From: Candidatus Latescibacterota bacterium | GTDB taxonomy: Bacteria > Latescibacterota > UBA2968 > GCA-2709665 | DNA: 64,000 nt | Assembly (NCBI GenBank): GCA_963667175.2 | Contig: CAXXXF010000018.1 | Span: 1-64,000, forward strand | Direction: 5' to 3' | In this document: positions 1 through 64,000 of the stretch, in pieces | How positions within the stretch are numbered: the stretch's first letter is position 1 | How the letters are laid out: each line of letters starts with the position of its first letter | The notes under the pieces: generated by a model | Databases searched by the model: none | Told to the model about the DNA's origin: nothing | What the model saw: only the letters and a program-made list of their open reading frames with translations | Program-made: the position numbers and the translations under genes

Positions 1-1607
1 GGGTCCGACCCGCCGATGAGCACGTTGGTTTCCGGGAGGATGCGGATGGCCTGGGCGCTGCCGGGACCGTCCCAGTCACCCAGGATGCGGAGATCGTGGC
101 CCCGCGCGGCGAGGCCTTCCCGGACGTCATCCGAAAACCTGCCCTCGAGTTGAAGGACGTCTTCGCAGGTATGCGGGACCGTGGATTCCATCGGGTTCTG
201 CAGGCTGCGCCAGCGGGGCGCCTCCACGGCTTCCTGCGGGGTCATGCCGAAATCCAGAATATGCGTAATCAGCTGGAGATTGGTCTGTACCTGGGTGTCC
301 GCGCCGGGGGTGCCGCACACGAGCACGGCCCTGTTGTCTCGCGTTACGATGACCGGGTTCATGGTATGTCGCACCCGTTTCCCGGGCATGAGGCAGTTGG
401 GGTGGTCCGCTTCCAGGTGCCAGTACGTCATGCGGTTATTGAGGAGGATGCCCGTGTTTCCCGCGAGAAGTCCGGATCCGAATCCGGACTGGATGGACTG
501 CAGCACGCAGACGGCGTTTCCCCACCGATCCGCCGTGCAGAAGCACGTGGTGTCCTCGTGGGACTCGGGCCTTCCGGCGGCCACGTCGGTGGCCGCGCGG
601 TCGGGGTCGATACGCCGCGCCTGTTCTTCCCCGTAGGACTTGGAGAGGAGACCCGCGAGCGGAATATCCAGCCAGTCCGGATCGGCGACGTAGGCTTCCC
701 GGTCCGAAAACGCGAGTTTCTTGGCCTCCACCATCAGATGGACGCACTCGGCCGTGTTGCAGCCGAGGGACCGGAGATCGAAACGCTCCACGATATTGAG
801 TTCCTGGAGCAGGACGTGGCCGCTGGAATTGGGCGGCATCTCATACACGGTGTGGCCGCGGTACGTGGTGTGAATGGGTTCTGCCCATCCGGCGTGGTGG
901 TTCGCCAGGTCCTCCTTGGCGAGCAGGCCGCCCCGGGAACGGCTGAAAGCGACAATGGCTTCCGCGAGTTCTCCCTCGTACACGGCCGCCCGGCCTTCCG
1001 AGGCGACCCGGCGCAACGTGGCGCCCAGGTCGTTCTGACGCAGCACGTCGCCCGCGGCGAGGGGCCGGCCGTCTTTCGTGAACACGTCTCGAGTGACTGG
1101 GTCCGAGGCGAAGTTCCCGGTCCAGGCGCGCAGGCTGCCGGACAACTTGTGGCTGACGGGAAATCCGTCTTCGCAGAGGGTGACGGCGGGTTCCAGAACC
1201 CGTTCGAGACGGAGACGGCCATGGCGCTCGTGGGCGATCAGCCAGCCGTCCACGATGCCGGGGATGGAAACGCTCAGAATGCCCCGCATGGGAATTCCGC
1301 CGCGTTCCAGATAGAATTCCCTGGTGGCGGCGCGCGGCGCGGCGCCGGTCGCGTTGACGGCCGAAACGTTGCCGGTATCCGCTCTGTAGATAAGCAGATA
1401 GCCGTCGCCGCCCACGCCCGACGCGGCGGGTTCCACCACGCCCAGCGCGGCGGCCGTGGCAACGGCGGCGTCGATGGCGTTGCCGCCGGCCATCAGCGTC
1501 GCGACACCGGCCTGGGACGCCAGGGGGTGCCCCGATGCGACGAGCCCGTTTTTTCCCATCACGGATGGGCGAAAGGCGTGGTGGCCGATGCCATGGGGCG
1601 ATTGCAT
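1..1607 (-). CDS. ggt: Gamma-glutamyltransferase family protein (3' end runs off the window)
   Basis: Not in the ORF track because it has no stop in the window. Manual translation from ATG 1607 (RBS GAGGGAG) gives MQSPHGIGHHAFRPSVMGKNGLVASGHPLASQAGVATLMAGGNAIDAAVATAAALGVVEPAASGVGGDG... and ends ...LIGGSDP, both typical GGT termini. Confidence 0.9.
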   Translation of the reverse strand, partial: MQSPHGIGHHAFRPSVMGKNGLVASGHPLASQAGVATLMAGGNAIDAAVATAAALGVVEPAASGVGGDGYLLIYRADTGNVSAVNATGAAPRAATREFYLERGGIPMRGILSVSIPGIVDGWLIAHERHGRLRLERVLEPAVTLCEDGFPVSHKLSGSLRAWTGNFASDPVTRDVFTKDGRPLAAGDVLRQNDLGATLRRVASEGRAAVYEGELAEAIVAFSRSRGGLLAKEDLANHHAGWAEPIHTTYRGHTVYEMPPNSSGHVLLQELNIVERFDLRSLGCNTAECVHLMVEAKKLAFSDREAYVADPDWLDIPLAGLLSKSYGEEQARRIDPDRAATDVAAGRPESHEDTTCFCTADRWGNAVCVLQSIQSGFGSGLLAGNTGILLNNRMTYWHLEADHPNCLMPGKRVRHTMNPVIVTRDNRAVLVCGTPGADTQVQTNLQLITHILDFGMTPQEAVEAPRWRSLQNPMESTVPHTCEDVLQLEGRFSDDVREGLAARGHDLRILGDWDGPGSAQAIRILPETNVLIGGSD

Positions 1608-1628
1608 GGCGTTCTCCCTCAACCAAGC

Positions 1629-2906
1629 TCAGGAACGGAACATCCGGGAATAGGGTACCGGATCGAGGAACATGCCGCCGCTGTGCCGGTAGTAGTCCTC
1701 GTCCAGGACAAATGCGCCCGATCCGGGCGTGAGCCATGGCGCGTCGGGAATGGGGTATGCGGCAAGCAGTTCGGCCCAGTTGCCGTAGTTCTCGGGCCCG
1801 TTGGATTCGATCAGTCCGCCTCTGAGTCCGGGGAATCCCGGCAGGCGGGCGGCGACGTTCTTGTTCCACTCCACCAGCAGCGGAATGCATCCGTTGTCGG
1901 CCACGAAGCAGGGTATGCCGGCTTCCGCCGCGGCGCGCACCATCCCGAACGCCAGCGATAGCGTCTTTCCCGCGGGTTTGACGGCAATCGCGCCGTACCC
2001 CTGGCCGGTCCGTGTACGCACGTCCTCAACGGTCTGCACGCTCTCGTCGGCCGCGAATCGGGCCGGAAGGTCGCCCACGTCGATCCCTTCGGGATTTCGA
2101 AACGGCTCTTCGATGATGACGATGTGTTCGCGAATACCGGCCTTGTGCGCGTGGTCCAGCAGGCGGGCCATGGATTCCTTCTTCTCGTATCGTCCGTTTG
2201 CGTCGAGATAGTAGACGACGTTCCCGGAATCCGTCATCGGCGTATCGTACCTTGCGGCGAGGCCATGGATCCGGTCGATCCACGCGACGTCCTTCCGCAC
2301 CATATCGGACTCCTCGCCGGGTTGCCCGATCTTGATTTTCAGAATGTAGACGCCCGTGTCCAGAATGTCCCGCAGTTCGTCCATGGGCATTCCATAGCCA
2401 ACGGCCGGCGCCACCCCGAGACGAGTCTGGCGGCTCGCAAGATACGGCCGGAACGCGCGAGGGATGAGTTCGTCGAAGGTTGCGATCCCGTTGCGCTTCG
2501 CGTGGAGCATCCACGCGGCGTTGTCCATGGCCACCAGGGCGATGAGCGTAAACGTGAGCCGCAGGTCCGGGTTGGCCGTGACGGTTCTGCCGTACTCGTG
2601 CGCCTGCGGGACAAGTTCCGACATCATCGCGGGCGGGTCCGCGAATTCCCGGTCCACCGCCTGCCGAAGCGCGAATTCCAGAACCGCCGACATGAGGATA
2701 TTGCCGCCGACTTCGGTATGGTTCCTAAACACGTCGGGGTCGGACCAGAGCACGGCCGTGCCGCCCACGCCCACCGCTTCGTTATCGTCTTCGTCTCTCA
2801 AGCGTACGACCAGGTTCCACTTCTCGTGGAACGCCGCGCCTTTAAACGCGAACGGCTTGGCGAAGGGCTGACGCTGCATTTCCAGGTCGGCGTGGACGAT
2901 GCGCAT
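1629..2906 (-). CDS. Enolase-superfamily enzyme (mandelate racemase/muconate lactonising/dipeptide epimerase-like)
   Basis: KxK motif (ILKIKIG) and metal ligands YLDAN, IEEP, AADES; 425 aa; in an operon. Confidence 0.8.
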   Translation of the reverse strand: MRIVHADLEMQRQPFAKPFAFKGAAFHEKWNLVVRLRDEDDNEAVGVGGTAVLWSDPDVFRNHTEVGGNILMSAVLEFALRQAVDREFADPPAMMSELVPQAHEYGRTVTANPDLRLTFTLIALVAMDNAAWMLHAKRNGIATFDELIPRAFRPYLASRQTRLGVAPAVGYGMPMDELRDILDTGVYILKIKIGQPGEESDMVRKDVAWIDRIHGLAARYDTPMTDSGNVVYYLDANGRYEKKESMARLLDHAHKAGIREHIVIIEEPFRNPEGIDVGDLPARFAADESVQTVEDVRTRTGQGYGAIAVKPAGKTLSLAFGMVRAAAEAGIPCFVADNGCIPLLVEWNKNVAARLPGFPGLRGGLIESNGPENYGNWAELLAAYPIPDAPWLTPGSGAFVLDEDYYRHSGGMFLDPVPYSRMFRS

Positions 2907-2913
2907 GCGCGCC

Positions 2914-3924
2914 TCACTCCCAGCGGGTGAGATCCAGGAGGACGCCCAGCCAGGCGTTTTTTTCTTCCAGCAGGCCCCGGTAGGCCGTGTCGGCGCTGGA
3001 AGCCGGCAGGACGTGGGTGAGCAGAGGGGCGACCCTCAGCCGCTCCCGGGCGATAAAGTCCAGCATGAGCTCGTCGGGGTCCGGGTCGCCGAACTGCGCT
3101 GCGTCGGCCTGCCTGGAACCGTGCGCGCCGATGACGGACACGCCGGTGCGGTGAATGTCGAAATAGAGGTCGATTTCGGCGCTGCCCCGCGGGCTTCCCA
3201 GCAGGACGACCTGCCCCATCTGCGCCGCGGCCCTGATGGCATGCGGGGCCACGTCCGGGTTGCCCGTGGCCTCGACCACGATCTGGCAGCCCGTGCCGTT
3301 CGTCAAGGCATCGATGCGATCTCCAGCGTCCTCCGCGGCCGGATTGATACGGGCCTCGACGCCGCAGGCCTTCGAGACGGCCAGTCGTTCGGGGACGGTA
3401 TCGATGCCGATGACCCGCCGGGCGCCCGAAAGCGCCATCAACTGCGCGGCGAGATTCCCGACGAGACCCTGGCCGAACACGGCGACCGTATGGCCGAGAC
3501 GGACCCCGGACAGGCGCACGGCCGTAAGCGCGATTTTCGCGATGACCGCGAACGGCGCCCGTTCCAGCGCCAGGTTCTCCGGGAGCTTGAGCAGCGACCG
3601 GCTTGAAGCGATCAGCGCGTGGGAGGCGTGCTTTCCGCGCACGTAGACCAGGTCGCCTTCGCCGACGGCATCCGCGTCGCGGCCGGCAAGCAGTACGCGG
3701 CCGACGGACGCGTAACCCGGATAGAAGGGATAGCTGGCGTAGTCGAAGTCCGGCAGCGGGAAACCCACGTGCGTCTGCGTGAACATCGCCAATTCGGTGC
3801 CGGGGCTGATCAGACCGTAGAGGTTTTCGACCAAAACTTCACCGGGTCCCGGGGTGTCCCTGACCTCGACGTCGACGGTTTCCACCTTCATTCTTTCCGG
3901 AAAAACAAGCTGTCTGGCCTTCAT
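2914..3924 (-). CDS. Zinc-binding (MDR) alcohol dehydrogenase-family oxidoreductase
   Basis: ISPGTE, PGYASVG, Rossmann motif VAVFGQGLVG, VEATG. Confidence 0.85.
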   Translation of the reverse strand: MKARQLVFPERMKVETVDVEVRDTPGPGEVLVENLYGLISPGTELAMFTQTHVGFPLPDFDYASYPFYPGYASVGRVLLAGRDADAVGEGDLVYVRGKHASHALIASSRSLLKLPENLALERAPFAVIAKIALTAVRLSGVRLGHTVAVFGQGLVGNLAAQLMALSGARRVIGIDTVPERLAVSKACGVEARINPAAEDAGDRIDALTNGTGCQIVVEATGNPDVAPHAIRAAAQMGQVVLLGSPRGSAEIDLYFDIHRTGVSVIGAHGSRQADAAQFGDPDPDELMLDFIARERLRVAPLLTHVLPASSADTAYRGLLEEKNAWLGVLLDLTRWE

Positions 3925-4028
3925 GACGAATCCTCAGTGATTCGCGTCCGGGCAATCGCGCCGTTTCGGTCTGACTTCCCGTGTGGCGGCGCCCTGGTTC
4001 CAGGACTCCCTGGCGGTTCGCTCCCGCG

Positions 4029-5381
4029 TCAGTGTCCCAGACCGATACCGGTCAGCCGGGATGTATCCACGACCCCTTCGGTGATGGCGAAGGCTTCTGG
4101 AAACCGGTCCGCCCATACTCCGTTCGCATCCGGGCAGTACTGCCGTGCGTTGCCCTCGATGGCCGTTACCGAGGGGACGCGCGCGGCCAGGCCCGCGGAG
4201 TGCAGAAACGAGGCCCCGGGGCAGGTGAGGTCCTGGACGCAGAGAAACATGCCGTATTTTTCTGCGGCGGCGCCCATCAGCAGGGCCTGCGACTGACCCT
4301 TGCAGGTCTTGAGCGCCACGCCTGAATAGCCGAGGTCGCGCGCCAACAGCAGGCTCTCGAAGTCCTCGAGGGACTCGTCGATCACGACGGGCCGGATTCT
4401 GGAGGCTTCGTGCATCCTGTTTTCCGGGTTGGCGCGCAGGTCGCGGGCCGTGGGCTGTTCGATGTAGGCCACGCGTTCGAGGGCGCCGCCGCTTCTTTCC
4501 TGTATCTTTGCCAGGAAGTCCAGGAGGTAGCCCACGTCGCGGCATTGTTCGTTGAAATCGAGGGAGTATGCCCAGCCGGAAACGGCGCGTTCGGCCTGCG
4601 TCCGCGAGGTGACGGCGTGGACGTCGCAGACGCGGTCGACGTCCCATTGGAGGTCGTCGCCGTTGAGTTTGATTTTGAGGTGGGTGAGGCCGTCCGCGCG
4701 GATCCATTCCGGCAGGGTCTCGGGCAGGCCGTCGTCCAGGCGCTGATCGACGTCCGCTTCCGTGAGCGGGTCCAGGGCGCCCACGAGGTGGTAGAGCGGC
4801 ATTCGCGGCGTGGGGTTTCGGAGGGTATACCGGTCCAGGTGTTCGCCGCTGAAGTCCTCGTTGAGATAACGGGCGAGGTCGTGGTTCATCCATCGGGCGG
4901 ATAGGCCATTGTAGACGTTGATCCGGTTGGCCTTGCCGAAGGCGTCGTGCAGGGCGGCGTCGATCGGGCTGGCGCTAACCAGGGTACAGAGTTTGGGCAC
5001 CGGCTCCGCAAGGTCCAGTTCCGCGCCGGTTTCCGCGGCGAGTTCGAGAAAACGCGACTCCAGGTCCGCCATGATGTCGACGGGATGACCGCAATCGCTG
5101 TAAGCGCCGGTGTACGCAACCATGCGTTCGCCGAGTCGGGCCATCGCCTGCATCGTATCGTCGAAGCCGACGGTCTGAGAGGGAAAGGACCAGGCGTTCC
5201 CCAGCGGCATGGACCCGAAACCGGACGCCCGCGCGCCGGCGCCGTTCTCCACGTCGATGGTCACGTTCATGAGTCTGCAGTGCGTTGTGACCACGCCGCC
5301 GAACTTCAGCGGGGTACGGTAGGGGAATGCCTCGAAGTCGAGTTCTACGTTGAGGATTCGGATATCCGAGGGTTTTGGCAT
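4029..5381 (-). CDS. Enolase-superfamily (mandelate racemase/MLE-like) enzyme
   Basis: HLKIKLNG, SLDFNE, YIEQP, VIDES and ALKTCKG motifs. Confidence 0.82.
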   Translation of the reverse strand: MPKPSDIRILNVELDFEAFPYRTPLKFGGVVTTHCRLMNVTIDVENGAGARASGFGSMPLGNAWSFPSQTVGFDDTMQAMARLGERMVAYTGAYSDCGHPVDIMADLESRFLELAAETGAELDLAEPVPKLCTLVSASPIDAALHDAFGKANRINVYNGLSARWMNHDLARYLNEDFSGEHLDRYTLRNPTPRMPLYHLVGALDPLTEADVDQRLDDGLPETLPEWIRADGLTHLKIKLNGDDLQWDVDRVCDVHAVTSRTQAERAVSGWAYSLDFNEQCRDVGYLLDFLAKIQERSGGALERVAYIEQPTARDLRANPENRMHEASRIRPVVIDESLEDFESLLLARDLGYSGVALKTCKGQSQALLMGAAAEKYGMFLCVQDLTCPGASFLHSAGLAARVPSVTAIEGNARQYCPDANGVWADRFPEAFAITEGVVDTSRLTGIGLGH

Positions 5382-5440
5382 CGTCGCTCCGTTGATCGGC
5401 GCGCCGTGAAGTCGCCGCGCAATTTCGGCTCTCTGTGTCC

Positions 5441-8125
5441 CTATCCGCCCAGTTGTCGTTCCACGCCTGCCTTGAGGGCGGCATCGATGCGCGCGGCGCT
5501 CTCCTCCAGGTGGGCGCGGGTCTGGCGGTCCAGTCCGGTGGGGGAAAGGGCGTTTCGGATGGCGGTTTTCAGTACCGCCAGGTCGGCGCGGGCAAGGGAG
5601 GCGGCATCGGCAGGAGCGTCACGGGGCGGTTTCACGACCAGGCCGACGACGTGGTCCAGGTGAAGGCGCTGAAGGTTTCGCCGGAAGCTGTTGACGTTGC
5701 TTCCGAAATCCAGCTCCGCCCAGATGGCCTCCCGGAGGCCGTCGAAGAGCTCCGGCAGGCCGAATACGTCGCCGCGCGCCCAGAGTTCCACGTCCTGCAG
5801 CCGGGCCAGCAGCAACGGATGGTACAGCGCGCTCAGTGGTCCCCGCTGGATGCTCAGAATCCGGCTGTGGATCGGATAGTCCAGCCGCTGCATGCGCCAG
5901 ACCGCGCCGCTAAAGCCCCACAGACGCTCGGGCGCGAGTTTCCGCATCAACTCTGGCCGAAAGTCGAAAGCGTGCGGGCCGAAGACATGGGTTTTCAGAA
6001 AGTCGAACGCCTCCCGCTGTCGTACCGCCTTGACCGGTTCGAACGGCAACCGATTTCCGGGGTCGCCCACGTGGTCGCGCCGGTGGTGGATTCCGCCGAT
6101 GTATTTGGTGACGTTTCGCGCCGCGAGGAAGTACTCCGTCAGGCCCTGGCCGAACACCCTCCGCAGTTTCTGGTACCGCCTTCCGGGGACTTCGAACTCG
6201 CCCTCCATTTTTCGCCAGAGTTCCTTCGCGAGCGCGATCCGATTGCGGTGGAACGCCAGCGGGTCCGCGCCCAGGTCCCAGCGATTGACCGTTGGATCAA
6301 TGCCCCGGGGCGCGCCGAAGGCGTCTTCATCCGTTCCGTACGCGACCCGTGGGTCCGCGACCTTTGACGCGATCCTGTCCAGTTCTTCCCGTTCCGCCTC
6401 GGGGTTCTCCGCGTCGATCGGCTTGTAGGCGTATTCGATCGCCCATTTGTCGTAGGGCCCGAGTGTTACGGGGAAATAGTGGCCCTGCTTTTCTCCCTCC
6501 GGGGCGATATTGGGGGGCAGGTAGTCCATCACCGAACTGGACAGGTCCTTTGCGGCTTCCTTGTCCTGGAGGCGCTCCGCGGGATGCAGGGTGCTGGCCC
6601 GGAAGTTGTGACGCAGGCCCAGGGTGTGCCCCATTTCGTGCGCGGCGATCATGGTCAGATAGTCGTTGATGAATTCCCGGCCCTCCTTCCCGGCCAGGTC
6701 GATTTCTCCCCGGGCGGCCAGCAGATTTCCCGCGAAGGCAGCCTGGTGGGCGGCGCCTTCGGCGTAGTCGCAGAACCCGCGCCAATGGCGCCGCGTTCGA
6801 TCCTGCGCAGGCAATGGGCCGCCGGCTTCGGATACGGGATCCACGAACTCCTCGAATTCGCGGAACATCACCCGCGGAAAGTCCGCGCTGAAGCGGATGC
6901 TCGCGTGGAACAGTTCACCGGTGAGCGGGTTGGCGCGGGAGGGTCCCTGGGCATAGATTCTGCGTGGATTCACGAACCAGCGGACCATGTTGTAGCGCGC
7001 GTCAGCGGCATCCCAGTCCGCGTCGTCCGGCTGCTGTCTGACCACGATGGCGTCCTTGAAACCGATGCGCTCGAAGGCCTCATTCCACATCAGGAGGCCC
7101 TTTTTCAGGGCTTCCCTGTATTTCACGGGGATCGTATTTTCCAGCCAGAAGACAATCGGCTTTCTGGGTTTCGAGAGTCTTTCGCGCGGATTCTCTTTCT
7201 CCAGGCGCCACCGTTCCACGTACCGCGTGTAGGGCGTCTCCTTCTGAACCGTGCTGTAATCCTGGTACATGGTGAGGAAGTGGCCCACCCGGTCGTCTCC
7301 CAGTCTGGGTCGGTAGCTCGTGCGCGGCAGGGTGGAAAGGCTATAGCGATAGACGTGCTGAAAACTGCGCGGGTCGGGAAAGGTGTAGGCATCGAATTCG
7401 GGGGTGGCCGTATTGAAGTGCAGGACCACTTCGATTTCCGTGTTCAGCGGAAAAGACTTCACCTTTCCGAAGTAGCTGTTCTTGCCGTCGAACCGGTACT
7501 TCACCTTGCTGTTTCTGAACGCCGCCGCCACCATCGCCAGATCCTGGAGGAAGAGGCCGCTCGCATCCACAAGAATGCTCTTCCTTTCCGGATGGGGTTC
7601 GCTGTCTACGATTTTCGCGACGCTGAGGATGGAATTCGTGACGCTCCGCTCTAACGCACCCGTGATCGGGGCGGCTTCATCCGCCCGGAAGTAGACGTTT
7701 TTGTGCAGGAACTGCACGTTCTTGCCGACGCGTTTGAGAATAAAGGGAAAGCCGTAATTCATGAAACTGGGAATCAGGGCCGTGGCGTCGAAGAAATAGC
7801 CGTCGGCCGCCTCTCGGGTGACCGCGCACAAATAGAGCCTGTCGAACTGTCTGGGCCTGATTTCCATGTAGACTTTGGCTTCGTCGTCCTTGCGATAGAC
7901 CGTAAAGAGTCCCGGGACGACTTCGAAGTCCTTCGTAACGTCCTCGAAGGTCTTCTTCTTTTTCTTCTTGTCTTTTTTCGCGGTCGTGTCCGCTTTCGTC
8001 TCTTTGGCCTTGACTTTCGCGGTGTCCGCCGACGTGGTGTCGGGTTTGGCTTCTTCCGCATGTACGGTTACGGCCAATATGGAGGCGAAGAAGACGTGGG
8101 TGAACGTGACGATCAGCGGGCGCAT
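5441..8125 (-). CDS. Secreted zinc-dependent metzincin metalloprotease (DUF4953/DUF5117-type)
   Basis: Signal peptide from MRPLIV; HEMGHTLGLRH (HExxHxxGxxH) and Met-turn SSVMDY. Confidence 0.88.
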   Translation of the reverse strand: MRPLIVTFTHVFFASILAVTVHAEEAKPDTTSADTAKVKAKETKADTTAKKDKKKKKKTFEDVTKDFEVVPGLFTVYRKDDEAKVYMEIRPRQFDRLYLCAVTREAADGYFFDATALIPSFMNYGFPFILKRVGKNVQFLHKNVYFRADEAAPITGALERSVTNSILSVAKIVDSEPHPERKSILVDASGLFLQDLAMVAAAFRNSKVKYRFDGKNSYFGKVKSFPLNTEIEVVLHFNTATPEFDAYTFPDPRSFQHVYRYSLSTLPRTSYRPRLGDDRVGHFLTMYQDYSTVQKETPYTRYVERWRLEKENPRERLSKPRKPIVFWLENTIPVKYREALKKGLLMWNEAFERIGFKDAIVVRQQPDDADWDAADARYNMVRWFVNPRRIYAQGPSRANPLTGELFHASIRFSADFPRVMFREFEEFVDPVSEAGGPLPAQDRTRRHWRGFCDYAEGAAHQAAFAGNLLAARGEIDLAGKEGREFINDYLTMIAAHEMGHTLGLRHNFRASTLHPAERLQDKEAAKDLSSSVMDYLPPNIAPEGEKQGHYFPVTLGPYDKWAIEYAYKPIDAENPEAEREELDRIASKVADPRVAYGTDEDAFGAPRGIDPTVNRWDLGADPLAFHRNRIALAKELWRKMEGEFEVPGRRYQKLRRVFGQGLTEYFLAARNVTKYIGGIHHRRDHVGDPGNRLPFEPVKAVRQREAFDFLKTHVFGPHAFDFRPELMRKLAPERLWGFSGAVWRMQRLDYPIHSRILSIQRGPLSALYHPLLLARLQDVELWARGDVFGLPELFDGLREAIWAELDFGSNVNSFRRNLQRLHLDHVVGLVVKPPRDAPADAASLARADLAVLKTAIRNALSPTGLDRQTRAHLEESAARIDAALKAGVERQLGG

Positions 8126-8267
8126 CCTGTCCTCCAGGCAGTTTGTATATTTCCTCGTCTCCAATTTGCATGCGGCTTGAGTATCTGTTGTCGGGACGGC
8201 ACACCGCGCTTCGCGACGTCTCCTTAATGTGGATTGCAGGCGCCGTAAATCGTGAGGGAACTCCGAT

Positions 8268-8738
8268 CTATTCCGGCCGGGGCGACCACAGTCTCAGCAG
8301 GACACGCACGCCAAGGCCCGTTACGCACCCTGCCGCGGCTGCGCTGAATTCGATCCATCCGCCCTCCAGCAACACGAGCAATACAGCGCTGATGCCGAGC
8401 GCCAGGCCCCAGAACAGCCCGGCGCCAAGGCTCCAGTCCAGCAGCACCGACACCAGGCCCACGCCCATGGCCGCCGGGATGGCCGCGACAAACCCGACGA
8501 TCACCCCGTCGAACGGGCCCCAGTAGACGCCGGCGCCGGCGCCAAGCCCCAGTACCATGCCAACGCCCGTGCTGATGTCGCTGCCCATCCCTACGATCAA
8601 CCCCAGCACGAGACCCCATCCCAGCCCGAGCCCCGCGGCGTGTTGCCAGCCCGGCTCCTCGACCAAATAGTGCGAAAACGGCCCCATCAGGGCAAAGGCC
8701 AAGCCGAAAACGAACCCCCCGTGGATGACTTGCCGCAA
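8268..8738 (-). CDS. Gly-rich integral membrane protein, unknown function
   Basis: Multiple hydrophobic Gly-rich helices; co-oriented with neighbours. Confidence 0.6.
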   Translation of the reverse strand: MRQVIHGGFVFGLAFALMGPFSHYLVEEPGWQHAAGLGLGWGLVLGLIVGMGSDISTGVGMVLGLGAGAGVYWGPFDGVIVGFVAAIPAAMGVGLVSVLLDWSLGAGLFWGLALGISAVLLVLLEGGWIEFSAAAAGCVTGLGVRVLLRLWSPRPE

Positions 8739-8797
8739 TACCGCTGCTCCTGTCTCGCTTCTATGGCCGATACTTTCCTGTCCCCGTCAGGCTGCGA

Positions 8798-9214
8798 TCA
8801 TACCTCCACGTCCTGCACTGAGCCCGGGTCCGACACCGGTTCGACCAGTTGGTCCATCGACACGTCGAGTGCGCCGGCGAACCGGCGAAACAGGTCGACT
8901 GCGCCGGCTTTGTGCCCGTTTTCGATCTGCGAAAGGTACCCCCTGGAAACGCCTGCCTGTCCAGCCAGGGAAGCCAGCGTGAGCCCGCGATGCTTCCGCC
9001 ACGCGCGCAACGGCGATCCGCCGTTCAGGATGGCCTTAACGACGTCGCCGGGAGCCGTATCGCCCGCAGCATCGTCTGCCCATGCCCTGTCGATGGCCGC
9101 GGAATCCTCCGCGTCTTCGAGCGCCGCAGCCATCCGGCGGTACGCCTCGATCGGAATCACCGCGTATTCGGGCGCTCCGTCCTTTACGATGATTTGCACA
9201 TGTTGTTCGCTCAT
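8798..9214 (-). CDS. XRE-family HTH protein, probable antitoxin
   Basis: N-terminal DGAPEYAVIPIEAY and C-terminal HTH LRAWRKHRGLTLASLAGQAGVSRGYLSQIENG. Confidence 0.85.
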   Translation of the reverse strand: MSEQHVQIIVKDGAPEYAVIPIEAYRRMAAALEDAEDSAAIDRAWADDAAGDTAPGDVVKAILNGGSPLRAWRKHRGLTLASLAGQAGVSRGYLSQIENGHKAGAVDLFRRFAGALDVSMDQLVEPVSDPGSVQDVEV

Positions 9215-9216
9215 CG

Positions 9217-9336
9217 CTAAATCTGCCCCGTCGTATCAACTTTCGCGACCAGCAGCACCCTTCGCTCGTCGTTGATCGAGTATATCACGCGCCAGCCACC
9301 CAACCTTAGCCGAAAGTCGCGGTCTCTACCCTGTAT
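9217..9336 (-). pseudogene. RelE/ParE toxin C-terminal remnant
   Basis: Manual translation IQGRDRDFRLRLGGWRVIYSINDERRVLLVAKVDTTGQI*, ending 2 nt before the antitoxin ATG; no start codon, truncated by the upstream gene. Confidence 0.75.
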
Positions 9337-9342
9337 CGGTGT

Positions 9343-10629
9343 CTAACCGGCTCGCAGGACCGTGTCGATGGCGGCGCGGACGATCTTCTCCGACTTCCCG
9401 GACACGAAGGCGTCCACGGGCTCGTATCCGCCCTCGTCAAAGGACGTTTCCATCGTAATGTATCCCGTTCCCAGGTCTCCGTATCCCGCCACGGCGACGA
9501 AGGCGTCCGGCCGGCTCTCCTGAGCGTGCAACTGGTATTCGATGAAGATCTCACCGGGCAGATTGACCACGGCCACCGCATCGTTCAGGTGCATGCAGGT
9601 GAAGGGGATGGGCCGTTCCCGTCGCCGCACGTACGTCAGCATGAGGGCGGTCTTGCTGTGCACCTTGTCGCCTATACGGGTTGACGCGATCTGCCCCAGC
9701 AGTTTTTCCTCGACGAGGTCCTCTCTCGGGGGCAGCCGCACGGGCTCGACGGTCCAGCGTATCCCTTCCAGCGCCTGGCGCGTACTGCCCTTCTCCGCCT
9801 CGACCATGGCGGAATGAATGCGCCCGGTGAACAGTTCTCGGTTGTCAGCCACGCCGTCGTTGTACTTCCCGGCGGTGACGTTGCCCGCGCACCCGGTGAA
9901 GTATATGTGCGGCGCCCCGCTTTCCGTCGTGCGGCGGTTGCGGGCCAGGCCGACGAACTCGGGCGTGACCAGCCCGGTGCCATCCATGCTGGTTGGATGC
10001 GTGGCATAGTAATGAACGAGGGCCAGCGGCTTATCCTGATGGTAATAGCCGATCGTCTTGAGCATGGGGTCGATGACGCCCTCCGGCGCCGCCCTCACCT
10101 CCGGGTCTGGCGTCTTGGTCCAGCGTACGGCGGCCACCTTCCCGTCCGGCCCCATCACCCGCCTGTTGGAGGCAATCCTGTCGACTCTGGCCTCGCCAGT
10201 GGAAACGTGCGTGCAGGGCTGCAGCCTGTCCATGGCCTCGCCCGCTGCCTCCGCCGCCTGCGTGCGAACGCGTTCAGCCCAGTCTCCGGCCATAATGACG
10301 TCGCGATGGCCGTACGAATCGAGAATATGCTGGGCATCCCGATCAGGCCAGGGTGTATCGTGGGCGTGGGTGCATTGCACGGCCACCCGGTCCGCCCCCG
10401 TGCCCACGGCAACGGCCAGCGCTTCACGCCACCGGTCGTAGTCGCCGTTGCTCAGTTCGGCCCAGTCCAGGGCGCACAGGACCATGGGCGGCTGGTCGTC
10501 CGGCACGATCACCAGGCCCAGGGCGGCCAGCGGGTCCAGGATGCCTTTGGCGGAAGGATACCATCCGGCGCAGAGCGGATGCCCCAGCGGCGGCGTCACG
10601 TCGGATTGAAAGGTGGCGATCTGGATCAT
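9343..10629 (-). CDS. Neutral/alkaline ceramidase-like hydrolase
   Basis: DVTPPLGHPL, DPL, CTHAH, YATHP, YFTGCAGN and LPGEIFIEY motifs. Confidence 0.7.
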   Translation of the reverse strand: MIQIATFQSDVTPPLGHPLCAGWYPSAKGILDPLAALGLVIVPDDQPPMVLCALDWAELSNGDYDRWREALAVAVGTGADRVAVQCTHAHDTPWPDRDAQHILDSYGHRDVIMAGDWAERVRTQAAEAAGEAMDRLQPCTHVSTGEARVDRIASNRRVMGPDGKVAAVRWTKTPDPEVRAAPEGVIDPMLKTIGYYHQDKPLALVHYYATHPTSMDGTGLVTPEFVGLARNRRTTESGAPHIYFTGCAGNVTAGKYNDGVADNRELFTGRIHSAMVEAEKGSTRQALEGIRWTVEPVRLPPREDLVEEKLLGQIASTRIGDKVHSKTALMLTYVRRRERPIPFTCMHLNDAVAVVNLPGEIFIEYQLHAQESRPDAFVAVAGYGDLGTGYITMETSFDEGGYEPVDAFVSGKSEKIVRAAIDTVLRAG

Positions 10630-10805
10630 GGCTTCTCCGAATGAGTTGATCCCGGCGCTGTACGTCAGTCTGACCGGCGAAACGCGGGAACCCGGATGTT
10701 CGATACAAAATAGCGGGACGAATGGCAAAGTACGGCGGGGATGATACCCTGTCAACCCGAATCAGCGGATTGCGAACCGGGCAGGCGCGGGAACGCCAAA
10801 CAAGA

Positions 10806-10893
10806 CTCACATGGATGGACAGGATGGGCAGGATAAAATGCAAAAAGCGCGAGAGAACGAGAAGACGAGGAACGGCGGTGAATCGATTCACCA
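10806..10893 (+). repeat. Intergenic repeat (ACATGGATGgAC...GAGGAACGGCGGTGAATCGATTCACCA)
   Basis: Inverted copy at about 46465-46556; ends in the palindrome GGTGAATCGATTCACC. Confidence 0.7.
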
Positions 10894-10909
10894 GACTCCG
10901 AAAACCGCG

Positions 10910-10977
10910 ATCCCTGAGCCCCTGTCCTGAGCTTGCGGTTCCTGAGTTCGGTCCCTGAGCTTGTCGAAGGGCCGGCG
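10910..10977. repeat. REP-like CCCTGAGCTTGTCGAAGGG repeat cluster
   Basis: Same motif at 54106-54128; degenerate inverted copies at about 62720-62750 and 62960-62985. Confidence 0.65.
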
Positions 10978-11018
10978 ACAGCCGATCGTGTTCCCTTATC
11001 TCCGAAAAGGCGGTATAT

Positions 11019-11693
11019 TTGACGCGAACGATCCCGTGCGATCAATCCGAATTGTCTCCATCGAGTACCGCAATAAAGCCGCCTGAAGTCATCAAAATCT
11101 GCAGAAGCGGCGGCATCACGCGCGTTTTCGATCCGCTGCCTGCGATCGATTCTATCAGTATGGGCACGCCGGAGCTTGTTGAATTCCAGGTGGACGGCAA
11201 GGAGAGCTTCAGGGCGGCTCTGATGCTCCCTCCGGGCTTCGACGGAAAGCGACCCCTTCCGGCAATCACCGTGGTTTACGGCGCTTATTCCGTGCTGGCG
11301 CTCCTGACCCAGACAAAACTTTTCAGGGCCGCCGTATGCAACGCGCCGATTGCGAATCTGACCAGTTTCTACAGTCAGCAGGACTGGTACTGGTTCGAGT
11401 CGGGACAGGGAGGAATGGGAAAGCCGCCCTGGGGCGATCCCGATGCGTACGTCCGAAACTCACCGTTGTTCCTTCTGGATCAAATTGAGGCGTCGTTACT
11501 CCTCGTCAACGGCAGCGAGGACACCGCCTCTGCAAGGCAGGCCGAGGAAGTGTTCAACGGCCTGTTGCGGCTCGGGCGGAAGGTGGAGTGGATCCAATAT
11601 GAAGGCGCAGACCATTTCACGCCTGAATGGGAGCACACGAAGTTCGAACATCTGTGCAAAACCATGCTCGACTGGTTCGATGAACACCTGTAG
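11019..11693 (+). pseudogene. Prolyl oligopeptidase (S9) fragment with internal deletion
   Basis: LMLPPGFDGKRPLPAITVVYG runs directly into AYSVLALL, so the GxSxG nucleophile segment is missing; catalytic Asp (GSEDT) and His (GADH) remain; no N-terminal propeller. Confidence 0.75.
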
Positions 11694-11852
11694 GGCGCAA
11701 TTGTCCCGAACAAGCGGAGACATGAAATGAAATTGTACTCTTCTTTTCAATCCATCTCTTGACAAAATCCCTATGCAATGATAACCTTTCGGTATCGAAA
11801 CTGCATCCCACACGGTCTTCCGTGAGTCGCGGCTGCAACTGGAGACACACGG

Positions 11853-12164
11853 ATGGACATCCGCAATATCATACAATCTATAGAAATCCGAAACTATCGT
11901 ATCACCCATCATGCAGTTGAAGAAGCCGGAAATGATCAACTGAATCTTGAAGAGATTTTACATTCACTGTACAATGGTGAAATTATCGAAGATTATCCGC
12001 GCGATGAACCCTCCCCAAGTTGCCTGATATCCGGAGAAAATGCGGAAGGATAGCCAATCCACAGCGTTTGGGCGTACGATGAGAAGAATCAACGGGCGAT
12101 CCTGATCACGGTTTACCGCCCGGACCCAACACGTTGGATCGATTGGCGGGAGAGGAGGAGCTGA
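11853..12164 (+). pseudogene. DUF4258-family toxin with in-frame amber stop
   Basis: ITHHAVEE...GEIIEDYP...PSCLI, then TAG at 12051-12053, and the same frame continues PIHSVWAYD...ILITVYRPDPTRW to TGA 12164, which overlaps the next ATG. Confidence 0.8.
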
Positions 12165-13339
12165 TGATGGCGTCCTTAGAGAAATGTCCGGTTTGTGGCG
12201 GTCCGATTGTTGAGAGGGAATTAGAGAAGACTTCACGTGGAGATGTTGTACGGGAGACGGCAAGAATCCAGACGGACGTCTGCCTTAAATGTGGCGAACG
12301 CCTTTACACGCCGGAGGCAGCACGGCGTCTCGAGAACTCAATATCAAAGTACGAGGCAAGGAAAACGGCAATGGTTCAGAACACGGCGCTTCGTGCCAAA
12401 TTGGAATACGAGGTCTGGTTTCTCAATTTTCTGGAACAGCGAATTGATCGGGCTAGAGAGAACGACCAATGCCCGGTGCTCAGAATCACAAGCGGAGTTG
12501 TACCGTCAAACATCAAGATGACGTTCGTAGAATCACTCTCGAATGATACAGCGCTCATCCATGCGATGATGCCCCTCACACTTGTTGGTTCCTTCAAAGT
12601 GCTCGATATGATCTACGAATGGGTCCTCGAAGAGAATTGCAAATTGGGAAAAATCCGACACGTTCCGTGGCGCTTCACCGATAAGGAAGAGCTACTCAAG
12701 AAAGTATCCAAACTCCAGTTGCCTCCTCTCTTAGTGAAGAATGCATACTTTTTCACCTATTCCAGGGCGCTTTTTTTCACATTGGCGCCATTTCGGAATG
12801 AGATCGTGCACAGCAACAGCTTTTCCGTATCCGGAGACGAATTGACACTGTCAAGTTCGCGAAAGGGCATCACCCTGACCCTTCGCGGAGATCAAGTTGA
12901 CAGTATAGTGCGATTTGTGCGCATACTTGCTCGCGCGCTAATCGGCGAGATTTCTGTCGACGAATACAGGCACAGGGTAATTCGCCACTACCTCGACCTG
13001 CTGGCGCCAGTGCACGGGCTCGCGACATTCAATCAACAGATGCCTCGATTCGCACGCGTGGAACTCACCGTGCCCAGAAAAGGACCCGCTTTTCCGGCGG
13101 ACCTTAAGCAGGTACGGGAATCACTTTCGGCGAGCTTCACGGGCGAGGAAGTTTTCTTTGACTTCAAGGTGCGGGCTGTCGATGGCGACAATCTCGTCGC
13201 CAGATGGCATTTTTCGCCGGATGAAGTGCCGGACGTGGATGTATTGACCCTTTACGAGGAATCGCATAAGGCAAACCGGGTAGAAATCGTTGGACGAAAT
13301 TCGGGATTTATACAAGATAGACACGAGGTGAATCAATGA
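12164..13339 (+). CDS. YgiT/MqsA-type zinc finger fused to a ~320 aa HEPN-motif domain
   Basis: CPVCGG...VCLKCGERLYTPE at the N-terminus; RNEIVH (R-x4-H) in the C-terminal domain; possible internal start at 12371. Confidence 0.7.
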   Translation: MMASLEKCPVCGGPIVERELEKTSRGDVVRETARIQTDVCLKCGERLYTPEAARRLENSISKYEARKTAMVQNTALRAKLEYEVWFLNFLEQRIDRARENDQCPVLRITSGVVPSNIKMTFVESLSNDTALIHAMMPLTLVGSFKVLDMIYEWVLEENCKLGKIRHVPWRFTDKEELLKKVSKLQLPPLLVKNAYFFTYSRALFFTLAPFRNEIVHSNSFSVSGDELTLSSSRKGITLTLRGDQVDSIVRFVRILARALIGEISVDEYRHRVIRHYLDLLAPVHGLATFNQQMPRFARVELTVPRKGPAFPADLKQVRESLSASFTGEEVFFDFKVRAVDGDNLVARWHFSPDEVPDVDVLTLYEESHKANRVEIVGRNSGFIQDRHEVNQ

Positions 13340-13545
13340 TAGATACCGTCATATGGATAAATCTCGCGGGCGTCCTGGCCATACTGGGCTTGGGGTGGCG
13401 TGGATACAGCAAGCTCGACAGCAAGATAGATACCCTGGGCAGCAAGCTGGAGGAAAGAATCGCCAACTTGGGCGAGCGAGTTGCTCGCATCGAGGGCATG
13501 ATGTCTGTGACGTATCGCCACGAGGAGCCGAAGGAACCAACCTGA
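13336..13545 (+). CDS. Small membrane-anchored coiled-coil protein
   Basis: One TM helix followed by LGERVARIEG; ATGA overlap with the previous gene and RBS GAGG. Confidence 0.65.
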   Translation: MIDTVIWINLAGVLAILGLGWRGYSKLDSKIDTLGSKLEERIANLGERVARIEGMMSVTYRHEEPKEPT

Positions 13546-13620
13546 CCGATCAAGTCCTTGCATCTAAGCCGCCTGCCAACCATTCTCCAGACGACCACGC
13601 CCATCCGGTCGATCACGAAA
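13546..13620 (-). pseudogene. Possible IS1595-family transposase 3' remnant
   Basis: IDRMGVVVWRMVGRRLRCKDLIG resembles the ...GMVGKRLRYxDL C-terminus of IS1595 transposases. Confidence 0.4.
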
Positions 13621-14130
13621 TACCCAACCGAGCGTTTTTCCGATCGATCCCTCACGCCTCGCGTCCCCGGTTAGCCCGAAGCGACGTCGCTCTATTCGGG
13701 GGCGTTCCCTTCCGCGTGCCGCACCAGCAAGACTTCCGATGCAGTTCCGACAGTCGCTTCCGTAACTTCAGTATCTTCTCCTGTTTATTTCCCTGTACCG
13801 GACGCCCACGACAACGGTCTTGCCGAACCAAAAAGCGCGACAAAGGCACGAGAAAACGAACATCAGAAACTACGAAACACGCGAAAAAAACGAAAAATTC
13901 CTGGCTGAAGTTAGTTGCCATAAGAGGAGCAAAACCACAATGTTGCGCGTCAACTTGAAGTCCCATCGTTACGCCGACCAACCCGAATCCGGACGTGTCA
14001 GGTTTTTTGAAACTTCCTCCGCTAATCTTATTGAAAATCAACCGATTATACAACAAACCCACCAATTTTCATGAATAACTCGGATCCTGTTGATTGCATG
14101 TCATTATTCCACGTCATTTCAATATCCAAC

Positions 14131-14158
14131 TTGACACCGGTCAGGAATATAGTATACT
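14131..14158 (+). promoter_or_regulatory. Putative sigma70 promoter of the DUF5131-TcmP gene
   Basis: TTGACA-16 nt-TATACT. Confidence 0.5.
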
Positions 14159-14320
14159 AATGTGCATCATTGGATGATTTCAAGACTGGTTTCGTGACTT
14201 CCAGGTATTGGTTGTTTCCCGCAAAGTCCGTATCATTCATACGTTTGTTGTTCTGGTTTGTTGATTTCATCCTGTTTCTCCCGTGCATCCATGTTTCCTG
14301 TCTGAGCAAAGGGAATCTCA

Positions 14321-16000
14321 ATGTCCCGGAAGAGCGCCATCGAGTGGACCAACGCGACCTGGAATCCGGTGACCGGATGCACGAAAGTCAGCGCCGGGTG
14401 CGACCACTGTTATGCCGAACGGCTCTCGGAGCGATTTCGCGGCGTCGCGGGGCACCCGTTCGAGACCGGCTTCGATCTGACGCTTCGACCCGCACGCCTG
14501 GAACAACCCCTGGGGTGGCGGCGGCCGCAACTCATTTTCGTCAATTCGATGAGCGATTTGTTCCACAAGGAGATTCCTGTGGACTACATTCATCGCGTTT
14601 TCGACACCATAGAACGCGCGGACTGGCACATCTACCAGGTGTTGACGAAGCGCAGTTCCCTGATGCGCCGCTTTGTCGAAGAACGGTATCCGAACGGACG
14701 TGCGCCATCACACATCTGGCTCGGCGTCTCCATCGAGAACGACACGGCGCTCACGCGGCTCAGGCATCTCAAAGAGACCAACGCATCGGTCCGATTTGTC
14801 TCGTTCGAGCCCTTGCTCGGCCCGATTGGGACGGTGAATCTTGAGGATATTCACTGGGTGATCGCGGGAGGGGAAAGCGGGCCCGGCGCCCGCCCGGTCG
14901 AGGCGGAGTGGGTACGTGAATTGCGGGACCAGTGCGAGACCCAGCAAGTCGCCTTCTTCTTCAAACAATGGGGCGGGCGGACCCCGAAAGCGAACGGCAA
15001 TACGCTGGATGGAAAACAGTGGATGGCGTATCCGGAGATTGAGCGCGGGGAAAAATTCGACTCAGCACTGCAAGCGGCCGGTGCGCCAGGAGGAGATGAA
15101 AAGGAGCCGATGGATGTGGGCCCGTGGGTGCAGGAGAAGCTCTCGTGCCTTCGAAAATATCTCAACGCGTATACAACAATACTCAGGAAGCAACAGTGGA
15201 TAGAGGGGTTCTTCTACGTAGATGCCTTTGCTGGATCGGGAACGCTCAAGATCCGTTGCGAACGAGCAGACTACAGCACTCAAGAACTGCTACTTGAAAT
15301 CTCCGATTACGCAGTCACGGATCCCGGTGAAGCCGAGTATATCAGTGGTTCTCCGATGGTTGCTCTGGAACTGGATATACCCTTTACCGACTATGCATTT
15401 GTTGAAGTCGACCGACAGCGATTAAGTCAACTTCGCAGGCTAAAGAAGAGGTATGAGCGAACAGACCTACAAATCCATCTGCACGAAGGAGATTGCAACG
15501 ACTATCTGCGCCGGTTGCTTGATAAGAGCAGATACAAGTGGCGTCGTTGGCGTGGTGTCATTTTCCTGGATCCGTTTGGTATGCACGTACCGTGGGATAC
15601 CATAGTCGAAATAGGTAAGACCAACGCTATTGAGGTCTTTATCAATTTTCCCGTAGGTATGGCAATCCAGCGCCTGCTTAAGAAAAGTGGGCAGTTCACA
15701 GAAAAGGAGCGAACCAAACTCAACGAATATTTCGGGACCGACGAGTGGTTCGATCTTCTCTACGAAGAGGATCAAGATTTATTCGGAGACACCGTCACGA
15801 AGATACGCAATTCGGGGGATGTTCTCGTCAAGTGGTATCGCAAACGACTCAAAGAGGTATTTCCACATGTCTCGACCGCTCGGGAGATTCAGGCCACAAG
15901 TGGGCGTCCGTTGTACTATCTCATTTTCGCCGGACCAAATAAGACGGGGGCAAAGATCGCGGATGAAGTCCTGAGACAGGGCGCGAGACGCGTCAGATAA
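14321..16000 (+). CDS. Fusion of phage Gp37/Gp68 (DUF5131) radical-SAM-like domain and three-Cys-motif partner (TcmP) methyltransferase-like domain
   Basis: IEWTNATWNPVTGCTKVSAGCDHCYA (Cx6Cx2C), WVIAGGESG and FFFKQWGG, then in frame VGPWVQEKL, YVDAFAGSG, GSP and IFLDPFG. Confidence 0.85.
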   Translation: MSRKSAIEWTNATWNPVTGCTKVSAGCDHCYAERLSERFRGVAGHPFETGFDLTLRPARLEQPLGWRRPQLIFVNSMSDLFHKEIPVDYIHRVFDTIERADWHIYQVLTKRSSLMRRFVEERYPNGRAPSHIWLGVSIENDTALTRLRHLKETNASVRFVSFEPLLGPIGTVNLEDIHWVIAGGESGPGARPVEAEWVRELRDQCETQQVAFFFKQWGGRTPKANGNTLDGKQWMAYPEIERGEKFDSALQAAGAPGGDEKEPMDVGPWVQEKLSCLRKYLNAYTTILRKQQWIEGFFYVDAFAGSGTLKIRCERADYSTQELLLEISDYAVTDPGEAEYISGSPMVALELDIPFTDYAFVEVDRQRLSQLRRLKKRYERTDLQIHLHEGDCNDYLRRLLDKSRYKWRRWRGVIFLDPFGMHVPWDTIVEIGKTNAIEVFINFPVGMAIQRLLKKSGQFTEKERTKLNEYFGTDEWFDLLYEEDQDLFGDTVTKIRNSGDVLVKWYRKRLKEVFPHVSTAREIQATSGRPLYYLIFAGPNKTGAKIADEVLRQGARRVR

Positions 16001-16212
16001 GTGGAGGAAGTATCGATAATGGGCTTATTGGAGTGATTGAAATTGCGTTTTGAGGAGTATAATATAACGGCGGCGAGAGTGGTATCAATATGAGGCCACA
16101 GGAGGACTGCTGAATTAATCAATGGGCGGACTGACTATAAAGTCGGGTGGGCGACGCCTCCAAGGGATTGATTACAACGACATGCTCGTATAAATCACAA
16201 CGGAGGCTAAAT

Positions 16213-17475
16213 GTGAGCTTCAACTGGCACCCTGAAGAACCTCCACCTTTCATCGACGCACACAGCAAAGCGAAGCTGGACGTATTGCGCAGTTACCTTC
16301 GCGCCTATTTCGATACATTGAATGTCTATCCAGGTCAAGATGAATTCAAACTCGATCTTGTGGATGGATTTGCCGGTGGTGGTACGTTTCGGGACGGTGA
16401 TGAGGTTGTCTCTGGTACACCCTTGATAATGCTGGAAGAATGCGATGGGGCAACTGAAAGGTTGAATAAGAATCGCAGCAAGCGACTGCGAATCGACTGC
16501 ACATGCTATTTTATCGAAAAAGAAGCCGCACACACGGATCATCTCAGAGTGGTACTAAAGGAGCGAGGATACGTCGTAAATGAAGACAAGATCGTGGTTC
16601 GAAACAGCCTTTTTGAAGACGAAGTCGATAACATCCTGGCGGAAATTAAGCGCCGCCAACCTCGTGCCGGCCGCGCGATCTTTCTACTCGATCAGACCGG
16701 ATTTTCACAGGTGCAACTTAAGATTGTAGCCAAGATAATGGATGAACTGCCGGCGGCAGAGGTGATCTTGACATTTGCCGCAGATGCGCTGGTCAACTTT
16801 CTATCGGAAAGATCGTCACTAATAAAGGCCGTCAAGCCACTCGAATTGTCCGAGCGGCAAATTAACGACATGCTTGAATTCAAGGACATTCATAGAGGAA
16901 GAGCCCTGATTCAAAGGGCACTGCGCAAGCATATTCGTAACAATACGGGCGCGCAGTTCGACACACCCTTCTTCATTCGCCCGGGTCGATCGCGTCGCGC
17001 TTTGTGGTTTCTTCATCTGTCAAAACATCCTAAGGCTCGTGACGTCATGATTCAACGCCACTGGGACATTCAGAATACATTTGAACACTATGGTACCGGT
17101 GATTTCGACATGCTGGGTTGGGACACATTGAAGACCTCCGCATTAATGCCCCTGTTCAACTTTGCGGAATTCGATTACAAGCAAATGCATAGGCAACTTC
17201 AAATCGCGATGCCGGAGGAGCTTTTCAGTTTGGTTTCTGAAGGACCTGTCACGGTAGACGCCATGCACCGTCGATTTGCCAACAGAACGGCTGCTCGTTT
17301 TTCGGATATTGATTCAGTCGTTTTAAAGCTTTTTCGTGAACACGAAATTGAGATTCTGGGGGACAACCACAAAGTTCGTGCATCTTCGCTACGCAACCTT
17401 CGCGGGGTTGACAGAATCGTAATGCCCAAACAGACGCGCATCTTTTTCGATGATTCGCGTGGAATTTGGCCTTAA
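16213..17475 (+). CDS. Second three-Cys-motif partner (TcmP-like) protein
   Basis: GTG start after GGAGG; HSKAKLDVLRSYL, VDGFAGGG, GTPLIML and IFLLDQTG motifs. Confidence 0.8.
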   Translation: MSFNWHPEEPPPFIDAHSKAKLDVLRSYLRAYFDTLNVYPGQDEFKLDLVDGFAGGGTFRDGDEVVSGTPLIMLEECDGATERLNKNRSKRLRIDCTCYFIEKEAAHTDHLRVVLKERGYVVNEDKIVVRNSLFEDEVDNILAEIKRRQPRAGRAIFLLDQTGFSQVQLKIVAKIMDELPAAEVILTFAADALVNFLSERSSLIKAVKPLELSERQINDMLEFKDIHRGRALIQRALRKHIRNNTGAQFDTPFFIRPGRSRRALWFLHLSKHPKARDVMIQRHWDIQNTFEHYGTGDFDMLGWDTLKTSALMPLFNFAEFDYKQMHRQLQIAMPEELFSLVSEGPVTVDAMHRRFANRTAARFSDIDSVVLKLFREHEIEILGDNHKVRASSLRNLRGVDRIVMPKQTRIFFDDSRGIWP

Positions 17476-17571
17476 TATCAAGGATCCCACAGAAACTTAC
17501 AATTCCTCGGTTTTCGACCACTACGTCCAAGTTCGAAAACTCGTCAACGGTTGACAATTGGGAGAACTGAT

Positions 17572-17769
17572 ATGTTCGACATTGATGCACTGCTGGAGAA
17601 AAACCCGGACGCAAGGAAGGTCTTCGAAAAAAACCAGGCATTGCTTTCGAAATGCCCACCGGCTAGGAAAGCAAAATACCGGCTTGGCGACACTTATGGA
17701 TCTCAGCGTCCGGTTGACGACACGCCTGTCAGGGAACCCAGGCCGAAGGCGAGATACGTCGTGAACTGA
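17572..17769 (+). CDS. Small hypothetical protein
   Basis: ATG after GGAGA; 65 aa; followed by a terminator. Confidence 0.5.
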   Translation: MFDIDALLEKNPDARKVFEKNQALLSKCPPARKAKYRLGDTYGSQRPVDDTPVREPRPKARYVVN

Positions 17770-17793
17770 CGTTCATTCGTGGAACAAAAGAGA

Positions 17794-17824
17794 AGAAGCC
17801 GGGGCTGCGAGGGCCTCGGCTTTT
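17794..17824 (+). terminator. Rho-independent terminator
   Basis: AAGCCGGGGC-loop-GCCTCGGC followed by TTTT. Confidence 0.55.
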
Positions 17825-17947
17825 GCATTGGAGATTCAACCGGGAAACGTCTCTTCGACGCATCGCCTCGGGGCACGCGACTGTCCACCACCGCCTCGCC
17901 CGGCCCAATCCCTGAGGCGTTTCTTACTCAATACCCGATACACGACC

Positions 17948-18505
17948 TCACGCGGTTAAGAAAATTTCGTCGAGGCTGATTCTGAAGCCACCCAATGTGG
18001 GCGAAGTAAACTCCTCCCCTTCGCTGTAGACGTCCACAAACTCGAATCCTCGTTCACCGAGCAGCAAAACCGTTACGTCTTTTGCGGTGGTGTCCACCAT
18101 CAAGTACTCTGTCACGCCGTGCCTGGCATACAGTTTGCGTTTGAACGTCCTGTCACGTGTGGCCGTGGATGGCGACAGGATTTCAACGACGAGATCCGGG
18201 GCGCCCTGTATATTCTCGGGAGTGATGACGTGGCTGCGCTCATTGGAGATGAAGAGCAGATCGGGCTGCACCACGTCCGTATCCGACAGCACCACGTCGA
18301 ACGGAGCGTGATAGACCCGCCCCATGTTATTTTCGGATGCAAATTGAACCAATCTCCATCCCAGTTGGGCGGAGGCACTCTGGTGAAGTTCTCCGGGAGC
18401 GGGGGTCATGATCAACTCTCCGTCCAATAGTTCATAGCGCTTGTCTTCCGGTGTATTCAGGTAGTCCTGATAAGTAAACTTGACTTCAGGATTGGGGATC
18501 GGCAT
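17948..18505 (-). CDS. Uma2-family endonuclease
   Basis: RYELLDGELIMTPAP, VQPDLLF, GAPDLVVEILSPST, K..LYARHGVTEY. Confidence 0.9.
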   Translation of the reverse strand: MPIPNPEVKFTYQDYLNTPEDKRYELLDGELIMTPAPGELHQSASAQLGWRLVQFASENNMGRVYHAPFDVVLSDTDVVQPDLLFISNERSHVITPENIQGAPDLVVEILSPSTATRDRTFKRKLYARHGVTEYLMVDTTAKDVTVLLLGERGFEFVDVYSEGEEFTSPTLGGFRISLDEIFLTA

Positions 18506-18637
18506 GGGTGCCGTCCTCTCTCTGCCGGTGCATTGCACTTGCCCCGCAGGTTGGAGTCCAATGCAGAACGTCGCAGGAAAAAAACGCATTGATCGCAGGC
18601 TGATGTTGAACCTGTGCTGAGCTTTTGTGGCGCCGGT

Positions 18638-19219
18638 CTAATCCCGCCAACCGTCCGAACAGCTACCGCTTCTATTGCGCCCAAACTGGTCCCGGCTGTT
18701 GTCGGGCGGAGTTCCCTTTCTTCTCTCAAATGCCTTGTGAATCCATTTACGAATGCTTTCCGTTTCCGACTGGTTTAGCCAATTATACTGGCTTGGCCAA
18801 TCATAGATGCACGCGTATCGACCATCTCCCTTGCAATTATCCGCCAGTCTCGGCGGAATCAGGCGAGGTTTGTACGTATCTTCATTGAAGTCTGGATGGC
18901 CCGGGAGGATGATTCCTAGTAGACCACAACGGGAGTTTCTTTTCGTGTCGCGCAAACTGGAACCGATCTCCCAATCCACGTGCTTCCTCTGCCAGGTGCA
19001 ACGGCCTATCAGCACAACAGTCACGGTCGCATCCGCAATGAATCCGTCGCGGATTTTTTGACGAATAGTTTCCGTGGCGAGTCTGTTGTCATCGATGTCG
19101 CCGTCATCGACGGATTTGTCCACGATATCGTCTCCCATTGCGCTGACGAACCCTTCTTTGTATTCCTGGTCGTCGTGGTGAAAACTGATGAAGACCTTGT
19201 GCCTGTCAGTTTGACTCAT
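18638..19219 (-). CDS. TIR-domain protein, ThsB/MTH538 (DUF1863)-like
   Basis: HKVFISFHH, TVTVVLIG, KHVDWEI with the catalytic Glu. Confidence 0.85.
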   Translation of the reverse strand: MSQTDRHKVFISFHHDDQEYKEGFVSAMGDDIVDKSVDDGDIDDNRLATETIRQKIRDGFIADATVTVVLIGRCTWQRKHVDWEIGSSLRDTKRNSRCGLLGIILPGHPDFNEDTYKPRLIPPRLADNCKGDGRYACIYDWPSQYNWLNQSETESIRKWIHKAFERRKGTPPDNSRDQFGRNRSGSCSDGWRD

Positions 19220-20039
19220 CGTGATTCTCCTCGGTTAGATTGAGACGGTTCAGCCCCCGCAGGACCAGCACGATTGCATGGTCAATGTGCGGTGTACGGG
19301 CGAGGGTGGCGTTCTCTTCTTCTGAAAGTCCATTGCTCAAGTCTGAAGGCGAGAACCCGACGAATTCTTGCCGTCCAGGCCAGTCCGGCCGGGAGCCTGC
19401 CCAACGGTCAACCAGGCCAAAGGTCTCCGCAATATCCCGCGTGCAGCCGCCAAAGCCTCCCAGCAGGAACAGCGGCTGACCTTCACGGAGTGATAACAGG
19501 GCTTCCTCCGCAATCCCGGGCATGGAACCTTTGTATCCGGTAACGCGGCCGCCCAGCACAACTCTCGCCTGTGCGGCTTCGCGCATGACGTGCCGCATGG
19601 TGGTGAGCCCGGTGGTCCATTCCATGTCGGTTGGCTGATGCGAATCGCGCTGAGTCCAGTCCGAAGGGTATAGGCGTCTGCCATCCTGTGTCAGGCAGAT
19701 CAGCTCTCCGGTACCGGCAAGACTACGGGAGATTTCCTCAAGTTCCTCCGCCTCCTTACCTACATGGACCGGCCACGCAAGGTAGTTGGTCACGCCAATT
19801 CGGACCTCGCTTTCCTTGCGTTGGTAGCGACTCACCAACTCGAACAGCAGGTCAGTAAAGCCGTCCTTCCGAAGGTCGCCTCCATAGGCGAGGCTTGCGC
19901 CTGAGGAGAGCAAATGCAGCGCGAGTCTATCCATCGCATCGCGCAGATGCGCGTCGCTCAGGCCCAATACCGGCATGTCAGGGCTTTCCGATATCGAGAT
20001 CGCCACATTGATGCCGGCGATCGTTGGCATGTAGCCCAT
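19206..20039 (-). CDS. SLOG-domain protein (TIR-associated)
   Basis: VAISISES, LAYGGDLR, LTTMR, RVVLGG, GSMPGIAEEA and LLGGFGG motifs. Confidence 0.82.
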   Translation of the reverse strand: MGYMPTIAGINVAISISESPDMPVLGLSDAHLRDAMDRLALHLLSSGASLAYGGDLRKDGFTDLLFELVSRYQRKESEVRIGVTNYLAWPVHVGKEAEELEEISRSLAGTGELICLTQDGRRLYPSDWTQRDSHQPTDMEWTTGLTTMRHVMREAAQARVVLGGRVTGYKGSMPGIAEEALLSLREGQPLFLLGGFGGCTRDIAETFGLVDRWAGSRPDWPGRQEFVGFSPSDLSNGLSEEENATLARTPHIDHAIVLVLRGLNRLNLTEENHDESN

Positions 20040-20041
20040 CG

Positions 20042-21286
20042 TTATGCCTCCGTAAGCCACCGGGTCAGATTTCGTAACCGGACGTGCGGCGCGACATTTT
20101 CAAATAGCTGTTCTTCCTCAGCCCCCAGAGGAGGATCGGGATATACGATCATGGGATCCGTTACTTCCGTACGGGTCGGCAACTTTTCAAGAGGGCGTAA
20201 CTCCGCACTTCCAAGAGAGATCGGCTCGCTCGCTAAAGAGAGCAGTTCAGGAGGCCTGGCCATGAATAAGACATCCGGGTTCTCTCCGCTTGCGAGTCCG
20301 ATGCGGCAACGCCAGAGATAATCTTTGAACACCTCGTCGAGTAAACAGCCAATTACCCTTTCAATCCGAGACGTCTTATCCGGTACCGCCTCACCAGGAT
20401 CCATACGCACATTGGGAACGTTGCCCATGTACGGAAAGGCACGCTCGTCAACGTCTCTTACGCAATTGACCACAATCATCGGAACATTGCAGCGTTTCGC
20501 TTGAATGATCTCCCGCCGACACCATTCGCGAGACGAGTAGGTGTCAGTATGCACGGCCACGAGTGCGCTCCGCTTGACGTGCAGCTCCAGCACCTGCTGG
20601 AACGGTGTCCCCGCGGGAATGTCGAGCACATCGAAAAAACTCGACAGCCCGCTGTTCCTATGCAGCCAGTCTCGAATATCCCGGGCAATACGCTCACCGT
20701 CGCCATCGTGTTTTGAATGGCTGAGGAAAACCTGCACCTTTTCCAGGTAACGCTCAAGATCCGTGGCATCCTCTACCCGATGTTCGAGATGCTTGAGATA
20801 GTGCCTGAGCATCCGGCTGAACTCGTATGAGAGTTCCCTGACGAGGCGTTGTGATCGCTCCGTATTATCTCCTTCCCAGCGGTCCCAGCGCAGCGCCTGG
20901 ACGTCGAGCCCGAACTCGAGCCCCGCCTGTTCCACCGCCACCGGGAACACGCGTGCCACAAACCCTCTTGCATTCGCGTCATTGATCAAACCGTTCATGT
21001 ATTTCCGCCATGCAGAGTCTGCTGCAAGTGCGGACTCCGACAGCACGACAACCGCCGATGTCTCCGCCTCGTATAAATCGATATCAATGGGTATTTCTGT
21101 GGCTGGTTCGGGGGCGCTATGGAAAGCAACGTTCAGATCTACATTTCCCAAGAGGTTTTTGTACCTCTTGCTGCGGAAGTGCTCGAAAATCAGCTCGGCT
21201 ATATCCGATCCTTCTGAGTAATCTGGATGCCAGACGACATGTACGGCCAAAATTGCACGGGCGAGGTCAACCAAATCAACCCCCAT
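20042..21286 (-). CDS. Multi-domain TIR protein
   Basis: Central TIR: VFLSHSKHDG, FFDVLDI, YSSREWCRREI; C-terminal VYPDPPLGAEE. Start is uncertain (up to 21370). Confidence 0.82.
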   Translation of the reverse strand: MGVDLVDLARAILAVHVVWHPDYSEGSDIAELIFEHFRSKRYKNLLGNVDLNVAFHSAPEPATEIPIDIDLYEAETSAVVVLSESALAADSAWRKYMNGLINDANARGFVARVFPVAVEQAGLEFGLDVQALRWDRWEGDNTERSQRLVRELSYEFSRMLRHYLKHLEHRVEDATDLERYLEKVQVFLSHSKHDGDGERIARDIRDWLHRNSGLSSFFDVLDIPAGTPFQQVLELHVKRSALVAVHTDTYSSREWCRREIIQAKRCNVPMIVVNCVRDVDERAFPYMGNVPNVRMDPGEAVPDKTSRIERVIGCLLDEVFKDYLWRCRIGLASGENPDVLFMARPPELLSLASEPISLGSAELRPLEKLPTRTEVTDPMIVYPDPPLGAEEEQLFENVAPHVRLRNLTRWLTEA

Positions 21287-21467
21287 AGGATATAATAACT
21301 GAAGCCGTAGCAAAATCGCAAGTCCGGGTTCTGTTTTTTGGCCAACATGCAACGGTAAGACTTTCGTCAATTCACCCCGTCGCTTTATGCGCTCAGCTAA
21401 AGCAAGTCCGAACCCGCGTTGTGTTTTCTCACTTCCAACTTAGCAATATATGTGCCGCCCCTCAGCA

Positions 21468-21656
21468 TTACCCTTGATTCTCCGACTCAGAGGTAATGCG
21501 GCGGGCGGGATAGCGGACGTACTTGCGGCCGGAAGCCTTCTGTCTGGCTTGAATATCTGTGAAAATCGCCATCACGTCGTACCCGAACCGGGCAGCGTGT
21601 TCGTCCCGGACAGCCCGAACTTCTGCGATAATTGGGTCAACCTGACGTTTCTTCAT
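21468..21656 (-). CDS. Small protein of the DPII.EVR..R..HAA type, probable orphan antitoxin
   Basis: DPIIAEVRAVRDEHAARFGYD pattern, which usually accompanies PIN genes; no PIN gene upstream. Confidence 0.6.
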   Translation of the reverse strand: MKKRQVDPIIAEVRAVRDEHAARFGYDVMAIFTDIQARQKASGRKYVRYPARRITSESENQG

Positions 21657-22029
21657 TTTATTACCAAGAGTAGTAAATAGTGGACAGTGGCCAGTGGTCA
21701 GGAAGAGCAGTTGTCAGCTTCCATTTGTTTTCAGGAGCAGCAAATAGTCGACATCCGGATCCAACCAAAGAAGAGTGGGAGGATGTAAACAATACGGTGC
21801 TCCCCGTAATATTATAGTTTCCCATCGTCGGATCTTGCGAGCCCAGGTCGTGCCGGAACACCACCAGCAATGACCGGCTTTTTGCGAATAAAAATGCAGA
21901 TTTATCAAAGGCCCCCAGAGTAGCCAAAGAAATTTCAGCTGCAAAACAATTTCGACAAGTCATCGAGCAAGGTTCGTAGAAAAAGCACTTGCTTGCGTAA
22001 GCTATTTCGGCTAATATGTATGGACAAAA

Positions 22030-22490
22030 ATGTCGAAAGAAAAGAGAAATTGGTGGTGGAGATTTGTAGGGTGGATTCCCGAGAAAGATTCCGAAAGGGA
22101 ATCCGTTTGGAGCGTATCTAAACGACGACGAGGAATCTTTACCGTCACGGTAGTTTTCGTTTTAGGGTATCTTATACTATGGTCTCCCGGAATATCATTA
22201 GAAGATAACGGGCTACTTAACAACAAAACCATAGAACAGTTTATACGATTTGGTGTATTTTCAGTTGTATTGACATTCTTTGTTTTTGAGGGGTGGACAT
22301 CATGGGAGCTCTTTCTACCTGGGTCGCCACCTGGGCATTGGCACGTAAGGATGCCCTGGAAAAAGCAGAAAGAGAAGCAGAGAAGGAACGCACACACCGC
22401 GAACGAGTAGAACGTGAGCTCGAATTACTGAAGGCAGAACTTGATGGCCTTCGAATGCAAAACAGGATCAATAGGGATAGTAGGGAATAA
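22030..22490 (+). pseudogene. Two-TM plus coiled-coil protein frameshifted in a G4 run
   Basis: ...GVFSVVLTFFVFEG | VDIMGAL...; one extra G at 22290-22293 joins the two ORFs; similar to the 59293 ORF (GVFAATTAFFILKGVDF). Confidence 0.55.
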
Positions 22491-22669
22491 ACGTAGGGGA
22501 ATTCCTACAAAATGACGCCAGGCTCGCATTAGGGTTGGATGTGGCGGCTCATTTCATTAAGAATTCCGGAAGTAATTAACCAATTCTCGAACCCCTCTGC
22601 AAACCTATCGGAATCAAGAAAGTCTTGTTACTTCCTCGCGATTGTTAAAACGCCTTCTGTCCATCCTAT

Positions 22670-22840
22670 TTACTCCCGGCCTCTTCCTGTCAAAATCAAC
22701 ATCGCAGCAATCCGCCTCGCGACCTCCGCAAAGTAATGTACTTCCTCGGGCTTGAGCGGCCTTCCGAGCACCTTCCGTTCGCGATAGGATAGCCATTTCT
22801 TGGTTACTCGGTAGCCGCCGAATTCGTATTTCCAATTGGC
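22670..22840 (-). pseudogene. Diverged duplicate of the 3' end of the type IIG/ISP R-M gene
   Basis: WKYEFGGYRVTKKWLSYRERKVLGRPLKPEEVHYFAEVARRIAA versus WNYKLGGYQVLKKWLSYRERKVLDRALKPEEVQYFAEVARRIAG at 33014-33168; about 85% nt identity by manual alignment. Confidence 0.9.
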
Positions 22841-22998
22841 AGAGCGTGTCAATGATGACCATAGCGTCCATTGCAGGATCGGATTAATCAGGCCATCTGG
22901 TTACAAACGTTCCGAGTTTCAGGAATTTACCTTGAACATTGATTCCGATATTCCGCCTTATTGGCACGTTCCGTCACCGTCTCTTACATCGGGACGGT

Positions 22999-24141
22999 TC
23001 AACCGTAAATCACGGAGATAAGCTGAACCCACCTCTCACTCAGCGCTTCAAAACGGTCTCCGCATTCAATACCCAAGACGTTACGTTGGTTCGCAAACAG
23101 GACGGCAGACCAGTGACCTGATGCCACCGAACTTGGGTACTTGATACCTTCGACGGTTTTTCCATTGATTTCAGGTATGCATCTGATGTATTCGGTTACA
23201 ATCTGAGTGGGAACATATTCAATATGCGTGCGGTCATCCTGGCAGATTGGATCCGAAATTGTATCCCGCACAATGTGCAAGAACATAAGTATTTCTCTGG
23301 CGTCGTTTCCCATTTCATCTTGAGAACAAACAAAGAGACTTGGGATCGGTGGAAGACTGCTCAGGTCCAGGACAAGAGCGGGTCTGGCTAACTGGAAGCG
23401 GCCAACAGAAACGGCCTCGGGATGTGCACGTATTTCAGCTATTGCAGTATCGGGCTCGTCACTGACATATAGCATTGAAACGCCAGCCGGACTCATTCGA
23501 TTTTGTTTCGCTTTGTCAGGCGGGGGTGGTCCAAGATGCTTGGGTTCGGTCCAGGGAGACCCCGGACAGTGTTTCCGAGCGCGAAAGAGCGGCACTTCCG
23601 GTTTTAGCTGATTGAAGAGTCCTTGACGTTCAGCGTACTTGACAATACTATCGAGAACTCTTGCAGGAGTCAGAAGTTCGCCGCCATCCGAGCCGTGGTG
23701 GTCAAAGAAGAAACGACGTTCATGTTTTACTACGCGACAGAATTCGTCCCAACTCAACTTGGCCAAGTCCCAGGTGCCTAAGCTGAACGGCCTTGAGTCA
23801 CACCACACAATGTCATCCAGTGAGTGTACAAGGCGACTTATCAATTCACCAGAATCGTCGTTTGGAAGCCCAATTTCCAATTCGTCGTGAATCAAGTCGT
23901 ACGAATCCCAGTGGAGCCCCTGGTAACCTCCCTCTGCTGATTCGAAATCCAGGTGATCGGCAGCATTGGCGTACTCTTTCTCCACACATCGGCGGAGGTG
24001 ATTCCCAACTTCATCTACGTCAGCGGCAATAGGTTGTTCGTCCTCATTCCCGCAGAAATCACATTCTTTGGATTCAGCATTGCACTCTATAAATTGGCAC
24101 ATGCCTTCTTCTTCAAAGCAACTACTGCACACATAATCCAT
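22999..24141 (-). CDS. RES-domain protein with Zn-ribbon/HEPN-RES N-terminal domain
   Basis: CxxC...CxxC N-terminus; LFRAR, LGPPP, QNRMSPAGVSMLY, EYVPTQIVTEYIR, GIKYPSS. Confidence 0.85.
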   Translation of the reverse strand: MDYVCSSCFEEEGMCQFIECNAESKECDFCGNEDEQPIAADVDEVGNHLRRCVEKEYANAADHLDFESAEGGYQGLHWDSYDLIHDELEIGLPNDDSGELISRLVHSLDDIVWCDSRPFSLGTWDLAKLSWDEFCRVVKHERRFFFDHHGSDGGELLTPARVLDSIVKYAERQGLFNQLKPEVPLFRARKHCPGSPWTEPKHLGPPPPDKAKQNRMSPAGVSMLYVSDEPDTAIAEIRAHPEAVSVGRFQLARPALVLDLSSLPPIPSLFVCSQDEMGNDAREILMFLHIVRDTISDPICQDDRTHIEYVPTQIVTEYIRCIPEINGKTVEGIKYPSSVASGHWSAVLFANQRNVLGIECGDRFEALSERWVQLISVIYG

Positions 24142-24442
24142 GACGTCCTTTTCCTCAAATGCGAAGTCTGCAGTTGAACGCGTAACTTAGGAAATGGTGA
24201 ACACCCCTTCCTTCCAATAGCCCGTTTCAATCCGCGTTCAAGTGCAATCAATCCAATTGACCGACCATTAAGGTAACTACAAAAACGGGCAGCCATTTCC
24301 TCCAACTACCCGTCCAGGGTCGCATTGTTTGCCGCTCCGTTGTTTTACTCATCCCGAGAGCGACCGGAATTTAACTCCCGATTGTTCAGCGAGTCTTCGC
24401 ACATGCAATTCCGCGAACAATCCCTCGGTTCCCCGCTTGTCG

Positions 24443-25270
24443 CTATACGTTCTGCCGTCTGATCTTCAGTGTTCCGATCAGATTCAAGATGGCATTCCTT
24501 ATTGAATCCGCACTGTCAGATGCGAACACAACACAGTCGACGTCCTCTGAGTGGAGACGATGCTGAATATTGATGTGTTCATCTATAAAGGGATAATAGA
24601 TCACGGCGGCGAAACTGGAATCTGGAAACGCGGCCTTGAGATTTCGTGCTTTGTTCACTATCTCGTCGCATCGCTTGTGGATGTCGCGTCGCGCCTCTAT
24701 GCGCTTGACGTCTATTCCCACCTGAACGTCGTCGGTGGCGGGATTGGCTGCGTCAAGTTCGAAGGTCTCTCCACCTACCGCGAATTTGCGTTTGCTGAAG
24801 GGATTTTCCGCACGCTTTCTTAGCTCATCCGATATTCTTCGTTCCCAGTGTCCCTTATTCTTCCGGATTTCCTTGTCCGCAAATGCAACGCGATCAACCG
24901 TGCCCAGAGATGGGATCTCCAGGTATTGGGGCAAAAACGGTTTAATGTATCCCGCAATCACGTTGGCAGACTCACGTGTAAGGCGCGGATCGTACGTATT
25001 CAGATTTTTGATGCCGAGATCTCTTTCGATCGCCCTTGCCGCAATATTGCAGACAGCTATCAATGGCTTGAGAACGAGCGGATACCGAAGTATGCCCTCT
25101 GCCAGATCAAAAGCAGTCATCGCTGAGAACAAAATTACGCTAACTTCGCGGTTTTCAATGAAGCCGGAAAAGGCCTCGAAAAGGGCCTTCTCGACTTGCA
25201 CTTTTCTTTCTCCGGCGTCGCTCTGCACCGCATTTATATAGTCTGCTTGAGAACTGTAGTCGGAGACCAT
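24443..25270 (-). CDS. Probable type II restriction endonuclease (PD-(D/E)xK)
   Basis: FELDAA...GIDVK nuclease motif; directly downstream of a DNA MTase. Confidence 0.65.
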   Translation of the reverse strand: MVSDYSSQADYINAVQSDAGERKVQVEKALFEAFSGFIENREVSVILFSAMTAFDLAEGILRYPLVLKPLIAVCNIAARAIERDLGIKNLNTYDPRLTRESANVIAGYIKPFLPQYLEIPSLGTVDRVAFADKEIRKNKGHWERRISDELRKRAENPFSKRKFAVGGETFELDAANPATDDVQVGIDVKRIEARRDIHKRCDEIVNKARNLKAAFPDSSFAAVIYYPFIDEHINIQHRLHSEDVDCVVFASDSADSIRNAILNLIGTLKIRRQNV

Positions 25271-25286
25271 TATCCTGCCCTGTGGA

Positions 25287-26252
25287 CTATGCAGGCGCCA
25301 GTTTTCGGGCACACACGTCGATATTCAAGAACATATCCTGGCCGGCGCTACTTAGTCTGCGATCCGCCATCGAGTAATAGTGTTCGTCCAGTTCGACACC
25401 GACGCTGTGTCTGCCCCAATTGGCTGCGGCCAGATTCGTGGTGCCTGTTCCCATAAAGGGGTCAAGAACGGTATCGCCCGCGAAGCTGAACATCCTCACC
25501 AGTCTGGTGGCCAATTCAAGCGGATAGGGCGCCGGATGCTTCCTGGTAGACTCGCCCGTGACATCGTGCCAAATCTGCTGAAACCACCGTTTATGGTTGG
25601 CATCGGAAATCGTGCTCAACAGGCGAGCCGCTTTGCTGGGTCTCCGGTAACCGCCCGGCTTCCTCAGCATAAGAATGTACTCAATGTCATTCTTTATTAC
25701 GCCGTTTGGCTCATACGGCTTGCCCAGGAATCTCGAGTTGCCTTCTACCTCGTACGATGCGTTTGCGATCTTGTGCCAGATGATCGGAGCAAGATTCGAG
25801 TAACCTATGCGCCGGCACCGTTCCTGGATTGAAGAATGGAGAGGCACACAAGTATGTTCGCCCCTGTTTTTTCGCCGTGATAAACATACGTCTCCGACGA
25901 CACAAATCAGACGCCCCCCAGGGACGAGAGCTTCGTGTACCTTTCGCCATACCGAATCCAGCAGGTTGAGAAACTCATCATAGTTCTCAACATGCCCCAG
26001 TTGACCGTCCCCCTCGCGATACCTCTTCAGGGTCCAGTAGGGTGGCGAAGTCACGGCGAGATGAACGGAACCCGGCGCCGCGAATTCAAGCTGAGTAGAA
26101 TTGCCAAGGTGGAGAACGTGTTTCGTGGGGATTTTTCGCACGGCCATCTCTATAGCGTTCATGGAACCGGACTTCGCCAACGCAGGGATAAGCCGGTCAA
26201 GGTCTGCTTCGGTTCGTACCGACTTTGGCAGGTACTCACTAAGATCTTGCAT
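25287..26252 (-). CDS. Site-specific DNA methyltransferase, beta class (probably N4-C)
   Basis: Motif IV TSPPY precedes HPAPYP and motif I VLDPFMGTGTT. Confidence 0.9.
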   Translation of the reverse strand: MQDLSEYLPKSVRTEADLDRLIPALAKSGSMNAIEMAVRKIPTKHVLHLGNSTQLEFAAPGSVHLAVTSPPYWTLKRYREGDGQLGHVENYDEFLNLLDSVWRKVHEALVPGGRLICVVGDVCLSRRKNRGEHTCVPLHSSIQERCRRIGYSNLAPIIWHKIANASYEVEGNSRFLGKPYEPNGVIKNDIEYILMLRKPGGYRRPSKAARLLSTISDANHKRWFQQIWHDVTGESTRKHPAPYPLELATRLVRMFSFAGDTVLDPFMGTGTTNLAAANWGRHSVGVELDEHYYSMADRRLSSAGQDMFLNIDVCARKLAPA

Positions 26253-26779
26253 TTGGCGCCCTCGGGTCAAATCGGTATGTATATTTGATCGGCTTTGGCC
26301 GTATTCCAACGAAAACACCGACCCACCTTCTGTATTGGCAGAACATCGTCTGACAATGACAAATGTCCCGATCGAATACGCAAAATCGGGACCAACGATT
26401 CAACGCGTTGCGCCACGTGAGTCAGCGTAGATTGCATCGTGATCCCACGTTCAGATAGGGAGGTGTGACTGTTCAAAGTTTGATCGCCACCGCTCCGATT
26501 CGACGAGGCATTTTTATTGTAGCCGAATAAACCGCAATCGTCAAGGTTCAATTCTTCATTTTGATGGGAATCCTTCTGCGGTATGGCTTACGTGGCTTCG
26601 ACTCAGTCGGTCAGGATCCGTTGTTGCATCAATGTAATTGTGCAAACAGTTCAGTCCGCGTCGAGCGCTCCCAGCATGAAAATGACTCAACCAGTACGCA
26701 TTTCTCCCACCGCGTTCCGCCTGCCATGACACACCCAATTCCGCTGAAGGCTCGTGTCAATGTATTCTGGATGGTAGGG

Positions 26780-28111
26780 TCAGACTGTCGGCCGGCGTGT
26801 ACGGTCTTGATGGCGGTATCTGATGCCGGCGATCTTTTCTTCCTGGTCCTTCCAGTAGTCGTGCATAAAGGAGACGATATGTACCGCGTCCTCGACGACA
26901 ATGTGTAGATGATTCTCGTAGAACTTCGCACGGGGATAGGTGCGCCATCTGACGATTGGACCTTGGGCAGACCAGACGTCGCTATCGCTGCGGTAGACGT
27001 GCAGTTGATCGGACGTCTCAAGCAGAATTCCGAAGTACGCCAGACCGGCCTTAATAGCGTCGGTTTTTTCTTTGAGGGGTATTGAACCGACGGATCCGAA
27101 AGGAGATTCGCGGTGCTGGTGGCGGGCTTCGTTCGTCACTTCGGCGCCGGAGGCAATTATCGTTTTGTCAGAAACCAACAACGCTTTGGGCGTGTCGATT
27201 TCTGGCTTTGTGACGTTTTTCTGCACGTACCGCATGACAGTTACTTCGTTGCCGGAGATACCGCAAATCTTGTCTCCGGCGCCCCAGCTCAAGCCGTTTA
27301 CACGTTCTGTGCGAAGTATCTCCGATCCATCGAATTCGCGAATGAACTCCCGCCGGAGACGTCCCGACCTGGCAGGATCCGGTTGCCAGCCGAAAGCCAG
27401 CAGACAGGATTCTCCAACCAGTGACGTGCTGTAGACACTCGCAAATGCCCAGTCCGCATAAGTGGAATGCCTGCCAGTTAGCTGGCTGATGCCGCCATTT
27501 TCTCGATTGGAATCTGGTAAGTAGATGTTTCCGCCATTCGTATCATCATCTCGGGAACGAAGATCCAATTCGAAGAGTCCGTCATCGCCGGCAGAAAGAG
27601 CCATTCGTCCTTGTGATGCCGAGGCCGAATACACCTGCGCATCCCAGTGTTTCTTCGGTCTGGAACTGACCGGGTATCGCCGGTTATTTCGATGGGCTGT
27701 AGCTGACCAGAGCCCGCCGTATGTCACGAGATAGAGCCTGTTGTTGAAGATTACGGTGTCCGTGGGGAGTTCCGGGACCGGATTGTCCTGCTCGCCATAC
27801 AGGGCGCAATTCAGCAATTCTGGAGTGATGACCGGCGCTTCAGCTCTGAGCTTTACAAGGCTCGTATCAAGCAGTTTCCGAAATGCCGGATCGTCGAATA
27901 CGGCGAGTACGTCCGGATTGTACAGCGAGTTTCCACGTAACCAGGCCGCCTTGACTGCGAGGGACCCACCGGCCTTTGGATACGCCAAATCGATCAGTCT
28001 CTCCCAGTCGTACACGGAAAGGCGGCCATCATAGTGCCAGAGGTACAGGCGACCTCGATAGATCTGCACATCCCAGAAATCGCCCGGAATCGAAAGCACT
28101 AAAGGTTGCAT
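26780..28111 (-). CDS. Hypothetical 443 aa beta-rich (propeller-like) protein
   Basis: Long ORF; start overlaps the upstream gene's stop; repeated short beta-strand/Trp patterns. Confidence 0.7.
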   Translation of the reverse strand: MQPLVLSIPGDFWDVQIYRGRLYLWHYDGRLSVYDWERLIDLAYPKAGGSLAVKAAWLRGNSLYNPDVLAVFDDPAFRKLLDTSLVKLRAEAPVITPELLNCALYGEQDNPVPELPTDTVIFNNRLYLVTYGGLWSATAHRNNRRYPVSSRPKKHWDAQVYSASASQGRMALSAGDDGLFELDLRSRDDDTNGGNIYLPDSNRENGGISQLTGRHSTYADWAFASVYSTSLVGESCLLAFGWQPDPARSGRLRREFIREFDGSEILRTERVNGLSWGAGDKICGISGNEVTVMRYVQKNVTKPEIDTPKALLVSDKTIIASGAEVTNEARHQHRESPFGSVGSIPLKEKTDAIKAGLAYFGILLETSDQLHVYRSDSDVWSAQGPIVRWRTYPRAKFYENHLHIVVEDAVHIVSFMHDYWKDQEEKIAGIRYRHQDRTRRPTV

Positions 28112-28515
28112 TTCTTACCCCCGGATATCTTCGCGACATGGTGCTTCTGAAGGAGCCCCTGCTTGACCCAAATCTTGAGCACACATATAGGCGGGCGATC
28201 CTGGGTGCGTCTCCTATAGTCCGCAGGATAACCGTGTCATTTGGAAATAGTACTACCGTCAACGAACTTCCCGAAGAATAGTGATTCCCCGTGAACATTG
28301 ATTCCGACCGTCCGAAGGCGACGACCTCCGGGCTCGGCCGCCCAACAAATCTGACCTGGACGGCGCGCCGCTGGCAACGCAGCCGCGAATAAGGCGACTT
28401 CGTCATCTACGGAAATTGTCCATTTGCAGCTTTCGCTTGTTGGAGATCCGCGGTGCTTTGGATGGATGAAATATCGCACGTCAGGGCGGATTACGATTGT
28501 TTCACGAATTCTCAT
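28099..28515 (-). pseudogene. Small WHGYP-motif protein with TGG>TGA nonsense mutation
   Basis: ...FFGKFVDGSTISK*HGYPADYRRRTQDRPP...ISGGKKCNL*; the frame continues 46 codons past TGA 28237-28239 to a stop that overlaps the next ATG. Confidence 0.7.
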
Positions 28516-29622
28516 GAAGAGTGCGCTTTCCCGAGAGTTGTTCTTTTCGCGTCCGTTCACTCATGAGGTTTACGCTGTGACTGAAAATCCATTACGCAAC
28601 TCAGAAACGACCACAAGCTCGGCCTCGCCAATTGCAACTCCGAGGTAGAAAGTTCTATCCAACTCGTCTTCATCGTTGGCGGAGGTCGGTTCTGGCAGTC
28701 AACATCAATATCCCCGTAATTCTCCGCGCAACATCCACAGAGTGGCCCGTCCGCTCGTGTTTTAGAAACCTTGCAAGCATTTTTCACTATGTGACAGCCG
28801 TCGCTTTAGCGCCTCCGCAAACACCGAGTTTGCGGCGTCAAATCTTTTTGAGCACCCCTCTTGACAAGATCTCAAAACCGCCATTAATTGACGTATGGCG
28901 GATTGCATATCGGGCATTCAGTGCCGTGCAGATTGTCCGGTCAGACGTCTGTGCGGTCATCCGCATGCCGATAACGGTTGCTCTTCCAGGGCTTTGTCTT
29001 CCTACGCACTAATAACCGCGAAAAACCCCACTTCAACACGTTTGTAACCTATAGGAATTCAGCTACGAAAGCCTGCCAAGCTTGAGATCAGTCACAAGGA
29101 CCCCAGAAGGTATACAATGTGGAGATACGTCAATTACAACGGATTGGATCGGTATTGCCGATACCTTAACGTAGGGTTGTATCGAGTGGATGATCCAATC
29201 TCAATGACGATCTGTCAAGGGACTTTTGGCCAATTCCTCAAAGACAGATTACGGATTCAGCGGATGCCTTGTGGATTCTCGATGGTAGAAATGATCGTCA
29301 AGGGTGCGCTGTTACCGGACTTATTCGTGCGGTTTCCTTCCGAGTCACTGCTGTCCAAGAACCGTCGGATTCCCAGAGATAAGGTTCGAAAAATGGCTAC
29401 AATAGGCGATTTTGGACGGGTTTGACCCGGATAATGAAAACCAGGTTTGCCATCGTCTGCGCGATGCTGTCCAAGAACAAGGTGACGTTTCCAGCGGCCA
29501 TAATTGTGCTGTTTCCGTCTCAATAAGCCCGTGAAATAAGCACTTTGTGAATCTCAGGCAATCTTGGTCGAGGGATTGCTTCGCGGAAGTGAACCAGATG
29601 CTGTCCAAGACTGAAACCGATT

Positions 29623-31074
29623 TTGGACAGGTGTGCTTCCGAGTATTTCTTAAGTTGGAGATGTTTTCCACAATTGGATGGGTCCGAAATCCGACAGGAA
29701 TTGGTCTGGGCGGATTGCCATAGTCTGATTAACGACTACGGAACGTGGTCGCTAGAATCTAGTTTGCACCCTTATGATGGTCAACTAAAGAGTGGCTTTG
29801 TCAATAGATTCTCCGAGAAAGTGCCTCAGAATCTCAAGAATTACGAGCATCCAAATGGATTCTCCTTTCGACCATTCGAAGCATATTTTCGATATTGGAA
29901 GGCGTACATTTTCGTCGAAGCCCTTGACGGTTACGAAGACATCGGTCGTTTTCTGTCGTCCAAGATCGGCCGAGAGACTGTGATATCGAACTTTAGAGAA
30001 AAGAGTAAGCGGTGGGAGGTCGAATACGAAGATGTCTTCAACCGACTCTCGTTTTATAGAACGGCAAAGACGATTCTGACTCTTTGGCAAGGTGACGGTT
30101 GTACAACAAGCCGAAAGGAGCTCTCAGAGTTCATTCTGGATGTTTCGAACGGCACCACTGAGTTGCTGGAGCGGGATCTGGAAAAGCTACTGATCCTGTT
30201 CGGAAACTGGAGAACGAGAGAGCAAGCCGGGCGAAGGTATTATCAACACGCCTTAGAGCAACTTAGATATGACGTGTTTCTTCTCCTTGAATGGCTTTGT
30301 CCCCTGACTGGCAAACGGGAGGAAGTGTATTTTGAGAAATGGAGTCGACCTAATCAGGGCTATGTTCCACTGAAAGAGGTGATTTCCTTTGAGGAATTCG
30401 AATTGGAAGAGTGCTTCGTCACCTATGCACCAGGTTATTTGAAACCGCTGGTCGAAGCCGGAATTCTTGCGGATGCAAATAGCGTGTATGGACGTTTAGC
30501 GAAACACGATAGCTTTTGGCCATGGATCCGCGCGTTCAGCGATCTACATCACAAAATGGTACCTACGAACCCAACAAAACCATTGGTTTTCAGACAGCCT
30601 CGAATACTTGATCATCTTCTTGTAGTGGCAGTTCGAACCGAGATATTGATACGATCGTTCTACGAAACAGTTGCCGATAAAGAAAGTCAGAATCTCCTGA
30701 GCGACGTTTTCCGTGATTTTTCAAGAATGCTGCCACCCAATTCAACCGCTCGGGAAATCTTGTCCAAAGTCTCGGAGGATTCGAACTGGAAGCAAACGCG
30801 ATTACATGAAAAGCCTGAAGAAATATTCAGAAATATAGACAGAATTCCTCGTAATGCGCAATGGAGCGAGATTCAACACCACATTTTTAGGTCAATACTA
30901 CGATTTAACGCAGCAAGGAACCATTTCGTGCACCATTCCTATAAAGATAGATTCATGAATACTCGGGTTGAGACGTTGCCCGGAGAAATCTTGATCTCCT
31001 GCCTTGAAACCGTGATTTTTATGGAATCGGTCGTTCAGGAAATCGCATCAGGATGTCGAAAGCCCGAGAAGTGA
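29623..31074 (+). CDS. Hypothetical protein with C-terminal HEPN-like motif (5' part probably degraded)
   Basis: 483 aa ORF; ARNHFVH (R-x4-H); weak TTG start and fragmentary upstream frames. Confidence 0.6.
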   Translation: MDRCASEYFLSWRCFPQLDGSEIRQELVWADCHSLINDYGTWSLESSLHPYDGQLKSGFVNRFSEKVPQNLKNYEHPNGFSFRPFEAYFRYWKAYIFVEALDGYEDIGRFLSSKIGRETVISNFREKSKRWEVEYEDVFNRLSFYRTAKTILTLWQGDGCTTSRKELSEFILDVSNGTTELLERDLEKLLILFGNWRTREQAGRRYYQHALEQLRYDVFLLLEWLCPLTGKREEVYFEKWSRPNQGYVPLKEVISFEEFELEECFVTYAPGYLKPLVEAGILADANSVYGRLAKHDSFWPWIRAFSDLHHKMVPTNPTKPLVFRQPRILDHLLVVAVRTEILIRSFYETVADKESQNLLSDVFRDFSRMLPPNSTAREILSKVSEDSNWKQTRLHEKPEEIFRNIDRIPRNAQWSEIQHHIFRSILRFNAARNHFVHHSYKDRFMNTRVETLPGEILISCLETVIFMESVVQEIASGCRKPEK

Positions 31075-31174
31075 CTCAGGATGCGCACAAACCCCTGCCG
31101 AAATTGCCGGTTTGAGACAAGGGGTCCTCAACGGATAGATCGCCGCCGATGCAAGATTGACAAGCCCTGGACCG

Positions 31175-31360
31175 TCAGTCGATCAATGCGTATAGTTCAT
31201 CCGCGATTTCTTCGGTGCCCATTATCGAAGTATTGAGAGCGATTTTGTCGGCCAACATCGGACTATGGCGGGTTACTTCATCTTTTGAGATCTCGTGCCA
31301 GATCGGCAAGATCCGTGGATTACCTTCGACGTCGAGTGACCAAAGGCCATCAAGTTCCTT
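31175..31360 (-). pseudogene. C-terminal half of a TIR domain
   Basis: ELDGL...RILPIWHEISKDEVTRHSPMLADKIALNTS...EEIADEL, a typical bacterial TIR C-terminus; N-terminus replaced by the ApeA gene. Confidence 0.75.
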
Positions 31361-31385
31361 ACCGATCAATAAGGAAAAACTTACC

Positions 31386-32852
31386 ATGCGACTATTGGAG
31401 CCAATAGAGAAGCCTGGTTTTTTCTGGTTGCCGGAAGATGCCGAAAACCAAGTGCCAGGTATTCTTCGCGTTTCTAATTCAGGTGAAGTCGAGCTCGAAG
31501 TATTTCGATATTACGACGCCATGGCACACGCCAGTGGGACACGACCTCTCGGAAGTTGGCCACTATATCCTGTATTCGGTGGGGACCGGAATATTAAGCG
31601 AATATTGGGTATAGTCGACAATACGCCGATTACGTTAGATGAATGCACCTATAGCTACAAATATAAGGCTATGCTGACTGGAGGAGTATCGGTCTCAAAC
31701 ATTATTGCAAGATATGCGTTTTTCGGCACGAACTATAACGCAGGAGAGGAAGTTACCTTCAGGAAGCTCACATTCGCTGTGGAAGGGCTTGATGAGTGGC
31801 TTTCGGTCACAGGATTCAAGGTTGATCCCGATTTTGAGGGGGACTCCAGAATTGGCGCATCAATTGGCTTTCGTCTACCAAACGATATCGAAATTGCCCT
31901 TTCTGCTGTACTAAAAGTGAAGTTTATCTTCTTAGCGTCTATAGCCGGTCATAGAGTTACCCAACCAGGAGTCTCTCAGAAAGCGTATATAAGTCTGGTT
32001 GCCGAGAAGCCGATGCCGCTCGTTAGCTTTCTCGATTTGACGTACAAACTTCATGACTTCCTATGTCTTGCAATTGATAGGAACACGGCAATAGAGACAA
32101 TCGTAGGATACTCAAGTGACCGAACGATCGAGAATAGAGGAAAGAAGCACGAAGTTGGGATTTCGGTATATTGTCGAAGCAAGCGGTATTCGCGAGAAAA
32201 GACAGAAATCCATCTGCCTGAAATGCTATTGCCCTATAGGGTTGTGGCTTGCCGAATTGACAGCATTTTGACCAAATGGCTCGATAACTATGAGAGTCAT
32301 GAGCCTGTGTTCAATCTATACTTCGCTACCAAATCTAATGACAAAGCATTCTTGGAGAGCAGATTCTTATCGTTGGCACAAGCAACAGAAGCTCTTCATA
32401 GGAGTATTTCCAGTGAGACGCCAATGCCAAAAGCGGAGTTTCGCAAGCTCCGAGGCAGAATATTGAAAATCGTCCCTGATGGTGTTCAAAAGGAACTCAT
32501 ACAGACAAAGTTGAGTTTTGCGAACGAACTCACGTTGCGAAAACGTATTGAAAGAATGATAGAGCCCTTTGTGTGTTTCTTTGGCACTAAAGAAGAAAGG
32601 AAGGATTTCATTCGTGAAGTTCGCGACACGAGAAACTATCTGACACATTTCGATAGAGAGCTAAAGGCCAAGGCCGCAAAATGGGAGGATCTCTGGAGGC
32701 TTTACATGAAACTTGAAGCCCTACTTCAATTGCATTTCATGCTTCTAATTGGATTGGACCTTGAGTTTATCAAGACCATAGTGAATGAGAATCACTCGCT
32801 CCGCGAAAAACTCGAGCTTGAATATCAGGAGTCATCGGAGGAATCGGTGTAG
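31386..32852 (+). CDS. ApeA-like HEPN protein (ApeA N-terminal domain + HEPN)
   Basis: GFFWLPE...VPGIL, ITLDEC, FLSLAQATEALHR, LRKRI, VRDTRNYLTH. Confidence 0.85.
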   Translation: MRLLEPIEKPGFFWLPEDAENQVPGILRVSNSGEVELEVFRYYDAMAHASGTRPLGSWPLYPVFGGDRNIKRILGIVDNTPITLDECTYSYKYKAMLTGGVSVSNIIARYAFFGTNYNAGEEVTFRKLTFAVEGLDEWLSVTGFKVDPDFEGDSRIGASIGFRLPNDIEIALSAVLKVKFIFLASIAGHRVTQPGVSQKAYISLVAEKPMPLVSFLDLTYKLHDFLCLAIDRNTAIETIVGYSSDRTIENRGKKHEVGISVYCRSKRYSREKTEIHLPEMLLPYRVVACRIDSILTKWLDNYESHEPVFNLYFATKSNDKAFLESRFLSLAQATEALHRSISSETPMPKAEFRKLRGRILKIVPDGVQKELIQTKLSFANELTLRKRIERMIEPFVCFFGTKEERKDFIREVRDTRNYLTHFDRELKAKAAKWEDLWRLYMKLEALLQLHFMLLIGLDLEFIKTIVNENHSLREKLELEYQESSEESV

Positions 32853-32988
32853 GACGGCGGATTTTACGTACAATTGAGTTTTGTGCCAAACGCGGGTAAA
32901 TATAGGCCCAACGCACAACGAGACCTGAATGGCTGCATGTAATTGAGCCAAATCTCCCAAACAAGACCGCAACTGCCAATACCGTTTT

Positions 32989-35900
32989 TTATGGTAATCC
33001 CACTTTCGCCTCGCCTCTTCCTGTCAAATTCAATATCCCCGCAATCCGCCTCGCTACCTCCGCAAAGTACTGTACTTCCTCTGGCTTGAGCGCTCGGTCG
33101 AGCACCTTCCGTTCGCGATAGGATAGCCATTTCTTGAGTACCTGATAGCCGCCGAGTTTGTAGTTCCAGACCGCGGCGGGGACGTTGCGCCAGAAGGCTT
33201 TGTCATTCAGGTATATGTCAAACGTATTGTCACCCAGCACTGATTTCACCGAGCCCAGCGCCTGCTTTTCATCCGCCGTGTATTTTCGTTGTTCAGCGCG
33301 CCCCTGTCCCGGCATCACGGCTTCGCCCGATCCGTAATGACCCCACCCGGCGGTGACCGCGAAATCGTCACCCGACATATTACGATTATCGACAGTTGAT
33401 GGCACGGCAATCGCTTTGATTTCCGGTCGCAGTGTGCCCTGGGTCACACCCGACACCGGCGTCTCGGGGTCAAGTAGCCCTGCCAGTTCACGGCCCCGAG
33501 CAGCGGATTCAGCAAAGGCCTGAGCTGCTCCATTGCCTTTGCCGTCCGGCCATCCAGGCAGCGGAATACGCGGCCATCCCATTTTCAGCGCACCCGCGTT
33601 AGTATCCCGGTAGTCAGAATCGTGAAGAGTGTAAATGACGTTGTAAAACAGGTCTTCTACACCTGCATCGAAGCATTCGAGGTAGCTTCCGGCTTCAGTA
33701 GTCAAGTTGTGCCTGTGCTGCGGTGAATCGGGCTGCCCGCCTTCGTATCGAAGAAATGCGGGGAAAAAGTATGACATTCCATTTCCGAAATTGTCTGCAA
33801 GATGTCTAACGACGGTGCCACGGCAGAATTCTTGTCCGGGTTCTCGTTTTCTTGCTTCGATCCAAATATTCCCGTTGAATACATGCGGCTTATAGTCAGC
33901 GCAGGGAGTATCGAGAAGTCCTGATTCCGACTCCCAATAAAGCCAACGATTGTCAAAGGGCCGATAGGCGTATTTGACGAAACTACCCGTGTCCGGTCCA
34001 CCGCGTCGAAGCAACTCATCCCGTACCGCGTGGGCGTCATACTTCGCTGTGGTACGCATTGCAGTTCGATACCGGCCTGCTAATTCACCATGACTCAAGT
34101 CTGAATCGAAATAGTCAGCAATACGTTTCTCCAACCTCCTACGATCGGTATCAATTAGAAACGAATCACGGTTAGTCTTGATCGCTGAGAACGAAACAGG
34201 AATCAAGTCGGGCAGCGCCGGCCAATCGAACCAATCTTCACTGACTGCCATTGGTTTGAAGGGTAAGCCGAGGCGGAGAATAGGCGGAGATGCCGAATAG
34301 CCATCATCGATTTCGGTGGCTTTGACCGCGTTCAACAATGCCGTTCTTCTTTCATCGGCCTTTGCTTGATGAAAATCCCTATATAGGACTCGTCCTTCTA
34401 TCGAACCATCTTGGTGGGCTCCGGATCTTGTTAGCAAGACGATGCTGGTGCCAACCTTGATACCCGGCGATTGGCCTCGAATGGAGAAGATCGTCTCGCT
34501 GGTCCGGCCATCAGGCGCATACTCGGAGATGATGCGGTCTCCGTGTAAGTTGTCAATCCGAATGGTATCAAACGTATCCAGAAATTGCTCACGCATTCCC
34601 GTATGTGACAGGCCGTCCAGCCAGGAATAGTTGGAAATGAACGAGACGACGCCCTGGCCGGTTTTCGCGATTCGGCGTTCCGCCATCCGGAAAAACCGTA
34701 CGTAAGGATCGTTTAAACCCTGGCCTTCCGGCCGGCGCACCCGCTTCGTAGTGCGGTAAGCTTCGGACAGATCGCGCTCTTCATCTACGGCCACAGCGGC
34801 GAATCCGTTATAGGGTGGATTGCCGAGGATTACGAGGATCGGTGTGTCCTGTTTCACCTTTCCGGCCCGGTCGCGCTCCTGCTGAAGTTCGGGAAAGGCA
34901 ACTGTCTGCGACCCCTCTCCGGTACCCTCCCAGTCGGTCAGTGCGTTGGTGAGCAGGATGCCCAAACGTTCCGATCCGTCGTTCGAGAACGTCGCGTCAA
35001 GATCTCTGAGGGCGAGGTCAACCTGGAGATGGGCAACCACGAAGGGCGCCGGCATGATCTCGAAGCCGAACACACGCTCCGTCGCCGCTTGCTTTACCCG
35101 CGCACCGGCCAGGGCACCGAGTCCGCGTCCTTCCAGATTGGCGGCAATGCGGCGCAGTACCTCAGCGATAAACGCGCCAGTCCCACAGCAAGGGTCCAGC
35201 ACGTAGACGTTCTCCGCGGCAAGTCCGTCTACAATGCCAAGGTCGTCCTTGAGCGCCTTATCAACGCGGGCAACCATGTAGCGCACGACTTCAGACGGGG
35301 TGTACCAGACCCCCAACTGCTTTCGTAAGTCCGGATCGAATGCTTGCAGGAATGGTTCATAGAAATACGTTACGGCTTCTCCCTCGTCAAAACGGGCAAA
35401 GAAGGCGTCACCATCCACCCGGTCAAGCGCGGCGGACGTCCAATTCAGCACCTCAACAAGGCCGATGGAACGCAGTCTGCCTGGCTGCGATACCTGCTGG
35501 AATAAAGCCTGCATTACCGGCGTGCGGAGATGCCACACGGCTTCATGCCAATTGAACTCGATCCCGGGCGCAGGCTTATTTCGCGCCCAAAGCACCCACG
35601 CGGAGAATATGCCGTAGAATAGTGTCTGAACCAGCGTCGAATGGAAAAAACGCTCACCACGTTCGTCCTCGAACCGAACACCCAGTGATTCCTCCAACGC
35701 GGATCGTATCGCGTTGAGCGACGAAGAATCGTCCGCGGCTACGACTCGAGTCAGTCCGTCGCGGGCGTACGAGGCGAGTAACCAGGCAAGGTCCTTCGGT
35801 TCGGTGATCGCCGCCTGGTGAGACAGCGCACGGATCAGGTATTCACTCAGCCCGGCGCCCACCTCGTGGGCGAAGGTGCGCGGCTTTTGCAACCTTCGGT

Positions 35901-36366
35901 TGAACTCATCCTCGGTGTCAGCGAGGCTATAAGATTCGAAATCGGTCTCAACTCCGGCTCTATCGCGACCGACAAGAGTAAACCCTCGAAAATTGGTCAT
36001 CAAAACCAGGTCGTACCGGGTCCAATATCGTGTTACCTGACCACGAACCTCCGGCGTACCCATATTTTCCGCTGTAGGCTTTACTTCCACGACGCCGCGT
36101 TCCGGAATTTGTCCGGGGCGCGGATTGCCCTTTTGCACCTGATTGGACGTGTAGAGACCAAAGTCTGGGCGTCCCGAACCCTGATCGGCCAACTCGCCGA
36201 CGCAGTATACCTTCGGCTTAAGTGACTTTCCAACCGCATTCAAGAGATTGGCCAGCGGCCCATGGTTCGAGAGCTCTCCGGTTCCCCCGCCCATGGCTCG
36301 GATTCGTCGAAGGTCAGTGAAATAGTCTTCAACTGCCTGCGTCAGTCTCGCTGTCGATTTGGCCAT
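32989..36366 (-). CDS. Single-chain type IIG/ISP-like restriction-modification enzyme (nuclease + N6-MTase + TRD)
   Basis: PDFGLY...VVEVK, GVWYTP, VLDPCCGTG, ILGNPPY, YAYRPFD, and a type ISP C-terminal GGYQVLKKWLSYRE; no helicase domain. Confidence 0.9.
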   Translation of the reverse strand: MAKSTARLTQAVEDYFTDLRRIRAMGGGTGELSNHGPLANLLNAVGKSLKPKVYCVGELADQGSGRPDFGLYTSNQVQKGNPRPGQIPERGVVEVKPTAENMGTPEVRGQVTRYWTRYDLVLMTNFRGFTLVGRDRAGVETDFESYSLADTEDEFNRRLQKPRTFAHEVGAGLSEYLIRALSHQAAITEPKDLAWLLASYARDGLTRVVAADDSSSLNAIRSALEESLGVRFEDERGERFFHSTLVQTLFYGIFSAWVLWARNKPAPGIEFNWHEAVWHLRTPVMQALFQQVSQPGRLRSIGLVEVLNWTSAALDRVDGDAFFARFDEGEAVTYFYEPFLQAFDPDLRKQLGVWYTPSEVVRYMVARVDKALKDDLGIVDGLAAENVYVLDPCCGTGAFIAEVLRRIAANLEGRGLGALAGARVKQAATERVFGFEIMPAPFVVAHLQVDLALRDLDATFSNDGSERLGILLTNALTDWEGTGEGSQTVAFPELQQERDRAGKVKQDTPILVILGNPPYNGFAAVAVDEERDLSEAYRTTKRVRRPEGQGLNDPYVRFFRMAERRIAKTGQGVVSFISNYSWLDGLSHTGMREQFLDTFDTIRIDNLHGDRIISEYAPDGRTSETIFSIRGQSPGIKVGTSIVLLTRSGAHQDGSIEGRVLYRDFHQAKADERRTALLNAVKATEIDDGYSASPPILRLGLPFKPMAVSEDWFDWPALPDLIPVSFSAIKTNRDSFLIDTDRRRLEKRIADYFDSDLSHGELAGRYRTAMRTTAKYDAHAVRDELLRRGGPDTGSFVKYAYRPFDNRWLYWESESGLLDTPCADYKPHVFNGNIWIEARKREPGQEFCRGTVVRHLADNFGNGMSYFFPAFLRYEGGQPDSPQHRHNLTTEAGSYLECFDAGVEDLFYNVIYTLHDSDYRDTNAGALKMGWPRIPLPGWPDGKGNGAAQAFAESAARGRELAGLLDPETPVSGVTQGTLRPEIKAIAVPSTVDNRNMSGDDFAVTAGWGHYGSGEAVMPGQGRAEQRKYTADEKQALGSVKSVLGDNTFDIYLNDKAFWRNVPAAVWNYKLGGYQVLKKWLSYRERKVLDRALKPEEVQYFAEVARRIAGILNLTGRGEAKVGLP

Positions 36367-36465
36367 AATACGTTATGCTCTTTCAAGTGGCTCAAGTTCG
36401 AGTTTCTCAACCGAAAGCCGGATGCTTTAGTTGGAGAGACATATCTGATAGTTTTCCCAAAGGAA

Positions 36466-39400
36466 TTACATCAATCCGCGCCTCGCAGCAACTTCCCTCA
36501 GGCCTTGTTTGAGTTCACAGGAAAGGTCTGATCGAAGGAGCTTCTCGATGAGTTCTTTGCCGTTGGGCCAAGCAAGCGGCCGGGATTTGATCTGGTCCAG
36601 GTAAGATAGGAGTTTAGCGACCGCTTTGGGATGATGTTTCCAGAGTTCGTTCTTGTAAACCAAATATACGACCCGACTGCTATTAGCGCTTTGGACTTTT
36701 GACTCCACAGGTTGCATCTTGACTGCCAAATCAACGGCCTCAGAGAACACCTCCTTTAGATCAGGCAACCAGCAAAGTTGAATCCAGATTTCGTCAGCGC
36801 TAAGTGACGCCGGGACACCCTGAGTCCGGTATTCCCAATAGCGTTTGCCCCAAAGTTCCCACCACTCGCGTTGCTGCGAGTCAGTCATGTGTTCGAGACG
36901 GTTTCCTATTGTAATCGCGAAGTAACGTCGCGCATTGACGCCTGCGTGGTTGAAAAATTCGGGAATCCAGACTTCCAGCGGGTCGTCGGCATAGTACGTC
37001 AACATTTCGGTATAGCGCGCGATAAATTGCTTTTTCCCTTCAACCGAGAAATCTTGCTCTATTCGGGAAACGGCATCAAGGAATGCCTCCCCCATGAGTT
37101 CAGCCACTGCCGGGCTGAGACGCCCATACAAAAAGCCGTCCCAAATTGCCTGATAGTCCTCAACATTGGAGCGATTCGTAAAAAACGGTACAAGTTTTGC
37201 CTCTGTCCAATCTCGATCGACACCGATCAAAAAAGAAAGATACCGTGCAAGGACGGCTCTGCCCAACCTTCCGGCAAGTGTTTTATCCTCGACGATATCT
37301 AAAAGTGCATCACGATAGGCTGGGCTTAGGTCATCGGGCTCCCCGGCTTGCTGTTTTCGCAAGCAATTCAGGCTATGCAGCCAGAAACCGGCGAGAAGAC
37401 CGGCGGTGCTGTTAATCGCCGCCGTAAGCCAGGACCCGATTTCCCTTCGCCCATCGTCGCGGTCAACGTGGCACCACAGGTTAGCTGCGATTTGGTTAGC
37501 TTGTGTAAGCGGTATGTGGGCATGTTGGGTCTGGTTATTTGACACCAAGTTGTAGAGGGATTCGGCGATGGGACGTGCACAGTTTTTTTGCAATTCGATC
37601 CTTTCCAATTGCTGAATGACTTGACAAACTCGATTCTGGTCGAGTTCTGTCACCGACCACAACCGCATTAGAGTGTTCCATAAATCGGTATCCCAGTTCC
37701 GTCTCTTGGCCACCGCATCCGCCAAATCAAGTCCCCACTGGAAATCACGCTTTGCCGCATCCGAGACGGCTATGTTAAGCCCGAGACGGTCTGGTTCATT
37801 AATTCCTGTATCCTGGAATGACAATAGTTCGTCGGCCCATTCTTCAGCGGGTTTCGAAAGGAGTTCGTCTACGGACCAGGGACTCTGGCGGATTCCCGGG
37901 ACGGAACTCATCCAGTGAGTGAGATCTGGATGGTCGCTCGGCTGGAATTCAGGAAAACGACTCAGCACGTCGTCTAGAGCTTCTTTGGCCAACGAACAGT
38001 CGGGTGCCGATTTATGTAGCCAGTCGATCCATGGTGCGCCGTGAAAGGCGCGGAACTCCAGTGGGTGAGAGTCCCACCCGACAAATGTTGCTACAGTCGG
38101 TAGCAACCGGAGCGGGGGTGAAGGTAACGACATCTCCGAAGCCTCCGGTGTAAAGGGTCGCAAGGCGACTCGGCGAGTATGCGGGCCGAAACGTGCAGTG
38201 AACGCTGAGCAGGCCTCGAAAAAGGTAATGCGGGAGCCGACCCGCCCATGGATCGGGGAAGGCCGCCGTCGTTGGAAAAAGAGAGCAACGCGTGCATCCA
38301 ACGGTCCCGCCGGGGTAATGGCGAAGGCACGTATACAAGGGGTTCCGACGCAACACGGGAAGCCCCAGCGGTGGTGAATAGACACCAACCGGACGCCCGT
38401 GAGGGACAGGCCGGGCCGTATGGGGTGGCGGACAGGCTCGTAGTACCCGTGAAGCCGGGTAACGCCGGTGGAGGGAAGGGGCCTGACTTCGGATGTGCTT
38501 GCGAAGGGGACAACTGTCGGGAGAGTGGCGCAAGCCTATTACCTCCTCTAAAAGTAGATGAGGCGACTCCGGAACAAGCTTGGGCTTCAGGTGAAGCTGT
38601 CCGGGCAGTGCGGGCAGCGTGTGCCTGAAGGCGACGTCCGTCGGAGAGCCGGATGCGGGAAACCCGCACGTCCGGTTCGACGAGCGGGATGTGGAAACGG
38701 AGCACGGAGCGGCTATTGAGGCACCGCCAGACGAAAGGGGCGGAAACAGATAAGAAGGGCCACTCCTAAACCACCGCGCCACATCCCGACTCTACTGAAA
38801 TGACGGTAGGCAGTTTTGGTCTTCGTGTCCTCATCTTCTTGTATTGGCGCGCGATAGGCCTGAACGGCATCTATGACAGCCATTCGTTGCCGCTGATCGG
38901 CTTTCGGGTACGTCTTTCGCAAACAGACGAACAGTTCATGATGCGCGGCGTGATCGTAAAGATCCATGCAAGCCAATAACCATTCGATTTTTTCGCTGGA
39001 ATTTGGATCATTGTGGAACGATAATGCGTGCACCGCGAGTCGGCGTAGAAGCGGTGACTCCTCACCTGCGAGTCTGTCACACCACTGCGCTGCCTTCTCC
39101 GGCCGATTTGTCGCGAGCCATTCCAGGCAGTCTCGGGCGGCATCGATCAATACGTCAATTGTCTCCGGGTATTTGTCCTGTTCGTGCGGTTCGATGGCGC
39201 TTCGGCTATCACTGACCGGATTCCAATCGCGGTTGGCCTCCTGCCACGTGGTGAGTGTCCGGTGTTGCGTCGTCAGGTGCTCGATAACGGTCGCAAGTAG
39301 CGTCTCCGCTACAAGGTCGAGATTCGGTTTCAATCCGTTAGTCCAGAGTTCATTGATCGTGTGGTGATCACTGACGGGTGCGCATTCGATATCCATTCGT

Positions 39401-40770
39401 GGACTCTGTTCCTCCTCGTCTGAAACAGGCCAAGAAAAACCCCGCTTGACCACAACGCGGCTTGCCGCCATCGCATCGAAGACATCGACGACACGATCCA
39501 ACAGTTTGTTCTTTATGCATCGTTCTCCCAAACAAAACAACGGATGCTCAGATTCCAATTGAGCTGGCGCTGTAGCGAGCAGAAGCGAAACCCATCGCGA
39601 TAGAATTTCACAATCCAATTTCGCGTCTTCACAGGACTCAATAGTTCGACATAGCTGACGCCAGAATGCCGGATTTACCCGCATATGGTGCCGGCCGATT
39701 GACAGAAAAAGCTCATCTGGATGTTCGCATAGGAATTGCCGGGCGAGCCAATTTGACAAGAGGACATCCCGTTCACTCAGTTCGCCGCTTCCAAAGAGTC
39801 CATCCAGATTATCGCGCTCGTCGAGCCAGGCGACCCATTCAACCGACGTCGCGGCATCGGTGAAAAATCGTGTCTTCGTTTCGTCTGTTAGCGCATCCTT
39901 AATAACATCCATCGCCTCGTCGTCAAGGGTAGGCGGCTTTTGGGCGATTTCCGTTATCTCCCGCTGCCAGTCAAGAATACTGCGTCTTGCGTGATTGGCA
40001 AGACCGTGAACTCCTCTAAGGAGAGGGCCGTGGTCATTGTCGGATGTCTTTATATATTCGATCGGTACTATGCCGAGATTCTGCCACCGGCTGTCCTTAG
40101 CATCATGCGTAAGTGCAAAACGTCTATCAGTTTCGCTGACCGGTAAAGCCCGTGACAAATAGTTCATGATTGTGTCGTTATGACTGTAACCTACGAAAAG
40201 AACGGTGAATGAACGAAATACCTCGACAAGAAAACTCCGCGCCCACCCCTCAGTGAGATATGCGCGGCCAAAATCTGCGTCTGTGAGAACCATCTCGTCA
40301 GGGCGATCAAGAGCGCCGTGAACATGAACGATTCCACTAAATTTCCTCCCCAAAGGGAGGGCGGGAGCTCGAAATACGTCCGGTTCCGAGTCGAATAAGC
40401 CGTCTACCGCCTGCTCGAACAGAAGATCGAAATTAGTGGTGACGATCAGGGGTGATTTGGATTTCGGATATAACCTCAGAAGATCCCGGTGCAAATCGGT
40501 AGAGTGGGGGTTTTCCTGAGAAAGCTCTTGTTTTGCTCGAGTATGTACGTCCGTACCGCTGTATCGAAGCAGACCCAGGAATTGGTCTTCGGACTCGTCG
40601 TCCTGCAAGGTTCGTCCCGTGCCGCGAGCGACTGCCCTTGTAAGGCCTCGGAAGCTCGGAAGGTTCGCCGGGTCTCCCATCGATACGCCTGCCCCAGCGA
40701 ATACGACCAGCTTGTCGTCGCGTAAGGCGTTTACTAACTGCCTGGGAAAATCGATGCCTTTAATTTTCAT
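36466..40770 (-). pseudogene. Sir2/Dsr1-like anti-phage NADase (about 1180 aa) interrupted by a group II intron
   Basis: SIR2 motifs VVFAGAGVS, TTNFD, HVHG, LFVGYS. Removing 38034-38795 rejoins ...AYRHF-T-WIDWLH... in frame (3543 nt). Confidence 0.85.
38034..38795 (+). mobile_element. ORF-less group II intron (762 nt), antisense to the host gene
   Basis: 5' GTGCG; domain V GAGCCGGATGCGGGAAACCCGCACGTCCGGTTC at 38646-38678; 3' end CCCGACTCTAC; no RT ORF; EBS1-like CATGGATCG (38247-38255) is complementary to the 5' exon CGATCCATG (38025-38033). Confidence 0.92.
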
Positions 40771-40821
40771 AGTCGATTCGTTGGATTCGTTAGCGCCACA
40801 TTACGCCACGCAGCATTGCCC

Positions 40822-40895
40822 CACCCTTCAATTCGTCCCCTCGCTGACGCTGTCCCTTTACCAGATTTCCCCGAATGCGTAGTCCTCCAACCATC
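40822..40895 (-). pseudogene. Diverged duplicate of the AAA ATPase 3' end
   Basis: WLEDYAFGEIW*RDSV versus WVEKYAHGEIWERDGV at 41603-41670. Confidence 0.65.
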
Positions 40896-41101
40896 GCGCG
40901 GATGCGCCGCAGGTCTGTGAAATATCGCTCAACCGCTGTCGTCAATCGGGTCGCTGTATCGGTCGTGATACGCGCCTTTCAACGCTCCGGGTGTCCGTGG
41001 CGCTTGAATTTCGACCTTAATTCCTATATTTTTCGGATATCGTCGGTATGATACCTGTCACCAGTCCGAGAGAACTTCCTTTACGCACGCAGGTCGTCGC
41101 C

Positions 41102-41530
41102 ATGCAAAAGAACCCCTGCCAATCTCTGGGTGAGCGCATCGCGAGTGTGCTCGAATCCCACCAGGAAGTTCTGGAGGCTTATCTGTTCGGCTCCCACGCG
41201 CTGGGGACGGCACAGCCCCACAGCGACATAGACGTAGCCGTTTACGTCGATGAAGCGAATGTCAATGAAGGCACTTTCGGATATCGGGCGCAATTGACGG
41301 CGGAGATCATGGCCGGCCTCCACGTCAACGACGTTGACCTGCTGATTCTCAACCACGCTCCCCCGGTGCTTTACTACCACGTGCTGCGCGACGGCATCCG
41401 CGTCCTGTCTCGCGACTTGGCGGCGACAACGACGAGGGAAGGCTACGCGGTTTCCCGATACTGCGACTTCGTTCCCCAGGTTGCAAAAATGGATCCGCCA
41501 TGGCGTATGCGCGCCGATGGTGAACGGTGA
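41102..41530 (+). CDS. MntA-type nucleotidyltransferase antitoxin (HepT partner truncated)
   Basis: AYLFGS...SDIDVAV...VDLLILN; the overlapping GTG ORF at 41527 stops resembling a HepT toxin after about 11 codons. Confidence 0.85.
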   Translation: MQKNPCQSLGERIASVLESHQEVLEAYLFGSHALGTAQPHSDIDVAVYVDEANVNEGTFGYRAQLTAEIMAGLHVNDVDLLILNHAPPVLYYHVLRDGIRVLSRDLAATTTREGYAVSRYCDFVPQVAKMDPPWRMRADGER

Positions 41531-41602
41531 CTCCCGGACGTCCGAATGCCCTCGCCGTGCCGCTCTTGTTGACCTTCCGTCAAGGTGATGAACCGCCACC
41601 CC

Positions 41603-42703
41603 TCATTCCGGCGCTTCCTCGACGCCGTCCCTTTCCCAGATTTCCCCGTGCGCGTATTTCTCAACCCATGAGTCGAGATCTTCGGCCTGGATCCTCTTGA
41701 ATTCCGTGCTTTCGTTATTGCGTTGCACGACCACGATGTCGTCCGCGTCGAAGCTATCGACGAAGGCGCTGGACTGTGTGCTGACGAGCACCTGCACATG
41801 CTCGCTGACGGAACGAAACAGGGAGGCAATCACGTCCACCGCGCAGGGGTCCAGTCCGAGTTCCGGTTCGTCCACCACAATCAGTGACGGCAGTTTTTCA
41901 GCCGGCTGTAACAGAAGCGATATCAGACACATCGCTCGCAAGGTGCCGTCCGAAAGCTGATGCGGCCCGAAAACGAGATCGGACTCGCGATGCCGCCAGT
42001 TGAGTATTATATCTCTTGATTCGGCGGGCTCCAGATCGAAGTCATCGAAGAACGGCGCCACCTGCCGGACCGTGGTGACAATACTCTGGTAAGCGGTTTC
42101 ACTCGTGGCCTTGAGCGCGTAGAGTATCGCCGCGAGGTTGCCCGCGTCGGGCTTGAGCCAACGGTTGTCTCCCATGTAGCCGTATTGCCGGACTCTCGAC
42201 GACGGCGATGTATTGTGAAAGTGATAGACGCGGCAACGATTCAGCAGAACCCTCAGTGTTTTCGCCGTGGGCTCCCCTGTTTCCGCCACTTCTCCAATCT
42301 TCGTTTCCATATGACCAACGCCCAGCTGTACTATTTTGGGGCTGGGAAAACCTTCCTGATGGAACGCAGCTGTTTCTTCCGCGAATATGAGCGCATCCCC
42401 CGCGGCGTGGAAGAGTCTCATATGGTAGGTGTCCAATCCGTTCTCCACCTGGAACACCATCTTCGCTTCCATTTGCGGGGTCACTCCGGGGCCGAAGTGC
42501 AGGTTCCCCGTGGCCTTACCCGTCGCGCTGACGTGCTGCTGAAGGCGTCCGCCCATCAGTTCATTCACCAGCTTGAAAAAGGCAATGAGATTGCTCTTGC
42601 CGGCTCCGTTGGCGCCGATGAGGACGTTGAGCGGCTTGAGCTCCAGGGTCATCTCTTTAATGGAGCGAAATCCCTTAATTTCGACGTTGTTCAGCGTTGT
42701 CAT
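41603..42703 (-). CDS. ABC/AAA_21-family ATPase
   Basis: Walker A GANGAGKSN, signature LSDGT, Walker B VVDEPELGL, STQS. Confidence 0.88.
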   Translation of the reverse strand: MTTLNNVEIKGFRSIKEMTLELKPLNVLIGANGAGKSNLIAFFKLVNELMGGRLQQHVSATGKATGNLHFGPGVTPQMEAKMVFQVENGLDTYHMRLFHAAGDALIFAEETAAFHQEGFPSPKIVQLGVGHMETKIGEVAETGEPTAKTLRVLLNRCRVYHFHNTSPSSRVRQYGYMGDNRWLKPDAGNLAAILYALKATSETAYQSIVTTVRQVAPFFDDFDLEPAESRDIILNWRHRESDLVFGPHQLSDGTLRAMCLISLLLQPAEKLPSLIVVDEPELGLDPCAVDVIASLFRSVSEHVQVLVSTQSSAFVDSFDADDIVVVQRNNESTEFKRIQAEDLDSWVEKYAHGEIWERDGVEEAPE

Positions 42704-42756
42704 GGTGTTTCCCCCAAACTTGGAACACGATCCTCTTTAATTTACAGACCCGAATT

Positions 42757-42836
42757 TACATGGATGGACCTGCCTGCCTGTCCAGCCGGCGCAGCCAGGC
42801 GGGCTGAATCAGGTGAGGCAGGCAGGATGAACAGGA
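42757..42836 (+). repeat. Composite repeat: palindromic CCTGCCTGCC...GGCAGGCAGG element nested in the ACATGGATGGACAGGATG repeat
   Basis: Near-identical copy at 48441-48522; empty version at 10809-10835. Confidence 0.75.
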
Positions 42837-43045
42837 AAATTAACGAAAAGAAGCAGGAATGCTTCCTTTTCCGGCAAATTGCGATGGACCCGTGCGCCAT
42901 AGACTGCGCGACGGCACGCTGACCATCCCGATTCCAAATCCTGAAGGTTGTTGTTGTGGTTTGCGCCGAATTATCAATGAAACAACCGCTTATTCAATAA
43001 AACTACCTCCTTTCGTGGATATCGTAACCTTTGAACCGGGCGACG

Positions 43046-43351
43046 CTATTGAATCCGCTCCAGGACCCGTACCTCGTTCTGCAACCGCTCGCCGAGTCGA
43101 TCTTTCTCCATCTCCAGTTCGTAGCGGGATTGAAGATTCAGCCAGAATTGACCCGTGGTACCAAAGAAACGCGCCAGCCGAAGCGCCGTGTCCGGCGTTA
43201 CTGCGCGCGTTCCATGGACAATCTCGTTAATTCGACGAGGCGGAACCGAGATGTCTTTGGCCAGACGATATTGGCTGATGCCCAGAGGATTGAGAAACTC
43301 TTCAAGCAGGATCTCTCCCGGATGTATTGGGGGCATTGTGACCGCAGGCAT
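43046..43351 (-). CDS. higA: HigA-family antitoxin
   Basis: PIHPGEILLEEFL...RINEIVHG...TALRLARFFGTT..FWLNLQ. Confidence 0.9.
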   Translation of the reverse strand: MPAVTMPPIHPGEILLEEFLNPLGISQYRLAKDISVPPRRINEIVHGTRAVTPDTALRLARFFGTTGQFWLNLQSRYELEMEKDRLGERLQNEVRVLERIQ

Positions 43352-43360
43352 TAATACCTC

Positions 43361-43390
43361 CTAATGGTAGTCGACGATCTCCACGAACGC
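43361..43390 (-). pseudogene. HigB toxin C-terminal remnant
   Basis: AFVEIVDYH* immediately upstream of the higA RBS; the rest of the gene is absent. Confidence 0.7.
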
Positions 43391-43414
43391 GGTCGCAGTC
43401 GACTATCGCGGCGC

Positions 43415-46400
43415 TCAAAACACGTACCGTATGCCGACCTGGACCTCGCGCGGGTCCCCGAAGCCGGACTGCACGGTGCCGTCGAAGTTGAACAGCAGGC
43501 CCCCGGTGGAGGGGTCGCGGTAGTTGTCCGTGTTGAGCAGGTTGAAGACCTCGACAATGGCCTCCAGCGCGCCGTTGCCCATTGAAATCGGGCGTGTGAG
43601 GCGCACGTCCCACGAAAAGAACCCGTGGTCTTTGCGCAGGGTATTGCGCTGGACAATGCCGCCGTCGGCGCAGACGCGGTCGGACGTGGGGCCCCACGGG
43701 TTGGTCGTGGCGCGGCTGGACGCCCGGTTGTTGCCGCCGCACGCGGCGGAGACCGGCTGCGGCGAGTAGTAGCTCACACGGTTGTTCATATAGACGTCGC
43801 CGGGGAGTACGGCCAGCGCCCAGGCGTTGAAGCGGTGGCGCTGGTCACGGTCCGAAAAGCCCCACTCGCGGTCCAGCCGGGTGGGATCCACGTAGCGAAA
43901 GGTGAAGGGGTCCCGCTCGTTATCGTCGTCGGATTTGTCCCAGGACAGCGTGTAGTTGATCTGGAACTGAAACTGTTCGCGCATCACACGCCGCAGCCCC
44001 AGGCTGAGGCCATTGTAGCTGGACTTTGCGGTGCTCTCGGCTGTGATCAGGTTGCCAATGCCGTTTCCCCCGTCCGGACCCAGCCCGGTCGACCACGGAG
44101 AACCGTACGCGGCGTCGTTACGGTTCACGAAACGCGTGAGATTGTCGGTACGTGCGTAGGCATAATCGACGGCGCCCACAAGTCCCGATGCCTGAAACTC
44201 ATGCTCGATGCCCGCGTTCAGGCTGACGGTTCGCGGGTTCTGAAAATTCTCGTCGAAGACGTGGACGTTCGGCTGGAATGGACCCCCTTCCGGCATGGGC
44301 AGCAACTCGCCGTAGGTCGGCGGCGGGCCCAGGATCGGGGTCAGCTCGCTGGACCGGAAGAGGGACTGCCCGCGGGAGCCGTTGGTCGAGCGGGTGCTGG
44401 CCAGGTTCAGCCCCGGGATGCGGGCGTAGTAGACCCCGGCGCTGGCGCGCACGAGGGTCCTGTTGTCGCCGTGCGCGTCGTAGGCCAGGCCAATCCGCGG
44501 CTGGAGCATGTCCATGTCGGACGGAATCCTGCCGTTGGACGGGAACCTGTGGGCGCCCTCGTCATTGGTCACCGTCTTGCCGATGAAATCGGCGAAGAAG
44601 ACGTTGGAAGGATCGGTGATCGGGTCGGGCTGGATCTGCGCCTCCCATCGAAGGCCATAGTTGACCGTCAGTCGGCCGGACACCTGCCAACTGTCCTGCA
44701 CGAACAGCGCCAGTTCCTGCTGAGGGATGCTCTGGGTGCCGGCGTCTTCCACGGACAGCCCGCCGACGCCGGCCTGTTCCAGGTAGAACAGCACCGGTCC
44801 CGTGATCTGCGCGCCCTCGGCGCATACGCCCTCGGTGCTGGAGTTTCCGTCCGAACATTCGACGTAGCGGTTGCCGTTTTCCACGAAGTTGAGAAACCCG
44901 TCCACCGAGTCGAAGATGTATCGTCCGTTGGCGAAACCGATAAAGGTCTGCGTCGATTCGACGCGGTTCCACTCGACGCCGGCCTTGAACAGGTGGCCGC
45001 CCCTGGCCAGTGAGACGTTGTTGAGCAACTGGACGCGAGTGTCGTAGTATTCCACCGGGATGAAGAACGGCATCCCGAAGCGGTATCCGTGATCGAAGTC
45101 CATGCCGGTATCCGGGAAGGGGCGCCCGGTATCGGGGTTGACCGGTCCCGAATAGGGCCGCGGCCGGTCCTCTCGGGAGACCTGGAACCGGAACTCATTG
45201 ACGGTACGCGGTGAGAGAAGCGATACCAGGCTGCCGTTGAACGCGTGCGACCCGTCTCTTTCAATCGCGTTCGCGCTGCGTCCCCATGAGTCCACGTCGA
45301 ACGTGCCGTTTTCCTGCTCCGACCAAGTATAGTTGTATTTGAAGGTGGCGGAGTGGTCTTGCGAGAGGCGGAGGTCCACTTTGGCCAGGAAAGCGCGGGC
45401 GTCGTTGGTACGGTCGATGGCGCCGTAGTCTCCCCGCAGCGCCCCGTTGAACGCCGTGTCCATAAATGACCGCAAACGGGGGTCCATGCGCCCCGCGTCG
45501 TTCTGCCGGGTGTCTCTCAATACCTGCTGATCGTACGCGGCGAAGAAGAACGCCTTGTCCCGCTTCAGCGGACCGCCGAGCGTGAAGCCGAATTGTCCCT
45601 GCCTGAAGCGAGGCCGGCGTTCGGCGCCGTTGCGCCTCGCGTTTCCGGACAGCGCGTCGTGTTTGCCGAAGAAATGCGCCGATCCGCTGAGTCTGTTCGT
45701 GCCCGATTTGGTAATGACGTTCACGAATCCGCCGCTCGATCGCCCGAATTCCGCGTTCGCGCCCTGGGGAACGACGACGATTTCAGCCACCGCATCCAGA
45801 TTGAACGTGAAGGCCGGTCGCTGGCCCCCGCGTTGCTCGCCGAAGAACGGGTTGTTGAAGTCCGCGCCGTCCACCGAGACGTTGTTGTGGATGCCGCGCT
45901 GGCCGCCGATGGTCAGTTCGTCTCCGTCCGGCCCCTGGACGATTCCCACGCCGGGCGTCAGGAGCGTGAGGTTCAGAAAGTTGCGTCCGTTGTTGGGCAG
46001 GTCCCGTACCGCTTCCTCAGGCAGGCGGGTGGCCGTCTCGGTCCGGGTGACGTCGACGGCGGGCCTGCTGGCCACAACCACGAACTCGTCCATTTCAATA
46101 ATCATCTTGATGATCAGTTCAACCGTCTCTCCAACCCGGACCTGCACACCCGTCTGCCGGGCTTCGGCCCATCCCTCGGCGCGTACCGTTACGTCGTAGA
46201 AGCCGAGAGGAAGCAGCGTTGCGGTGAACGTCCCCACGTCGGACGACGTGAGGACTCTCCGGTAATTGGTACCCGCCTCCCTCAGGATGACGGTGGCGTC
46301 TTCGACGGGATTGTCGAACTGATCGCATACGAGGCCCCGGATCACGCCCGTCGTGGCCTGGGACTGTGCACCAGCCGGTCGGTATATCAGGGCCATCGAC

Positions 46401-46552
46401 AGCAGAAGAATGGACAGTGTGCGTATCAGGGATCGCAGTGGCCAGAGTGGCGACGCGCGGTCAATGGTGAATCGATTCACCGCCGTTCCTCGTTTTCTCG
46501 TGCATTTCTCGGGTTTTTCTCGCGCTCTTTGGCATTCAAGCTGTGCATCCAT
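43415..46552 (-). CDS. TonB-dependent receptor (Oar-like, carboxypeptidase-regulatory-like N-domain)
   Basis: LPNNGRNFLNL, AEFGRSSGGFVNVITKSGTN, QPRIGLAYD, C-terminal VQVGIRYVF. True start is uncertain (46396-46552). Confidence 0.9.
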   Translation of the reverse strand: MDAQLECQRAREKPEKCTRKRGTAVNRFTIDRASPLWPLRSLIRTLSILLLSMALIYRPAGAQSQATTGVIRGLVCDQFDNPVEDATVILREAGTNYRRVLTSSDVGTFTATLLPLGFYDVTVRAEGWAEARQTGVQVRVGETVELIIKMIIEMDEFVVVASRPAVDVTRTETATRLPEEAVRDLPNNGRNFLNLTLLTPGVGIVQGPDGDELTIGGQRGIHNNVSVDGADFNNPFFGEQRGGQRPAFTFNLDAVAEIVVVPQGANAEFGRSSGGFVNVITKSGTNRLSGSAHFFGKHDALSGNARRNGAERRPRFRQGQFGFTLGGPLKRDKAFFFAAYDQQVLRDTRQNDAGRMDPRLRSFMDTAFNGALRGDYGAIDRTNDARAFLAKVDLRLSQDHSATFKYNYTWSEQENGTFDVDSWGRSANAIERDGSHAFNGSLVSLLSPRTVNEFRFQVSREDRPRPYSGPVNPDTGRPFPDTGMDFDHGYRFGMPFFIPVEYYDTRVQLLNNVSLARGGHLFKAGVEWNRVESTQTFIGFANGRYIFDSVDGFLNFVENGNRYVECSDGNSSTEGVCAEGAQITGPVLFYLEQAGVGGLSVEDAGTQSIPQQELALFVQDSWQVSGRLTVNYGLRWEAQIQPDPITDPSNVFFADFIGKTVTNDEGAHRFPSNGRIPSDMDMLQPRIGLAYDAHGDNRTLVRASAGVYYARIPGLNLASTRSTNGSRGQSLFRSSELTPILGPPPTYGELLPMPEGGPFQPNVHVFDENFQNPRTVSLNAGIEHEFQASGLVGAVDYAYARTDNLTRFVNRNDAAYGSPWSTGLGPDGGNGIGNLITAESTAKSSYNGLSLGLRRVMREQFQFQINYTLSWDKSDDDNERDPFTFRYVDPTRLDREWGFSDRDQRHRFNAWALAVLPGDVYMNNRVSYYSPQPVSAACGGNNRASSRATTNPWGPTSDRVCADGGIVQRNTLRKDHGFFSWDVRLTRPISMGNGALEAIVEVFNLLNTDNYRDPSTGGLLFNFDGTVQSGFGDPREVQVGIRYVF

Positions 46553-46643
46553 GTAAATTGTCGCATTTTCAATTCAGTTAGCCAACAAAAAAAGCGACCC
46601 GTAAGTCGCCTTCGTTCACGTCACCCAGCCATTTGCGCCGCGG

Positions 46644-47156
46644 TCATGCCGCCGAGCCCGGCCGGCGCAACTCGACGCGGCCGCGTTCGAGCAAGGTGAC
46701 CACCCTGGCCTCCGAACATTGCATCCGCCCCGCGATCTGCGCGATGGTCTTTCCTTCGTCCCGATAGAGGCGCACGGCCTCGTCCCGGTCGAATCCAGGT
46801 ACGTATCCTTTGGCGCCCTTCAATCCCGCGTGTTTGGTGACCTGGATATCCCCGGTAACCTCCACCTGGCAGGCCAGGCGCAGGTTCCCCTTCAGCAGCA
46901 GAAAGCGCAGGTTCTCCCTGGCGCCCTTGACGCTAAGGCCGTCCTGAGGGACGACCTCGACGGTGCAGGTCCCGCACAGCCCGTTGCCTTCGCAATTCAC
47001 AAACCGGGTGATTCCGTTATAAAGCCCGATATCGTTGTCTATTGCCAGCTGCCGGAGGTTGGTGTGCGGTTTGCACTCGACCGTTTTGTTCCAGTTCGTG
47101 AACGTAACCTTGCAGACCTTTTTTCGCTCGGGCAGGCTGCCAATGAAAGTGGACAT
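46644..47156 (-). CDS. 2Fe-2S ferredoxin with C-terminal HTH-like extension
   Basis: CEGNGLCGTC...RLACQ. Confidence 0.85.
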   Translation of the reverse strand: MSTFIGSLPERKKVCKVTFTNWNKTVECKPHTNLRQLAIDNDIGLYNGITRFVNCEGNGLCGTCTVEVVPQDGLSVKGARENLRFLLLKGNLRLACQVEVTGDIQVTKHAGLKGAKGYVPGFDRDEAVRLYRDEGKTIAQIAGRMQCSEARVVTLLERGRVELRRPGSAA

Positions 47157-47256
47157 AAAACCTCAAGAAAGCCAGCGGTCAGCATTCAGCTCTCAGCCGT
47201 CAGCTAAAGGCAAAAACCGAAAATCGAACTGCGATTTCTACGCCTGCATGGATTTT

Positions 47257-47281
47257 GTAGGGGCGACCCTTGTGGTCGCCC
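47257..47281 (+). repeat. GTAG-family REP element
   Basis: GTAG followed by the hairpin GGGCGACC-CTTGT-GGTCGCCC. Confidence 0.65.
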
Positions 47282-47525
47282 GGACACCGGGCATCACACT
47301 GCCGGCGGCGGGTGGACGTCTCCTTTCTTCCCTCTCCCTTCCGACGGTTTACAAGGTATTGATTTTCGCCGTTGAACACAAGTGGAAAACGGCGTCGTGA
47401 GCAATCCCGCCGAAAACCGATTGATAGGTGCGCGCCCGTGTCAAATTTGGTATATTTATGCGCCTGGAAGGGCAGGCCTCTTTCAGGAAACCCGCGATTG
47501 CAGGCAGCGAGGACGTGCGATTCCG

Positions 47526-48428
47526 ATGAACGATAGCAAGACAACGTCGACGCCATCCGCCGAGCAGGCCGTGCGGCGGGCCGTCACCTCTCACCCGAGG
47601 CTGTTCGAGAATAACCGGTACGTGTATCCCGTGCTTTCCCGGCGGTCCGGAGGCATCTCCTTAGGGATCAATCTGAATCCGGACAAGATCTGCAACTTCG
47701 ACTGCATCTATTGCCAGGTCGACCGCACGGTTCCGCCCGTGCTGCGCAAGGTGGACGAAGACCGGATCATCCAGGAATTGGAGGCCCTCCTGGGCGACAT
47801 GCTGAGCGGCGGGATCTTCCAGCACGCGCCCTTCCGCGGAATCCCCGACCGGCTCAAGCGGATCAACGATATCGCCTTCTCGGGCGACGGCGAACCCACG
47901 ACCTATCCCCGGTTCAGGGAGGTCGTCGAAAAAACCGCGGACCTCAAGGGACGGTTCGGCCTTGATGACGTCAAGATCACTGCCATCACCAACTGTACAC
48001 GCTTTCACGTTCCCGCGGTGCTCGAAGCCTTCGAAATCATGCACCGGAACAACGGTGAAATCTGGGCGAAGCTGGAGGCCGGCACGGCCGAATACTACCA
48101 CCTGGTGGAACGCACCCGCATCTCCTTCGAGCGTATCATCGACAACCTCAAACTGGCCGCGCGAAGATGGCCGCTGGTCATCCAGAGCCTGTTCATGCGC
48201 GTTCACGGCCAGCCGCCGCCCGACGACGAAATCCTCGCCTTCTGCAACGTCCTGTCCGACCTCCTCGAACAGGGTGGGCAACTCAAGAACATTCAGATCT
48301 ACACGGTCGCACGAAAGCCCGCCGAATCGTACGTGACCGCCCTGACCGACGCCGAAGTCGACCGCATCGTCCAAACCACTCGCGAAATCCTGCCCGGCAT
48401 CCCCGTCGAAGCCTACTACGGCGCCTGA
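47526..48428 (+). CDS. Radical SAM protein
   Basis: YPVLSRRSGGISLGINL, CNFDCIYC, FSGDGEPT. Confidence 0.88.
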   Translation: MNDSKTTSTPSAEQAVRRAVTSHPRLFENNRYVYPVLSRRSGGISLGINLNPDKICNFDCIYCQVDRTVPPVLRKVDEDRIIQELEALLGDMLSGGIFQHAPFRGIPDRLKRINDIAFSGDGEPTTYPRFREVVEKTADLKGRFGLDDVKITAITNCTRFHVPAVLEAFEIMHRNNGEIWAKLEAGTAEYYHLVERTRISFERIIDNLKLAARRWPLVIQSLFMRVHGQPPPDDEILAFCNVLSDLLEQGGQLKNIQIYTVARKPAESYVTALTDAEVDRIVQTTREILPGIPVEAYYGA

Positions 48429-48440
48429 ATCGCATCAACT

Positions 48441-48522
48441 TACATGAGATGGACCTGCCTGCCTGTCCAGCCAGCGCAGCCAGGCGGGCTGAAGCAGGCG
48501 AGGCAGGCAGGATGAACCGGAT
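48441..48522 (+). repeat. Second copy of the nested composite repeat
   Basis: Matches 42757-42836. Confidence 0.75.
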
Positions 48523-48601
48523 AGAAGGGCGGGGTGTCAATCCCGTCCGGCTACATCGCAGCCTTTCCATATATGTATTTCCAACCTGCTGGAGAAAAGA
48601 T

Positions 48602-48844
48602 ATGAAGACCCGTTTGCAGAATTGTGGCGATGATTTCGCCGTGTGTATTCCCAGACGAATTGCTGATGAGATCGGACTTGAACCCAATTCACCGGTTGAA
48701 CTATCGCTCCGTGGCAAGGAGTTGGTCATCAAGCCTTTCGCGTCGTCCGCGGCGGATTTGGACGACCTTCTCGCCGGGGTGACCGAGCACAACCTGCACG
48801 GTGAATTGGATACCGGATCCCCGACGGGCCGTGAAGTCTGGTGA
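48602..48844 (+). CDS. AbrB/MazE-type antitoxin (MazF partner absent)
   Basis: MKTRLQNCGDDFAVCIP...LDDLLAGVTEHNLHGELDTGSPTGREVW, a MazE-like C-terminus. Confidence 0.8.
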   Translation: MKTRLQNCGDDFAVCIPRRIADEIGLEPNSPVELSLRGKELVIKPFASSAADLDDLLAGVTEHNLHGELDTGSPTGREVW

Positions 48845-48942
48845 CGTCAAACGGTAGATTGAACCGCGCTTTTGCCGCAGGTGGCCCCGCTGAGAGCGCG
48901 CCGCCGTTGCTCTCTGGAATGGGATCTGGCGAGATTTCAGTC

Positions 48943-48984
48943 TTGACATTGTATCCTAAAGTGTGCATATTATGTGTACACTTT
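48943..48984 (+). promoter_or_regulatory. Promoter/operator of the phd-vapC locus
   Basis: TTGACA -35 box and an imperfect inverted repeat AAGTGTGCATA..TGTGTACACTT over the -10 region. Confidence 0.5.
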
Positions 48985-48997
48985 TCGGGGAGGATAT

Positions 48998-49243
48998 ATG
49001 AAGGCATCCATTCTTGACTTGAGGCGGCGGATGAAGGACGTCCTGCTCGCGCTCGACCGAAGCGAGGCAGTTACCATCTATTATCGAGGCAAGGAAAAGG
49101 CCATCCTCACGCCCAGCCGGCAGCGAACGGAAAGTTGTGTATCTGACCATACAGCTTTCGGGATGTGGCGGGACAGGAAAGAGATGGCGGACGTCGGTTT
49201 GTACGTCCGGAATCTGCGCAAAGGCCGCCTGGATGATCTTTGA
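48998..49243 (+). CDS. Phd/YefM-family antitoxin
   Basis: MKASILDLRRRMKDVLLALDRSEAVTIYYRGKEKAIL; overlaps the PIN gene. Confidence 0.8.
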   Translation: MKASILDLRRRMKDVLLALDRSEAVTIYYRGKEKAILTPSRQRTESCVSDHTAFGMWRDRKEMADVGLYVRNLRKGRLDDL

Positions 49244-49610
49244 TACCGACGTTCTGATATGGGTATTCAGGGGACACGATGGGGCTGCACGAATTATCGA
49301 ACGAACCGATGGTCGCCGGATATCGCTCGTCACGTATGGGGAGCTGATCCAGGGTGCGAGAAGCCGGCAGGAATTGAGGGAAATCAAATACTTCCTCAAA
49401 GATCACGACTTTCAGACCTTGCCGCTCACTGAAAACATCGGCCATCGTGCGTCTGTCTATATGGAGGAATATACCCTCAAGACCGCTCTTTCCCTGGCTG
49501 ATGCACTGATCGCCGCAACGGCCGTCGATAACCATCTGACGCTCTGCACGGGAATCAGAAAACACTACCGCGTCATCAACGAACTCGATCTGAAGACCTT
49601 TCGGGTGTGA
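49233..49610 (+). CDS. vapC: VapC PIN-domain toxin
   Basis: MIFDTDVLI, GELIQG, ADALIAATA; the last motif reads TGIRKHY instead of TxNxKHF. Confidence 0.88.
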   Translation: MIFDTDVLIWVFRGHDGAARIIERTDGRRISLVTYGELIQGARSRQELREIKYFLKDHDFQTLPLTENIGHRASVYMEEYTLKTALSLADALIAATAVDNHLTLCTGIRKHYRVINELDLKTFRV

Positions 49611-49709
49611 AATAGGAGAGACGTTCGGACATCCGAGATCTCACGCCAAGAATCAAGAATCCTGGCGCCAATCCTCCCATCTCGACAGATCGCCTCGAAG
49701 ACCACCAAG

Positions 49710-49748
49710 AAGCCCAACGGTCACAGCGACACCGTTGGGCTTTATTTT
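49710..49748. terminator. Hairpin/terminator, repeated at 53124-53160
   Basis: AAGCCCAACGGT-loop-ACCGTTGGGCTT followed by T-rich sequence. Confidence 0.65.
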
Positions 49749-50075
49749 ATAAAGTCAAGTTCGCTTCCGATCAGATTCTGAGAACGTGCCGAACGGGACG
49801 AAGCGATGGGTATATGGCCCAAACGCCGGATGTTACTCCGTGGAAACGAACCCGTCCAGTGATACGTACTTCGGGGACCGAATGCGAGTTCAACTTCCTT
49901 TCGGACTGACCATTGCAACTACCGGTCTTACACTAAAAGGCATGAACACAACAACTCGCCAATTGACCCTTTTAACTAAATTTCGTCGTCTCGGGATGCG
50001 ATAGCGAAGCACGACGAGCGGCGCAAGCGTCTGCCGATGCCTAGAGGGTTCGTGCCGATTCAGCCAGAAACTCAG

Positions 50076-51223
50076 CTACAATCGGTATGTACAGGAGGAT
50101 GCGAGTCGAATCCATCTGTTGCTCTGATCGTCACGAAATCTCCCTTCCTCAATACCGACCACGTTCCGTTGGTTGGCAAACAACACGGCAGACCAACAAC
50201 CCGGAGCCACAGAACTGGGATACTTGATACCCTCGACAGGTCGTCCGGCCAGTGGAGGAAGGCACCGGATATATTCGGTGACAATCTGCGTGGGAACATA
50301 GTCGATGTGAATGCGGTCTTCGTCGGAGATGGGTTCTGAAATCCTGTGTTGGCCTTCATGCAAGAACATTAGATTCTGTCTTGGGTTGAATTCCGTAGTA
50401 TCTGGAATTCGTGCAAAGAGACTAGGGGTCGGTGGAATAGCGGTTAGATCCAGGACCAATGCGGGTCTAGTTAGTCGGAAAATTCCTACAGAGAATCCCC
50501 CGGTTCGTGCTCGAATTTCGTCAAGTGCAGTTTTTGGATCTTCACTTACATAAAACATAGGAATCCCCACTGGATTCATGCGGTTTTGGCTTGCTTTCTC
50601 ATCAGGAGGCGGGCCGAGATCCTTAGGCTCGGTCCAAGGATTGCCGGAATTGTGGCTCCGCGCCCGAAAGAGTGGCACGTTGGCGTCTAGTTCCACAAAG
50701 AGTTCTTGTTGTTCTGCGTATTTGAAGATTCTATCCAGAACTCCTGCTGGTGAAAGAACCTCACGATCATCAGATCTTATGGTACGAAAAAAAAGCGCCG
50801 TTCATGTTTGACCACTCGGCAGAACTCCTGCCAACTGACCTTAGCTAACTCATGAGGATTTAAATCGTGCGGGTTTAATTCACACCATACAATGCCGTCA
50901 AGGGCTTCTGAGAGCCTTCCGTGCAATTTACCTGAATGATCGTTCGGCAAAGAAAGTTGGAGTTCGTCTGCAATTAAGTCGTAAGGGTACCAGTGACGTC
51001 CTATAAAACCACCCTCAGCAGTTTCATAAGGTAAGTTGTTGGCCGCATCCTCGTATTCCTGTTCCACGCAAATGCGGAAATGTTCCGCAACTTTGTCCAC
51101 ATCGGCTGCAATTATCTTCTCATCTGTAATACCGCAGAAACTGCATGCTGTGGACTCAGCGTAGCATTCTATAAAATCACACAGACCGTCGTCCTCAAAG
51201 CATCTACTACACACATAATCCAT
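50076..51223 (-). pseudogene. Second RES-domain protein, frameshifted in a T8 run
   Basis: Paralog of 22999-24141 (MDYVCS..., QNRMNPVGIPMFY, DYVPTQIVTEYIR); one extra base at 50787-50794 restores the frame. Confidence 0.85.
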
Positions 51224-51298
51224 GAAGTCGTTCTCGTTTGTGACGAATGCGTTGTCCAGTTCTTTCGTCTCATACAACCGGGACTCAGGGAATGGAGT

Positions 51299-51589
51299 TC
51301 ATTCCGGTTCTTCATCCAACACTCGGCTGAACGCATCCAGATCGGATACCTGAACCGCGGCTCGGTGCAACGCCTTGAGACGCTGCGCGTCGTCGATGTT
51401 CGCGATCCGAGCGGCGTATGGATGCGACGCAACGAGGTCGAATCGAACCTCCAGTACAGCAAGGATACTTTCCCGGAGTCCTTGTTCGACGCCCTGGCGG
51501 GTGAGGTATCGGGCAAAGGATGATTCACGTATGAGATCCATCATGCCCTCCTTCGAGATGACATCGGAAATGGTTTCCGGCGTGTACAC
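51299..51589 (-). pseudogene. Rpn/PD-(D/E)xK-transposase-like C-terminal remnant
   Basis: MDLIRESSFARYLTRQGVEQGLRESILAVLEVRF; partly duplicated at 52698-52806. Confidence 0.6.
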
Positions 51590-51736
51590 CTTTATTGTTG
51601 TATGGTTATCTGTCTAACCATAATATAATACAATGACTTGGGTAAGGAAACTACCTTTTTTGTGAATTATTGAGGATAGCGAGGTCCGAAAGGAAATGTG
51701 GCATAATGTGTGGGCAACCTGGGAGATGGCCTGAAT

Positions 51737-52144
51737 TTAGATCCGGTCATGTTCTGCTGGTTCGATTTGTGGTACGGCCTTTGAGGCTTTTTCGAAATCC
51801 GCACGTTTACCTTGTTTCGCCTCTTGATCCAGATAGTCTTCCGCGAGTATGGAAACAACGAGGTTCAAATTTTCTTTTCGAAGCAGGTCTTGCAGGGCAA
51901 GCTGAACCCAAAAGCTTTCTGGCTCGCCGAGTTGTCTGGCAATTTTGGCAGCCCTGCTGGGCCTTGGAATTCTTCTTTCTTTTTCTATATCACAAAGGCT
52001 TTGAGGTGAAATCCCCAAAAAATCAGCAAACGCGCTCTGGCTTTTTTCTTCTCCTGTTCGATAGCTGGATAGGGCATTTCCGAATGTGAGACATCCAAAG
52101 TCTCTCTCCAGTTCAGAAGTCCCATATTGTCCTTTAGTAGTCAT
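51737..52144 (-). CDS. HTH antitoxin with a fused foreign antitoxin C-terminal tail
   Basis: HTH SQSAFADFLGISPQSLCDIEKERR; tail EDYLDQEAKQGKRADFEKASKAVPQIEPAEHDRI resembles another (HicB-like) antitoxin C-terminus. Confidence 0.75.
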   Translation of the reverse strand: MTTKGQYGTSELERDFGCLTFGNALSSYRTGEEKSQSAFADFLGISPQSLCDIEKERRIPRPSRAAKIARQLGEPESFWVQLALQDLLRKENLNLVVSILAEDYLDQEAKQGKRADFEKASKAVPQIEPAEHDRI

Positions 52145-52409
52145 GTTTATTGATCTCCTCAACTTGAATCAAATTAACCTCATCGCCTTCTATTTCCGTG
52201 TAGAAGGCGCGATAGGATCTGGATAGCCTGATGGATCTTTGCCCTCTTCGTCCACCTCGAAGAGATTCATCATGATATCCGGGGATTTTTCTAACTTCCT
52301 GAATGCCCAGAGATTCTACTTGAAGTGCCCATCGTTGAAGGTTTCTGACAATATGAATGGGCAACCTATACAGATTTTTTCTCACCTTATCAAATCGGAC
52401 TCTTTCCAT
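52134..52409 (-). CDS. RelE/HigB-type mRNA interferase toxin
   Basis: GYHDESLRGGRRGQRSIRLSRSYRAFY...EEINKHDY; overlaps the antitoxin. Confidence 0.8.
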   Translation of the reverse strand: MERVRFDKVRKNLYRLPIHIVRNLQRWALQVESLGIQEVRKIPGYHDESLRGGRRGQRSIRLSRSYRAFYTEIEGDEVNLIQVEEINKHDY

Positions 52410-52415
52410 TCTCAA

Positions 52416-52444
52416 ATTATACGTCAAAATGACGTATGTATCAA
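52416..52444 (-). promoter_or_regulatory. Sigma70 promoter with palindromic operator for the TA pair
   Basis: TTGATA-17-TATAAT containing ATACGTCA-TTT-TGACGTAT; the -10 box lies 6 nt from the ATG. Confidence 0.7.
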
Positions 52445-52490
52445 GTCCAACCTGGCGTGATATATTTTGAAATACGGTTGAGGAACCTTA

Positions 52491-52620
52491 ACACCTCGTT
52501 CAAATTGCCATTTCTTGAACGCCTCGGTCAGCACAAACACGAAATCCACCCCTTCAAGATAAAAAAAGCAGTCGTAGCGGCAAATACACCGATACTCAGA
52601 GGATCCTTTACGGTTTCAAA
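52491..52620 (-). repeat. About 130 bp direct repeat of 59414-59543 (membrane-protein gene fragment)
   Basis: Near-identical sequence at both sites. Confidence 0.85.
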
Positions 52621-52697
52621 TCCCAACTGTACTTCGATCGGCGTGCGCAAACTAACAGTTTGCGCTACGGTAAAACGTCGGTGACGCTCAGGGAGCC

Positions 52698-52956
52698 CTT
52701 GTTCGACGCCCTGGCGGGTGAGGTATCGGGCAGAAGATGATTCACGCATGAGATCCATCATGCCCTCCTTCGAAATGATATCGGAAATGGTTTCCGTCGT
52801 ATACATCAGCCCGCTGAGCAACGACATGCCGGCCAAGAAATCCGCTTTTGCCGGGGGCGCTATCGTCCGAGTCTGGGCTGTGTGCATACAGTGACGCAAC
52901 CATGCGCGTGAAGTCATTCCTTCAGGCGGCTCCGCGTAGACAGGATACGGGATCAT
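52698..52956 (-). pseudogene. Second Rpn-like remnant
   Basis: ...MYTTETISDIISKEGMMDLMRESSSARYLTRQGVEQGL, cut by a repeat at 52641-52697. Confidence 0.6.
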
Positions 52957-53335
52957 GGCGGAAAGTCAATTGCATCACGGAAATAATCGAGAAAACATAC
53001 ATACGCCAGGCGGATCCATACTATCTGGACCATCGTCGCCGATTAGCGACATCTAGGAATTCGGGCCCACGACAGTTAGAATTCCCGGTGACACCAAACG
53101 GTTCGCATATCAACACACACAACAAAGCCCAACGGTCATAGCGAAACCGTTGGGCTTTTTCTCGTTGAAGCTTCGTCTTCGTTGGATATGCTAATTGTCA
53201 GTCTACACATCACCGCGAACAGTCAGCGGGAGTCCGTCAATCCCCTGTCGGAAATTCCCACTTCTACCATACTGTAGGCGGCATCCTCGACGATGGTGGA
53301 AGACACAAAGCGAACCGGACCAATACTGCCGGTGC

Positions 53336-53980
53336 CTACTCTTCTTGTCTGCCCCAGAAAGCCTCGTCCGTACTGGTGTTTAGTAGGTAAAGATGGCGGT
53401 TTTCAAGCAGCCAGAGCAAGATAGGTTCGGAGTCGAGTGCTGCACGTGTGAGCCTCCGGGAATTGAGAAAGTAGAGAAATCGGATCGCGGAGAACGAAAC
53501 GGCGAAAGAAAGACAGAGGATCGCAGGCATCATCGCGGAATGCGACGCGAACCACAATCCTCCCGCGAACGTGAGTCCGCCAACAATCGTAACAAACCGC
53601 CGTACTGGGTTGGCAGGGCTCGAAGTGAACAAAGCAATCAATGACAAGGGCACACCAGCTACGACCCAGCCGTCACCAATCAGGTACGCAATAGGGAGAC
53701 AAGCCACGGCGATCAGATAGGGAAACAAACTGATGACGGCCGAAGCGAGTGAGAATAACGGGCTCGATGACGAGAGAGCAAGCGTATTCGCGGCCATGTA
53801 ATCGACCGAGACGAAGAAACTACCTTCTTTTACGTGCTTCAATAGGTTGCTAAACGAAGCCACCGGGCAATTGGGGACATCTGAAAGATTCTTCCACTTG
53901 AGCTCCCGGAGCAACTCGACTTCGAATTCGGTGTCTGTAAACCTCCATTTGCGGCTCTGAATTCTGTTCGTATCCAACAT
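53336..53980 (-). CDS. Hypothetical membrane protein
   Basis: About 4 hydrophobic helices. Confidence 0.6.
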   Translation of the reverse strand: MLDTNRIQSRKWRFTDTEFEVELLRELKWKNLSDVPNCPVASFSNLLKHVKEGSFFVSVDYMAANTLALSSSSPLFSLASAVISLFPYLIAVACLPIAYLIGDGWVVAGVPLSLIALFTSSPANPVRRFVTIVGGLTFAGGLWFASHSAMMPAILCLSFAVSFSAIRFLYFLNSRRLTRAALDSEPILLWLLENRHLYLLNTSTDEAFWGRQEE

Positions 53981-54436
53981 TACGCCATCCCTAGCGCGGC
54001 CTCGCTATGCCAAGCCGCAACCAAATAGGTGGAAGTGAACGCGCGCGCCCGATAAACGGAATAATCACTCCCCGCTTGAGGGGGAATCGCAGAAGCCAAG
54101 CCGATCCCTGAGCTTGTCGAAGGGCCGGCGGCGGTTGATGCGGTGGGGGGATTTCAACGCCATTAGTTAGCTGGCAGCATTGAAGAAGCGAGAACGCATT
54201 TTGCCAAGAAGCCTTTACACTAAGAATCTAACCGTCCTCTGAAGAATCTCGATATTCCCCTATGGACTCTTTGTGCGCCGGTCTTGATCCATCAAAGCAG
54301 TTCCGCAAGTCACACATCTTGTCCGATACAGTCGCAGGTTTTATTGACGAACCCACTCGGAAATCACAACACCAGAAAACGACTTGCGAGCATGTTGATT
54401 CCCACTGTCTCATTCTGAAGTAGGCACAGCAAGAAT

Positions 54437-54955
54437 TCAACGCCCCTGAAGCGAGTTCATGTTCTCAAATGATGCTGAGACAATCATCTCTGTTGCCATA
54501 TTCGCGACAGAGATGTCATCTACTTCGATAGTAAAAATACCATCCGACTCCTTTTCTGATGACGGTAGGAGAATCACCTCACGCGGCTCAACCCATGCAA
54601 GCTCGAGACCTTTAGAATCCACAAAACCCAGTTGATATTCTATCTTGAATTTTTGGATTGTACTGTTCTTCCATACTATCGCGTATGCACCTTGGACGAC
54701 ATGTATGCCCGCTTGTCGTCGAGCTTCGGCTACTTTGCCGGATAGTTCTCTGTGAGATACAAAACGCCAGAGAAACTTTGTCAACTCTACCCCGTTTCCG
54801 AACCCACCTCGTTCTTCCTCATGGTGTTGGGTGTTCAATTTAGTCTTGAATGCTCCGGCTAACTCATCTCCATCCAGGTACAGAAACGCGACATTGATCG
54901 CAACAACCAGGACGACAAGCCCGGCTGCTATAAGAGCTATCTGGCGTTTTGGCAT
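54437..54955 (-). CDS. Hypothetical exported/membrane-anchored protein
   Basis: N-terminal signal or TM segment MPKRQIALIAAGLVVLVVAI. Confidence 0.55.
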   Translation of the reverse strand: MPKRQIALIAAGLVVLVVAINVAFLYLDGDELAGAFKTKLNTQHHEEERGGFGNGVELTKFLWRFVSHRELSGKVAEARRQAGIHVVQGAYAIVWKNSTIQKFKIEYQLGFVDSKGLELAWVEPREVILLPSSEKESDGIFTIEVDDISVANMATEMIVSASFENMNSLQGR

Positions 54956-55252
54956 GTCTTTCCCCCTGAGGTCATATTCACTCTCCGGTAGCAAGATAGT
55001 CGGAAAGGCAAAGGGTCAATCGCGTGCGGCAGATGAAAAGAAGGTGGCCCAACGCGAACCGTCACTTCTGCAGATCGCGATCTTGTCTGACTTTCATTTG
55101 AGCGATACAGCAGATCTTCTGCCGCTGAATAACGCCCCACACGATGCGAGACGAGAACCGTGGCGCCGGGCTCTGATGGGTATGCGCAGTCGATCGTCTG
55201 TCTTGCCGTTTGTCCACCCAAAGAGGCTGTTCATTTTGACAAGTCTCGGTGG

Positions 55253-55777
55253 CTAATCTGACCGCTCTTCGAGGGCTTCAACGTCCATTCCGGCTTTTGT
55301 GAGCAGATTTAGCATCGCGTTCGCCCGAGTCCCATCCCCGTCACGAGTATAGTCGGCGTAGCGTGAAATCATCGAATGTATGATCAATCGCCTATAGTGA
55401 GTTCCTGTTGGTTTCGGCAGGACAAGCTGAGCTATCTTGGCGCCGACGAAGATGATCACCACCCCACAAAGAGCGGCCACCCATCCAAGGCGCCACCACA
55501 TGAGTCCAATTGCTACGGCACAACCCAAGTATGTGGATACCGCAAACAAAGCCTTCCAGGGCGGCGTAATAGCGTCCTGAAATCCTGTCGGTAAAGGAGT
55601 TTCCCGGCACTCGTTACGCATGATCGGAACGGCCCTGGCAAAGCTCGCATCGAAGTCGGACCATTTTTTACCTAGCAACAGCTCCATGCCCATGCAAAGT
55701 GTCACCTCGGTAAATCGCAACTCATACCCGAAAGGGAACGCCAACACTGCAGGGAGCAGCCAGAAGGTCGTGTCCAA
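55253..55777 (-). CDS. Hypothetical membrane protein
   Basis: TTG start after AAGGA; about 3 TM helices. Confidence 0.6.
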   Translation of the reverse strand: MDTTFWLLPAVLAFPFGYELRFTEVTLCMGMELLLGKKWSDFDASFARAVPIMRNECRETPLPTGFQDAITPPWKALFAVSTYLGCAVAIGLMWWRLGWVAALCGVVIIFVGAKIAQLVLPKPTGTHYRRLIIHSMISRYADYTRDGDGTRANAMLNLLTKAGMDVEALEERSD

Positions 55778-55817
55778 TTACATTCCTTAGGACAAAGGAA
55801 GTGTAGCGCGCAAACTG

Positions 55818-56783
55818 CTATTTCTCATCCTGTTGTCGGGCAATTGCGGGAAGTGTTGCGCGGATGGTCGCTTTCAGCTTTTCGGCTGCGTCCGTCGGCT
55901 CAGCGTCATCCCAAGTGACTGTCAGGTGATGGTTTGTGTCAAAGTGAGTCTTCTCCTCTTCAAACTTCGTTGCTTCGCAAGTATATATGACCGGCTTGCC
56001 AAGTCCTTCCGCATAGCCCGCCTCCCAATAGGCTCCAAGATTGTCGTGGGTAAGGTCCGCAATTACGAAATCCGACGACTGAATCTCGACTCGTAAGCGG
56101 TCATCAATAAGCCCGGCGCGAGGTGAATCGTCGAGCCGAAAGAGTTCGAATCCCGTTTTTCTGACGGCTTCACGGAATACTTCATCGACCATCTTGTCCA
56201 GAGTCGAATCGCCGAACTTCATCGCCATAAATGCTTTCCTATAGGTTTCACGTCCCTTCAACAGCGATTCATAGTGTTCCCAGCCTTTGAATGAAAGAGT
56301 GACGTCAGTGCGGTCGCCGTGTTTCATCGTCGCGGTTGGATCACCGGGCACAAGTTTCGCGTTTGCGAGGTGGCGGAGCACGAACAAGAACCCATCCTTT
56401 GATTTGGAACCGATAATCGCGCCGTGCTCCAAAGGATTTACTTCAACAGTCTCGCCAGGTCCATTGACGTTTTCAGCAATCCATCGAACAAGCAGGTCGG
56501 CCTGCTCAGTAGGAGTCGGTAACGGACGTTTCAGTATTTCGTCAACGGTGTTTGTATATAACATGGGTATTTCATTATTTGATTGCATCAACCGAAGAGC
56601 GTGGCTGATTTTTGCCGCTGCGTCAGGATCACCCGAAAACGTACTGGGTAATCCTTTGACCAATGTTCGGGATAGTCGGAATTCGCCACACCGCGCGCAC
56701 GAGTATTGCTTCGCATCGGAAACCCCTGGTCTCTCCAGGAAATCTGTCAACACGGTCGTGCAAACAGGGCACTTGTTCGGCAT
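55818..56783 (-). CDS. Zn-ribbon + nucleoside 2-deoxyribosyltransferase/TIR-like domain protein
   Basis: CPVC...CARC; C-terminal AFMAMKF...SDFVIADLTHDNLGAYWEAGYAEGLGKPVIYTC. Confidence 0.8.
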   Translation of the reverse strand: MPNKCPVCTTVLTDFLERPGVSDAKQYSCARCGEFRLSRTLVKGLPSTFSGDPDAAAKISHALRLMQSNNEIPMLYTNTVDEILKRPLPTPTEQADLLVRWIAENVNGPGETVEVNPLEHGAIIGSKSKDGFLFVLRHLANAKLVPGDPTATMKHGDRTDVTLSFKGWEHYESLLKGRETYRKAFMAMKFGDSTLDKMVDEVFREAVRKTGFELFRLDDSPRAGLIDDRLRVEIQSSDFVIADLTHDNLGAYWEAGYAEGLGKPVIYTCEATKFEEEKTHFDTNHHLTVTWDDAEPTDAAEKLKATIRATLPAIARQQDEK

Positions 56784-57231
56784 TCCTTATCTGCTCCCTC
56801 CTGAACCCACGACACGATCGTTAGGCCGGAAATGCGAGATATTCGCGTTTTTAATGTACGAGACGACGTAAGATCCCGCAATAGCCCCGGTTAATGCACA
56901 TCCGAGAGCGTGAACCGCCGTGAATCTGTCTTCTCGGTTTCTGGATAGCATGGGTCGGCGATCCGGGTCGATCCTGCTGGCATCGTCCAGTGTTCGGTTG
57001 CTTGAATTCTCGTACCCGCCCACCCATGCGGGCGAGACGGCCGCGCACCCAGTGGAGGCATCCTCTTCTCGGACGAAAACTCCGACGTCGGAATATCTCG
57101 CGAAATAAAAGCGACCCGCAGGTCGCCCTTTATTGAATCGCCTACCGCCCATCATGAAATCGCACCTTAACCGACGCTGGATAATGTCGCCAAATAAAAC
57201 CCTTAACCGAACTCTACGTTCATACGAATCG

Positions 57232-58056
57232 TCAGGGTTCAAACCACTGGTTAGCCTCCGGCGGAGGCGTGTTCATAGTTCCTTGCATAATGCGAATCGA
57301 ATATCCTGTTTCGTCACCGAAATGTGCTTTTCCACACATTTCAAGAATGTACATTGGTTCCTGGGAATATTTCGGACTGTCCGTTTTCAGAAAGGCTCTG
57401 CTGATTACGCTGGCGACGACGTCGACGAATCTCTTTCTGCAAGAGTCGTCGACCAGCAATTGCAAACGGTCAATTGAGTCAGGCTGGCCGATATGGTGTT
57501 TGGCACAAAGTAACGATATGGATTGATTCAGCAACTTCGTCCTGTAACCAAGGTATGTATCAATGTCTTCAATCGGGATGGACCAATTATCAATGAAGAC
57601 GGAAAAAGCGGCATCGCCGCCTCCTACCTCGAAATAGTCCATTATCGAATGAAAAAGACAATGATCAAGTACGTGCGAATGGATGATCTGAGCAATGGGG
57701 CGTTCTCGGCTTTCCGGTCGATGATTCGCCCTGGCATTGTTGCCAAATCGCTCATATTCAACGATAATTTCACGATATTTCGGGTCTGCAATATTCACAC
57801 CTGAAACGAATATGGACAAAGGTAAACCTGCCAGCAGCTCTGCGATTCGGACGGCGCGAGAGTTCTTGATGCGGTCGTTCTTTAACGGCGTAGTGTTGGA
57901 CAGCCCAAATTCGCTCTTATACTCGGAAAATATCGCGTTTTCAGCCGATTGATCGTACCTCACGGCGACTCCAAGGAACCAGTCGGTCTGATCGTTGTTT
58001 CCGACCTGCGGCGTACCAGATTCATCGAATAGCACTGTCACGTCTTTTCCAGCCAT
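57232..58056 (-). CDS. DUF3800-like (RNase H-fold) protein
   Basis: N-terminal LFDESG and late FVDVVAS motifs. Confidence 0.6.
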   Translation of the reverse strand: MAGKDVTVLFDESGTPQVGNNDQTDWFLGVAVRYDQSAENAIFSEYKSEFGLSNTTPLKNDRIKNSRAVRIAELLAGLPLSIFVSGVNIADPKYREIIVEYERFGNNARANHRPESRERPIAQIIHSHVLDHCLFHSIMDYFEVGGGDAAFSVFIDNWSIPIEDIDTYLGYRTKLLNQSISLLCAKHHIGQPDSIDRLQLLVDDSCRKRFVDVVASVISRAFLKTDSPKYSQEPMYILEMCGKAHFGDETGYSIRIMQGTMNTPPPEANQWFEP

Positions 58057-58151
58057 TATGCCCCCGTTATTTGGTAGCGACGAAGGAAATCGGCACGATG
58101 GTTTGTCACGCGCTTTGGTTTCTTGTTACGATTCAGCCGGATGTGGACCTT

Positions 58152-58847
58152 TCAGGCATCTGATCCCATTCGCGCAGAAACAGAAGCAAGTGTTGAACAA
58201 AGCTCGGTTCGGAGCCCGTCCATTTCGCACGGCCGGACATTGACATTGTTGGACAGTGTGAGGAGATCCATCGCAAGTCGCAAACACAACTCGGCCGCGA
58301 GCATACAATCTTCCGTCGGGACGAGTAGATTTTTCGGAATGAAATGTTCGAAATCGTTTCGGATCTCCTCATGGAGTAACTCCAGCAATTCCATCTCTGC
58401 ATCTTGGACGGAGACAACGGCGCTGTGGATGTAGCGGTGCATGAAGCAGGGCGTTTGGATCATCGCCAGGAGGTCATAGAATCCAACCAGAAACTCGTCT
58501 CGTTCCGCCTTTGAAGCACGTCCTTCTTGGGAACACGGCGGCGTCTCAGGAACTGGATCGGAGAACCTAAAGGCCTTGCTACATCCGTCTATCTCTTCTT
58601 TCCAAATTACCATCCACGGATCCTCGCCCTTTTTGTACCAATATTTCCTGTTCTTTGTTGGCCTCCCCGTGATAGGACGATTCGAGGTTCCGCGTAGAGC
58701 TTCCACCATCATGCGTGAGAGCAATTGGTGGCACTCCTTTGCAACCCTCATAGGGCTTGGTTTGGCCGAAACGACCTCAGCGTTGATATGTCGAATGTTG
58801 TTTCGAATCAACTTGACATTGTTGATATTCTCATTTTCTTCAAGCAT
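58152..58847 (-). CDS. Hypothetical protein with HEPN-like motif
   Basis: 231 aa; IRNDFEHF (R-x4-H) in a helical context. Confidence 0.6.
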   Translation of the reverse strand: MLEENENINNVKLIRNNIRHINAEVVSAKPSPMRVAKECHQLLSRMMVEALRGTSNRPITGRPTKNRKYWYKKGEDPWMVIWKEEIDGCSKAFRFSDPVPETPPCSQEGRASKAERDEFLVGFYDLLAMIQTPCFMHRYIHSAVVSVQDAEMELLELLHEEIRNDFEHFIPKNLLVPTEDCMLAAELCLRLAMDLLTLSNNVNVRPCEMDGLRTELCSTLASVSARMGSDA

Positions 58848-59292
58848 AGAAGCGACCCCCGAGGCGATTTAGGATTAGTTCAATTCTCCAGCAGCAAATA
58901 GGGCCTGTGGAGCCTTAAGACATCATGGCTCACGATAGCAACTGCCCGCAATCTAACCAATGCGCCACATTATCGGGTTACTTAGAGACAACGGTTTTTC
59001 GATGGGCGCGAGACGAGCCACGTTTCAGCGGTCAGGCGATTGTCTTCGTACACCGATTTGTTCGGGTTATTCGTGCGAACAATCAGGATACGACAGTATG
59101 GGATTGGTCGGCAGGAGGGTAGGCAGTTGAGGTGGGCTCAAGGTTATGATTTCATGAGATGCCACGATCGAAGATTATGACATTTCTGCGCAACATTTGC
59201 TACGGCGCGGATACAATTCAGCCGATCGCAGGAACAGCCCCTGGGATTTGGACAAACGGTTGATAGTTAAGGATTAAACAGCAAGAGAGGCC

Positions 59293-59543
59293 CTACTTGG
59301 TGTGTCCGTTATCCAGAAAAGGCGGGGGTGTCTGAAAACCTTCCGTACCCTTTTCTTTCTCGCGTTCAAACCATTGCAATACCAATCTATCTCGTTCGTT
59401 TTGACCCTTCCTTACACCACGTTCAAATTGCCATTTCTTGAACGCCTCGGTCAGCACAAACACGAAATCCACCCCCTTCAAGATGAAAAAAGCAGTCGTA
59501 GCGGCAAATACTCCGATGCTCAGAAGATCCTTTACGGTTTCAA
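59293..59543 (-). pseudogene. C-terminal fragment of a TM + coiled-coil protein
   Basis: LSIGVFAATTAFFILKGVDFVFVLTEAFKKWQFERG...; no good start. Confidence 0.5.
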
Positions 59544-59624
59544 GCCTCTTCCGGCATGGCGTCAATACTTACGTCTTCCTCCATCGCCGCCTTTGTCGGT
59601 TGATGCTCGGAATCTATGACCTTA

Positions 59625-61160
59625 ACAGCCTGTTGAAAAAGTATGAATTTTCGAAGTCATGGTCAAAAAAGTATTGTTTGTGTCATGTGTTTGTTGGTAA
59701 GATAGAGGAAACGTGCAGTAAGCAGAGAAGTCGAGTGTTGAAGGAGGTCGGTGATGTCGATGAGCAGGCGTCAAGAAAGTCATCAGGAGGAAATGTGGGT
59801 GCCTTCCAGCACGCTGTCCGAGGGTCCTGGGCATCCGTTTTACACGCGCCTGAACAGGCTGCTGTCCGAGGGTGGTTTCGATCCCTTTGTGGAAGGGCAG
59901 TGCGCGCCGTATTACGCGGAGACGTTGGGGCGTCCCAGTATCGTTCCCGGGGTGTATTTCCGCATGCTGATGATCGGCTATTTCGAGGGTTTGAGCTCGG
60001 AGCGGGGCATCGCCTGGCGTGTTGCCGATTCGCTTTGTCTGCGCCGCTTTCTGGGTATTCCCTTGAGCGAATCGCCGCCGGATCACTCGAGTCTGTCGCG
60101 CATAAGGCAGCGCTTGCCGGTGGAGGTGCACGAAGCGGTCTTCACGTTTGTGCTGAAGGTGTTGGTCGGCCACGACCTGCTCAAGGGCAAGACGGTGGCG
60201 GTGGACGCCACCACGCTGGAAGCCAACGCGGCGATGAAAAGCATCGTGCGCCGGGACACGGGCAAAGCCTACCACGAGTACCTGGAAGGGCTGGCCCGGG
60301 CCGAAGGCATCCCAACCCCGACGAAGCAGGACCTGGCCCGGCTCGACAAGAAGCGCACGAATAAGGCTTCCAACAAGGACTGGGAACATCCCCATGATGC
60401 GGATGCCCGCGTTACCAAGATGAAGGACGGACGCACGCATTTGGCTCACAAGGCCGAGCATACGGTCGATCTGGACACTCAGGCGCTGGTGGCCATAACG
60501 GTATGTGGCGCCGATAAAGGGGACACCGAGTCGCTGGGCGGGAGTTTGGACCAAGCCGACCGGAATCTGCAAGCGGTCGGGGACATCGATGACAAGACGG
60601 CACTTCGCGAAGTGGTGGCGGATAAGGGATATCACAGCAATCACACCATGAAGACCTTGAAGACGGCAAAGATCCGCAGCTACGTCTCGGAACCGGATCG
60701 CGGACGGCGAAACTGGAAAAAGGATGCGGCGGCCAAGATGGCGGTGTATGCAAATCGCCGGCGCATACGAGGCGTCCGTGGGCGCGCCGAGGTGGCAGAA
60801 CGCAGTTTTGCGCACACCTATGAAACCGGGGGGATGCGTCGCACGCACCTGCGCGGCCACACCAACATCTACAAACGGCTGTGTATACACGGCGGCGCTT
60901 TCAATCTCTCCCTCGTGATGCGACAGATCACCGGCAAGGGCACCCCGAGGGCGTTGCATGGGTTGCTATCGGCATTCGGCACCTTTGTTCATCGCCTCAA
61001 ACGCGCTCTCGAGGCCCGTAAAACAATTTCACGGCGTCTTTCCGCATTCTTTCCCTATTTGAAAACTTAGTGCCCATTGCCGACACGCAACACACATCAA
61101 ACATACCCTACCCTCTTTTCCACGATTCTTCGCTGAAATCCCGTTTTTTCAACGGACTGC
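59625..61160 (+). mobile_element. Insertion sequence, IS1182/IS5-related (1536 bp), TA target duplication
   Basis: IRs ACAGCCTGTTGAAAAA / TTTTTCAACGGACTGC, flanked by TA at 59623-59624 and 61161-61162. Confidence 0.88.
59751..61070 (+). CDS. DDE transposase (DUF772 N-domain)
   Basis: GRPSIVP, SERGI, PDHSSLSR, VDAT, ADKGY, AERSFA. Confidence 0.9.
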   Translation: MMSMSRRQESHQEEMWVPSSTLSEGPGHPFYTRLNRLLSEGGFDPFVEGQCAPYYAETLGRPSIVPGVYFRMLMIGYFEGLSSERGIAWRVADSLCLRRFLGIPLSESPPDHSSLSRIRQRLPVEVHEAVFTFVLKVLVGHDLLKGKTVAVDATTLEANAAMKSIVRRDTGKAYHEYLEGLARAEGIPTPTKQDLARLDKKRTNKASNKDWEHPHDADARVTKMKDGRTHLAHKAEHTVDLDTQALVAITVCGADKGDTESLGGSLDQADRNLQAVGDIDDKTALREVVADKGYHSNHTMKTLKTAKIRSYVSEPDRGRRNWKKDAAAKMAVYANRRRIRGVRGRAEVAERSFAHTYETGGMRRTHLRGHTNIYKRLCIHGGAFNLSLVMRQITGKGTPRALHGLLSAFGTFVHRLKRALEARKTISRRLSAFFPYLKT

Positions 61161-61162
61161 TA

Positions 61163-61368
61163 AGGCCTGACGCCGTTTGCATCGGCAACTTTCCCTTTGG
61201 CTGCAATTGCAACCTCGCTGCCACAAACTGTGTAACACAACTTACGGTTGCGCCAGTATCAACCAACGCAGGGTACACTTCCTGCGATTGGGGGACAGCC
61301 GCATTTACCACGATAGCAGGCATTATCAATCCGTCATCCCATACAAAACTACCTACCAACACGGGCAT
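61163..61368 (-). pseudogene. Retropepsin-like aspartyl protease truncated by the IS
   Basis: ALVDTGAT motif; the frame runs into the IS end after TASGL. Confidence 0.75.
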
Positions 61369-61606
61369 GAGAAAGAAACCCCATATCTATGATTTGATCG
61401 GTGACTTTCTGGACGGAAAATTCTTCATTGAACATCTTCCGTCCAGCCTGAAAGGCATCGCGGACAGTATCGAAACAAGCGATAACTTCGCCGTTATGCA
61501 TAAGCGCAAATCTGTCTCGATCCGTCCTTAAAAGATCACCCAGTTTCTCCTTAAATGCCTCGTAATTCTTGTCAACTTGCTCGTTCTGAATGGTTGCTGT
61601 CCCCAT
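61349..61606 (-). CDS. Small DUF5678-like protein, partner of the aspartyl protease
   Basis: NYEAFKEKLGDLL...FALMHNGEVIACFDT..DA..AG; overlaps the protease start. Confidence 0.65.
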   Translation of the reverse strand: MGTATIQNEQVDKNYEAFKEKLGDLLRTDRDRFALMHNGEVIACFDTVRDAFQAGRKMFNEEFSVQKVTDQIIDMGFLSHARVGR

Positions 61607-61872
61607 TCTGTGTCTCCTTCCTGAAGAGTTGAAAGGCAAAAAACAACAACCTGCAAATCCCTCGGTTTTATCTCATACGGCCTTCTTGCCCTTTCTCAAA
61701 CCCTTCTGTGCCGCTTTCCCTCGCAACGGTATATCTTGCCCGTCAAGACATCTTTGTACCGCTTGTCATCCGAAAATTTATGATGGCAACCTACAACCCA
61801 CTTACTCGGATCGGACTTCAAGTAGTTCTTGTACTCCAACTCTGAGTTAGAGGGCATAAATTTCGCCCCCTA

Positions 61873-62034
61873 ACAGCCCGTTGAAAGAGTCCATCCGGGC
61901 TACGTCCGGCCCTTGTGACCGAAATACGGCGTTGCGCTCCCTCCCCGAATCCAGGGATGCGCGTCGGTCGCGCGCCTTGTCTTCGGCCACAATGACTCGG
62001 CCTCGCCTGCAGAGCGACTTTTTCAACGGACTGC
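61873..62034. mobile_element. MITE (162 bp) with the same ends as the IS
   Basis: TA-ACAGCCCGTTGAAAGA...TTTTTCAACGGACTGC-TA. Confidence 0.85.
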
Positions 62035-62269
62035 TAACCCGTTTTCCGACACGCCGTTTGCACACCTGGACTTTTCTGCGTAATCCCCTTTTGTAGACGA
62101 TCTTACCGACGCTCTCGTCGATGTTCTGGCACACGCGCCGGTAGACAATCAGCGGTGAAGAATCCAATGCAAATAAAAGATATGAAAGTCGCCTGCAAAG
62201 ACAAGTGGCTATACCTATTTTTTTTTGACATAGCGGCGAAATCAGAAACCAAAAGTCTGTACTCTCCTC

Positions 62270-62948
62270 GCCGACTCCCCCTCAAGGGGGGAGTGATGCG
62301 GAGGTGAGGGGGTGTAATCAGCCCGCGCAAACTGACAGTTTGCGCTACGAAAACGTGGGTAACGCTCGGGGAGCGCTTGCGAATACGAGCGAGTCGAAGG
62401 GCCCTCTGTGTTAAAATAAATGAGGCAGGTTCCCTTCAAGAATTCAGCGATAGTGAACAGGGCGGAGGAGTGCCGAACGATGGGGGATGCATCTGTCGTG
62501 ACGCGTGGGCGAAACAGGATGCAGGACACCGGTACCAGGACGCCTTATTACGAAATTCGAGACACTGACCCTTTACTTAAATCTTTAATTAAGTTTCCAG
62601 TACGCATAGAATCATATTAAAGACAAGTATTTGTAAAATAAAAGGTTTTATGGACTACCTTTCATAAACTACCTCTATACAGCCGCGCTCTATTCTACCA
62701 GAAATTTCTTCCATCGCCGACCCTTCGACTGTTCGAAAAGCTCAGGGCAACGCAGGTTCAGGCATCGGCTCGGGACCCCCCACCGGCGCGGCTGCGGGCT
62801 GGCGCCCTTGCCTTGCCGACTCACCCTCAAGGGGGGAGTGATGCGAAGGTGACGACGCGTAATCAGCGCACGCAAACTGACAGTTTGCGCTACGAAAACG
62901 CGGGTGACGCTCGGGGAGCGCTTTCGAAAATACGAGCGAGTCGAAGCG
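62270..62948. repeat. Two ~130 bp direct repeats (62270-62399, 62815-62948) built from REP-like hairpins
   Basis: CTCCCCCTCAAGGGGGGAG and GCGCAAACTGACAGTTTGCGC palindromes; partial copies at 52641-52697 and about 54066-54150. Confidence 0.75.
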
Positions 62949-63045
62949 CGGCATTTCGCCGACCCTATGACAAGCTAAGGGCAACACAAGTTCAGAGAGC
63001 GGTTCAACGGCTACGCTCAGGGAGCGCTCTCGAGAGGGCCGGGAT

Positions 63046-63828
63046 CTACGGCCAGACCTCGGGGAAGTGTTCTCCGGCCATCCGCGCGCCGTCGGGGACC
63101 TCCACGAAGGGTTTCATGACGTGCTGTCCGGAGGCCACGTAACGCGTTTCCCCGGTCATGTAGTGGATGGCGATGGCGCGGCGGTGGCGGCGGCTGGTAT
63201 TGGCGTGCGACCCGTGCCAGGTCAGCGCGTGGTGGTAGTGCACCTCGCCCTTTTTTACAGGACACCGGACGATTTCCACGCGGCGCCCGTTCCATTCCCC
63301 GGGCATGTCCTCGTAGTTCTCAACCGACCGGATGAAGTCGATCTGGTTTCCCCATTGATGAGACCCGGGGACCATACTCATGCACCCGTTCTCCTCGTCC
63401 ACGTCGTCCAGGGCCACCCAGGCGCTCACCTCCGTCATCGGCTCGATAATCGGCCAGAGGGGCGCGTCCTGGTGCCACATGGTGACGCCGCCCCGTTCCG
63501 CGGGCTTGTACTGGATCTGATCGTGCCACACCCGCAACCGCTTCGCGCGGGTCAACTGCGCCACGTCCTCCACGACCCTGCGCATGCCGATCAGTTCCCT
63601 GAACGGGTCGCTCGCAGCCCAGATATTGACAATCTGCCAGACCGGCGTCTCGGGATTGGGGTTCAGGTTTCGCAGGTGGACCGGCTGCGGCACGTCCGTC
63701 CGGTCTCTGTCGGCGATCACCCGATCCAGTTCACGTCGCAGGGTGTCGACCCGGTCGCCGTCCAGGAGCCGGCCGCCGTTCAGGAAGCCGCGCTCGTGAA
63801 ATTCGGCGATCTGCTCGTGGGTAAGCAT
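63046..63828 (-). CDS. Phytanoyl-CoA dioxygenase (PhyH) family protein
   Basis: WHQD, SAWVALDD...ENGCM..VPGSH, HGSHANTS..HRR. Confidence 0.9.
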   Translation of the reverse strand: MLTHEQIAEFHERGFLNGGRLLDGDRVDTLRRELDRVIADRDRTDVPQPVHLRNLNPNPETPVWQIVNIWAASDPFRELIGMRRVVEDVAQLTRAKRLRVWHDQIQYKPAERGGVTMWHQDAPLWPIIEPMTEVSAWVALDDVDEENGCMSMVPGSHQWGNQIDFIRSVENYEDMPGEWNGRRVEIVRCPVKKGEVHYHHALTWHGSHANTSRRHRRAIAIHYMTGETRYVASGQHVMKPFVEVPDGARMAGEHFPEVWP

Positions 63829-64000
63829 CGTGTATTCCCATTGAAGATGATTCGCGTCAGGTTCCGCTACGGCGTCCCCGACAGTATGGGATGCAGCGGG
63901 TGTTCCCACGGCCCGCCGGCCGTCATTTCGTCTCCGGCGCCGGCCGCTTCCCTTCCTCCGGTGAACCGGACGTAGTCGGGGATGTAGATGATCGCAAACG

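Follow-up and report, generated by a model that had tools for sequence, protein, structure and literature searches.

An ORF-less group II intron, probably mobilised in trans, lies antisense in the only Dsr1-like SIR2 gene of a Latescibacterota genome

A "driver" IEP can act in trans to mobilise group II introns that lack an ORF (Mohr et al. 2010; PMC2882425, in part). In Thermosynechococcus elongatus, the lineage of the ORF-less TeI3 and the ORF-containing TeI4 has been amplified to ~26-28 copies, with the ORF-less forms outnumbering the RT-encoding ones and with subfamilies that differ in their EBS (PMC2882425, in part). For RmInt1 of Sinorhizobium meliloti, portions of PMC1802570, PMC8914252 and PMC4615759 describe an RT without D and En domains, a multi-copy homing site and rare ectopic transposition into look-alike sites. 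Introns inserted antisense to a gene cannot be spliced, since the mRNA contains just their inactive complementary strand, and the resulting disruption is unconditional (PMC3898094, in part). Dsr1 and DSR2 are described as single proteins of ~1200 aa with an N-terminal SIR2 domain and a long helical C-terminal region, encoded in a defence island (PADLOC; PMC11850899 and PMC10981675, in part). A limited literature search yielded no prior report of a group II intron in Dsr1.

Within the window (the whole stretch of 64,000 nucleotides that was analysed), an ORF-less intron lies antisense in a Dsr1-like gene. The initial annotation had described it as a 762-nt intron with intact termini, domains V and VI (DV and DVI) and no RT, which is confirmed by its ends, by Rfam and by a local fold:

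38034..38795, plus strand: ORF-less group II intron, copy A1 of subfamily A, placed by its ends and by matches to Rfam RF02003 and RF00029
38059..38196, plus strand: 5' part of domain I, RF02003 (group-II-D1D4-4), 102.3 bits, E 1e-21, full model 1-138
38644-38795, plus strand: DV/DVI, RF00029 match, 45.4 bits vs. cut-off 40
38646..38678, plus strand: domain V, from the RF00029 alignment and the local fold, beginning with GAGC
38682..38792, plus strand: domain VI, unusually long, from the local fold (z = -5.19)

The intron begins with GTGCG (38034-38038) and ends in ...CTAC, in agreement with the GUGYG 5' end and AY 3' end of group II introns, and all 26 copies of the family described below share these ends. 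The domain I-IV architecture is supported by the RF02003 match, which spans the full model length at 102.3 bits compared to a Rfam gathering threshold of 49. The GAGC at the start of domain V includes the AGC triad. DV is followed by a DVI with a bulged branch-point A at 38789, the 7th base counted from the intron 3' end in the local fold; RF00029 covers only the base of the DVI helix and contains a long insertion in the alignment there. A1 is a putatively self-splicing, lariat-forming intron. Its DIV of ~160 nt contains no RT/maturase ORF, and the copy is therefore non-autonomous. A search of the ORF-less DIV for remnants of an RT ORF revealed none beyond the shared flanks, and thus no sign of a simple deletion from the present R1 or R2 copies.

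On the opposite strand, the intron divides a single gene:

38796..40770, minus strand: 5' part of the Dsr1-like gene, 658 codons + 1 nt, with SIR2_2 at ~40066-40449
36466..38033, minus strand: 3' part of the Dsr1-like gene, 2 nt + 521 codons + stop, with DUF4020 at ~36595-36909
38713..40770, minus strand: truncated ORF of 685 aa, 658 of them native and 27 from the intron antisense strand

The 5' part matches Pfam SIR2_2 (4.1e-21) and PADLOC Dsr1 (PDLC04167; 7.9e-51, profile 6-376), and the 3' part matches Pfam DUF4020 (2.1e-08) and PADLOC Dsr1 (2.7e-17, profile 753-1052 of 1248). The Dsr1 profile is thus matched over both the SIR2 and the C-terminal parts, in line with the earlier placement of the intron in such a gene in antisense orientation. 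When 40770..38796 and 38033..36466 are joined on the minus strand, the result is 3543 nt, or 1180 codons whose only stop is the terminal one; the proposal that exact removal restores such a frame from two stop-free halves holds, as does, by ORF and junction arithmetic, that of a 685-aa product which keeps the SIR2 domain and lacks the C-terminal region. Aligned to ThsA and other SIR2 chains, the motifs TTNFD and VHVHG fall on TTNYD and HGD; their Asn and His are presumably the SIR2 catalytic residues. This is the only Dsr1-like gene in the genome. No solved structure matching the C-terminal part was found, and a promoter and terminator scan of 36300-41100 yielded three promoter-like and six terminator-like sites, equal to what was obtained with shuffled sequences.

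The state of the locus before insertion is preserved in relatives. In G001, a genome of the same genus, an uninterrupted homologue of 1176 aa is encoded (PADLOC Dsr1 3.2e-64), and its DNA is contiguous exactly at the junction (query 1000|1763 corresponding to G001 2174484|2174483). Residues 1-658 of this homologue align to the 5' part without gaps at 68% identity and residues 660-1174 to the 3' part at 51% identity, while the restored junction codon ACA (Thr) corresponds to Thr659. The 762 nt are absent from all six homologous loci found in genomes of the genus (G001, G005, G009, G010, G011 and G012). Two public contigs from relatives bridge from 37932 to 39106/39107 with 414-415 nt, where 411 nt would be expected without the intron. 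None of the public sequencing runs searched carries the locus itself, the best share of words being 0.23. Apart from these two contigs and a 263-nt one discussed below, the four runs whose contigs were compared with the locus yielded only pieces of related introns.

It might be argued that the gene was no longer functional or needed when the intron arrived, and that a pseudogene in decay was hit without consequence. Such a reading would draw on the fast turnover of defence genes and on the stronger divergence of the C-terminal half from G001; however, 1180 codons have remained without stop or frameshift, the alignments to G001 are gapless or nearly so, and the TTNFD and VHVHG motifs can be aligned with those of ThsA chains. 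We therefore regard this as improbable. The knock-out had been called recent from the start, and this is borne out by the stop-free halves and by the fact that A1 is 100% identical to two other ORF-less A copies, at G000:C18:278383-279144 and C12:56298-57059, which implies a recent insertion.

The search for further copies and for a helper RT, as proposed in the initial annotation, revealed a family of introns. The genome contains 26 copies and two fragments, 16 of the copies being ORF-less and 10 RT-encoding, and the same ends thus occur at 25 places besides Dsr1. Fifteen ORF-less copies of 758-762 nt form three length classes at distinct loci, and the RT-encoding siblings measure 1976-1979 nt. 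In all ten of the latter the RT/maturase ORF is open, encoding 441 aa with RVT_1 (96-317) and GIIM (340-409), and a helper is therefore available in trans. Pfam detected only RVT_1 and GIIM in this IEP and neither a DNA-binding (D) nor an En domain, which fits the En-less kind (bacterial classes C, D, E, F and others). Among proteins of solved structure, it is closest to the GsI-IIC RT (9.5e-54) and to 7uim, a group II intron RT/maturase of 427 aa (1.5e-50); the best plasmid-borne relatives by tblastn, unclassified ltrA genes of Planctomycetes and various Proteobacteria, reach at most 62% identity. Subfamily R1 (four copies) shares its EBS1 loop and its candidate EBS2 core with A1, and the two are 95% identical over the first 451 nt. 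Subfamily C, with EBS1 UGUCAGC and candidate EBS2 core CGUU, has no RT-encoding counterpart in the genome. ORF-less copies were also found in other genomes of the genus, including the single-contig G007 and G009.

The canonical target of the family is a dispersed non-coding repeat with at least 66 empty copies, and it is occupied by A2, A3, B1, B2, B5 and R1a-d. For recognition of this repeat and of the Dsr1 site, the following elements were delimited:

38241..38257, plus strand: EBS1 hairpin, stem CCCG (38241-38244), 9-nt loop CCCAUGGAU (38245-38253) and stem CGGG (38254-38257)
38027..38033, plus strand: IBS1 ATCCATG, 7 of 7 Watson-Crick pairs with EBS1
38215..38236, plus strand: candidate EBS2 hairpin CUCG-AAAA-AGGU-AAUG-CGGGAG with core 38223-38226, from core variation and flank pairing
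38017..38022, plus strand: upstream target motif TAGCCA (TA, then IBS2-like GCC), recurring in other targets

The earlier reading had noted that the 9-mer CATGGATCG (38247-38255, intron 214-222) is perfectly complementary to the nine nucleotides directly 5' of the intron (38025-38033), and had taken all nine positions as EBS1-IBS1. The perfect complement stands, with a chance expectation of a 9-nt match in 754 positions of ~0.003 (754/4^9), but EBS1 itself comprises only the 7 nt CAUGGAU (38247-38253), the last two nucleotides of the 9-mer being the first two bases of the closing stem (intron 221-222). The delimitation of EBS1 follows from a set of 22 distinct loop/flank combinations, in which the loop occurs in 11 variants that covary with flank positions -7 to -1, while the CCCG/CGGG stem, wherever detected in a copy, is invariant. 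An EBS1 forms on average 5.23 of 7 Watson-Crick pairs with its own flank, compared to 2.27 in cross pairs (n = 408), as expected for the EBS1-IBS1 pairing of group II introns. A minimum-free-energy (MFE) fold of the whole intron pairs positions 217-222 with 269-274 and would thus not leave EBS1 free. Two findings led to its rejection as a guide: this pairing is impossible in subfamilies C and R2, and loop and flank covary.

For EBS2, the 4-nt core occurs in eight variants and covaries qualitatively with the flank (CGUU/AACG, AGCU/GGCU, AGCC/GGUU and AGGC/GCCU). It pairs fully with its own flank at -17 to -10 in 20 of 39 cases, compared to 32% of cross pairs, and the mean pairing is 3.46 for own and 2.96 for cross pairs (L037, L048 and L049 left out); given these small differences it is kept as a candidate. 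Most subfamilies have targets with TA followed by (N)CC at about -17 to -12, and the motif recurs at the ectopic sites.

The family does not fit group IIC as this class is generally understood: IBS1 comprises 7 covarying nucleotides, insertion is into a dispersed repeat and a coding sequence, and no need for a hairpin was seen. Introns of group IIC are described with a short IBS1 (3-4 nt) and insertion just after a terminator-like hairpin (PMC3898094, in part).

The initial annotation had described the insertion as retrohoming. If this were true, the Dsr1 site would be a cognate one, read by a 9-bp EBS1-IBS1 pairing, in keeping with the match of all nine nucleotides ahead of the intron and with the T at +1 and the TA-GCC that this site has in common with canonical ones. 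However, A2 and A3, which are identical to A1, and all R1 copies reside in the dispersed repeat and pair with it over 7 nt only; canonical sites occupied by A, B or R1 copies carry this same IBS1, ATCCATG. The two additional bases belong to a stem common to all copies found, next to a 9-nt loop that varies, and would match by chance in one of 16 cases. Moreover, the intact homologues of the relatives are intron-free, and the G001 site differs within IBS1 (AGCCATG). True retrohoming into Dsr1 is thus highly improbable; since the usual target is the dispersed repeat and the Dsr1 site an ectopic look-alike, the event is better described as retrotransposition. An assembly artefact, with a 762-nt repeat misplaced or collapsed or, as the initial annotation had considered, the RT ORF dropped, deserves hardly any credence: although a multi-copy repeat is hard for assemblers and a near-identical public contig of 263 nt ends at 37964, before the intron, the flanks are two halves of one gene in frame with a single-base join, which a chimeric join would not yield, ORF-less copies recur in three length classes at distinct loci as well as in single-contig relatives, and the two DIV boundaries of the ORF-less form are spanned by short public contigs, at 38455-38608 and 38579-38796.

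All these observations make it very likely that the genome's single Dsr1-like SIR2 gene received a recent, ectopic insertion of an ORF-less group II intron mobilised in trans. In the proposed course of events, the endonuclease-less RT/maturase of the sibling introns would act in trans on the ORF-less RNA, and the R1 or R2 RT may bind the A-type DIV. The excised intron RNA would then reverse-splice into the DNA strand opposite the coding strand of the gene, at a site that mimics the usual target in its IBS1 ATCCATG, the T at +1 and the upstream TA-GCC, and priming would proceed without endonuclease. Priming at the replication fork, which is typical of En-less introns, received no support from the strand and GC skew of the 26 copies: local skew of the intron sense strand was positive in 15 of them and the orientation of long ORFs was mixed, giving no signal of a strand bias. 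As the intron is antisense to the gene, its mRNA would carry only the complement of the ribozyme and could not be freed of it by splicing, and translation would therefore stop 27 codons into the intron. The product would be a protein of 685 aa in which the SIR2 domain is kept and the C-terminal 522 residues are lost, probably together with the function in defence; its regulation may be altered, as the initial annotation suggested.

On a wider scale, we tentatively suggest that the genus harbours a radiating family of En-less introns, in which helper-dependent, SINE-like ORF-less forms outnumber their RT partners, carry target specificities of their own and knock out host and immune genes. They might thus influence the set of defence systems in these bacteria, which apparently live in association with sponges or corals, a scenario that we consider possible rather than probable. 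The locus itself offers a clean natural case of a non-autonomous group II intron family that appears still mobile, whose target rule can be read directly from EBS1-flank covariation across a genus, and in which an ectopic antisense hit would have removed the host's only Dsr1-like anti-phage gene. Since the intron-free homologue is known, both the state before and the state after insertion are defined. As a small scaffold independent of En, the family could be of use in gene targeting, and it could provide a model for the relation of helper and passenger retroelements in bacteria. Nevertheless, the insertion, although clear-cut, is a rather typical case of an already known type of bacterial retroelement and does not change the understanding of how group II introns work.

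Among the known systems, the TeI3/TeI4 pair resembles this family in its amplification, the excess of ORF-less copies and the differing EBS of its subfamilies. TeI4 is presumably of the En-containing kind. In contrast, the RT found here has no En; the EcI5 IEP, the closest relative in PMC2882425, is described with En in the relevant part of PMC3898094. TeI3 also keeps ORF remnants (PMC2882425, in part), whereas the ORF-less DIV of the present family has no recognisable ones, and unlike TeI3/TeI4 the family has a dispersed non-coding repeat as main target and A1 lies antisense in a gene. With RmInt1 it shares the En-less RT, the multi-copy homing site and the ectopic transposition into a look-alike site; however, RmInt1 encodes its own RT, targets an IS element and has a reported lagging-strand bias (PMC1802570, PMC8914252 and PMC4615759, in part), whereas no such bias was seen here. 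The interrupted gene has the layout of Dsr1/DSR2 and likewise lies in a defence island, but the Dsr1 match here is one of profile models only. The C-terminal domain of DSR2 is described to bind the phage tail tube (PMC11850899 and PMC10981675, in part). Finally, targetrons inserted antisense cause the same unconditional disruption (PMC3898094, in part), but those insertions were engineered, whereas the one in this Dsr1-like gene is natural and spontaneous.

The ORF-less group II intron in the Dsr1-like gene is real and well defined. An Rfam scan of the whole 64-kb window at the gathering threshold yielded two matches on the + strand and none besides, and a local fold of 38640-38795 (z = -5.19) contains the DV hairpin as well as the DVI helix, which is long and has A38789 bulged out 7 bases from the 3′ end. 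The intron identity proposed in the initial annotation, including DV and DVI, is thereby confirmed.

38034-38795, + strand: ORF-less group II intron, 762 nt, 5′ GTGCG, 3′ CTAC
38059-38196, + strand: Rfam group-II-D1D4-4, full model, 102.3 bits
38644-38795, + strand: Rfam Intron_gpII (DV/DVI), 45.4 bits
38713..40770, - strand: truncated Dsr1-like ORF, 685 aa, entering the intron and stopping inside it

DVI (38682-38792, + strand, ~110 nt) is several times as long as the Rfam consensus, which aligns with the base of DVI only; this extension is common to ORF-less and RT-encoding copies.

When 40770..38796 and 38033..36466 are joined, the reading frame comprises 1180 codons with a terminal stop only, just as had been read from the sequence before. 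The N-terminal part (658 aa) matches Pfam SIR2_2 (4.1e-21) and PADLOC Dsr1 (7.9e-51), the C-terminal part (521 aa) DUF4020 and PADLOC Dsr1 (2.7e-17). No second Dsr1-like gene was found in the genome (one match among five candidates scored). The gene sits within a defence island (31215-42703) with the following further members:

31215-32852, + strand: ApeA-like HEPN protein (ApeA-HEPN, PDC-S58)
32989-36366, - strand: type IIG restriction-modification enzyme
41048-41530, + strand, opposite to the Dsr1-like gene: Pol-beta nucleotidyltransferase
41603-42703, - strand: HEC-01A-like ATPase

The ATPase-Dsr1 neighbourhood is also present in the same-genus genome G001, where an ATPase of this kind is followed downstream by the gene for an unbroken homologue of 1176 aa. 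The N-terminal part aligns without gaps to residues 1-658 of this homologue (68% identity), the C-terminal part to residues 660-1174 (51% identity), and the junction codon A|CA (Thr) falls on Thr659. The DNA of G001 runs uninterrupted through precisely the position of the intron (CGAGCCATG|TGAAG vs. CGATCCATG|TGAAA in the window). Judged by the spacing of matched pieces, the 762 nt are absent from all six same-genus homologous loci (G001, G005, G009, G010, G011, G012), and two contigs of relatives in public metagenomes likewise run across the site with no intron. By sequence comparison, the Dsr1-like gene was evidently whole before the insertion.

The sense strand of the intron is +, the Dsr1-like gene lies on the - strand. 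A group II intron present in a transcript as its complement is described as unable to splice, resulting in unconditional disruption (PMC3898094); since this applies to the Dsr1-like transcript, its disruption would be unconditional. The predicted 685-aa product keeps the SIR2 domain, whose TTNFD and VHVHG are aligned with the corresponding motifs of ThsA chains, and is without the last 522 residues including DUF4020. For DSR2, the C-terminal domain is reported to be the phage sensor (PMC11850899); by analogy, the truncated Dsr1-like protein is expected to lack its trigger input, and it may be inert or deregulated. That three intron copies, the window copy among them, are 100% identical, together with the absence of any further lesion in the 1180 codons, argues for a recent insertion, in agreement with the initial annotation.

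With the 762-nt intron as query, 39 matching pieces were retrieved from the genome to which the window belongs (5.52 Mb, 18 contigs) and were assembled into 26 intron copies and two fragments.

Intron copies by subfamily
A: ORF-less, 3 copies, 762 nt, mutually 100% identical, including the window copy
B: ORF-less, 5 copies, 758 nt, 98% identity to A
C: ORF-less, 7 copies, 761 nt, 91% identity to A
C with insert: ORF-less, 1 copy, 1059 nt, insertion in DIV
R1: ORF-containing, 4 copies, 1978-1979 nt, 94-95% identity to A over the first 451 nt
R2: ORF-containing, 6 copies, 1976 nt, 90% identity to A over the first 451 nt

A 441-aa frame is open in all ten ORF-containing copies, one of which, an R2 copy, lies 6.6 kb past the window end (C18:70627-72602). 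The encoded protein contains RVT_1 and a group II maturase domain, no endonuclease domain was found in it, and its closest solved structures are the GsI-IIC RT and a 427-aa group II intron RT/maturase (7uim). The genome does hold candidates for the RT in trans which the ORF-less intron had been said to need. Because R1 shares the EBS1 loop and the candidate EBS2 core of the window copy, we infer it to be the most likely helper. Intron copies are found in clusters: on contig C6 (C6:489421-492703), 547 bp separate an ORF-less C-type copy from an R2 copy, and in a stretch from a relative (L045, G003:C52) one copy begins immediately after the 3′ end of another.

Loss of the RT ORF by misassembly had been considered as an objection. 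The DIV of ORF-less copies (~160 nt) contains no RT ORF remnant, and ORF-less copies are present in several other genomes of the genus (e.g., seven in G002), including the single-contig G007 and G009. The ORF-less lineage is therefore old and results neither from misassembly nor from a fresh deletion.

Concerning target recognition, a hairpin of CCCG, a 9-nt loop and CGGG occurs at about intron position 208-224 in every copy where it was found, the stem being invariant and the loop variable. In the loop, positions 3-9 are the complement of the 7 nt that precede the respective copy.

Loop positions 3-9 and flank -7..-1
A, B, R1: CAUGGAU, ATCCATG
C: UGUCAGC, GCTGACA
Some relatives: UUGCGAA, TTCGCAA
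Some relatives: UUUCGAA, TTCGAAA
Some relatives: UGACGAU, (T)TCGTCA

The pairing was tested on 44 copies, namely 26 from the window's genome and 18 of 20 stretches fetched from relatives (excluding L049, with its 5′ end not resolved, and L037, without the hairpin), which represent 22 distinct loop/flank combinations and 11 loops. Loops formed on average 5.23 Watson-Crick pairs of 7 with their own flank vs. 2.27 in 408 cross pairs, and at least six pairs were reached by 12/22 own combinations vs. 3.7% of cross pairs; pairing was poor in the fetched stretches L045, L046, L048 and L053 and in copy R2b. EBS1 is therefore 7 nt in length. To these 7 nt, the 9-nt EBS1 of the initial annotation adds C221 and G222, the two bases with which the closing stem begins; in A2 and A3, which are identical to the window copy, pairing at the insertion site is limited to 7 nt. 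A plain MFE fold of the whole intron lacks the EBS1 hairpin and pairs 217-222 elsewhere; this pairing was rejected, as subfamilies C and R2 do not allow it. Another variable loop (38215-38236, core AGGU) may, with weak statistical support, represent EBS2, whose partner would be (N)CC(U) near -15..-12; TA directly precedes this element in most targets, including the three ectopic ones.

Copies A2, A3, B1, B2, B5 and all four R1 copies are inserted in one sequence (..TTTTCATCCTGTCCATCCTGTCCATCCATG^TAAGTT.., also given as ..ATCCTGTCCATCCTGTCCATCCATG^TAAGTT..), of which the genome contains 66 further empty copies (≤4 mismatches in 22). A looser pattern occurs at 102 places, where frames from an opposite-strand ATG have a median of ~42 codons and 96/102 are shorter than 200 codons. 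As these frames are mostly short, the target is read as a dispersed non-coding repeat. Two empty copies lie inside the window (~46538-46559, + strand; ~10804-10825, - strand), the former overlapping the start codon of a TonB-dependent receptor ORF (43415-46552, - strand). The C-type ORF-less copies all occupy another repeat, conserved over at least 40 nt on either side (C4:159754, C6:489421, C13:106092, C13:174459, C15:278630, C15:563549, C16:418665, C17:96428); the copy at C13:174459-175517 carries the additional ~300-nt insertion in DIV. No RT-encoding copy with the C-type EBS1 (UGUCAGC) was found in this genome.

The Dsr1 site has only ATCCATG, T at +1 and an upstream TA-GCC in common with the usual target. 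The insertion is therefore retrotransposition into a look-alike site and not the retrohoming originally assumed. B3 and B4 likewise occupy non-repeat sites. B3 (C10:42755-43512; L054:3256-4013) is ORF-less and antisense in a long frame (~862 codons after excision) of unknown family with only a weak Pfam BNR_4 match, a second gene disruption by the same intron family; B4 is antisense, 13 codons into a 334-codon frame. An RT-encoding R2 copy (C4:375861-377836; L055:4361-6336) is inserted in sense orientation, 43 codons into a TPR/GWxTD gene of 1269 codons; in contrast to the Dsr1-like gene, splicing could in principle allow this one to be expressed. For IIA and IIB introns as well as RmInt1, ectopic insertion is described as a rare event (PMC3898094, PMC1802570). 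Apart from EBS1 length and retrohoming, the initial interpretation largely stands.

Four public sequencing runs compared with 37534-39295 revealed closely related intron pieces in sponge and coral metagenomes and one metatranscriptome library, and one sponge-metagenome contig is nearly identical to 37702-37964. These matches give hints on habitat only.

No new mechanism is required for the features of this intron family. Its closest precedent is the family of Thermosynechococcus elongatus (28 copies, 17 ORF-less), whose EBS families have diverged and whose ORF-less copies are mobilised in trans (PMC2882425). RmInt1 is the model of En-less introns with a multi-copy element as homing site and occasional ectopic transposition (PMC1802570). 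The family studied here differs in that it pairs an En-less RT with numerous ORF-less passengers, uses a dispersed non-coding repeat as main target, and has an unusually long DVI and an ORF-less DIV without ORF remnant.
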